Below, piece by piece: positions 1 to 58,364 of a stretch of DNA of 58,364 nt (positions within the stretch are counted from its first letter, which is position 1; the number at the start of each line of letters is the position of its first letter). Location: assembly GCA_040357565.1 (NCBI GenBank), contig JBDODJ010000070.1; one strand, given 5' to 3'. Both the position numbers and the translations under genes were made by a program. Origin of the DNA: Cercozoa sp. M6MM. Taxonomy: Eukaryota; Protista; Endomyxa: Ascetosporea. The notes beneath the pieces were generated by a model. It saw only the letters and a program-made list of their open reading frames with translations, did not search any database and was not told the DNA's origin.

Positions 1-19
1 CCCCCCCCCCCTTCCGTAG

Positions 20-1374
20 ATGGCAAAAAGACGTAGTGGCGGCGCTGTCGCACTTTGCGCAACGTCGCACTGATCGGTATCCGCTTAACCCTTTTCCTAT
101 TTCACCTCCCTAACCCCCCCTTAGGACGAAAGGCACGAAGGTGCAGGGAGTGCAGACTCCTTCGCAGTCGCGCTATGTGGCCTACTTTGAGAAGTGGCTA
201 CAGATGCCGCTGCTGGCTCATGTACCCCTCCCCCACACACCCTTTACCCCTTACCCCCCCTCCGACAGGGCCGCGAAAGCGACGTGTTGGCGCAGCAGGC
301 GAAACTGAGGTTTCACTCGCTCGTGCTGGGTCCGTTCGACCAGGACCTCCGCGTGGACGGTCATGCCGATGACGATTTGTTCCGCGCGGACATGTCATCC
401 ACGCCTGTTCCATTCAGGTGCTGCTCTTTACCTTCCTTATCCCTAGTTCCTTATCCCTACCTTACCCCCCCCCGTGTGCAGTGAAAACGCGCTACTGACG
501 CGACTCGAGACTCAAGTGGAACGATCTGAAGACCTGGAGGGTAGGGGGGTATGGGGGTATGGGTATGGGGTATGGGGCAAAGGGGGCATAAATGTGGTGG
601 ACGAAGAGTAGCGGATGAGGAGAACAACGAGGACGAGGAGTTGCGTCTGCTGAGTGGACAGAGTCAGGCCACTGGCAATGCCGAGGCACGGCCTGGCGAC
701 TTTGTGGCCGAGCTGCTGTACTGGCCACTGGAGACGGTGCTGCTGTCTTGCCCACCCCCCACCCCACCCCTTTACTCCCTATCTCTAGGACACTTCAAAG
801 TGGATGCCGACGAGTACGGACGATCTGCGCACGCTTTCGTGTGAGCCGGGTCCTGGTAATCCCCTTACCACTTCCCTACCTCTTACCCCCCCCCCGTAGC
901 CCCTCAGTTGCTGTTTTCGCGTGTGTGCGATCGGTCGAACTTTCCGCGTGCTGTTTCGGTTCGCGCTGATACGGAGATTCCGCTGCAGGTGTGTTTCTTT
1001 CGCTGTATCCCCCCCCCCCCGTTTACTTCCTGTGCCCACTCGCAGGGTGACGTGCAATTGCGCTTCTTCCGCGTGGACAAGAAAAACCAGCAGAAGCTTT
1101 TGTGCAGCTGCTTCCTGCACACATGTAACTTAGTCTTACCCCCTCCTACCATTATCCTACCCCTCTTCCCAGCGTTCGTGGAACTCGATGCGCGCGGACG
1201 TTTTCATATCCCGAAATTGCGACTAGACCGATTGCACAAGGTAACTTCCTTTTAAGAGTATAGTTTTTAGTATCGCAGCTTTTAGAAACAACTCTGGTCG
1301 CTCAGGATGGAAAACACAAGAAACTACCGCCACACTTTGCACTCTACGTGCAAGCTGAGCAGGTGCACGAGTGA
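20..1374 (+). CDS. PTEN/TPTE (VSP)-family lipid phosphatase, 3' part (end of phosphatase domain + C2 domain); multi-exon, 5' end outside the window
   Basis: Spliced translation gives WQKDVVAALSHFAQRRTD|RTKGTKVQGVQTPSQSRYVAYFEKWL (TPSQxRYVxYF motif). C2-like segments follow: IPLQGDVQLRFFRVDK..LCSCFLHT, RLDRLHK|DGKHKKLPPHFAL, stop TGA at 1372-1374. Confidence 0.85.
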
Positions 1375-1598
1375 GCCGACCGCTCGATCGACTCGCCTGA
1401 CGTAATCAGCTGCAGGACCACGCGCACATGTTCACTCTAAACGGAGGCTCGAAGTGTCGAGCGACTACTGTAAACCACTAACGTTTCACTCGACTCCGCG
1501 CGGAGAGAACGTTAAAATAGACGTCCGTTTGCGTTCGGTTGACTGATTGCGTTAGTGAGTTAGTTTAGTCCACTAAGAAACCAACTGCCGTACGTGTA

Positions 1599-3565
1599 TC
1601 AGTCCTCATTTCCACTGACGGACTTGAGACTCGGGCTAGCGTAGCGTCGCGTTACTCGCGTAAGAATACTCAATCGAACGAATCGAATGAACCTTAACAA
1701 CAAATAAATCTTCGGGTGTGACGCGAGTCGACGCCACCTCGCTGAACCGACCCCTTCAAGCAACATGCGCATCGTCGATCCCAAAGGGGGCCGCCTGTGT
1801 TTGTGCGGGTGACTGAAGTTCGGAATGGGTGCCGCCGTGTCTCTTCTGCAGCAAGGCGTCCGTCAGTCCGCCGCCTCTACGATGGTCAAGGGTAAAAGCA
1901 TCAGTACAAGGCAGATGGAGTACCCAGTCTCGTCGTCGTAGGTGGTAGACTGAGACTCTTCACGCAACTGGCGCATCTTGTCGTGCCACTCGGCGTGCTC
2001 TTGTCGCACCTGCTCTGACTGCGGCTTCACCACCTCGAAGAAGAACCACTCGACCTGCCCAGGGGGGGGGGGGGTTAAGGGGGATCAAAGAGGGTAAAGG
2101 GGGGGTAAAGACACACCTGAGCGACCATGACGTTGAGGATGACGAAGATGAACAAGAAGCAGAACGAGTACAGGTACACACGACTCCACTGCGTACAGCA
2201 CACTCAGACACATCGCCCCTATAATCACAACCATATGGATTTCAACTGTCTACCACTGGCGCATACGATGTCAGCGCAAAGAACGACTCGAGCACCTATT
2301 GGGGGGAGGGGCAGGGAGGTAAAGAAGGATGTTGGCGGGGTAGGAGGGTGGGGTAAACTATACCTGGTCACCGTTCATCACAGCGAAGAGCGTTTTCATC
2401 GAGGTGCCACTGTACACCGACAGTACGCAGTTATAATACCAACTGCAGCCTTAACAAAAAGAGGGAAAAACGCACAAGTCGGCAAACAGGTTGTCGCTGT
2501 AGTTGATGGCACCACCACCTGCAATATATCGTCATAAATCCCGTTCAGACCACCCTTCCCCCAAATTAAACCAATACCGGCGGAATTGAAAATCATGACG
2601 CCAGCCACCGTGAATCCCAGGAACAGCGGCATTGTACTGACCTGTACACAAAGTTACTGGTCCAAATAGACCAGGTAAAATTGGACGGGACATGCTGTAC
2701 CAGTGTACGGCCGAACACAGGCGTTGCCTTCTTCATTGCTTGTACCTGATGGGACAAAATGGTAACTTGGTTTGGGGAGGGATAGAGGGGAAAAAGGGTC
2801 GGAAAAGGGCAAAACATACGAAAGCCGTGTCCGTACGCGACCACTTGGCGGTGTAGTCCAGCAGCATCACGTAGGATAGTGCACAACCTAACCCTGTGCC
2901 CACACATCTGTGCAGAATAGCCACTTTGATTTGTCTGTCTCTACCAGTCCAAAAACGCGTGACATCGTTGCTATGTGCCCGACCAGCAGACAAAGCCGTC
3001 AGATACAGCACTGCACCGAGAATCTAAAACAACAAAAGCAGGTAACTCTACAAAGACCAAAACCTCAAAATACGAAAAAGCACAGCTCACATTTGCACAA
3101 TCGCTGACGAAATCTAGCAGTGTCCAAGCCGAGAATTCGCCTCCTTGCCACAACTGCGGCACCAAACGCCAGCTCGATCGCCAATCTATTGCCAGAAATC
3201 CGAGAATTCCGCAGTCTTAACAAAAACTGAAGTCAAACAGAATTCTGTGTACCACTGCGATTGATAGAATCGGTGAATCGTTGGACGCGCGCAAAGCAGC
3301 CTATTCCGACAAGTATGGTTTTAGAAGGATAGACATAGCGAGGATTGACAGATTGAAGTTTCTTTCTCGATTCTGAGAATACAGTTAAGGGAGCGAGTGG
3401 TACCAGTTTCGATGGCCAGCAAGGCCGCCAACGACAGTGCCGACAGCGCGAGTTGCAAAGCCGCCAGCAGCGTGTATCGTCCGAGTGACACGTACTCGTC
3501 CGACGTGTCGCACCGTCTCCAGTCTGCGTGCACAAGAACAAGTGTGTGTGTGTGTGTGTGTGTGG

Positions 3566-3611
<46 letters not shown>

Positions 3612-3906
3612 NNNNNNNNNNNNNNNNNNNNNNNNNNNNNNNNNNNNNNNNNNNNNNNNNNNNNNNNNNNNNNNNNNNNNNNNNNNNNNNNNNNNNNNNN
3701 NNNNNNNNNNNAGAAGAGGTACCAGATCCAACAGAGCTGAGTGAAAGACGAAAGCTGCACCGATCGCAGCGTGAACAGTGCCTCCAGTTTCGAGGCTAAA
3801 AATAAAACAGGATTTAAAAATACAAACAAAGTACATAAAAATAACAAAAAAACAATTAAAAAAACAACAACAAACAAAAACAACAAAAACAAACAAAAAC
3901 AACAAA

Positions 3907-3941
<35 letters not shown>

Positions 3942-4901
3942 CGAGAAAAAAAACAGAACAACGCAATTAAAAACAAAACAACAAAAAACAAAACAACGCA
4001 ATTAAAAACAAAACATTGGAAACAAAACAAAAAAAAAAACAAAAAACAAAAACACCACAACAAAAAACAAAAACCAAAAAAAAACAACAGATACAGAAAA
4101 ACAACAAAACTGACCCTTCTTGAGGAATTGGGTTTGTGCCGCCACGTGCGCCTCGTCGCCGCTCGGATCGAAAATTCCGCGCGCTTGCCGCGTTTGCGAA
4201 GAGAACTGCGGCACCCGAGGTTAAAGAGAGCACACGGGAGTGGTATTTCGGTGAACCAAGAGAGTCGTATTGTCCGGTGACTCGTCGTCAAACACGGTGT
4301 GCACGGTGACATAAGGCACCTGACCACGACTGTGCAGTTCCTCCTGTCACATGCCAGGTTAAGGGAGTAAAAAAATAAAAACAACAAAAAATAACAGTAC
4401 TGGCACACGCGGATCACTATTGCTCAAGAACTCCGCGTGGAAGAAAGAGTCTGCCGCGTTCTATTACACGGATACATACACACACACGGAATGAAATTAG
4501 TGTGATTACATCAGGCAGTCCAAAAAACGAGTCGGTAAAGTCGTTCACTAGTGCTGTCACTTGTGACACAGTGTTTACTACACGTGGGCAAGAGACGAAA
4601 GGTAACGGCTAGGAAGTAAACGGAAAGGAGGAGGGCCAAAACAGACAATACACTCCCGTTGCTCATGCTCGTCGAGTCCCAACAGTTTCGGCCATCTCTG
4701 GCGCATTGCTACACCGCAAAAAGCGTTTCTCCAAGCGTTTTTCAAGTCATACAAAAGACACAAAGCGGATACAACTGTACCACGCTCGTATGGCGAGTCA
4801 TTTTTCGACCATAAAATTATTTGAGCTGATGACACGATCACTATCGCAACCTGCAGCAGGAGCGGAACGAGGGCGATAACTGCACTTAGTCGATTCTCCA
4901 T
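1599..4901 (-). CDS. Mucolipin/TRPML-like cation channel, multi-exon, spans the N gap
   Basis: N-terminal LLQVAIVIVSSAQIILW (S1-like), MPLFLGFTVAGVMIF (S5-like), pore SMKTLFAVMNGD (cf. mucolipin LFSLINGDD), S6 WSRVYLYSFCFLFIFVILNVMVAQ (cf. LYLYSFISLFIYMVL). ATG at 4901, stop at 1599. Confidence 0.8.
3541..3711. repeat. (TG)n microsatellite running into a 100-N assembly gap (3612-3711), intronic
   Basis: Seen directly in the sequence. Confidence 0.95.
3800..4110. repeat. A/C-rich low-complexity (AAAC-like and CA) tract within a mucolipin intron
   Basis: Seen directly; it explains the spurious 394-aa and 179-aa ORFs. Confidence 0.9.
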
Positions 4902-5040
4902 ACTACACACGCGCACCAGCACACATTGTACACTCTAAGTTGAGGAATTTGATGTTTTTTATGTTTCGCGATATGAAAACTAGAAATCTAGTCAGAGTTT
5001 CAAAGTTGTGCGGGCTTGTTTTACTACAGCTTTCGCTACA

Positions 5041-5429
5041 ATGCCGTCTCTCGTGGGTGACGTCGCGAGTGAGGTGTTGATTTTACTTTTTGACCCCATC
5101 GATCTGTGAACTGTTCCGAAGGCTTTAAAACCTGGCGAAATTGGCGCCAGTGTTCGGATGCTTTGGATCGTGCTCGGTTTTACCGGTGGGGTGACTTTTC
5201 CGCCTCTGAACTTCATAAGGATATATTTGCGTGTCTTGCAGTGCTCGTGGCGCTCGCGCTGAAATCGTTTGTCGCTCTCTTGTTTCCGTTGGCACTGGGC
5301 GCTGCCTTGTGGCATGCGCAGAGCAGCGGCTTGTTTGACCAGAGTGCAGAACCGGAGAAGGCTGACTCCACTGACAATGGCAACGCAAGTGCTGCCGTTG
5401 GTGCCGAAAGTGACAAAAAGAACGATTAA
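5041..5429 (+). CDS. Small ER membrane protein with a KKxx end, possibly Pkr1-like (V-ATPase assembly factor)
   Basis: With two introns removed: MPSLVGDVASE|ALKPGEIGASVRMLWIVL|VLVALALKSFVALLFPLALGAALWHAQ...ESDKKND*. Hydrophobic hairpin plus dilysine motif. The Pkr1 assignment is by recalled resemblance only. Confidence 0.5.
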
Positions 5430-5535
5430 TTCGACCGAAATTGACGCGAACATTTGTTGAATTGAACAGATTTCGATCGCAGTTCAGTTTAAACGGGACG
5501 GGATATATCATATACAAAAAGCGAAGCGCTCGCGA

Positions 5536-8456
5536 TCACAGCGTGCCACTGCGTGCTCGAACGCGTTCAGTGTTTGAGTCACAAGAGGAGCTGCCAAGCT
5601 CGAAGTCCGCGTCTAAATCCAGAGGCAACTCCACCGACAGCGAGAGCGACGAGTCGTTCACTTCTGGATCACCGACACAGTCGGTGGGATCGCTGGTGTT
5701 GTGACTCGAACTTCGGTGTCGCAGTAGCACTTGTTGTGCTCTCTGTGGATGTGCACAATAACACACCAGCCACACACTGGCGGACAGGCATACCATCGCA
5801 TGGAACACTGGCAGTTCTTGCGCGCGCTTGCGAAGTGAGTTGATTTCGTGCTCATCCAGACCAAACTCTGCGTCACGCCTAAACACGCAGGTATGTACAA
5901 AAAAATGAAAACTCAACAGATCCAACTAAGCTTAACGTACGAAACGGATTCCCTTTTGGCATTGAAGGACGTTGCACGCGGCCTGACTGGAATTTCTGGC
6001 ATTGTCTGCAAGGCACTCAGTTGCAACAGGAAACCTCAAGAGACAAAAGAACAAGGCTACTCTTTCGGGAGGTGGCGTCACACACTCGCGCGAACGAGAG
6101 CGCAGTCTGGTTTTCTATCAGAACGACAGCAGCAGGTTACACAGCAGGTTTGTAGCCTCTGTATATCACAGGGATAAGTTACCAAACGAGAGACCCAAGA
6201 CGTCGACCGCGCTCGTGTCGACACTGGTTTCTCTGGTGAGAACTCGGAGTCATCTGCAAAGAAAGCCCAGACAGACTGATCGATTTGAACGATCAACAAG
6301 GAACCAATGCACCTGTACTGAGGTACTCGGACTCGGGAATCACGGCGAGCGAGTCGGAGATTGTCGAGGACAGCGACGGCGATCGCGAGTGTCGCAGCAC
6401 GGCATCATCTCCCCACGGATTTTGAGCCTTGCTCGCTAATCACACAATGTAACGTTAAAAACAAATTCTTCCTTGGCAACCTTCAAAGTTACGAAGTTCT
6501 AGTTGTTCCTTCTGCTGCTGCCGTTTGAGCGCACGTTGCTGCAGCGATGACGACAGAAAATGTGCTCTAACGCACACACGAAGTGCCGGCGCTTTCGACT
6601 CAAGCTCCACCAATGCCTCTGTCCAAACCACAGACAATTCATCACCCAAGACCGCAACACAAAACGCAGCAAGCGTACTGCTTTTGTCGCCGACCAAACG
6701 TAACGGCAGCCACTGGGAAAAATGAGAAATCTTGACAGGCGGAATGACCAGTCAAATGACCAGTCAACGAAAAACAGAAAAAGTACGCGAGTGTATTGGA
6801 AGCGAACGTCCTTCTTGCCATCCCGGCACTTCCTCGGAGTGATCTTGTCCTTCAAGTCAATCGTTGCAGTTGCGTACAGTCGTCTTCTCCTCTGAATTAG
6901 AATCAACAATCCTATCTGGATAAAATAGAAAAACGCAAAGCTGGTACACACTGCAACGCCGCCAGTTCGGCGTCTTCCTCAGCCGCAATGTTTTCGTACA
7001 TTCGGAAGTCGTCATTCGTATCACACTTGGCCTCATCGTCATTGTCATTGTCAGTGTCATTGTTATCATTGTTATCGTCAGTGTGACCAGTCGGATCGCC
7101 CTTGTTTTTCTCGTTCTTCTCAAAGGCAACACTTTCGCTAGTGAGGTCGCCAAAAGAGCCGCGTCGCTTTCGCACCGTCCACATGGCACGTCGTTTTTGC
7201 CGGTAGCTTTCAACATCGAGAAGTGGATGTCCTCTGCAAATGCACAGCATATCACAGAAAGTCCCTGAATATGGCGAAATGTACCTGTCATCAACGGGAC
7301 CGATCCAAACGCGAACTTCGAACACCTTGGGTTGGAAACTGCGCGGCGTGCGCTGTCCTGACACTGGTGCGGATTCCCTACCCCACCCACACATAGCAAA
7401 GATAATTAAAGGCCAAGGGAGAATAATGGAACAAAGGCTTTCTACCAGTAGAGATGAGAAACAAAATCGAGACTGCCAGAGAAACGAACGTCGTGCCCGC
7501 GATTGTTGCTACCCGAACGATTGCGCGAATGTCTGCTCGAGGTTTCGATTGCGTAGGCAGCCGTCAGTTCGCCTACTCGACTCAAAAAATGCTTCTTTTT
7601 GCGCGAGAGCTCGACATAAACGCCTTCGTGCGGCTGGGTAAAAAATAAAAAGCATTCTCGTAGGATCAACAGATAGATCATTAAACCATACCTGCAATTC
7701 TTCAACGAAGCGAAGATTCCGCGTTTCAAAAAAGCGCACACTGAATCCCATTAAGCAAAGAAAAATCATTAGCAAACAAACATCAGGTGAACCGCAACAT
7801 ACGAGAACTCGAATTCATTGCACGGCTTGTTGAGGTGCCGAAGAAACTCAAGACGTGACATTAGGAACTTTCTGCTCTTTCTTCTTGGTTGTTTTAGAGG
7901 TGGAGGCGGGCCTCTCAACACTGAAAAATAAACGTTTAGAAGGTTACATCATTGAGCAATGGACTGTACCTAGAGGAAGCCGCGAAGAACCAGAGTCAGA
8001 ACGACGTGTCTGTTTCTTCTTTTTCAATTTCGCCCTCTTCGGACGCGGCAATCGTTGTCGGAACGACCAGAGATTCGCGGGATCGACAAAGTTCTCTTGC
8101 GATGCAGCTGGTGTTGAAGGTGCACTAAAGCTATGAAACTTTGCTCTGCGGCTTCGATTTGGAACAGAAACACTTGCCGCAGCCGAGACAGGCGACGGCG
8201 AGTCGAGGTCTGCATTAGAACGAGACCTTGAGACATAACTGCTTCGCATTTGCAAACTGAAAGCACGCGGTTTTGGGACAGCCGCGGCTTTATTTGGCCC
8301 AGGGGGCGCACAAGCGTGCATTGGGAGCACTAAGCCTCCGCAAAACGTCAAAACCTCGGCATGCCCGGTCCGGGAAAGTCGGAAAACAGGAAACTCACAT
8401 GGTCCGAAACCGTCATGCCGTGTGCAAAAGGGACCGGACGGACCATCAGATCCCAA
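5536..8456 (-). CDS. Hypothetical multi-exon protein, Ser/Asp-rich low complexity
   Basis: Chain of minus-strand exon-like ORFs bounded by GT-AG introns (e.g. FSAPSTPAASQENFVDP, DTNDDFRMYENIAAEED, EFGLDEHEINSLRKRAQELP). No family recognised; start uncertain. Confidence 0.55.
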
Positions 8457-8806
8457 CCGGAAAGTAGAAAGAAAGCGACGCTAACCCAAAAAAGGTAAGG
8501 AAAGCTTCGTACCGACGTAGGTTAAATTACAGAAGGAAGCTGGTTTTTGGTCACTGTGAAAAACCGCGCTTTGACAGTGACCAGCAGACAAAAAAAATAC
8601 AATTTATCTGACCAGTTGGGCGCTTTCAAATCGTCTCTGGGTGCTAGTCGATTCTCAACAGTGTGTAGAGATGCATGCACTCGTCAAATCGCAGAAACGG
8701 GGATAATCAAAATCAGCACTGTAGCCACCAAGTGCGTGAACTGGGACGCTTAGTGTATATCAAGGTGAGCTGCAAACTTTCATAAAATTAACGAAGTAGT
8801 AGCACT

Positions 8807-10495
8807 ATGCAGCGCACAGTGAGAGCTCTGAGACGCGTGCGGGTCAAGGTATTCGAGCACACAGGATTGACGGGGTGTGTATATTTGAGATGTTTGTATT
8901 GTTTGGACCAGCCTGCACGTTGCTTTGGTGCTGGCGTGCAAGAAGTTCGGGATTTCGATCCCGAGGCGCACGAAGCCCTCGAGCAGCAAGAAGTGGATGC
9001 TTTCGAGCGGTATCTTATGTTTGTAAATGCAAGGTGTGTGTGTTGTATTGCGCTGCTCTGTGTGACAGAGGTGAGATGCAACAGGTGCCAAAGAAGGAGA
9101 CGCTTGAGTTCTTCCCGCCACAGTTGCAGCGAGAGATGGCATTTCATTTGAAGAGTCGGTAGACTACGTTACAACAAGCTAGCTGGATTATCACATGTTG
9201 GATTCCTAGAGGTGTCTTTGAGTGCCCGAACTTCTTGAGTCGTCGTTTGGCCAAGCTAGGTATCCATGGGCTTTTCAATGCATCTGTGGGTTATCGCAAC
9301 TTTGACGTTGAGCAGTCCAAGACGAAGCAGTGGATCTGTACAAGCGAGGCAAGGCAGTGCCAACCAAGACTCTGTAAGCACGTAGCACTTCCCCTTAAGT
9401 CGAAATATGTGTGTGTGTTTTTGGCGCAGTGAGTTCGTCGAGGCACTTTCGGAAGAGGAACGACAGCAGGCGTTGGATGAGGTCGATTGCATCTTTTGCT
9501 TCTCTGTGTGCTACGTGTGTTGCCTATCCTTTCTTTCTCTGCAGGGCATGGAGGAGCAAGAGGATGGCACCTTTGTGACTGAGTGCGTTGTGCCTGGTTC
9601 CTACGGCTACGAAGTGCAAGGCGACGAGGCCAAGAGGGAACGCTTGGTACATCACTGCCTCCTCTCCTTTCACAAGTCAATATGATGGTAGTCAAGTCAA
9701 TATGATGGTCATTACCCTGTGGTCTCTCAGGAATCCGTGGTGTTCTTCGTGTCCTCGCTTGTCAACGAGGTGCCAAAGTTCCTGCGCGAGCGACTGCCGC
9801 AAGCTGCGCCGCTTTCGCAGGACGGTAGCTTTCTCTCTTTAGCATACCGTTTTAACAGTACCTGAGCTGAGTACCTGAGCTGAGTACCTGAGCTGAGTAC
9901 CTGAGCTGAACGTTTCTCCTGCAGTGTTTGGTGCTAAATTGGACTACTTTTTGGACGGTGCCGAGATGCCAATCCACGTCGACAACGGCAGCGGCGGTGC
10001 CGACGGTGACTTGCGCAAGCTGACCATTGTGTATTTTGCCGGAGGTGACGGTGTCGAACTGAACGAAAAGAAAGACGAAGACACGCCGGATGGTATCGCT
10101 TGGTGACTAGATGAGGCTCGAAGGGGGCAGTGAAGAAAGTGTGTTGCAGTGGAAGTCGGCGGCGCACTCACGCTGCTGCCGCTGGATGGCCAGGGCGGAC
10201 ATATCGAGGTCAAGGCGGCCCCCGACACACTTGTGGCCTACTGGAGCGATCTCGTGCTGCACGAGCACAGCACTGTGCAACTGCCGCCTGATCAGAAGGA
10301 GAATCCTCTGGTCACGCTGACGACCTGGCTTGCTGCTGGTGCTTTGTTTTCCCTCTTGATTCAATTTATCGTATTGTTTCATTCTTGTCGTGCACAGAGG
10401 ATGCCTCGCACATTGATCGTTTCGAAGACTACCTGGAACAAGTGATTCCGCAGCAGCAGCAGCAACACCAAGGCAGCATTCCGATGCCGCAGTAA
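8807..10495 (+). CDS. 2OG-Fe(II) dioxygenase, EGLN/PHD prolyl-hydroxylase-like, with a putative mitochondrial presequence
   Basis: IHVDNG..DLRKLTIVYF, GGALTL..DTLVAYWSDLVLHE (HxD...H facial triad; cf. EGLN HVDNP..CITCIYY, FWSDRRNPHEV). N-terminus MQRTVRALRRVRVK|PARCF is Arg-rich and lacks acidic residues. Confidence 0.75.
9858..9908 (+). repeat. Intronic tandem repeat (GTACCTGAGCTGA) x4
   Basis: Seen directly. Confidence 0.9.
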
Positions 10496-10613
10496 ACGAA
10501 CCGTGGGATCGCGATCGGATGAAATTTAAGTTCAAAAACTCCAACTCAGCATTTCCAGTTGTTAAACAACTGACGTGACACAACGCAACGAACAGCCGCT
10601 CATCATGCGCACG

Positions 10614-13600
10614 TCAGCTAAAATCAACAACCTCATTCGAGTCCGAGTGCTCCGACTCGGAATCAGTGAGCGCGATCGGCTCATCATGGACAGGCTTGTC
10701 GAAAAAGTGATCGTTGCTGTTGCTGTGCCAGTGTGAGCTTGAGTGCTCGGTCGTTGTGCCGGAGTCACTTTGATTGGTGGTGTTGTTTTCTGCCAATGTT
10801 CCGCGCGGACTAAGTGATGACCTGGGCGATTCTGACAGTGCCTCGGCGTCAGCGAGATCGAGTGGCGACGGTGAGATGCGTTCCACGTGCACGCACGGTG
10901 TCGGACTCACTTCGGGTGAACTGTAACTCAGCGAGTTCGACTCGAACTCCAGCAGCAACGGTGTCTGTGAAATCCAGGTTATTTAAAGGGGAGGCTTTAA
11001 GAAAAGAAGATAAAGACAGGAGTACAGCAGAGTCCTGACTGGTGTCAGTGCTCGTGAAGTGAGGCAACACGCGACGACAAAAGTCGAACTGTGGCGACCG
11101 AAATGGCGCCGCGTCGGCCTCGGCGCGTGTTCCGCGCACCAGTTGCGACACCCGCCTGCGAGTTCGCTTCGTGTACTCCCTGCGAAGGGAGGGGTTACGG
11201 GTAAGAAAGGTAGGGGTTAAGAAAGGTAGGGGTTAAGAAAGGTAGGGTTAAGAAAGGTGGGGGGGGGGGGTAAAGTACCGCATATCGCTTGAGACAGCGT
11301 CAAAGTCGAAAACACAACGCTGCAGTTCGCGCAGAGTCGTGTCATACACCAGCACAGTGTCATGCGCAGCAAAGACCCACCCTGTCCGCGCGGAGCCTCG
11401 CAGATCCAGTGCTACATGCATCCTAGTTTAGCCTCTATACGCCTATACCTATACCCTTTCCTTTACCCCCCTCCCCGTTACCCCTCCAGTTACTCTTGAA
11501 AAAAGAGACCACTGGGATTGGAGTCAAAATCGTGTGCAATGCAGACGCGTTTCTCCTCGACGTCCGCGAGGTCGGTGTTGCCGATGCCATAGCGCCACAG
11601 GTGCAGTGTGCCACGGTGCGACACGAAGGCTACCTGCAGGGGGGGGTAAAGAAACATACAAGTGTACTGGGTTCAAGGATAATGGGGCAAAGAGGGTAGG
11701 TAAAGGGGGTAGAGGATGGGATAAAGGGGTAGAGGTAGGGATGGGATAAGGGGGTAAAGGGGGGGGGGGGGTAAAGGGGGCTAAAGGGGGGTAAAGCACC
11801 TCTCGCTCGTCCACCAAGTCGACGGCACGGAGAGCAGCAAAAGCGGCCTGAGTCACGCCGCGGAACAGTCGCCGCTCCTTGCGCAGGTGCACACGTGACT
11901 CTCGACTGGGCGGCTGCGACCCAGGCGAGCCACGTGACTCACTTGGCACGTGCGACGACTCCAAGGTCAAGCGCCACACCGCCACGTGCTGGCCGTGCCG
12001 CGAGGCTGACAGGAGACACGTGCCGTCCGCGCTGAAGTCGAGAGCGCCGACGGGCGCCTTGTGCGCCGCCACCACGCACGCTGGGAGGTCTGCCCCCCTG
12101 GCACAGTCGGTGTGGAACAAGGCGATTCCGCAGCCGGCTTGAGTCGACGACTCTATCGGCTCTGTCAACTCTATCGGCTCCAGTGATTCGTCCTGATCCG
12201 ACAGGAAGGCCGCACGCAGCTGATCCACACCGTGCATGGTCAGATTGAAGGCTGCACTGGCCACGTCGGCCATTGTCGCCGTTTCTGTTGTTGTTTCTGC
12301 TGTTGTTGTTTCTGTTGCTGTCGCTGTTGTCTCGGGTGTCGGAACGGCCACTGCGAGGTACAGCGGCGACAGGGCTATCGGACCTACGGGAAGGAAGGTG
12401 TGTGTGGGGGGTGAAAGCGAGTATACTTGCCAATCGTAAAATAAAAAAAAAATAAAAAACAGGGGGGTGGGGGGTAGGGTAAGGGTAGGGGGGTAGGGTA
12501 AGGGTAGGGGGTAGGGTAAGGGTAGGGGGCTAGGGATATAAAGCAGATCCAACCTCTGCCAGCGCGCAACGACGCCAGTCGCTTCATTTTGCTTTCAATT
12601 TTGCCTTCTTGGTTCTGTGGAGAGATAAGGTGGGGAGGGGATAAGGAGGTAAGAGTTGCATAGATAGTTGGGGGGGGGGTAAACTGACCCGGCCAGACTC
12701 GAAACTGAAGAGACGCACGCGATCACGCGTTTTGACAGCCACGCGAATGCTGCGATTTCTGTCGGCCCTCCTGACGGCACACACCGCCTCGATCGCGCTC
12801 GAGCAGCGTCGCACCAGCTGCCACCCGTTCGCTGCCAAGAGAGGGGTAAAGAGAAGGACAAGAGGGGTAAGAGGGGTAAAGAGAGGGGTAAAGCCGTACT
12901 TTCCAGTGACCACACGGCGACTGAAGTGGCATCATACGGCCCCACGCAGAACAGAAAAGGCGCCGCAAACGCGACCTGCGAGAGCGACTCCTCGCGTGTC
13001 TCCACCTGTTTCCGGTGGGTTTAAGGGGTCACAAGTCATTGATTTAATTAAGGAAGCGATGAATGTTATAGCAGACAAAATGCAAAATACCAAAGAATGA
13101 GCTTTCGCGAGCATTGTGAGCGAGGAATCGCGCAAAACACCGATCACGTCGACTCGCCATCGTGCCGGTCGCTCTTGAGCACTAACGCGGATTAGTCGGT
13201 TCTCCCACCTGTTCCATTCCAGGCACGTATTCCAGGCACGTCAATCAAACAAAAGGCACATTTTTGGAGAAACGCCAAAAATACCAAAAAAGACGAACGA
13301 GCGAATAAAGATCGCGTGGCTGAACTGCCACGTGCCGAGCGATCTGCTCAGGCAGCAGACGTTCCGCCACGTCGCGCGACAGCGATGCTATCGCTGTGCA
13401 GGAGGGTTGAGGTACACAGGAAGAGTGTAGCAGGGTCTACCGGAGCTAATCTGCGACGCCACTGTGACAGGTGGCGAACGGCTTCGCGTGGACTCTTCCA
13501 TGCGGACGCGCCGTCAATTGTCACCAAAACGCACACTCGAACAAATCAACTACTCCGCCGTCCAAATGTATAACAATAACACCAAGCACAGGTGTGCGCA

Positions 13601-13645
13601 GATAAAGACGTGTGCAGAACTTGCAAAGCAATGCTGATGTCCATT
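10614..13645 (-). CDS. BCAS3/ATG18 (PROPPIN)-like WD40 beta-propeller protein
   Basis: VAAHKAPVGALDFSADGTCLLSASRHGQHVAVW...RLFRGVTQAAF (cf. AH..PI..L.F..SGTLL.TAS..G...LxRGxTxAxI). N-terminal CVLVTIDGASAWKSP resembles the BCAS3 first blade. Start approximate. Confidence 0.75.
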
Positions 13646-13733
13646 TTCAACCCCTTTAACAAAATAAGGAAAGGAGTGCAGGGCAGCATTCACTCAAAAC
13701 GCAGAGCACAGTGCGAGACAGTTTAGTAGTCAA

Positions 13734-15809
13734 ATGAGGTCAGTGAACCGTGCCTTCCGAAAAGCGATCGTCACTGATCCGTTACTTGTCTGTTGTGTTG
13801 AGCAGTCACTGTTTTCACGAAGGTTGGCTCACCAAGCTTGGCCAGCACCGTAAGACGTGGAAACGACGCCACTTTCGGCTGTACCGCGATGGGCGACTCA
13901 CCTACGGTAGCGTGGTCGTGTTCTGACACTGAGAATGTGTAACTGCATCATTCGAGCGGTCTAACTGACTCATTTTTTGACTGGCTCAACAAATAGGCAA
14001 GTCTGATGACGCGAGCGATGACGTGATTGGCGATATTTCGCTTCTGACTTGCCTATCTTTTGGCATCTCACTGACTGTCGAGGTTCTTCCTCTAGCTTTA
14101 CCCCTCTTTTTACCCAGGAGGTATTGTGTCTATGTGTTCCAGGGTACTCTCTCGGCGCGATCGCGACCCTTCTGCATCGACATTGTCACGCCAGATCGCA
14201 CGTACTGATGCCTAACTCTTTAGTTTTCTGGCAAACTGAAAGATCGTGCGGCATACTGCCATTGTTCTGTTGTTCAGCTGGGTTATCGACTGTGGAACGG
14301 AAGAGAACCGCGCCGAGTGGCTTCAAAAACTGCAGCACATTGCGTCCAAGTATATCCAAATCGAAGACAACAAACTGACACCGTTGCTCACCGGTATTTA
14401 TCGCTTTCATCCCTTCTTCTGTACCTTTTTACAGTTGCTCTGTACATTTACCCTTTTACTGTTTTAAACACCAGGTTACTTGGTAAAACGTGGGCGTGTC
14501 GTAAAAAACTGGCGACGTCGCTTTTGTGTTGTGTTCTCGGGGTACCTGGGTTCAGTTTTGTTTTGATATTTTTTGGAGAAACGACAGTAGCTTCTTCTGA
14601 TTTGATTGCAGCATGATCGCTTATTTTCCGTCGCAAGCTGCGGCACTGCGTTTCATGCGAATCGCGGGCCACTCAAAAGAGACGTTTTTGGCGGTTTTGA
14701 AGAAAGAGGTTTGCACCGCTTTCGATCAGTTTTCGTTTATTTAACACATGTATTTTTGTATTTTTGTGCCTTTGTAGTCCAGGGGTTTGATCCGCTTGTC
14801 GAAAGACTCGTTGGTCAAGGAGTGTCTACTGCCGGATGATAATGGTCCCCCGAGCCACCCCGGCAGTCCATTAAGGTATCAGTTTTGTGCGTGTCTATTT
14901 TGTTGATGAACTGAGAAATTATGCATGTGCACAGCATGTCGGAAAATGAAATGGAGAGTGGCGACGATGTCGATCAGAGCAGCAGTCTCAATGGCAGTTT
15001 TAACAGCAGCAACGGCGACAGCATGGTGCTCGACCGGCGCCGCAGTGTCATATTTCAGTCCGCCCGTAAGCTTTCTCAAGCCCTGTTGTTTGTTTGTTGT
15101 TTAGAGAAATACTGCTTTTTGCCGATAGCAATGCTAGCACCCATGGACGAGAAGCTTTCCGACAGTGCACAAGCGGTATTTGTCTGCATTCTTCTGCCCA
15201 GATTGCATCTTTTTTAATCTCACTTTTTTGGTGTTGTTCTGCAGCTGTTGGACGAGTTTCCGCAAGCGTCGGCTGAACGAGGTGAAGGCAGTGCCGGCGT
15301 GTATTCCTGCTGCTTTTGCATCGAATCGCCGACGCGAAACTTTTACTTGCGTGCGCCATCACCTTCAGGTGAACTCCCTTCCATGCTTTAAACGCTTTGT
15401 TAATCCTGTGGTTTCTCTTGGGCAGCCCGGGCTCAGTGGGTCAAAGTCTGCCGAAGTGTGGTATCGGGCGAGACGTCCAGTCTCACCACAAGCACTCTCG
15501 TCGCTCAGACTCAGGCTCTCAGCGAGGTCCAAACGCGCGAATCGAGTGACAGCGTGTACTGGAGTGTGCGAGAAACGCGCAAGATGGACAACCGAGTGCC
15601 ACAGAGATTGAATCGCACTGCCAGTCGCTGCAGCAGTCCCAAGCGGGCAGATTCTTCTTGTGGTACCCCATACCACCCCTCTGTGATAAGTCAACCCGTT
15701 GGATCGTTATCCTCTGTGTCTTGCAGTTTCGCTGCCGGATCGACCGCGCGCACTTACGACAATCGAGGCGAGCGCGATCCTAGCTGCACCTGAGCTGCCC
15801 GACTACTGA
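13734..15809 (+). CDS. Tandem PH-domain protein
   Basis: PH1: HEGWLTKLGQHRKTWKRRHFRL...FCIDIVTPDRT|WVIDCGTEENRAEWLQKL. PH2: GYLVKRGRVVKNWRRRFCVV. Ser-rich tail, stop at 15807-15809. Confidence 0.85.
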
Positions 15810-16491
15810 TCATGCCAGTGTTGGACTGGACTGCGCTCGATCACGGCAGATGATTTTTAGTTCATTTTATTTCCTTATGTTACTGCGGCTCAATGGCCCA
15901 ATCAGTAAGGGAAAGGAGAGACTAAATAAATCATTCAATTAGATAAGTCGTCACTCAGTTGAGTCGACGTTAGAACTGTAGGTGAAATACCCCTACTGGG
16001 TCTCGAAGTGATCCCACTGGATCCGACCGAAGGAAGACGTCCTTGGTCGTTTAATGCGTGTAGAAAGAAAAACTCCGCCTGTGAACACACGACGAAGTGG
16101 GTGGAATGGAAACCAGCCAATGAGCTAACTGACCAGGCTGAAGCCGTGACGGAGCTTTCTGCTTCTCTGCAAGGACTCTGTCCAAGCAAGATCTACAGCA
16201 ACAGCAATCCACTGAGTCAGTAGTTAGGTCTCAGAGCAAGGTACCAAGCCAAAACACTCTTAAACTTCTTCCTTTCTCAAACTTGTTGAGACATAGGCTA
16301 TGACCTCCACACGCGGACGGGTCAGAGCAATGATTACTGAAAATGTGCAGTAACACTTATATCTATGGGAACGTAGCACGCGCAGTATGCATATTGCGCT
16401 AACATCGGGCGGGAATAAAAGTGATGTCGCGTGCCTGTGTGTCGATCGACACGCACAGACTCGAACTCAAGGCACCCAGGGAAACGAAAAC

Positions 16492-18408
16492 TCAGATGCG
16501 GCCTTTAATGGTCCCTTCCACGGTCTAAACGAGACAGAAGGATAAAGAACATAAGCCAAAAAAGGTTGGGGAGGGGAGTACCTTGAAGCGGCCGATGAGC
16601 AGCTTGTACTTCTCGTCGAAGAGCGAGCTGCGGCTGGAGCAGGTGTCGTCACTGCAGTCTTCGTCGTCGGAGGCACAGGGCGTGACACACGCGATCTTAT
16701 GATGCGTCGACAGCACGTGCTTGCTGGCCCAGCTGTACAATGTGTGTAGCCCCAGTATCCATCCCTCACACCCCGGACACCCCCCGTAGACAGAACTGAT
16801 ACAGTGCATGGCTTGGCGACATGGCATCGGCGCGAGCGAGACGGAAGTGCTCGGAGGCCACCGAGACGTGCTCGGCGCACAACTGATGCTCCACGCGGTC
16901 CACGCAGTCGTAGGTGCCGTCCAGCGAATCCAAGACACTCGTGCCGCCGTCGACCGCCGTCTGGCCGTGCGTGGTCGACGTGCGTACCACAGAGAACAGA
17001 GCCGGGCGGAACAGACCAACCACCTTGGCGACCAGTCGACCCAGATCAATGCCACGCAAGTTGGTCTCAAACGACACGAACGAATGCGTCGGCTCTGGTG
17101 TCACGTGGACAGTCCAGTAGGCGTCCTGCTGCACCTCTTGCCTGTTGCTGTCAGCAACCAAGTCCGGACGAATCACCGCATTGCAAGAGTAGCCACACGG
17201 CTGGAAGGCAAACGCATCGACACTCCAAATTTCGGGCCGCGGGAACACCTGGCACAGCTTGCTGCACTCCGTGACCTCGTTGCCTGCTGCGCGATCGCAC
17301 TTGAGACTCGAAGCATCGCTGTAGCCACACAAGATAAACCCTGAGAAAAACGGACAAAAACCCACAAGCAGCGAAAGTTAGAGATACCGGTAAAAGAGAC
17401 GCATAACCTCAGGGTCGAGGTTGAACATCACGAGCTCCATTGTGCTGCTCAGGTGCCGCTTGAAACGCCGTGTGTCGGCCAGATAAAAGTGGTGTCGCGG
17501 CCCACCGATCGCTCCAAGCACCGATGCGCGTCCTGGCGCGAATACCGGCGACAACAATGAGTCCAGGAACGAGCGCTCACTTGTAAAGTTGCGATGTGGC
17601 CAGGTTTGTGCCTGCAGACGAAGAAACACGCATGGAATCACAGCCAGAGCCAGAGAGAGCCGATAAACAACAATGGTCAGTTTGAGAGCAAGGAGGTACC
17701 TGCGGGAACAAGAAGTGGCACCGCGAGAAGGACAGGCGCACAGCACGTGCACCCACCGAGGCAGCAGTTTGTAGCAGGAGAGACAAGGCTCGCAGCAAGC
17801 GTGTCGTGCCACAAGTTTTGATCACGATTCGGTTCGGCATCACAAAGAGCGAAGACTCACTGAGCTGCGTTAGTTGAAAAGTGCATACATAAGAAGTACA
17901 AGATCTAGAGAGAGAAGTCAGATAGGTGGCTACCAGGTAGGCGTGACAGAAATTGTTGACACCAACAACGGTGGAGAGGATCTCGCACTTGGCCACAGTG
18001 AGTACTAAAATGTGGTGGGGAATTAAAGGTTCAAGGGCAAAGCTCGAAGGTTAAGGATGCCAATAAAAGTTGCCGAAGGAACAGAAGGTACTTTGATCCC
18101 ACTGGGGACGTGTGATGGCACGCAGATCGCCGCCTTCGAACCACACCTCGAGTTTCTTCTCACTGCCCTCAAAGCCGCAGTCCTGCGCCAGCTGCAGAAC
18201 GTCCGGCAAGGGCGATTCGGCCAACGCAGGTGGCACCGGTGACATCGTTGCGCAGACATGCTTTAGTGCCGCTACGGAATTAGCGAAGTTGGCCGCCGAC
18301 TCTGTTCATAATCAAACACAGTCCCTCAGTTTGACCGGATCACTGACGTTCCAAAAACAACTTCAAAAACAACTTCAAAAACAACTTCAAAAACAACATA
18401 CCAGCCAT
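16492..18408 (-). CDS. AMD1: S-adenosylmethionine decarboxylase proenzyme (eukaryotic type)
   Basis: FEGSEKKLEVWF, AYL|LSESSLFV (pyruvoyl self-cleavage site), IKTCGTT, FQPCGYSCN, YWTVHVTPEPTHSFVSFETN. The in-frame ATG at 18408 (across intron 18302-18401) or the one at 18245 could be the start. Confidence 0.95.
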
Positions 18409-19070
18409 CGAATCCGCATAAACTGCCTCACCCGCGCCGCTTGCGTCCCTGATTGTTGCGCACAGCTGCGCAAAAACACGGAGATCGATCGACGAAACCC
18501 AGAGGAGCCAGACCACGAAATACTTGCACGGTAGGAAACTCACATCGCCACTGACACCCTTGACGCCAGTTTACGCGCTATGCGACTTTACACGTGTGCT
18601 GCACTCTCCAGGCTTTGCTCCGAAAGTCGCGCACATGCGTTTCGACTGCACGGAGTGCCGATTCCTTCGAAAAAAAATTAAGGGCTGGTCCCTGGCTCAG
18701 TCAGCAGTGGTCGACCACTGAAGATCGCCGCACGCGAGCATAGCCATCGTCCCAGGAGTTCCCGCAACGTGCTAGCGTGTGTGAGTGGCCGTGCAAGGCG
18801 TTGCTGTATAGGCTGGCAGGACGTGTTGTATTATTTCTCACGATTCAGCACACGGTCACAGTAGTTCTTGGGAGCGATAACGGACTTTGTCACAATCTCA
18901 AACGTCTTCTAAGGTACATGCTTTCGCTTGGCGCTCGTCGGATGTGGGCGTTTCTTTTGAGGCCTTGGTCTGCCTTCCGTTTATGATTTCGTGATCTGTG
19001 CTGTGTTTCGCCCGGTTGTCGTTGTAGTGATGTGGTCATCCTTCTGTATTGTGCAGTCAAAGAAATAGCC

Positions 19071-20645
19071 ATGGGTTTGTTTTCGCGCCTGCGACGCAAC
19101 AAGACTGCGCAAACCGATGTGTGTTCCAACGGGCCAGTCTCAGTGTGGTCGAGGGAGGTGGATGTACTGCACCTGCACAGGAAGAGCGACAGTCGGCGGC
19201 GATCGATGCGCAGCTGAACGAGGCGAATCTCGAGGAGCAGCTGCACTTTACGCTGCTGCTGCTGGGCGCTGGTGAGTCAGGCAAGTCGACGTTCGCCAAG
19301 CAGCTCAACCACATCCACAAGGGTGCTTTGACCCACCCTACGTCTTGTCCATGTTGTCCTTGACCTCCCTCCCCTTCCCTTGCAGGCAAGGAACAGCTGA
19401 ATGAGGAAGAGAGGGCCGAGTACAAGAAGGTGCTGGCCATGAACACAGTGCAGTCGATGAAGGCGCTCATCGACGGTCTTGATAAGTTCGACATTGCCGT
19501 CAACGAGGACTCCGAGGAGGCGCTGACTCGCATGCGTGAGGTATTTGCCCCCGTCTTACCCCCCCCCCATACCCCCTTATTCCCTTTGCCCAGCACGGCG
19601 ATCACGATCCGCTGGATCTGGATGACGCCGTCGCTGTCGAGAAACTCTGGGCAGACCCGTATGTCTACTTTTGTGTGTTGTGTTCACTCTTGTGTGTTCA
19701 CTCTTGTGTTGGACATAGTGGCATCCAGGAGGTGTTCAACAAGCACGTGTCGGAGATCTACTTCCCGGACAGCGGCGTCTACTACTTTGAGAACGTCTAC
19801 CGCTTCGTTGAGGAGCAGTTCGAACCGACCGAGGAGGACATCATCATGGCGCGTCGACGCACCGTTGGCATGCAGCGCAGCGACTTCCGCGTGCCGCCTG
19901 TCGACTGGTCGGTAGCTTGCCCCCCTTCTACCCCCTACCCCCCCCCCCTACCCCTCTCTCCAGGTGTGCGATGTGGGCGGCCAGCGCTGCGAGCGCAAGA
20001 AGTGGCGCATGTTCTTCGACAACGTGCAGGCCATCCTGTACGTGGTGAACCTGGCAGGCTACAATCGCGTACTGTTCGAGGACCAGTCAAAGAACCGCAT
20101 GATGGAGGCGCTGGACCTGTGGGACACCATGGTCAACGAGGCCGTCTTCCGCGACACACCAGTCTACTTGTTCCTCAACAAGAAGGACCTGTTCGACTCG
20201 CAGCTGCGCGAGACGCCGATCTCGGAGACCTTCCCGGACTACGACGGGCCCAATGACGTGCAGGACGCCATCGCCTTCATCTCGCAGCAGTTCCTGTCGC
20301 GCCTGCCCAAGGGCAAGAAGGCCGACGTGCACGTCATCTCGGCGCGCGTCAAGGGCGATGTGCGCTTCGCCTTTGGTGAGGTCAAGAAGTCCATCATGGA
20401 CGCGCACAAGAAGTCCATCACCAAGGTGCAAAAGAAACAAGCCAAACTCGCCGATGAGCGGTACCGCCTCGCTGTTTTACCCCTTGCTTTTGCCCTTCCT
20501 TTCTGACATGATTTGCTGACATCATTTGCCCGCATCATTTGCCCGCAGTGAACGTGACGACGGCGACGAAACCGAGGATGACACCACGGCTGGACAGCAG
20601 GAGCAGGATGCCGCCAAGTGCTTCCGCTTCGGCAGACGTCGCTAG
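19071..20645 (+). CDS. Heterotrimeric G-protein alpha subunit
   Basis: LLLGAGESGKST, switch I ARRRTVG, DVGGQRCERKKW, FLNKKDLF. Probable N-terminus MGGCTAP (myristoylation/palmitoylation-like) if the first intron ends at a GAG acceptor near 19157. Confidence 0.95.
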
Positions 20646-20942
20646 TCTCCGCTCGTGTCGGACGCCGATTTCACTTGTTTCCGCTTTTTTCTTGCTTTTT
20701 TAAATTCTATTGTTACTTCAACGAACCAGATATCAGGCCGTACCGCTGGCACTCGACTTGTAGTGTTTTGTTGGCCAAGCACCTAGTTCAAACGAAAAGG
20801 AAACGACGGATCCCAGAGTTTGACATGGCTACAGACTCGCGCCACAAAAGTAAGTCTCCCATACTGTACTAAATACAGGCACCAAGTGCTTTTGGGAGCG
20901 CAAAAAGTTAATTAATTGCCGTTAGTGGTATTTAGACGCGCG

Positions 20943-21321
20943 ATGGTACAATGATTGGATTTTGGTGACAAGTTGATTTCTTTTTTGTGGTGCAGCATCC
21001 CAGAATTCGTCAGCGCAACGCCGAGTTTGCCAAGAAGGCAAGATTTAACAAGATCTCGAAGGAGGTAGCACCACTGTATCTTATACGATGCGCAATGTAC
21101 GTTTCTGTCGTGCCATGTAGCGTGAGTCGAAGCTCAAGAAAGAACAGGAGATCAAGCAGGAGCAGAACTCATCCGTCTCGGCGGCCGCTTATTGTCTCAT
21201 TTTCGTGCTCGTCGGTGCTGGTGCGCAAGCTTTTTTTTTGTCTGTTTAAACTGTTTTTGACGTATGTTTGTCGTGCGAAACCGAAACAGGCCTCACTGAA
21301 TTGCTGTTCAAGTTCTTGTGA
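20943..21321 (+). CDS. RAMP4/SERP1 (Ysy6)-family tail-anchored ER protein
   Basis: Four small exons: M|HPRIRQRNAEFAKKARFNKISKE|RESKLKKEQEIKQEQNSSVSAAAYCLIFVLVGA|GLTELLFKFL*. Resembles RAMP4 (QRIRMANEKH...SVGPWLLALFIFVVCGS). Confidence 0.7.
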
Positions 21322-21552
21322 GCCGCCCGCACTGCAGTACTGTTGAATCCACTCCCTCCGTCTCGTCACCCTCGTCGACTGCGTTGGTCTTGCTTTGCGT
21401 CGCGACGTGTGTCGCGCTATACTAAACTCTGAGAGCTTCAATTGAATCGTGATCTCGAGCTAGTCTTGCTTACTGTTACCCGGCTCCGTCCGCCCAGGCA
21501 GCTCGAGCGCTTGGGTACGACAAGAGTTTGTGCGGTAGTCGAATATCTAGGG

Positions 21553-21649
21553 CGGTAGACACGGCCATGCTCTTGTGACCCACCCCAGACTGCGCTGGTG
21601 CAGGGGAACTAATTTACATAGTTGGTTTCCTAAAAGACTCAACTAACTA
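21553..21649 (+). mobile_element. Short dispersed repeat (possible SINE/LINE 3' end), copy 1
   Basis: Near-identical to 33296-33385; ends in a hairpin (AGTTG...CAACT) followed by TAAC repeats. Confidence 0.6.
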
Positions 21650-21803
21650 GTCGAATAACTTGCTGTACCTGCGTACGTACCAGTGACATTTATGTTACAG
21701 TTAAATGGCAGTGCACGGCTGGACTAAAACGCCCAGTTCACCGCTGCACTCCGCTCGCGTCGTGTCTCGTCTGGTTTCACTTGCTCTCTATTCCAGTTCA
21801 CCA

Positions 21804-24800
21804 CTAGTTGGTATCAGAATCGTCCTCCAGGATGAATTCGGGCTGGGGCACGACAGTAACGCGACGTGACAACTCCTGAGGGCTTCCATTCGAACTGCTC
21901 GTGGCGTTGACAGCTACAGACACGCAAAGTGTTGCAACTACAGGCATCACGACACGCAAAGCGATACAATGATACCACTGAGACGAGTGATGTCGAGACG
22001 CGCACGCGCTTCGGTCTGTTCGAGCTCGTCTTCGACGCCGCGCATCCAGCGAAGCGAGCCGCTGATGACACACGTCACTTGCTGCGGCACAAACCAGGTC
22101 GATTCTTCTTCTTCTCAAACTAACGCTAAATACCGTGTCAACGTTGTCGTACTTGGCGAGGACGTCGTTAAAGTACTCGACGGTTGGCACTGAACTGTTT
22201 TAAAAACAAACTCACTTCCACAAAAGATGAGCGCAGCCGTAAGTACAGTGGTAATACATGTGTGCGTTGCGGTCTTGTGCATCGAAAAAGTGCATCGATA
22301 GATTCGCACTGCTCGAGAACACCGATTGCAGCGCCTTGGCTCTACAGATATGTTAATCTGCCAGACCGCACCAGGCATTCGAAGGGTGAGTACCGGCCAT
22401 CGCGAGCGCAGATAATGACAGTGGCTGTGACGTCGGACCGTCGTTGAATGTGATAAGCAATTTGTGTCATTGGGGCCACACCTAGCAGCAGCATTCCATG
22501 TGGGCAAGTCACATCAGACAAGCAACGAGAATACCTGTGCCAGTGCAGACGAGAAGTAACTGAACAGACTGTGTTTCGCCGCTGTACTCGGCACTGTTCT
22601 GTTGCAGAGTATCCCACACGCGTTGCATGCAGGGCCTACATTATCTTATACAACAACCTAATGTTAGCAAGAACGGCAACGCACTGTTCGATTGGTCCAC
22701 GCAACAAAACGACAGGAGCGATCGACGACGGCGTCGAGTTTTCTGTCAACACAGACATGAGTGCTCCCTCATAAATGACAGACCTCGAGAAAGGGTACGA
22801 CAAAGCACGTCGCCCACAGCCAGTGCATCCAGCGAACACGTCAACCGACCGCGTGGATAGGTTTTCACTACGTCAAAGCAATCCAGAGCATACTCGCATG
22901 CTCGAAAAAAGGAATACACAGCAATGCAACAACGCCATCGGGCCGATGCAGGTACGCCGACATGGCAGCACGGACCTGTCGCAAGAGGACCTTGCTTAAT
23001 AGCACAAAAGAAAAAAACGAATTATAAGATACAGCTTCAAGGACGCGTTGAACTTTCTTGACGGGCGGAAGTGCGCCCTACACAAAGCCTCGAATAGTTC
23101 TTCACTTGTATTATAACCAAGACAGTATACGCGACGCGACAGACTCTCCATTTCAATTGAGACGTCTTCTTCGCCTTCTTGCGCTTCTACAAGCGACCTT
23201 TGAGAACTGAAAACTGCGAGACAAAGATCAGTCTCACCATTGACTTGTTGAAGCAGCTCGAACGACACAAGCTCCAGCACATTCGGCGGCAACTGCGTAT
23301 ATCGTCGCACGACAGCAGCACCCGACTTGTCCGCACTACGAGAGATGCATCGTCCGCACGAACTCAGATCAAATTAGGAAAAGAGGGAACAAACCTGCGC
23401 ATCAGAAGAGTTCCACCCTTGAACGGAGCGGTCGAGAGGTCGGACGGAACCTGTGCGTCAATGGCAAAGTCGCGCCACATGTCTTTGTTGTCGCACTGCA
23501 GCAGCAACAGGTGGATCGGGAACTCGTCGTTTGGCACCATTTCCAACCTCGCCTACAGAAGTACATCAGCTACAGATTCCATTCCTATTCTCCATCGGTA
23601 GGCAGTACAATCAAACGCCAACGCGACCACATTAAATCGGAGAGTCCTGTTTCTACTTCCTTTCTGCACTCAATACATGAAACTCAGCGTACGACAGAGG
23701 ACAGACAGAACAAATGTACTCAGAGTCGCGCAGCAAGGCGACAGCAAAGGTACTCAACTTGCGAGCCGCATACACCGAGTGTGCGTGTCCCACGGTGCCT
23801 GTGCACATTAAAATGCAAGGACCGTCCCAGCAACACACACTCAAATAGTACCAAGACGGAAAGCATGCGAGCAGTCAGTGCCGATTCGTTCGCGTAGCAC
23901 GCGCGCACCACCCGGGTGGATATCTACATGGAAAAATGCAATACAGTGGCAGAATAAAAACCAATGACATACAAAAGACACACCAATAAAGCGTCCGACA
24001 TCGTAAACAATGTCATCGATCACGACTACATAAACTGACAGATACGACTAAGAGGAGGGACAGAGGGAAGCGTACCCAACGTCGCACCAGTATCGACAGC
24101 TGCCGTGATGTCGGCCCACGTCATGCTGTTCGAGAGCTACAAGAACCTCGAAAGAGTCTGTATTCTGAAGAGGAAGCGCATACGTTTTGGATGGCCAAAG
24201 CCGCCGTGCCTTGGAGTTGTTCCTCGCGCTTCAATGTTAAGTTTCCTGCCAAACAAAAACTAAGATTTAGGCCGCAAAGAGATGAAAACATTACCTTGAT
24301 ACAGACGCACTTCCAGCACAACAAAGAGCGTGCAAACAAAGGCTAGCCAGGTCCAGTACAGCGCCAGTCCGCCATCACGGAAGGATTCGTATGGGCCTAA
24401 AAGATGTCATTGTCTAAATACGCGGTTAAAGCAGGAAAACAAGAAAGCACCTCCCACAACGAGTATGCGGTCCACTCCAAGGTAGACTTGCACGTAGGCG
24501 ACAATGAACAAGGTTGTTCCCACCAGTCCATGCAGTCCGCGCAAGAGTTTCAATCCTTTCATGCGAGCATCTGCGTTGGTACTGCACACGGGGCTGAAAA
24601 AAGTGGGAGGTAAAGCACGCAAGTGTGATGTACCTGCGAAGCTGACTGCGAATCAGTGTGCCGAGAAGTGCTTGCGAGAACAACAAAACCGACAAACCGA
24701 GTCCTAGTTTCTACGCACAAGAATATCCACCACTCGAATCATGCTTCGTACAAACAAAACGAACCTTGTGATTGGAAGCAATGTGCACAGGTTTGCCAAA

Positions 24801-26352
24801 GTACGCCGATATCGCCAACGTTAGCGTACCAATCACTGGGTATTCACAACGCGTCTACAGCACATACACGAGCAACATGGCGAAAGTACCACCAGCTGAC
24901 ATGGCCTTTTGGTGGATCTCCATCCAATTGTTCTTGTGCTTGAAGAAACGTGCCTGCAAGCATCACAGTCGGCACTAAAAAGTCAGGGATGGCGCAACGT
25001 ACGCAAATGATGCCAGCTGGATAAACAATGGCCCACAATGCGCCCATGATCAGACCTACAGGTGGAAATATTATTGAGTATGTACAGGACCAAGTGGAAG
25101 TTAACCATGCGATGAGGACGACGACAGTTGCGGGAGTGTTCTCGCTACAAGTGTAGGTTGCAGCGACAACAGATAAAAGTAGACGAAAGGTCAAATCACA
25201 AGCATCGCCAGTTTCAAAATCAATAAGGTATTCGACGGCATTTCCGCGTCCGTGCTCCTACAAAAACGTCAATTCAGAGAGCGAATAGGCAACTGTAAAG
25301 GGAGACTGTACTTGAAGCGTCGATAGACCACGGAAGGCAGCAAAAGCAACACGCTGTGGACCACTTCGGATTGCGTTGTCGCAGCTATCGTCTTTCGCAC
25401 TCAACGGACGTCGAAACACAAGGCCTTTTTGGCTGTCGACACGCCAATACGACAGCACAGTCGCGTCATTCTAAGTTTACACACGAGTTCAAATAATTCA
25501 GCAGTATGTCCGATAGGTATCTACTGTCGTACTTCGCATCCCAGGTCGGCGTCAAGCTTGGGGTCGAAGTTACTACTCCAGCCTGGCACCAAACTTTGTT
25601 AGCAACCAATGCGCATATTAAAGCACGTTCGCTACCATCAGCGACCGCCGGGATGTCTTTTGCGAAATTAATTAGCGTAAAATCCCTAAAACAAACTCAA
25701 ACGAACTCCTGACTGTTGCTGAGAAGAAGCAGAATTTCACGGTACAGATCGCGCATTTCGTCACCGCCAACGCCAACAGCAAAGTAAACGAAATCGTCGC
25801 TGCTCACGGGAGGCGATGATGGCTGTGGATAGGGCGTGTTGTAGTCGTATTTGATCGTCGCTCTGTCTTCAGAGGCGCCGACAACACTGTAGCCGCTATA
25901 ATCGCTGGACGATGATCCTGCTGACACAAGCTTGCATTCCAGCTTTGCTGCTGACTAAGCGTATCTAAAATTTACCGTTTGATGGGGCATGTTCCACCAT
26001 AACGTCAAGCCACCATGGTCCTTGGCTCCCTTTGTCTGCTCGATATCAACTGACTGCCACTACTCTCAATACTAGACCCGGTAGATGAGGATACCCACAA
26101 TTCGCCAGCGGACCAAAATGTCGTCGAACGGTCGCAAGGAATGGTCGAACAAAATTTCCGCGCGGACTTCTGCACGGACAAACAGAAAAACAAACAAACT
26201 GATTTTTGCTAGCTAGCGGTCGAATTATGACCACACTAAAAAAATCAACAAGTCACTGAACGAACAGTACCTTCAGGCCATTCTGTTGCGTTTTTCTGTG
26301 CCGCCGCAGCAGTAAGTGCACATAATACTAGCAACCACATGGCAACGCGCAT
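21804..26352 (-). CDS. Signal peptide-DOMON-cytochrome b561-cytochrome b5-(FAD/NAD reductase-like) multidomain membrane oxidoreductase
   Basis: Signal peptide MRVAMWLLVLCALTAAAAQ. DOMON-like YFAVGVGGDEM and LVFRRPLSAKD. b561-like helices GLIMGALWAIVYPAGII and LRGLHGLVGTTLFIVAYVQVYLG. Cyt b5: IDDIVYDVGRFI|DIHPGGARVLRERIGTDCSHAF..GHAHS. C-terminal VLLRGP and CVISGSLRWMRGVE resemble a reductase module (weaker). Confidence 0.65.
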
Positions 26353-26583
26353 TAACACGCGAAAACAACTCCTTTCTGTCATATTAAACTTAATTTTTGG
26401 GGTGATCTGGCCGGCTGTTTTGGACGAGCTTGATGGGGCTGATGCTGTGTGTTGATCGGCGAGCTCTAGGCAAGCTGGCGTGTGTCTACGGGTTCCGTGA
26501 CGTTATATCTGCACTGTTTGAGGTGGCTGTAGGCGCCCACAGGCGTCAAAAACCGAGTCACACAGTACTCAAAACAGCCAGTA

Positions 26584-29500
26584 ATGCCTCCTCTGTTCGT
26601 GCCGCGTGTCTTGTCACCGTCCTCGGTGACATCCCGTGAACGTGATGCACTTCGCAATGCGTATCCTTCGTGCGGTCTCTCTTAAAATCAACAGATGCTG
26701 GATTGATGTCTGTCTGCAGGAGGGGACCACCACTGGTAGCAGTCGGCACAGGCAACACGACGCCGCTGCGTTCGCCCATGGTGGCTGGTCCACGTGGCCC
26801 GACTTCTACCTTTTCTTTCAGTGTCAATGACGTCAATGGTACTCGTCTAACCCTCCTAGTTTATTCATTTACCCCCCCCCCCCCCAGCACTCGAGCAACG
26901 CATTGCGGCACTCCTGGTGCGACGCGACGAGCACGCGCGGCAGTTGGCGTCGGCCGAGGCCGAGAATCTGGAGTTGCGTGGCCGGGTGCTGAGCGGCAAG
27001 GACGGCGAGGAACCGGCCGTGGCGCGCAATCAGCTGCTGGCCACCGGTCCGATGGGCCTGCCCTCGGTGCCAGCACTCGACACGGCCATGTTCCTGCTCG
27101 ACTCGAATGCGCAGACACGTGCGAAACTCTACGAACTCCTGCATCAGCGTCGCGAAATGGTGTGTTTAGTTTAGTTGAGTTGTTGAGTTGAGTTGCTTTT
27201 CGTTGAGTTGAGTTGAGTTGAGTTGAGTTGAGTTGAGTTAAGTTGAGTTGAGTTGAGTTGAGTTGAGTTGGGTTGAGTTGAGCTGAGTTGAGTTGAGTTG
27301 AGTTGAGTTGAATTGAGTTGAATTAAGTTGAGTTGAGTTGAGTTTTGAGTTGAGTTTTGAGTGAGTGACCTTTGAGCAGGTGATCACGCGGCAGTTGCTG
27401 CCGCCGACGCAGCGTGCGCGACTAGAAGCGCAGGCCGGCAACCAGAATGTGTTCACGCATCCCCTCCTGCAGGGCCTGGAGGAACCGTTCGCCAACTCGC
27501 GCGGCGCGCCAGCGGTATCTGCTTTGAGTTGAGTTGCTTTGAGTTGAGTTGCTTTGAGTTGAGTTGCTTTGCGTTGAGTTGCTTTGAGTTGAGTTGCTTT
27601 GCGTTGAGTTGCTTTGAGTTGAGTTGCTTGAGTTGCTCTGGGTTGAGTTGTTTTTAGTTGAGTTGCTTTGAGTTGAGCTACGTTGCTTTGCTGATTTGCA
27701 GAGCATGGCGAAAATGTGGAAGCAACATCCTTTCGATGACGCTGTCGACTCGGAAACGCTCAGTAAGCTTTTTTTAATTGCTTTTTTTTCGAGTTTTAAT
27801 CTTCTTGCAGGGCCGACTCGAGTGGGCCGCGTGGCTGCGTCGCTCCATGCTAACGAAGCGCTGTACCGCACGGCGATGCAGCAGAAGGACCGTGGTGACG
27901 ATGCCGACGCCGATGCGCATGACAACTTTGGCTTTCATCGCCAGCAGGTTGGTGAGTTGCTTTGCTTCAAGTTGAGTTGAGTTGAGTTGAGTTGAGTTGA
28001 GTTGAGTTGAGTTGAGTTTTGAGTTGATTGGGTCGCTTTTGTTTTGAGTCGCTTTGAATTGCTTTGAGTTGAGTTGAGTTTCTTTGAGTCACTTTGCTTG
28101 CGAATGTGCACGTGTGGGGACAGACTACATGTTCTTCGACGGCGAGGGCGCTGACTTTGGTATTGCCGACACGGACATTCGCGAGGAGCAAGACGGTGAG
28201 TCGGCGCAGAAGGCCCAAAAAGACGTCGTTGTTGACGGTGGGGACACTTTGTCTGATATCTTTTTTTTTCATCTCACGGATTTGCTACTTTTTAGGCATC
28301 ATTGTTGGCACCGATCGTCGCACTGGCAAGCCATATCTGAAAGGCATCACGCTGCGCAAACTCGTGGAACGCTGGTACTCGTTGTGCTTCCAGCTCAGCC
28401 CTTCTGGTTGATCACTTGGTCCCCAGTTCATCACCGCGCGATGATGTCGATGCCGCCCGAGTACGAGATCAAAATGTCGGCTTCCGTGATGTGCTCTTGA
28501 TGACCTTCAAGATGTACTGCTCGGCGCCTGAACTGCTCGGGTATGTCCGTTTTAGAGTTCTTTAAACCAATTAACATGCCAAAACAATTTAGTTTATTTT
28601 TTACTGTTCCAGGTTGTTGATCGAGCGGTTCGGCATGCCACCACCGCCGAATGCTACACACGCCGAATTGGACCTGTTTGAGCAACGGATTCGCCGGCCT
28701 GTGCAATTGCTGGTGTGCGCTGTCGTCAATCGCTGGCTTCGCGAGCACTGTACATTTTCCCTTTGATTTTTCGTTTTTGTCTTTTTGATATTCTAGCCCT
28801 GTGTACGGAAAATACATCTTGCAGGGCACGATTTTGGGGAGCAACCGGAATTGCTGCGCCGTTTGCGAACGGTACCTGTGTCTGAGTGAACTGGAACTGT
28901 TGAATAGTCTTGTTTGTCGCACAGTGGATTGAGGAGCTCAATGGCTCGAGTTCGCCATTGCAGCGACGTTTGGGCAAGCAACTCGAAGTGGCTGCACGGA
29001 GGTATTTCATCCTTTTGTTTTTCTTTTTTCGTATTTATACCAAGAGTTATGTGCTCGACAGCGAGGGCGGTTCCACGCTGCGTCGTGCTGCCGCCGCCAG
29101 GCACAGGTACTCTCTTTGCTTTTTGGAAAAGAACACTTTGGCTTCAGTGCATGTGCCTTACCTGGGTGCAGCAAGGCACCGCCCCGCACCTTGATTAACC
29201 CGGCGACGCCGCTGGCTTCGCTGCACATCACTCAGGTGGACGAAGTCGAGATGGCTCGTCAGCTCTCCTTGCGCGATCAGGTGAGTTTCGGCGGCATCCA
29301 GATGCGCGAGTTTGTCCGACAGGCTTGGGCCAAGGTAGCTACTTTTTCTTTTGTTATTTCTTGAGGAGGTATCATTGTGACTGTGTGTGTGCTAGGCTGA
29401 CAAGGCGAAGAAAGCGCCGAATATTACTGAATTTACGGTATCGTTGCACTCGAAAGCTGTGACCGAATGCTTTTACGTTTGTATGTTTTTTGCAGCTTCA

Positions 29501-30369
29501 ATTCAACCGCTGGGGCAACGCAGTGCGCAAGTCGCTTCTCTCCGAGTCCGATGTCAAGGTAGCCTTGCCTGTCTTTACTCATGTGTTCTTTTCTTAATTT
29601 GCGCACTCTGGCAGGAACGAGCCAAGGTGCTGCGCAAGTACATCGACGTTGGCTACGTACACTTTTTTGTTGTGTGGTGCTTGGAAACTACGCTTTGTTG
29701 TATTATTACAACGTGTGTGCAGCAACTGTACAAAATGCAAAACTTTGCCTCGTCTTTCGCCATCGTGGGCGCACTCAACGACGCGGCCGTGCAGCCGCGC
29801 CGACTTCGTTTGACGTATCTCCCAACTGTGTTTGCACTGTGATGGATTGACTGATGAGCTTTGGTTTAGTTGGGCCGAGTTGTCCAGTCGCACTCGCGCG
29901 CGTTTCGAGCAGCTCGAATCGCTTTTCTCGGCCAATAAGTCTCACGTAAAATCTCCTGTGTTCCTGTCCTTTGTTTCCTTGTTACCTGCTTCCTTGTCCA
30001 GGCCACGTTACGCGCAGCACAGGCCAGTGCGCTGCTGTCCAGCGAGCCATCGCTGCCGTTTGTTGGACTGTTCCTGAGCGATCTCACCTTTGCCTTCGAG
30101 GGCAATCCCGACTTTTTGCCGCGGCCCGAGTCGCAGGCCGACGAAGACTTGGACGACGAGGACTTGTCGGACGAGGAGACTGACGAAGGCGCCGATAACA
30201 CCGAGGCAGGCAACTCGGAAACGACGCAAACGACGCCTGCCGAATCGCAGCAGCCGCCGCAGCAGGAGGAAAAGTTTGTCAACTTTCACAAGTACTCCAT
30301 CGTGGCCTCCTGCATGGATCAGGTACAGCACGCGTCTTTCTGTTCCTTGCTTTGAAGTGTGCTCGACAC

Positions 30370-30431
<62 letters not shown>

Positions 30432-30666
30432 GGTCAAGAGGCACCAGCAGCGGCGATACAACTTCCAGCGCATCGACGTGTTGCACGACTTTATCGAGAG
30501 GTGCTTCTTCCTTTTGATGGGTGTGTCCTGGTGTGCATACCTGTCCTGTGCGCCTGGTTGTAGTCTGTGCGAGGCTGCCGATGGGTTGGACGGTGATGAC
30601 TTCTGGCATATGTCACAAAAGCTCGAGACCAAGGACATGCACCGCGAAGCTGGCCTACTGCAGTGA
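26584..30666 (+). CDS. RasGEF (REM + CDC25 domain) protein
   Basis: REM: YLKGITLRKLVER, LLIERF. CDC25: EMARQLSLRD, ERAKVLRKYI, MQNFASSFAIVGAL, LPFVGLFLSDLTFAFEGNPD, VNFHK. Confidence 0.9.
27165..28090 (+). repeat. (GAGTT)n-based microsatellite tracts in three RasGEF introns (~27165-27360, ~27520-27680, ~27950-28090)
   Basis: Seen directly. Confidence 0.9.
30371..30428. repeat. (CA)n microsatellite, intronic
   Basis: Seen directly. Confidence 0.95.
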
Positions 30667-31552
30667 TCTTACCCTCCGGCCCTCGGCCGACTTGCCCGCC
30701 TTGCACTTGACTTGGCTCACGTAACTGTTACAACGACCGTAACTTTCTGCTTCAGAGTGCGTCGCGTATGTTACGGCATAGCGTTTCTCAATCAAGTTGT
30801 CATCTGACGCGACTACCCGCCAGCGCGGACGATCAAATCTGAACCAGTCAGGTGGGCGGTGAAGGATTTTGTTCTAGGTGTCTCCTGCATTACATACTGA
30901 GGCTTCTACCTTGCATAGTCAAGTGTTGTGCCGACCTGACTTCCGAGCTTGGGTCAAGCTTGCTACAGCTCACGCACTTTGACTGCAGGAACCTCTTATC
31001 CAGCTTCCTTCTACTGGGCTTCGTCCCGTTGCACTTGATACGTTTTGCCGCGATAGTGCTTGGGCTGATGTAAGTTTACGGTAGTTGACTTCAATAAAAC
31101 CTTCAAACTTTCGATAACCCTTTCTAAAGGGTATGTTCTGCATTTTTATTCTCCCATTGCGTCAGTTCGCGCGATGCGGCGCGGCTGAGCGACTCGACTC
31201 GGCCTGGAGCGGAACCAGACCCCCTAATCACGTCACAGTCGATCAACAACTAGTCGCATCAGCAGCTTGTGCATGTAATATTATTTTTTGATCAGTTTGC
31301 TCGAGACAAGCGAATAATAATGCGTGTAGCGCGCATGTCGTTGTTTCTAAACACATTATAGTGGCTGAAATTAGCTTAAACCCAGTGTACGGCAGAAAAA
31401 GTCGAGTGATGTCATACCTGATGATCGGAACGGAAACGGGCACGCGCAGGCACGGTTTCCGATAGAACACGTCAGAGGGCCTTTGCATACCACACATCTT
31501 TTGTTTTGTTGTTTCGTTTCAAACACGAAGACACACCCACACACACGCTATA

Positions 31553-32764
<1,212 letters not shown>

Positions 32765-33295
32765 GTGCTGTGACAGCTGCGCCCGGGCCGGTCGCGTGCG
32801 ACCCGCCGTTAATTCGATTGTAGTCTACAGTTTGATTAATAATGTTTCTACCCCTAAAACCCAACATACATGTCTACTAATACATGTCTTTAGGCGAAAC
32901 GTCCTCTACAGAACTGGTAGGTAGGTAGCACATGTAGATAGTTAAATTTTACACGTCACGAACTGACCCAGATTCTACGGTCTCCGCGGAGACCTAGGCC
33001 GACCAAGTGGTCTCCTGTCATTGAAGCAAAAAAGAAAGAAGAGTTAGGAGTTTGTGTCTCTGTGGTACTGCTGCCTATAGATCTATGACTGGGCCTATCT
33101 GTAGATTGAGCCGCCAGTTGGCAAAAGAGAAAACCCCCATCTTATCCCCATATTGATTAGGCACGTTGGTTGGTAACTCTACAGTCTGTACTCATATCGG
33201 CCTCTACAAGTAAGCATTGGCTGTAGAGAGGAGGGCTTTTTTCTGGCGAGATATCGACGATTCTGTCAGTTGGGGTGATTCTTCACTTCGTCTAC

Positions 33296-33385
33296 CGGCA
33301 GACATGGCCATGCTCTAGTGGCCCACCCCAGACTGGTGCAGGGGAACTACAGAGTTGGTTTCCTACTAGACTCAACTAACTAACT
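33296..33385 (+). mobile_element. Short dispersed repeat (possible SINE/LINE 3' end), copy 2
   Basis: CGGCAGACATGGCCATGCTC..CACCCCAGACTGGTGCAGGGGAACT..AGTTGGTTTCCTA..AGACTCAACTAACTAAC matches 21553-21649. Confidence 0.6.
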
Positions 33386-33500
33386 GTCGTGGTCATCCAC
33401 TCCCGAACGCATCGCAGATTCAGTTCATCGTCCAGTGGCCGTTCACTCGCGACTGTCGTATGTGACGCCAGCGTAGGTGTGCATGTGAGCGACAGCAGTC

Positions 33501-36500
33501 TCAATTAGACGAGGCTTGGCTTCGAAGGCTTGCGAGATTTGGAGCGCGCCTCTGTTGCCACAGGAGACGAGAGCTGCAGGTAGAAAGCAAAAGAAATGGT
33601 TGCAAAGAAAAAACGGTACTCGTTGACGAAGATGATTCGCGCGAAAGCAACGTATTCGGGAAGGATGTCCTTTCCCGTGAGTGTCACTTCAATTTGTTTC
33701 TCTTCAAAGTCGCCACTCTCATCCGCACTCTCTTGCCTCACAGTGTGCTCAATTGTGCGCGTGTTGCCGCTCCTGGAGCACACCAACGGGATACATTCTG
33801 GGAGCATCAGTCCGGGGATGCATTCATTTACCTGCGTCGAATGCAGTCGCTGCGCAAGGCACTGTTGCGCGCCAAATATGCAACTTGTCGCGTGTTCTTT
33901 TTTCGTGTGAACAGCAACCTGTGTGCACTCAGAGCATGACACACAAGCAGAGCGAAAACACAGCGAATGTACTCAAACTCGTCGTTTTTGTGAGAGTTCT
34001 TTCGATCAAAACGCTTGGCGACGTTGCAGATGAAGCCGACAAGCAGAGCAGACGCCACGGCCTAACGTTGAACAAGATAGACAGAGACACAAAGCATTGA
34101 CAAAGAGTTACATCAGTCGCCGCGGAGCCATGGATGCCCATGGAGTTTGACCGCCCAAGTTTCAGTCGGTTGCAGAAGATTTCTAGAATTAACGCAGTCA
34201 GCATGTAGTATAAATGCACAAAGAACAGAAAGCAGACAGTACTGTTGAGTTGTTCTCGAATGTGGGCAGCTTCGCAAAGAGCCTAAACAGAACACAGTCG
34301 ATGTGACACAAACAACTCAGTTGCACGAGGAGAACGGCACAATGTGCGAAAGCGAGTTTCGGTTTGCGAATTCTTTTGCTCCCGCCTCACCAGCTTCGTT
34401 AGAAATCGAAAGCCACCTCTACAACAAGCACCAATTCGTATACCTGCAGATCATACTTGCAGATTGATACCTCGAAAACACGCAGCAAACGGAACACATC
34501 GCCGCCACCAGTGCCATCGCAAAACTCTTCGTGAAGCAGGCGTGCCTCCTGCACAGTTGAAAACAGTACAAATACACAAAGGACAAGAAGTGACTGGTTT
34601 CAACCTGTCGACGCGCAAAAGAGGGCGCTTCCAGCACTCTTCGCTTCGTACTTAGCAAGGCTGCGATCGACAAAACCTCACTCGAGCAAATGTTGTCTTC
34701 TAAGTTTTATATTGAGGGTAATTCAACATGACAGCCAGGAAATCAGAGACAACGTACGCGCAGTGAAGGAATACTCAAGCGCGGTCGCCAACTCGAGCGG
34801 CAACGGCACACGAGCCACGCGCATTCCCTGCAGTTAGTACAACATAAACACATAAACTCAGAGTAAAGCGGTAGTTGGGTACCCTTTGGGTCAGTTTGAA
34901 GCCTACGCGCTGACCCGAACGGGTTTGTTCAGCGGCTTCAACATCAGTGTTGTCATCGAACTTGATCAGGCCCAGTCGGTTCAGTTTCTTGAGTGCATGT
35001 TCTATGCCGAGCTCACTATTTTCCAATCTGGTCGAGAAGCAAATAAAAGTACCAAACGCATCTTTCGAGGGCAGCGTGAACCACGGGAAATCGCGAATCG
35101 GGTCCTTGTAGCTACCAGAACAAACAGAAAACATGAGAAGACAGCAGTAAAAAGGGAAGTATACCGCAGATGACGCACGCGAAGCAGTTGCAGCGAGATG
35201 TCATCGCACGCGAAAGCAGGGGGAGTTTGCTTGGACATTTCTGATTTGAGCAACACAAACGATGTACTGCAGGTACTATCACACGTGTAAATAAACTCGA
35301 CAGGGTCCAAATGAGCTACCCTCATGATACGACTTTCGCGTGTACAACGGCACATAAACACCTGTCGACACACGCGCGGTGCGGCCTCTTCACATTGCAA
35401 ACACCACCCGTTGCACGAAAACAATGAAAACACAGATTACAATTGACGAATCAAAGTACCTGCGCTGGTCGGCAGATGCACGCGAGATCGGCCCAGTCTG
35501 CAAAGCAGCGATGCCGGCATCAAAGCAAAAACTTGAGCGTTTTGACAGTCCGGCATCGACCACAAATCGCACATTCGGGACCTACATATGACACGTTTTT
35601 TTATTTCTAAGATCAAAAGCAATGAAAGCCCTATTACCGTGAGACTCGTCTCGGCAACGTTAGTGCTGATGATGATACGACGGACAAAAGGTGCGTCCTT
35701 GTCCTGTGTGAATTGATGTCTACACTCATGTACGTGAAAGGTGGAAAGTACTTGCGGCGACGTGATTCGTTCGTGCTCTTCGACAGTTTGCTGCGCGTGA
35801 AACGGCAGCACCTGTGCAAAAACAAACAATATGAACAACTGTGATACAGTACAAAAATGTCCGACCTCTGCATGCTCACATCTGATGTCCTCCAGCATAC
35901 GGCGCAGCAGGGAGACGCACAATGCGATGTCGGCCTTGCCAGTGAGAAAGACGAGGATGTTGCCGCGCGTGTCTTCCGCACTGTAGTGTCTGCACACCAA
36001 AGTGTCACCTTGCACTAAATCACGACTCCCAGGACAACACAACGTGCAATACCGATGCAGCATCAAAGCAGCGAAAGTGGCGCGTGCTACATAGTGCGTT
36101 TTCATGTGCTGTCTCTGAGAACAGAGAGAGAAGTATCTAATGAAGCGAGAGCGTGTGCATTGGCAGTTACGTTTACCTGCAGCCAATCGGCCAACTCCCA
36201 GTGCTCATGCACATTGTACCGTCGCTGAACTACACATCACGCGTGCCAAACGCTGGCGAAACAATAACCAAAGCCTACGAGACATAAGCGACAACGAGTC
36301 CACGGAGATCTCTGGTGCATTCAGCTTCAAAAACCTCGTGATTTCTTTGCCGTTCAGTGTGGCCGACTGTTGAAAAGCAATGTCAGAGGAACTGAGAAGA
36401 ATTGAGATTTGGGGTACCATAAGAACAACGCGTAGTTCCGGGCGTCTTGCCATGACCCTTAAAAGGTTGCCTGCATGCCCACAGTACACAGCACTCAAGC

Positions 36501-38545
36501 GACATCGCTATCTAAACTACCGATGAGCACATCCGTGTTGAAAGATCGTTCGTGGATCTCATCCACAATGATGATGTCTACACAACCAGAGTGATTGTGC
36601 TCACCATGGGCTATGTATCGCCATGTGCCATACCCCACTTTCGCAGTAGAGTGTCACGTGTCATCTCAGCCACCAACGTGCCGTCAGTCAGGTAAACGAT
36701 GCGCGCTGTCGACGGCACATTGCGATCAAACCGGACGCTGTAGCCCTGTGTTCAAAGTACTATCAAAAGTAATAAGTAGAACGAAGAAAATTACCACGAG
36801 CGACGGGTCATCGACCACATTTCGACGCACGTGTCCAGCCAGGTCCTTGGCCGCGACACGACGCGGTTGTGTCACTGCAATCTTCTACGCAAGCACGCGT
36901 GACTGACCTCGACAGCGCACTCTTTGTACAGATGCGTACCTGGCCCTCTCCAAGACACGCAGAATTCAGTAGCATTCGCGGAACTTCGGTCGACTTGCCG
37001 CTGGCAGTCGGCGCCTCCACAACCGTCTGTGGCACGTGCAGTGTTGACTACTTCAACAGAAAAACGAAGAATAAGTACCACTTGGTTGGACTTGACCATC
37101 TCAAGCATCTTGCGTTGGATATCCTCCCTCTTCAGTGGCAGTTCTGTCCCAGACCAATCAAATCACATAGATACAACAAAGTGCAGTTTCGCTCACCTTC
37201 AATTTCGTCATCGGACAGTTCCAGTCGTGGCAGACTTGAGATGTCATCATTGACAGTGTATGTCGAAAAGTGCGACGCCAACAGCGTTAACACTTGCGTT
37301 TTGCAATCCTCGTACATGCGATCGGCATGCTAAAGCAATCAAAGTCACATACTGATAGACACATCAACACACGAAGCCTCAACGTACTAACACCGCCGCC
37401 TCTTGCGCAGCCGCATTGAGGGGACCTGTTTTCTTCTCGGGTTCGTACATGTCTAAATTGAACAGCATTGTAAAAGCAAAACAGAAATGCAAAATGGAAG
37501 TGCTAAACAATATACCTTGCTGAAGCAGGCGTTGATCGCCAAAGCGCTGAGTTTCGTCGACACTCAAAATCAGCATCTGCAAAGTAAAACTGGCTCACAT
37601 AACTAACGATGACAGTGAAAGAAAACCACCGACCTCATCGAGTCGCGAGTCGTATGGCAGTTTTTGTGGCACAACAGGCGTTCGTCTCAGTTCACTTTGT
37701 GCCTCCTCGCGCAATTCCAGTTGGCAGCTTTGGGCCACACAAAAATACAAAGTGCCAGAGAGGGCAATAGATGTTTAAAAAACGCCTACCGAGTTTCTTT
37801 AATCGCCGCAAAAAGGCGTCGTGCGTCATCTTCCGATACCTCGTCTACCATGTTTACATTTAGAAGATACCAATCGAGTAAAGGAGTGCAAACGAAGCTA
37901 CCGTCATCTTCCAGCATCTCCTCAATTTCTTCAGTGCCGTATGACAGGAGATCCGACACGTTGCTGACGAAGTTATCTTCCAGCAGTTCCCGCAGCGACA
38001 CAAGGTCAAAGTGTTGCACAAACTCGTTCAACGTAGTTTCTTCACTGCGTGAATCACAACAAGCATGCCACTGTTTAACAAACACAGACTGGCATACAAA
38101 TTAACGATACCGCATGAGACCGACACCGTCGTGAATCTTTGATTTCTTGAACTGACGACGATGCGGCGGAAAACTCTCATCGCTTGCAATGTCTGAACAG
38201 ACGCTGCGAACAGATCGAAGCTGCTCCGCCTGCAATCCAAGTGCTTATAGTCTGCAAGCTGGTCGCATGAAATCCATATCTCATATATACCATCCACTCG
38301 TTAAAGCCATCGACGAGTGAGTTCAGGCTTTTGTGCAGCTTCCCGAGCAGAGTTTGCGTATCGCGGCGTGTCCCAGAAGCGTTAAGGATCCAGTTGGGCA
38401 ATTCACTGCGGAAATAAAACGAAAAGAAAGAATACATGATAGAAACAGTACCTCAACTTCTCCTCAATGCTTCTCCAGTCCTTCAACTTAACATCGAGTC
38501 CTTTGGCTGCGTTTTAAACCCGATCAAAAACAATGACTGGCAGAA

Positions 38546-38577
<32 letters not shown>

Positions 38578-38587
38578 ATACACACAC

Positions 38588-38683
<96 letters not shown>

Positions 38684-41600
38684 ACGGCGTCGATACCAGG
38701 CCGCGAAAGCAGTGTTTTCGTTGCCACAGCGAGTCGCAGGGCCTCTTGGCTGCCGATGCCATCGCAAGCCGCCACCCATTTCTGCAGAAAACTAGCCTAA
38801 GCCACGTGTGGCTGACAAAAACGAAAGCAGAACACACCCAAACATTGGCAGTCAGTGCGAGGCGATCGTGTGTGTCGCCACAAAAGTGTTCCACCTCAGC
38901 TTTCATTCTTCAAACAATCAATATGCTTGATAGTAATAACAAGCAGTGCTGTGTCTGTACCGTTCTTCTTCAGTCCATTGCTTGTCATCGGCAAAATCAT
39001 CGATCACATCAGTCACTGAAGGTAGTTCCACGCGCGACAGATTCTCTTCCGGCAGCAGCGACTCCTCAAGCAGGACCTAATATTTAGCATGTCCAAAGAC
39101 GTCAAGGTAGAAACCAAAGGCAGCAGGTCATACAAGGAACTCGTCGCCGTCCAAATCACCGCTCAGAGCGTGCGCGAGCGAGCGACGTCCACGCGACGGA
39201 AACACTAGCACTGGTGCATTCACCTGACTGCAAAAACACGATAACCTCGCCAAAGCAAATAGAAATAAAGCTATTGTACCCATTCTGGAACATGCGCTCC
39301 AGCTCTTCGTTGTGCACACTGCGCACGATCGTTGCGTCGTTCTACAAAGCGAATTATGACAGTTGACTCATTCCTACAAAACGACGGAAGTACCGGAGTT
39401 TGAGCCGGATTGCGCAGCAACAGCACTCGCTCACGTGCGATGGTCCGGAGATCACCTCTCGGTCCCGATATCGTGCTAAAAGAAGAAAACCATGCCACGA
39501 ACTGGGTCTTGTTTGTATAGCGCTAGATCAATCTACCGCAAGAAACACGTTCCCTCTTCCAGAACACCAAGTGGGTCACATACTGCCTTGATTCGGCAAC
39601 TCGGGAAGGGCACGTGAACGCGGAATCTTTTAAACTGCCGAAGCTCGTCCATTACGCGAGCGTGCACTTCCGAAAAGAAAATGTTCTGCGCCTTGAGAGC
39701 GTTCCAATCTGCTTAAACACACAACAACAATTTAGACTATAGCAGTCGAGTTTCCACCGTCCGCGTGGACCAGCTGGCGGCGCGGTTTACGTGCTGAAAT
39801 GTACCATCAGCTTGCACAGCATCAAGAAGCTCAGGCGAGAACGTGTGCACATTGCGCGAACACTGGGGGAAGGGGCGAAAACACTCAATCCGAAACGCAC
39901 AACCGTTTGTCATGGTTCATACCAAATAGTCGAACGGAATCTTTCCGAGCAGTCTTTGTGAAGATTCGGCGTCCAAATAGAGCGCCTGCACAATTTTGAG
40001 ATGCTCACAAAGCTGCAAAACGCAGAGGGCACCTTAGTCAGCGTAATCTGCTCCTCAGCGTATTTAAACACGAGTTTCTCCAGTTGGTTTTCACACACAC
40101 CGGCGTGCTATCAAAAGATAGGGTGACGAGTGCGGCAAAAAGTGGATAATTGAAGCACCTTGAGCAGCATTATAGCCTCGTGATTGATGAAGGCAGGTCG
40201 AGCCACGGTCGGACGAAGCATCTGGACCTCTACGACACTGCTCCTGTTCCAACAAAGCACTAGTACAGGCGCATTGACAAACATTGTGAGAGCAAACATA
40301 CGCTGCAGGTGCAGATCCTGGGTACTTGAGCATCGAGGCAGGCAAGAACAAGTCAGCTTGCTGCTTGTCATCTATGTGCCAATGCTGGCGAAATAAGGCG
40401 TCCTCAGTGTCAATGACAACGAGCATGCCTTTGTACGCATTCGAACAGCGCACTTGCATCGACGCTTTAGATACCAAAAAAGTTTGTGGGGTCAACAAAC
40501 ACGGAGTGTATAAGAGTCCATACAACATCGATTGAGAAACTTGGCATTTTGCGCGTCTTTTGCCGCGATTTCGCTGAGTACCTTGCGCGAAATGAAGCCG
40601 CAGCCGTCACCTGCGATTTTTCAAGCTTAGGTTCCACATGCAACAAATCCTTTGTTACTGAAAGACTCGTTTAATTCGTCGACGTGAACATCGGGAATGT
40701 CGACTTTTATCGGCGACTAATTTACAATGTAAAACTGGTTGGAGTACTTGTGAAGAAACACTCACATAAATGACAAAACAAAGTTACGATGGGCAGCGAA
40801 ACTGTCTGCGAAAAGGCTTGCCAGAGACGTTTTTGAACACGCAGCGGCGGCACTCTGTTAAACACATTTTAAAAATACCAATAAACAAGAGACTAAACTA
40901 CGAAGGGTCCATCCTGCAAATGTTCTGCCGCATCGACTTTGTGTCGAGACACGAGAGATAGACGCCATCGGTATCTCCAGTGCTGCGCCAGACACAAGAT
41001 GAGACTGATCCGACCGCCGAGTAAATTAAATCCAGTGTACACGAGGAGGAAGTTGAAAGTGTGCTGGCACAGAGTGACGCCATCATCTTGAAGTGTGCGC
41101 AGCAACACCTTTCGCAACTCAGGCGGCAGCTTGCCTTCCAGCTCATTGCCCATGCCTGCAGGCAGCACTTCCTAGAAGTACTACACACCGACAGGAGATA
41201 AAGCACAACGTACGATGCACAACCTTGAGCAACATAAAGTTTTGAGCGCCATAGCGTCGCAGTGTGTCTGACGACGAGTGCGGTTTCAGTACCAGACGCA
41301 CTCGAGTCGAGCTGACTTGAAGCAGCTTGAGCCACACGTCGCACGACTGTGTCAGCAGCGTCTTGGCTCCACCAACCGGTGACGTCTGTGACCACAGAGA
41401 ACGTTAACGCATGGCATGAGGCACAATCAAAGTACCCGCGACAGGGCCTGGTCATAGAGTTCGCGGACGCAGTTAAGGCCGCGTCGGTCGCCTGGATCGT
41501 CCTCCAATGCCAAGAACTGAAGTGCCGCCAGTTTCCTGTCTGTCTCTTCCTCTACAAGCAACAGTTCAAACAAACATACATCATCGACGCAGACAGTATC

Positions 41601-42962
41601 GTTCTCAGCCTACCGTTACACATGTCGAGCGCGAAGGTTGTCGCTCCGCCCATCAAGTCCTCGAAAGTGATCTACGCGATACTTACCTCTCAAACTTGCG
41701 GACAAAATAAGTGGACTAAATTTACGTGATTGCAAGCGCTTGCAATGGACAACAAAGCGAAAGCAGTGTCGAGGCTTCTAATTCCCCTGGCGTGGTGCTT
41801 AAGAACATCAAAAAATGGAAGCACGTTTGATGCTCTGGACAAGCAAATGATAATTCAAAGTCACATCTAAAGAAAGATCCGATCATTTACCGCAGTGATC
41901 TCAGAATGGCGCGATCTTGTTCCTTTGTCACTTGTGTCGAATGAACAGCTTCGTCGTCCTGTTGTTATATTTAAATTTTTATTTACAAACCGCAAGGTAA
42001 ATTACAACTTACCAAGTTGAGACAACGAAGTTTCGTTTTCAGTTCAATCGCGATGTTGTTGAACGCAGTTTCGTCGCTACACACACGCAGCTCACGAAAA
42101 GAAAACAATAAATTTGCAAAGACTCACTCAAACTCGAAGTAGATAATTGAAGCGTATTCAAGTGCAAAGAAGAAGCGGCGCCTCGAGTAGCAAAGGTGAT
42201 CAGCGCAGAAATTGTTGGAGTCGAGTGCACGGGCGTCCGCCGGCCTTAACAGCTCGGTGACTGACGGTTGAGCAATGTCAGACGTGTCTCCGTGCCGACT
42301 CATTCGCAGCACGTCGAAAGGAAGATTTGTTTTCACTCGAATTCGCTTGCCACGTGAATCAAGTTTGGTTGTGCCACAAACATCCTGTAGTTTTAGTCGA
42401 AGCACGTATCTCTCCGTCTCGGTTCCTGGACACAGAAGCCGTCCAGAGCCAACAAGAAGATTCATTTGTCAAAGAAGCAAAGTACCGCACTCGGCCGGAA
42501 CAGCGAACTCAGTGCACAAGTAGGTAAAGCTGTGTTTCTTGCGGATTCCAACGCGACCAATCGTCTTAAATCGTTCAAAGTCGCTTGTCTACCAGTAGCG
42601 CAAGCGACAGAATTTAGACAGCCCAGTGTTTGCTTTAGCAATTTTCGGCAAGCCTCACCAAGCCACACGAAGCGAAATGCAAAGTCGCCCGATTTGCAAG
42701 CGCATCGTCTCTGCGACGTTGCAAATCCTCGATCCTTCATTTTCGCCAAACATCCAAAAACACGAAAACCAATGATGCTAGAAGTACTGCTCGCGACGGC
42801 TGGCTAGCATTTTCAATCAGTCGAGTGTGCTGGACAGTATGAAGGTTTAAAAAGGCTGTATGCCAGCTTTTCGCGGGGTGAAAGTCTGGTTCCACTTCAG
42901 TCTTCTGGTTCCGGTACGGGAGCGATGGTCACTTTTGTACCCAGTAAATTAACCGAATCCAT
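33501..42962 (-). CDS. Cellular (RNAi-type) RNA-dependent RNA polymerase fused to a C-terminal DEAH/RHA-family helicase (HA2 + OB-fold-like tail)
   Basis: RdRP motifs in order: KRLWQAFSQT, DGCGFIS, MQVRCSNAYKGML, PASMLKY, PAFINHEAIMLL, LLRNPAQTP, LVFPSRGRRSLAHALSGDLDGDEF (DLDGD at 39143-39157), LLGKLH. Helicase motifs: APTASGKS (I), TQPRRVAA (Ia), DEIHER (II, 36552-36563), SAT (III), ILVFLTG (IV), ISTNVAETSLT|VPNVRFVVDAG (V), QRRGRTAR (VI). The single-gene fusion and both ends are inferred. Confidence 0.8.
38546..38686. repeat. (CA)n microsatellite in an RdRP intron
   Basis: Seen directly. Confidence 0.95.
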
Positions 42963-43007
42963 CGTGTGGAAGCGCTGAAATACTTGGTGTGAGTGCGGAG
43001 GCTGTTT

Positions 43008-46000
43008 ATGGATCGTGGCAATTCCCGCGGTTTGCTTTTTTTTGCTGTTGTGTTGCAGTGCGATTGTGTTTTTGCAGGCACGTCGTTGTTTTTCAACGCG
43101 AACGATGTGGAGCAGCACATGGGTACGTACAATCTACACTGCGCTCGATGGCTGGTTACATTACTCTGCTCCGTCGCGACTCCAGTGGACGAAGCCGTGC
43201 GCGAAAGTACTCACGACACTGACAAGAGACGCCGAGGCAGGAGTCGCCGCTTGACGCGGCAACAGCCGCAACAAGCCTCTGTGGCTTCGGAAGAGTCCTC
43301 CGAACCTAAACGTCATCGTCAGCGTCAGCGTCGCAACAAGCAGCGCACCAAGAAACAAGTTTCCGGTGACGATTCTTCCGTTGCGAAAAGCGACACCTCG
43401 AATCGGTCAAGTCACTCGAGCGACGCCGCTTTTGGTAAAAACAAGCGCGCTGGTGGACCAAAAAAAGCCCGCGATTCGAACAAGGCTCAGCACGCTAAAG
43501 CGAAGCGAGGCAAGGGCAAGCCCACTGCTGACGATGTTGTGGACACAAACTCATTTCTGGTCGCTCCAAAAATTCGCAATCTCGTGCGTTTTCGTGTTTC
43601 CTATGAACCCGAGATCTCGGCCAAGGCCAAGCGCCTATCCAAGCGTCTTTTGTGTGCGTACGTTTTCCTGACTCATTATCTATACTAAATCCTTTACTCC
43701 GTTTCAGGGCTCGCGAGCGACTCGAAGTGGACTGCGACATTCCGCGCGGAAGTCTGAACCGCGTTTCGTTCTTCGACGTTGACAACCCGGCCTTGCTCGT
43801 GGTACTCCTTCGTTGCTTTGTCCTGTGACTTTTGTGGTTGAAGCGGGAACTTTAGGCGCGTGACGGTGAGTTCAAAGTGCTGGAGGGTGACTACGAGTAC
43901 GAAATCACACTGCGCCGTCCCCGAGGTGCTACAGAGGCGACTCAGGGCGAAAACGACTCGAAACAAAACGAGGAAGAATCGCTGCCGCGTCTTGTGTCGC
44001 TTCACTTCGCCGATGTGATCAGTTTCGCCGATCTCCCGATTCGCTCGCAGAAGCGCATCGTTGAGCGCAGCATCGAACAGCGACTTCGCGACGCAAGTAT
44101 CTTCCCTTTCGTTTGCTGTCGATACTCAAAAACAGGCGTGGCGTTTCTCTCAGATTTTGTGGCGCTTCACAACTGCTTCCTGCCTCCTGACCGCGAGCCG
44201 ATTATTATGGTGAGAACTTTGCTTGGGTGTGACGTGAAAGCTGACGTACAGTGTAACTTTTTGCTTTCAGGCAAAGGAGCAGATGCGAATTCAGCGTTGC
44301 GTGCAGCGTACACTTTGAACAACGTGAGTTTTGGTTTCGAAACTGCTTGGTGTTCAGTCGACACGATGCACATTCCGCGCGACCGTGTCGTGTTTTCTGA
44401 GTATAATTTACTGTTTTTTAGTTTAATAAAGTGTGTTCAGAACATTTTTCCGCTGTCAGAGACGAACGCGAAATCGAAGAAATTACGAGAGACCAATCAC
44501 ACGTCATTGTTGCAACCGTACCATTAAACCTCTCACTTCTACAAACAATTGAAGCAATATCAAACAATACACAGGTGCGTCCGACGTACAAGGTCTTTGA
44601 GAAGGACACGTTGGGCGCGAAGTACCTCGCGATCGAACGCGATGTACGAGACAACAAATCGTTGTCTCCGAGGGACAAGTATTATGATCTTTTCTTTCTA
44701 CCACGTCGGTACCTTTTGTTATTTTGAAGGAAACGCGAAGTGCTGCGTCGCATGCGACTGCTCGTAAAGGATCGTCGCGCACTCGTAGAATATTCGGGCC
44801 GCATCGGTGCACCCTCGATTCTCTCTAGCCCAGAAGGATTTACCCTCGCCCCGTGTGTACTTTGTTAGAGCGCCTGAGTGGCGTGGAAGAGAAGATTTCG
44901 CACAAGTCGAAGCAAGAGTTTTCTTCGAAGGTGGGACATGTCACTTGGCATCAGAGGGACTTGCCAAGAAGTGCTTATTTTAGGGCCGCGGACCGCGCGA
45001 GATGACGTACGCCGAATACTTCGCTAAGCGCTACGGCTACAGGTGCTTTAACAAGCAGGACAAGCACATGGTCAGTGTGCTCGACGCACGTGGTCGGCGT
45101 TCCTACTTCCCACCTTCTGCGTACTCTACCCCCAACCCCCGTTGCTCTTTTACCGCTTTACCCCTTATTCCCTTACCCGTAGACTGCACCTGACGGCATC
45201 GTTCGACAACAAATCGCGCTCGATGCGTTCTGTGATGAACGAGCTGCGAGCGAAACCCTACAAGGACGCTGCTGTATCTTAACTGTTCTTCTACACTCTT
45301 GTTTGTCTTCATTCCTCTCTTCTTTATTCCTCTCTTCTTTATTCCTCTCTTCTTTATTCCTCTCTTCATTATTCCTCTCTTCTTTATTCTCTCTTCTTTA
45401 TTCCTTTCTTCTAGGAAGTGAAAGCCGTGGTGCGCAAGGTGCGCGGCTCGTCGTTGCTGCTTGTGTCGGAGTCCGATGCGCCTGTGCGTGTAACTCACCT
45501 GTCTGTTTCGCTTGTAGCGATACTGTTGTTATTCTCCGTTGAATGCAGATTCGTTTGCGCAAGATCGATCTGCAGAAGCGTCACTTTTTCGAGCACATCC
45601 CACCGCGCAGTCGCAGGTGACCTTACATCAAATGGTTTCACTTGCTTAAAGAATCTCTATCTCTGTAGTACGAGTCCGGAGAGTGCCAAGAAAATCCAAC
45701 CAATGAAACTGATGCGCATGAAGAGTGACTCAGGTACTTTAGGATACCTTTAGTGCTCGTCCGCATTTACCCCTCCCCTGCAGGTGCCTACGCGACGGAT
45801 TGCGAGCCAATGACTGACGAGAAGTTTCGATTCGTCGCACTCCTGCCATCCAAGCGTACGTTCCTTCTCGACATCGTATTTTTCGCCACTTACCCCTCAT
45901 GCAGGGTTCGACGAGAACGCCGAAAAACTGCAGCGCAAGATCGCGCGTGTGTCGTCTCTATTGCTGCTGCAGTGCGTGCAGTACGACATCGCACATGCCA

Positions 46001-47603
46001 CTAGTGAAAGAGACGGCGACGAGTACTTGGACAGCTTGCTAAGTCAGACACGTGCCAAGTTCGCCGACGGTGATGACACACGTGTTGCTCTGCTTGTCGT
46101 GCTGCCATCGGCCAAACTATCGCAGTACGCGCAGCGCAACTCGCTTTTCAAGGCACGTCTCACCGAACGCATTCGCGATCGACTAGGTACCGCTCTAACT
46201 TCGTGTGTGTCTGTGTGTCTGTGTGTCTGTGTGTCTGTGTCTGTGTCTGTGTCTGTGTCTGTGTGTGTGTCTGTGTGACTGTGTGCTGTGTCTGTGTCTG
46301 TGTCTGTGTCTGTGTCTGTGCGTTTGTTAAAGGTGGATGCATTGTATATTCTGTACAGACGGCGTCTGGTGCCAGCAGTTTGCCCTCCAGGAAAACGCTC
46401 TCGGTTCGCGTTTGAACAAAGTTCTCGCTGACCTTATGGTAGACTCCGTTTTTTTTTAAACACACAATGCGATGCAATATGGTTCAACAGGCCAAGGGTG
46501 CCGTTGTTCGCTATGGCTTTGCTCCTTGGTAGGCACCTCTCTGTTTGCATTGACGTAGGGTCTATACCGAGGTGCTTATATTGCAGTGTGCGAGGAGGTG
46601 TGAATTCCGTGATTGTGGGACTGTCTCTTTTCAAAAACAAAAACACGTCGGCGCGCTCGGTCTACTGCTACGACACGGTGTCTCACCGCGTGCTGAACGA
46701 AGTCGCTACCCACGACAGCGATGTGCTTGGTATCCAGCTCGCAGTTGTAGTGTTGCGGATTCCTGGCAAGTCTGTGTTTCAAGTAGAGTTCGACGAGCGC
46801 TCGGTGATGCAGGTGGCTCGCTTCGTTGGCAAGTTTAACCCGAACTGCGGCACTGTGTTTGTCCTTCGTGGCACTGATCAGCACGTACTCTGTCTCTTCT
46901 TCCATGTGGACACACCTAACACACTTTTATGCAGGCCATCCACACCACTGAAGTTCGTCTGCTGAAGGAGAAACTGCGTGCACACGCCCCAAATGCGTAC
47001 GGCAACACTCTCCTTCTGTGCCATGTGTTTGCGACGATTTTTTGTGCACAGGAAACTTGTGTTTGTGCGCGCGTCCTTCGGTTCGCTGCGTTTCTGGCGA
47101 CCGGAAACGGAACATTTCGTCGATGATGGCGTTGCCGTGCCAGGCATCGAGCCACGTACTGGTAAACTGAGGCCTCGCTTTCAACATCAACACAGTGTTG
47201 ACGATAGAATACGCTGATTTACACTTCCTGCAGACGTGCAAGTCTCCACAGCACTCATGCTCAACGGCAAGCTCAGCGAATACGCCGTCGAATACGACGA
47301 CAATGACGACACGGCGAAGACGAGCGAACAAGACTTGGAGTCGCTTCTTTATGTAAATCGCCCTTCTTGACCTGTTGTGCTCTCTTCAATTGTTGCGTGT
47401 TGCAGGCGCTTGCTCACCTGCGTTACCCTACTTACCGAAGCGTACAGCTGCCAGCGCCTCTGTTCACGGTATTCCCGCACTCCCCTCAAGGAAATTGCTT
47501 TGTGGGTGAGATTATAAATGACTGGCGTGACGAGTAGGCACTGCGCTACGCCACGCAGTACGCCGAGCACCGCAACTTGCTCGGTCTGGGCAATGATGAC
47601 TGA
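43008..47603 (+). CDS. Divergent Argonaute/Piwi-family protein (N, PAZ, MID, PIWI), predicted slicer-inactive
   Basis: Basic disordered N-tail, then VDTNSFLV..VRFRVSYEP (N domain). PAZ: MTYAEYFAKRYGYRC...YFPP. MID: LLVVLPS...VWCQQF...DLM|AKG. PIWI C-terminus: LAHLRYPTYRSVQLPAPLFT|ALRYA (cf. LCHLY..W...RVPAPCQYAHKLA). Confidence 0.75.
45310..45405 (+). repeat. Intronic ~15-bp tandem repeat (ATTCCTCTCTTCTTT) x~6
   Basis: Seen directly. Confidence 0.9.
46203..46321 (+). repeat. (TGTGTC)n microsatellite in an Argonaute intron
   Basis: Seen directly. Confidence 0.9.
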
Positions 47604-47883
47604 TCATGAGCCTCGGTCCAGCGCAGTGCAACACCTGCCCGTGCCGTCATGCTTTTTCGCTGGATACCGGACTGCCAGTGCTTAAAACTGAAGTACAAGT
47701 CGAGTACAGGCAGTCGATTCGTGCATTAAACTATGCTCTTTAATGTACGCGGCGATATCAAGACGATATCAAGACGTAAGACGAACGAAACTGACGGAAA
47801 CTGAAGTATGCTATGCTACGGATGACATTCAAGTTCCCCCCGTATACACGGCCATTTGACTTGGCTTGATCATACAGTCTGGC

Positions 47884-50356
47884 TCAAGCATCGATAACGT
47901 AAACGAGCGCGATGTGGTCAGGCTCCTGCGTGACCGGGTGTCGCTCCAGTCGCATCGCGAGGTCCGGCCGCTCTTGCACGAGCTCGCGCACGATCTGCCG
48001 ACGCGAGAGGCGCCACTGACCGGTAGGAGTCCGCACGGCGACACCGTGCCACGGCGTGAGCCAGGCATCCCTAGACGACATCATGTGCATGCCTGCAAGC
48101 ACACAGAAGGTTACACATGCCATGCACCAATACAACAATACAACACACGCACGCAAAGCGAACAAACAAACCCAGTTTGGCAGCAGGGTTGCCAGGACGC
48201 TGCGGGTGGATCGACAGACGCACAGCGTGCGGCAAAGCACGTCGAAGCTGTATCATTGGGCGTATCATAAAACGTAAACGATTGAGATGTGCAAAAATCG
48301 AAAGCACTAAGCGACAGAAGATAGACGCACCAGTTCGCCCCAAGCACGGCTACGACGCAGAATTTGCCAGGCAGCTTTGCTCGTGATTTTCTTGTGCTTA
48401 TTGAGCGAAATAGCCGGTTGGCTCAACACGCCTGCCGCAGCGAAACTTTCACAATGACTAAGTTGAAAATTTAAAAATAAAATACCACTGTTCTGCTCCT
48501 CGTCCGACATCTGCTTGATAGTCGGGTAGGCCTGCACGCACGATACGATAACCAACATTCATAAGATGCCAAGTTAAACTGATTTATGCAGACATGAGGG
48601 TACAGGCACGAGATCGATGCGCATGAAACGGTGCAGGCCATTGAAAAGTGCCTCAACGTCGACATCCTTAGCAGCCAACGCCTTGACATCATCCGGCTGT
48701 CCGCCAAAAACGTGCAGTAGTCTGTGTCGCAGCTTGTCACCTGGTCAACACAATTTGTGAAACTTTCTCGTTGTAAAATACGAAAAAATAAAAACCCTCA
48801 GCGCAAAGAGCGTCGGTCGCTTCATCGTTTGTGTGCTGCACGAGCGCCGTGTGCAGCGGAATACCTTGATCGCACACCACCTTGACTGTCGACACACAGA
48901 ACAAAAAAGTCAAGAAACGCGGAATCAACAGAAAAGCACAAAAAACTGAGAACCTGCGCGCAGACGAGTGAGGTGACCCTCAGGGAACTGATGCAACTCG
49001 GCACGCACGCCGACTTCACTGTTGGGACTCTCGTCCGCCTGAACAAGAAACAAAGTTGTCAAAACGACAGTGTAAAAGCAAATAAAGACACCTCTCGAAC
49101 ACGTAGGCGCTCTGAGTCGGTGAGAAGGCTCGTCCACGGAAAGTCTTCGAGAGAGAACCAGCTCAGCTCTCTCGTGGCATCGATTTCGTGGAGCATTTTT
49201 TGGAGGCCTTTGGAGTAGGCCAGAATGTCCTCATCCACGCAATCGACTGAGCAAAGCACACGACATGATTTACATTGTTAAGAGTTAAATCTCGGGCATA
49301 CTGTTGCCGAAAACGCGACCGTCGGAAGCGATGACGATGTGAGCGCCGGGAGTGTACAGTTCCCTCCTACACAAAGAATGAATTGAATGCACTTCAAGCA
49401 TTCTGATGCAAACAAAGGCACCTGATGAAGCGACAGACATCGCGAAGAAAAGCGAGACAGAGTCGCTCGGCCTGATCCGGTACGACACCTAAGACCTTGT
49501 CGCGCGTATTGACAGATTTGCTTGGAAAAGAAGGCATCGTCATAATCTACATTAGCGTTGATACGTTAGCATAACAGCAGAATAAAAAGTGAAGTACAAT
49601 GGGAGCATTGGCGTCCACGAATTCACAAATTCGCGCGAGTTGAAGCGGCTCGCTGTCGACATCGACTTCAGCCGAAATCCTGCAAAGGTCAGACAAAATG
49701 ACACAAATCAGCTGAAGTAGAACATTGATTTATACAGTTCCAAGTCGTCATCCAGACGAAGTGTCGTGTCTCGTTTACCTTTGCTGTCTGTGGCAATGCA
49801 CTGCGGCGTTCTTCGGAAGTGCAACTGCACACTCAAGGATAATTTTCTTTGATTAAACTTACAAGAAACAAACAAATACCAACAATTCGAGAATGCGTCT
49901 CGAAACGTCAGTTTCCCTACGACCAGAGAGTTAACTACTGAGCCGGTTCTTTGACAGAAACAACGTACTTCAACTTGATCGACGAAAGCAGACTGAGGTT
50001 AACATTCAGCTAAACATACAAAACCACAGACAGGAGAAACGCACCTCAGCGACGAAGGCACATGCAAGTTGTTGACATCGAAGTCGGAGTCAGCGGGTTC
50101 CTGCTCGTCCTCACCGAGCGGCAGCGGAATCTTCAGCGCGTCTTCCATCTGCTCGGTCGACAGAACCATGAAGGGCTTTAAACAGTCGAAACTGAAAACC
50201 AGCGAAAGCAAAAGCCTTTGGCAAAATAAGAAAGAACGAGTCACTGGAACTGCGACTGACGATCAGAAAAAACACCTCATTCGCACATTCGCACGTGAGG
50301 GTTGATTCTCGTAGCCCTCATCCCTTCCCTTAAAAGCCCAAAGATTCTCAGCATGG
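47884..50356 (-). CDS. Hypothetical multi-exon protein
   Basis: Many minus-strand exon-like segments bounded by GT-AG introns (STEQMEDALKIPLPLGEDEQEP, VDEDILAYSKGLQKMLHEID, RQIVRELVQERPDLAMRLE..VYVIDA*). No family recognised; start approximate. Confidence 0.55.
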
Positions 50357-50684
50357 CGGGATCAGTGATCGCTGACAATCTGACCGAGCCCAGCCGAAGA
50401 TTCGCACTATTTGATCATATGCACCTTGGATGAAGCACGTTTCGCACTGCTGTAGTAACACAACGCTGCGCAGCTGCGTGCAAGCCAAGCACCACTTTTT
50501 TTTCGACTGCACATCCGGCTACAGTACAGATTAAAGGTTATGATGAAAGGTGCATTGAAAGTGCGGCCGTGACTGTGTGTGCACGTGCTTCATCTCAGGC
50601 ATGTACTGATTGATCCAAAGTGCGATATCATTCTACTGGTCAATAAAATAAAAAAGAGGCGGTAAAGCCCAATCGCGCCGAACG

Positions 50685-52944
50685 ATGGACAAACTTGAGT
50701 GGACGGTGCTCCTGCTGCTGTCGTTCGTGCCGCTGGCATGGTCGGTGTTTGAGGCGGTGCATCTGCCGTACATGTCGAAGCACCTCACCAGCAATTACGG
50801 AGTCAGTGCGAATGCCGTGGCCTGGCTCTTCGCAATTTAGTATGTTGGTCCTTTCGTTGTGTTACCCTACCCCGCATCTCGCAGCTCATTGATGACGGTG
50901 GTCCTGGGTGCACCAGTGGGCTATCTGCTGGATCACCCGAAGATATCACGCATGCTGCTGCTGTCGGGCGGTACACTGGCTCTGACGCTGTCGACGGTGT
51001 TTTTCGGTCTCAGTGAGCACTCACTGTGGCAACTATTCGTCAGTCGGTCACTGCAAGGTGTGTTTTTTCTGTCACTCCATGTGGTATACACCTTGATTTA
51101 ACTCTGCTCATCCTAGGTGCTGCCTACGCGTTTGCGGGCGGTGCTACCTACGCGTGTGCCGCCGAGTGGTTCCCGCAGGATGCCACGCGCGTGCTAGGCG
51201 TACTCGAGTTGTCCAGCGGCATTGGCTACGTATCTAACCTTCTGTTTACCTTCCGTTGTGCTTCTTTTGTGCTTCTTTTGTGCTGCTCCTTACTTCTATT
51301 CCCTTTTCCGCCGTTGCTGTGCAGATGATCGGTCCGGTGGTGGGTGGCAATGTCTACACACATGCCGGTGACAGGTATGCAGAGTCCTGTCTCTTTCAGT
51401 GTGTTCAAACCTTTGTTTCGCAGTTTCGTGTGGCCGTACATGGCTGTGTCGGCGGCGACTCTGGTCTTGTGAGTTTGTGTGCATGTGCGTTTCCCAATTG
51501 GGATCCTCTGTCTCTTTCGTGTAGGATATTGCCTGTGTTCTTCGCACTGCATGTGCTGAAAAAGCGACTGTTGGAGCGGCGATGCACGGCATCAGAAGAG
51601 ACGCGATCGATCGGCAGCATTGCTAATTCGCATGAAGTCGAAGGTGAACAAGAAGGCGAAGTTGAGGTCGAAGGTCCATCCATCAACAACCACGACGAGG
51701 ATGATCTCACGTCGACACTGCTGCCTTCGCAGGGTAGGCCTCCGCTTGTCTGGCTACAGTTTGCACCTGTACATTTGTGCCGGACATACAGCCGAAGCGG
51801 AGGAGAAACCCGCAGTGTCATTGTGGTCGCCATCGATGCTACTGACGGCAGTGATGGCACTCCTGGCTGCCTTCACGTTGGCCGCCTTCCTGCCTTTCAT
51901 TTCGCATCAGGTTCTTTCACTTCCTTTGCCTATTTTGGCTCTTTTGGCCCTGTCAACTTACCCTCTTCCCTTGGGATAGTTGGAATGGCTTCTGGATGCT
52001 TCCGAAGACACGGTCGGTTGGGCACTCATGGTGCAGGCGCTGTCGTATTCGCTGTTTGCGCCGCTCGTGTCGGATGTCATGCTTGGCCGCCTGGGTCTGT
52101 CGCTGCCGATGTGTTGTACTCTTCCATTTCGCCCCCCCCCCCCCATAAACATTCATTTAATGGCCTGACAGTGAGTGTGGGTGGACTTGTGTTCTCTGCG
52201 GGTACTCTGTGTGCCACGCCGTCGCCTGTCCTGGTGGCTGCCTTGGGTACCAAACATACAAGATCGCCATCTGACATGCTTTAATTGTTGAGAACACAGG
52301 TGGACAAAGCAATCTCAAGCGGGGTTGGACGTGGTTCGTTGTGCTGTTGGGTCATTTGCTGCAAGGCATCGGACAGGCTCGTACTGCTTTTCTTGTCCTG
52401 TGGAAAAGTGTAAAGCCTCAACCATTCCTCTGTAGCTATGATTGTGTGCGTGCTGCCGCTCATGCTGCGACTGATGGCACCGAAAAACACCACCGACGGC
52501 GATGGTGTCGAAGTCTTCACTGAGGATGACCAGGGTACCCACTCTTAAAAGAACCCACTGTTAAAGGAACCCACTTTAAAAGAACCCACTTTTAAAAGAA
52601 AGGATGGAGTAAACTGTACTGGTGCTTTCAGAGTCACAAACTACAGCGAAATCGGAGAAAGAAAGCGACGACAACAGCGGCAAAGTCTCCTCGCTTTTCA
52701 ATGCCGCGTAACTTCTTTCTGTCTCTTTGCCGTTTGTTCTACTCTTGTTTGTAGCTACAATGCCGGCAAGGTGTTCGGACCGATCCTCGGTGCGCTGCTC
52801 GTCGGTGACATTGCCTCTGGCGACGATGCCGTGTTCGAGTCGTCGCCCGGTGACAGGCTAGGCTTTGCATGGACCATGACCCTGCTGGCTGGCATCACAA
52901 TTTTGCTCTCCGTGCTGTTCCCGTTCACGGTGCGCGTGCGATAA
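50685..52944 (+). CDS. MFS transporter, SLC18B1/vesicular amine transporter-like
   Basis: Multiple TM helices; APVGYLLD (MFS motif A-like), FVSRSLQG, VLGVLELSSGIGY|MIGPVVGG, SSLFNA..NAGKVFGPILGALL. Confidence 0.8.
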
Positions 52945-53202
52945 ATCGTGGTTAATACACTGCGAGCGGCCGGGCTTGGGAATCCAGTTATTTATCCCCG
53001 ATCGTATCGCTGCCTAAAACTCTAAAGTTCGTCAAAATTCGCGCCCTGAGTGCTTTCCCTCGAGGCAGACTGATCGATCATGGCCAAAGTCGAGTACGGT
53101 ACCGTAAATTTAGAGATAGCCTCCTGGGTGGGCGATCACATCAACGTAATATGTCCGTCGATCTAATTGCGATCACATTAATGGCTCCCGTACTACGCTG
53201 CG

Positions 53203-54997
53203 CTACTTGGGGGCGATGTCGGTCTCGGCGACAGGTACCTCGGCCTTTGACGTCTTCTTGGTGCTTTCCCTCGAGTCAGACTGCCACGTTCTATCGACGT
53301 CGGCAACGTCTCGGAGGCCATCGTCATCCTTGAAGCTTGAAGAAGCAAGATCAAGGTCATTGAGGTCATCCAGATCGTCAAGATCGTCAAGATCGTCGAG
53401 ATCGTCGAGATCGTCGAAGTCAGCAACGGAAAGCGTATCACCAACGCTCTTTTTTGGAAGTCTTGCTTCTCGCAGCATCTCTTGGTACTTCATTAGGAAC
53501 TCGACTTGCTATACAAACGAAAAGCGTTAAGGCTGTTATTTGTTATAATAACTGGATTTTACATGCTTTGGCTCGAGTTGTTTTGAAGTCAGATTGAGTG
53601 CTTCGAGCGCTTCCTGCGTTAAATTTTGGAAGATTAAAGTCGTTTGAATTCACTTTGAAAGAAGAAGACTACCTCAAGTGCCTTGGCGGCCGTATCGGCC
53701 GTCGGAAACTTGTCCGCTTGTTCTTCCTCCTCTTCGTCTACATCACCGTACAGCTCGAAGAACGAATCCTCCGAATCCTCCGGTAACTCTGCTTCGCCCA
53801 CTGCAAGCGAGACTAAAACCACAAAGAACACTCTGACACCAAGTTCTTGCAGAAATACCACTCGGGTCAAATCGCACGTAAACTTCGGCATCATCCAAAT
53901 TGACTTCAGTGAGCAAATAACCGAGCGACGCGCAGTGATCAATGTAGCTCGCCAAGAACTCCGCTTGGTTCTGTTGCACCTCCGACCAATCCAAAAACGA
54001 CAACTTTGGCACGTTGACAAACGTTTTCTCCTCCTGCGTTCAAAAATCAATCATGCATTTAACGGAAAAATTAGCGGAAGAACTGGCGGGAGGAAGATAT
54101 ACAAGCATCGACTCGATTGCAGCCAACTCCGTGCGCGGCCAAGGACTCCTACGGAGGATAGAATATTTGAAAGCAAAAGACTAATTTGATTGACTCTGCG
54201 GAGCTTATGGTACGGTTTCGCGCCTTTGAGCACGCCCTCGTACCTCTCAGCCAGGATCTCCCAAGCCTGCAAAGCAAAAAGTAAAACAAAAAAAGAACAC
54301 ATGGGAGAATCCAGACCTCTCGATGTCGCTTGACTTGCGGGAAGTTGTCGATGTCCTCACCGGACTTGGCAACCCTAAACGCATTAATTGTTTAAATAAA
54401 AGCACGCAAGAGAGGAAGAATATACTTCATCTGCGCAACCATGGCCGAATGAAGGTTTTTGCTGAGCCGAACTTTGCACGGGACTTTCGCAATAACCTGT
54501 GCAGTTCAAAAAAGCAGAAAATAAAACGAAGAAGAACAAGGTACGGCAAAACTACCTTGCCCTCATCGAGAACAACCTTGAGTTTGTCCGGAATATCCTT
54601 CTCCACGTGAAACTTCTCCAACGAACCCTGCTGACCAATTTCTGTGAGCAAAACAGAAGAAACTAAACAAATTGACGAGAGAACTTACCCTCCAGAACTG
54701 CAGCAGAAGCGATGACAAAGTCGCACGCTGAACTGACACCTTGCCGTGCTTTGACTTGCGCACGTGCAGTGGTGTTTCTGCATACTGTGGAAGCACAACA
54801 CACACACTTACATGTGCACTTCTACTCAAGTAATGCGCATGGCACGGACCCGACTGTTGAAGAAAGGTAGCATGGCACGTGGGTCTATTAAAATCGCAAC
54901 CATTAATCAGAACTGTAAATTCCTTCTTGCGTCGGAAATTACCGGCATATCGGCGGCGATGCGCGGATTTCACCGCTCGCAAAACGGCTGGCCTCAT
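53203..54997 (-). CDS. Hypothetical protein with a putative mitochondrial presequence and an acidic (DDL)n tail
   Basis: MRPAVLRAVKSAHRRRYA start; spliced exons; ends DFDDLDDLDDL...ETDIAPK*. Confidence 0.55.
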
Positions 54998-55189
54998 GTT
55001 TAACGTAGCTCGGACGCCGTTACACAAAATTGCTTGCGCTAAGGTGACAAAGGAATTCTCAGTGTATTTTGTTAAGGCTGCGCTAAGCCTGTTTGTTCTG
55101 TCTCGGGCTGCCAGTTTCTGGTTTAATGAGTGGCACTATGGGCTTTCAATGAGAAGTAGAGTACATTCAAGTTGGTAGAAACTTGAACA

Positions 55190-56539
55190 ATGCGACAGCG
55201 GTTGCACTGTGGTTTCGCGCCACTGGATGCATTTGGTACTTCTTACTGAAGCATCCTATGGCACGAGTTTGTGCAGAATATGGGCTGACCTAGGTGTCGG
55301 ACATGGCGATGTTGTGCTCTTCGAAGGACCTCAGGGTATACGGGTGCTCGGAACATGTTTGTTTTTTTTTTCAGTGTGTTCATTTAGACACATCAAAGAG
55401 CAGGATACTGCAGCAGTTGGCAGTGGTCTGTGCTCTGCCCGAGTCGCTTGGAGGTACTGTAGTTTTGAGGTGTTTGCACCTTGCCTATAGACACGTGTTC
55501 AGGAAGAAACAGACCGGTGGTGGTCGTTGACGTGTTCGCACAGTGGGACACTCACGTCCTCCGGCGTGTTATTGGTGCCATCGTGCGCACGTGTCACGCC
55601 AACAGTCAGACTGGCACAGATGGCACAGACAGCAACAGCGATCATAACATCGATCAGATAATCAATGACATCATGCAACACATCAGCATTCTACAAGTTT
55701 TCGAACTGCAGGATATTCTACAGGTATGTTTAGAGCGGCTTTAGAGTGGCTTTTCTGGCTGGAACAGCTGTTCCCATCATTTTTCTTTCCTCAGGCAGTG
55801 AAGGATGTGAATCTGTCACAGACAGGATTATTCGTCTTTGACGGTACCGTTTCCAGCGGTTCATTGGTCTGCCGGATTATGTCTATAGGTGTGGATGCTC
55901 ATTTTTGGCGCCGTCGTCGCCGGAAAGAGGACAGCATCATCGCACAAGAGTTGCTGAAAGCGCTTGCTTCGCGGTAGGCTGTTTTCTTGTGCCTTTCTGC
56001 TGTATCCTTCTGCTGCTAAGTCACTTCTCTCGATCTTCAGATATGCGAGTAATGGCAACAACTACGAGAACAGTGTTGGCATGGTAACGGCACTGAGCGC
56101 GACGATTCGATTTAAACGCAACTTGAAACTGCTGCAACGCAAGGGTACACAATCATTTGTTTGCTTGTCGTATCGCAGGAAACCCAGGTGTTCTGCAGGT
56201 TACTGTGACTCGACTGTGTTCGAACGAAATGTTCCAATGCAAAGAGCTGTGTCGCTGCGTGTGCTGTTGCGGCGCGTGGATGGTTTTCATCTTTTGTTTC
56301 GCAGAAACGCAGACCTTGAGTTGATGCGATTTGGGCAGATGGTGGTGTTGAGGCTAAAATCGAGGACCTGCGGGCAAGTCATTCGAGGTTTAAGGTACAT
56401 TCAGCATCGCGTTCGAATGCCAGTGTTACTGTCCTGGGTGTCTTCTTCTTAAAGCTGGACGGCAAGCTCCCGCCACCAACAGCGACGGTTTCTGCAATCG
56501 ATTCATTCCTTTTCGATCACGTCTTTTCATGAGATATGA
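55190..56539 (+). CDS. RAD51 paralogue, XRCC2-like
   Basis: GDVVLFEGPQ|DTSKSRILQQLAVVCALPESLGG|RNRPVVVVD..., LFVFD|GVDAHFW (cf. XRCC2 GPEGTGKT..ARCILPKSEGG..VLFID..ILDSLSAFYW). 3' exons uncertain. Confidence 0.7.
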
Positions 56540-56871
56540 GATGACCACGCTAACCGAGGACTTAGAAACTGTATCTATCATAGCAGATACACATACAGTA
56601 CCGTACAGCACAATGCGGACGCAGGAGGAGGTAGATTAAAAACTCCTTTGCTGACTGATACCGCACCCTTAACGACAGGCACCAAAACGAGTTCAACTCT
56701 TGTCGGCTGGCTGTGTCTCTTGTGCACTCCAGTAGCTTAGCATTAAGCTCAGAGCTCAACAGCACTGATTTAAGAGCCGTAGGAATAAGCTTGCACGTGC
56801 AAGTTTCTGAAATATTGATCAGGAAAAGTTTCAAAAACAGCGAAATAACGAGCATTTCGACATAAGCCGCG

Positions 56872-58364
<1,493 letters not shown>

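Follow-up and report, generated by a model that had tools for sequence, protein, structure and literature searches.

Locus features

The window, that is the whole stretch of DNA analysed here, is the complete 58,364 bp contig JBDODJ010000070.1 of Cercozoa sp. M6MM, now named Lemnamoeba sinaloensis, a marine amoeba of the Rhizaria. Two adjacent genes with predicted roles in RNA silencing are transcribed away from each other. The layout is as follows.

33443..42810, minus strand, CDS of the RdRP-DEAH helicase gene, 63 exons, 1896 aa (public model MES1910227.1 / MHM6MM_002862)
42811..43007, no strand, spacer between the divergent start codons, 197 bp (from the sequence, the exon map and the Argonaute model)
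43008..47603, plus strand, Argonaute-like gene, 29 exons, 945 aa (own model)

The protein MES1910227.1, annotated only as 'hypothetical protein', was found with an RdRP exon as query and maps exactly onto positions 33443-42810 of the minus strand as 63 GT-AG exons. Its 62 introns are all GT-AG and span 46-96 nt, with a single longer intron of 190 nt. Transcriptome reads were used in training and updating the published Lemnamoeba annotation (PMC11069148, PMC13746701). The original prediction had set the left end of this gene at 33501, a position that falls inside the last exon; the CDS reaches 33443. The genome carries about 13 introns per gene. An actin gene with a masked stretch inside it is also a neighbour in the window.

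The model of the Argonaute-like gene was built by dynamic programming trained on the neighbouring RdRP-helicase gene. It agrees exactly with the start (43008) and stop (47603) proposed earlier and is strongly coding, with a codon log-odds of 0.65 in frame vs 0.15 and 0.10 out of frame. All of its 28 introns are GT-AG (median 56 nt).

Gene arrangement

The two genes had been described as immediate, divergently transcribed neighbours, and this description stands. The accompanying caution that orientation by itself is weak evidence is borne out by the published genome, in which genes take up 84% of the sequence and the median gap between them is 162 bp (PMC13746701). Because of this compactness, a head-to-head spacer of 197 bp is the norm and is silent on co-regulation. 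Head-to-head pairs are also common in the window, and the adjacency of two real RNA-silencing genes could be ordinary gene packing, the products maybe serving separate pathways or acting at separate times. This is possible but rather improbable in our judgement. By our own arithmetic, based on one RdRP, a handful of Argonaute genes and roughly 9,000 genes (published gene counts), immediate adjacency of an RdRP and an Argonaute has a chance below 0.001 and would be expected in fewer than 1 in 1,000 genomes. The adjacency is therefore unlikely by chance.

Elsewhere in the genome, on contig C320, an RNase III-like locus was detected by one weak RNase III signature. With this single weak signature the locus is not assignable as a Dicer or Drosha-like gene. 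Its presence means that the genome gives no indication of silencing that is independent of Dicer or Drosha-like enzymes.

Predicted RdRP-helicase gene

The following features were placed on the RdRP part and on the sequence that joins it to the helicase.

38330..41289, minus strand, cellular (eukaryote-type) RdRP domain, aa 338-917, Pfam PF05183
39143..39157, minus strand, RdRP catalytic loop DLDGD, aa 776-780, located by regular expression on the mapped model
37198..38329, minus strand, linker, aa 918-1153, 236 aa, exons 29-36
37577..37789, minus strand, weakest join: intron 32 (37728-37789), exon 33 (37634-37727) and intron 33 (37577-37633)

The first gene encodes a predicted cellular RdRP, which the public model continues into a DEAH/RHA helicase. 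The RdRP domain matches PF05183 over its full length (profile positions 11-580 of 582, 186.7 bits, E 1e-54) and the catalytic loop is intact; the DLDGD exon alone scores 23.9-25.9 bits against the Pfam RdRP profile. The gene is single-copy, being the sole RdRP match detected in its own genome. The minus-strand RdRP and DEAH-helicase sequence of the original prediction is confirmed by the Pfam profiles RdRP, DEAD and Helicase_C, all of which match within 33443-42810. The helicase part comprises the following features, the motifs having been located by motif search on the mapped model.

34005..37197, minus strand, DEAH/RHA helicase region, aa 1154-1770 (phmmer vs PDB, Pfam)
36991-37014, minus strand, motif I, A-x4-GKS
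36858-36872, minus strand, motif Ia, TQPRR
minus strand, motif Ib, TDG
36552-36563, minus strand, motif II, DEIH
36358-36366, minus strand, motif III, SAT
35938-35949, minus strand, motif IV, FLTG
35644-35664, minus strand, motif V, TNVAETS
35372-35467, minus strand, motif VI, QRRGRTAR
33443..34004, minus strand, C-terminal tail, aa 1771-1896, the place where a DEAH/RHA helicase would carry an OB-like domain

Motifs I-VI (NTPase and RNA-binding) are complete. Pfam DEAD was found at aa 1161-1319 and Helicase_C at aa 1380-1506 of MES1910227.1. In phmmer searches against the PDB, aa 1155-1769 align with Prp43 residues 93-664 (E 7e-64), approximately aa 1155-1775 with a DHX35 orthologue (E 2e-64), and aa 1156-1656 with HrpA (E 5e-63). 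Identity to Prp43, DHX35 and HrpA is alike, at about 30%. The end of the Prp43 alignment, residue 664, takes in the ratchet and the start of the OB region. Of the helicase profiles named in the original prediction, DEAD and Helicase_C were thus recovered, while HA2 (HA2_N) and OB_NTP_bind gave no match in the six frames of the window or in MES1910227.1. Clear OB domains were found at three or more other DEAH loci of this genome (58-80 bits), together with a fourth, weak match. In the helicase tree the sequence sits on a very long branch, within neither the HrpA group nor the sampled eukaryotic group, and the tree is uninformative on origin.

Whether the RdRP and the helicase belong to one polypeptide depends on the linker, for which a homologue was looked for and none was found. 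Its coding strength equals that of the recognised domains, with a codon log-odds per codon of 0.59 in frame; the other two frames give 0.10 and -0.16, and the introns -0.61. Compared with background GT..AG pairs, most linker introns have splice scores beyond the 95th percentile. The lowest point is intron 32, whose splice score of 6.3 falls at the 81st percentile among random GT..AG pairs and is at background level. Read-through of this intron leads to a stop at 37788 after one codon, and exon 34 opens exactly with an ATG at 37576. The same sequence can accordingly be read as two same-strand genes merged by the annotation pipeline, an RdRP (about 1036 aa) that terminates at this stop and a DEAH helicase (about 829 aa) whose start codon is this ATG. 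The 211-nt spacer between them would be near the median intergenic distance of the genome (PMC13746701), and exon 33 scores fairly well out of frame too (0.52, vs 0.77 in frame). The fusion is also without comparative support, as no other protein with the domain order RdRP then DEAH/RHA helicase was found in any other organism by the searches made here (protein database, and metagenome scan with MES1910227.1). The composition of the join argues the other way. Introns 32 and 33 are T-rich (0.40 and 0.44; GC 0.42) and of typical, intron-like length (62 and 57 nt), whereas true gene flanks at this locus lack such T-richness (T 0.21-0.23). Exon 33 has the composition of an exon (T 0.16, GC 0.54) and lies within an open frame of 59 codons whose coding score is positive, and the acceptor of intron 33 is strong. 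Two merged genes are for these reasons an unlikely reading. On codon statistics, splice signals and intron/exon composition, RdRP and helicase are with good probability a single polypeptide. The fusion claimed at the outset has in its favour the public gene model and these three lines of support, and a split at exons 32-34 can still be read from the sequence.

Argonaute-like gene

The first approximately 175 aa of the Argonaute-like protein are very basic (K+R 25%). Further features of the gene, in order along it, are given below.

44984..45120, plus strand, PAZ-domain exon, Pfam PAZ 17.7-18.1 bits, E 0.003, profile positions 60-97 of 123
45905..46186, plus strand, putative MID exon, by position and by-eye resemblance
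46587..46884, plus strand, putative N-terminal PIWI part, two exons, by glocal alignment to L087
47234..47603, plus strand, C-terminal PIWI block, exons 47234-47352, 47406-47468 and 47538-47603

Pfam, PDB and Atlas searches of this gene were made exon by exon. The Pfam scans of raw open frames were almost blank because the exons are only 20-130 aa long. The PAZ match lies below the Pfam PAZ cut-off of 28.8 bits, and nowhere else in the 23.6 Mb genome is there a PAZ-like site. Pfam Piwi returned nothing exon by exon, and a six-frame Pfam Piwi scan of the organism's own genome was blank at the window. A PDB phmmer search with the Argonaute exons was likewise blank, and an ESM Atlas search with the PIWI frame was uninformative. 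A search for homologous proteins with the PIWI frame found none within its length range, a range that does not reach the annotated Argonaute protein. Searching the own genome with the exons for an Argonaute paralogue returned self matches only.

The joined, spliced model was compared locally with one canonical Argonaute ORF (L087). The C-terminal PIWI block is supported by phmmer (Z=1, 10.5 bits, E 6e-6) and by Smith-Waterman alignment (z 11.8, 0/1000 shuffles), and its exon 47406-47468 matches the same ORF by BLASTP with E 0.005. For the N-terminal PIWI part the local score is marginal (z 2.1, 43/1000 shuffles). Outside the C-terminal block, the PIWI sequence and MID have diverged too far for verification at the level of single exons. 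The putative MID exon is colinear with the MID of L087 in a glocal alignment that is not significant; this exon and the next show a by-eye resemblance to the 5'-phosphate pocket (Y-K-Q-K). No match to the exon was found in Pfam, PDB or the ESM Atlas, and AlphaFold on the single sequence gave an all-helical, low-confidence structure (pLDDT 64).

The glocal alignment to L087 pairs GADVSH with GLSLF and YRDG with VLRG. Slicer positions one and three are accordingly S and R/G in place of D, as read from the marginal alignment (z 2.1). At the fourth position H is paired with L, and this is the sole position of the tetrad inside the statistically supported alignment. The best alignment (D/S, D/R-or-G, H/L) thus lacks the DEDH/DEDD tetrad, and the motifs RDG and D[VIL][ST]H occur in no frame of 46300-47650.

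The second gene is partly shown, at the sequence level, to encode a very divergent Argonaute-like protein bearing predicted PAZ and PIWI domains. The catalytic aspartates and histidine appear to be missing from it, and it is probably non-slicing. The Argonaute assignment of the original prediction is partly upheld by the C-terminal PIWI block, while PAZ stays below its cut-off and Pfam Piwi is silent; its description as slicer-dead fits the best alignment and the missing motifs, with the fourth tetrad position alone lying in the supported part. That PAZ and the PIWI-like C-terminus are chance resemblances in an unrelated protein would agree with a PAZ score of 18 against 28.8 bits, the lack of any Pfam Piwi match in the whole genome, the non-significant pairwise results for the MID and N-terminal PIWI parts and the blank exon-level PDB and Atlas searches, but is very improbable in view of two independent signals in the right order and spacing within one gene, one of them (PAZ, E 0.003) at the genome's only such site and the other (PIWI C-terminal block) backed by all three comparisons, in a gene that adjoins the genome's only RdRP.

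Proposed function

The locus is read here, with moderate confidence, as two core RNA-silencing genes placed head to head, an RdRP-DEAH helicase and a very divergent, non-cleaving Argonaute-like protein. The steps of the proposed mechanism are taken from other RdRP pathways. The RdRP would use target transcripts as templates for antisense RNA. The 3'-to-5' helicase joined to it may clear or thread the template, or release the product, a job that would correspond to the one done in trans by Hrr1 for the fission-yeast RDRC and by DRH-3 for nematode RdRPs. The non-cleaving Argonaute would bind the resulting small RNAs and silence through recruited factors and not by slicing. The shared 197-bp upstream region could permit joint expression, with the layout being the norm of this genome. 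The arrangement suggests that the two genes may form a compact silencing unit.

A more specific and distinctly doubtful version would make the RdRP-DEAH protein and the neighbouring non-cleaving Argonaute a self-contained, Dicer-free small-RNA machine that is linked to the spliceosome. The Prp43/DHX35-like helicase could tether the polymerase to splicing complexes that have stalled or been discarded, and badly spliced transcripts, of foreign or transposon origin, would then serve as templates from which silencing RNAs are made. Spliceosome-coupled RNAi has been described in Cryptococcus, and the Lemnamoeba protein, if this version is true, would be its one-protein counterpart.

Comparison with other RNA silencing systems

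The fission-yeast RDRC consists of Rdp1, Hrr1 and Cid12, and the nematode RdRPs RRF-1 and EGO-1 work with DRH-3. As in the Lemnamoeba model, these systems make small RNAs or dsRNA with an RdRP that is paired with an RNA helicase; unlike in that model, each partner is a protein of its own and the helicases come from other families. Nothing at the Lemnamoeba locus points to a nucleotidyltransferase partner. The helicase itself shares its core motifs with Prp43/DHX15, DHX35, Prp16, Prp2, Prp22 and HrpA, with an identity of only about 30% to each of them, and its alignment with DEAH helicases covers RecA1, RecA2, the winged helix and the ratchet.

Single polypeptides that combine a cellular RdRP with an SF2 helicase, as predicted for Lemnamoeba, are known from Dictyostelium RrpA-C, RDR1 of peronosporomycete oomycetes, Hydra and Nematostella (PMC4791657). 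Fusions of the Dictyostelium/oomycete type carry an N-terminal, Dicer-related DEAD/ResIII helicase, whereas the Lemnamoeba helicase is C-terminal and of the DEAH/RHA family. The nearest database RdRP domains (P0003-P0005, 32-35% identity) have the N-terminal-helicase architecture, for example P0003 with its helicase at 161-593 and RdRP at 1039-1633. The domain order and the helicase type point to the Lemnamoeba protein being an independent fusion with another helicase family.

Among Argonautes, Tg-AGO of Toxoplasma gondii and the nematode WAGOs have PAZ and PIWI domains without catalytic residues, as is predicted for the Lemnamoeba protein. The hallmark of the WAGOs is that they carry 5'-triphosphate RdRP products. 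Tg-AGO is found alongside one RdRP-like gene (PMC2877743). It is detectable by standard domain searches, whereas the Lemnamoeba protein largely is not. Toxoplasma has a gene set resembling the present one, but a coccidian origin of the contig is rejected because the accession belongs to a rhizarian amoeba.

Plasmodiophora brassicae belongs to the same supergroup as Lemnamoeba and also has Argonaute genes, with no canonical Dicer recognised (PMC13547706). Its two Argonautes are canonical, slicer-type and in tandem, it has no RdRP, and a Drosha-like enzyme makes its small RNAs (PMC13547706). Lemnamoeba differs in the presence of an RdRP and in a divergent, probably non-slicing Argonaute.

Very little work has been done on RNA silencing in Rhizaria, where P. 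brassicae is the single species studied (PMC13547706), and the present locus adds a second rhizarian, one that keeps an RdRP. To the recurring need of RdRPs for a helicase partner it suggests a new answer, fusion to a DEAH/RHA and not a Dicer-type helicase. If the fusion is real, the protein would be a ready-made construct for asking how a helicase benefits an RdRP, and the adjacent, probably non-slicing Argonaute would be the natural effector candidate.

Organism and genome

Lemnamoeba sinaloensis (Cercozoa sp. M6MM), a marine amoeba with an amphizoic way of life, belongs to the Apofilosa within Rhizaria (PMC11069148, PMC13746701). Its genome is very compact, with approximately 13 introns per gene (mean length 82 nt, 99.5% GT-AG); genes occupy 84% of the sequence and are separated by a median of 162 bp, and AC:GT microsatellites are abundant (PMC13746701). 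The public gene models were produced with funannotate, with transcriptome reads used for training and update, and RNAi, Argonaute, Dicer and RdRP are mentioned in neither of the two genome papers (PMC11069148, PMC13746701). Long (GT)n/(AC)n microsatellites were observed in introns at 38510-38700 (RdRP gene), 46190-46350 (Argonaute-like gene) and 30330-30450 (a neighbouring gene), which fits the exceptional AC:GT load reported for the genome.

The probable RdRP-DEAH fusion gene

The RdRP exon query returned a single strong match among 1.84 billion representative proteins, namely P0001 (MES1910227.1, "MAG: hypothetical protein MHM6MM_002862 [Cercozoa sp. M6MM]"). This protein of 1,896 aa maps exactly onto 42810..33443 of the minus strand in 63 exons, separated by 62 introns that all have GT-AG ends; their lengths are 46-96 nt, with the exception of one of 190 nt that carries a (GT)n repeat. 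The domains detected with Pfam are listed below.

Pfam domains of P0001 (minus strand)
aa 338-917, RdRP domain, full-length (E 1e-54)
aa 1161-1319, DEAD
aa 1380-1506, Helicase_C

HA2 and OB were not detected by Pfam in the helicase. A search of the PDB aligned aa 1155-1770 with DHX35, Prp43, HrpA, Prp16, Prp2 and Prp22 (E ~1e-64 to 1e-56). For Prp43 the alignment spans residues 93-664: the two RecA domains, followed by the winged helix and ratchet, and the beginning of OB. Judged by the DLDGD catalytic loop in the RdRP and the presence of all eight helicase motifs, both enzymes look active. The RdRP is single-copy in the genome at the search sensitivity used. Clear OB domains (58-80 bits) were found at no fewer than three other DEAH loci of the same genome, a fourth match being weak; since none was detected here, the P0001 helicase appears to be an extra, divergent copy. 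In a tree it forms a very long branch that joins neither the bacterial HrpA group nor the sampled eukaryotic DEAH proteins.

The linker between RdRP and helicase (236 aa, aa 918-1153) was scored with codon statistics from the remainder of the same gene. It scored 0.59 per codon in frame, compared with 0.45-0.53 for the recognised domains, 0.10 and -0.16 out of frame and -0.61 for introns, and in splice score the majority of its introns ranked above 95% of the background GT..AG pairs. Intron 32 (37728-37789) reached the 81st percentile; reading through it meets a stop codon at position 37788, and an ATG at 37576 opens exon 34. These features would permit two separate genes with a 211-nt spacer, a reading that is unlikely given that introns 32 and 33 (37577-37633) have typical lengths and intron-type composition (T 0.40 and 0.44, GC 0.42), that exon 33 has the composition of an exon (T 0.16, GC 0.54) and that real gene flanks in the window are not T-rich. 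On codon use and composition, RdRP and helicase probably form one gene.

The Argonaute-like gene

For the plus-strand gene a model was built by a small gene finder based on dynamic programming, with the neighbouring gene as training set. The model extends from 43008 to 47603 and encodes 945 aa in 29 exons, with introns that are all GT-AG (median 56 nt) and a codon log-odds of 0.65 in frame versus 0.15 and 0.10 in the other two frames. The first large exon (43186-43583, plus strand) encodes a very basic region rich in Lys, Arg, Gln and Ser (Lys plus Arg make up 25% of the first ~175 aa). This region contains runs resembling nuclear-localisation signals, and in Pfam it gives only a weak match to SR-25.

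PAZ was the only domain found exon by exon (18 bits, E 0.003, below the cut-off), and this site is the sole PAZ-like match in the whole genome. Taken one by one, the exons gave no Piwi match in Pfam and none in the PDB or Atlas, and the predicted fold of a single exon was no more informative; HMMER filters hide matches below ~11 bits, so that short exons of a divergent domain would escape. Exon searches of the genome revealed no Argonaute paralogue.

The joined model was compared with L087, a locus from a scan of prokaryote genomes that holds an intron-less, canonical eukaryote-type Argonaute ORF of 792 aa (Pfam Piwi 303.9 bits). Exon 47406-47468 matches the C-terminal PIWI motif of this protein (BLASTP E 0.005). 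The joined model gave 10.5 bits with phmmer (E 6e-6 in a one-sequence search) and Smith-Waterman z scores of 6.9 overall, 11.8 for the C-terminal PIWI part and a marginal 2.1 for the N-terminal PIWI part; MID and PAZ showed no significant pairwise similarity. The comparator ORF (L087:1474-3849; G068:C2:21228-23603, minus strand) lies on a prokaryotic MAG contig with GADVSH, YRDG and YYAH intact. A search of 300 genomes from the MAG's class did not recover it, and it is therefore probably foreign, by contamination or transfer.

In a glocal alignment GADVSH of the comparator is paired with GLSLF, YRDG with VLRG, and PAP-x-YYAH with PAPLFTAL. Neither RDG nor D-x-[ST]-H occurs in any forward frame of 46300-47650. 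The protein, originally predicted to be slicer-dead, probably cannot slice: the absence of the canonical motifs agrees with that description, while of the tetrad pairings only the last, PAP-x-YYAH with PAPLFTAL, lies within the significant alignment.

Linkage and genomic context

The original prediction of an RdRP-DEAH helicase fusion head-to-head with an Argonaute was largely right: the RdRP, the DEAH helicase and the head-to-head start codons are present, the fusion is likely, and the second gene is Argonaute-like, with a weak PAZ match and a significant match in the C-terminal PIWI part. The start codons are 197 bp apart, an ordinary spacer in a genome with a 162-bp median, so neither orientation nor spacing is evidence of co-regulation, in keeping with the earlier caution that orientation is weak evidence. 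With one RdRP and few Argonaute-like genes among ~9,000 genes, fewer than 0.001 such adjacencies are expected by chance, and a chance neighbourhood is unlikely.

No further silencing gene was recognised beside the pair. An actin gene (31561-32761, plus strand), with a short masked stretch inside, lies upstream, two genes away, and no long open frame was seen in the gene at 47884-50356 (minus strand), which is tail-to-tail with the Argonaute-like gene. RNase III-like sequence was detected at a single site in the genome, on another contig (G000:C320:9980-10372; L004:4980-5372, minus strand), with the signature ERLEYLGDAV and a Ribonucleas_3_3 match of 21.6 bits, below the cut-off. A second, degenerate RNase III-like half may be present in a frame upstream of it. 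Given this locus, independence from Dicer is not indicated either way.

The only rhizarian in which RNAi has been studied is Plasmodiophora brassicae, which has a tandem pair of slicer-type Argonautes and neither an RdRP nor a Dicer, its small RNAs being made by a Drosha-like enzyme (PMC13547706). Toxoplasma has one RdRP and a non-slicing Argonaute (PMC2877743). A silencing module is a plausible reading of the pair.

Domain architecture

Protein searches with the RdRP and helicase regions covered lengths of 1043-3318 aa. The RdRP region matched only four further proteins of comparable length. Three of these (P0003-P0005, public proteins of ~2600 aa) carry an N-terminal DEAD/ResIII helicase, then the RdRP, then a weak nucleotidyltransferase-like tail, and resemble a single-chain version of the fission-yeast RDRC complex with its three subunits. 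Their tails are MTPAP-like (22 bits, below the cut-off; ENA proteins). The helicase-then-RdRP order is that described for fusions of Dictyostelium, peronosporomycete oomycetes, Hydra and Nematostella (PMC4791657). The helicase region matched 768 DEAH/HrpA proteins, of which the 120 listed included none with an RdRP; the top match is a DEAH helicase of ordinary type from the foraminifer Elphidium. Among proteins of 1043-3318 aa, an RdRP with a C-terminal DEAH/RHA helicase appears to be a new architecture, and this predicted arrangement, in a poorly studied supergroup, is the main novelty of the locus.
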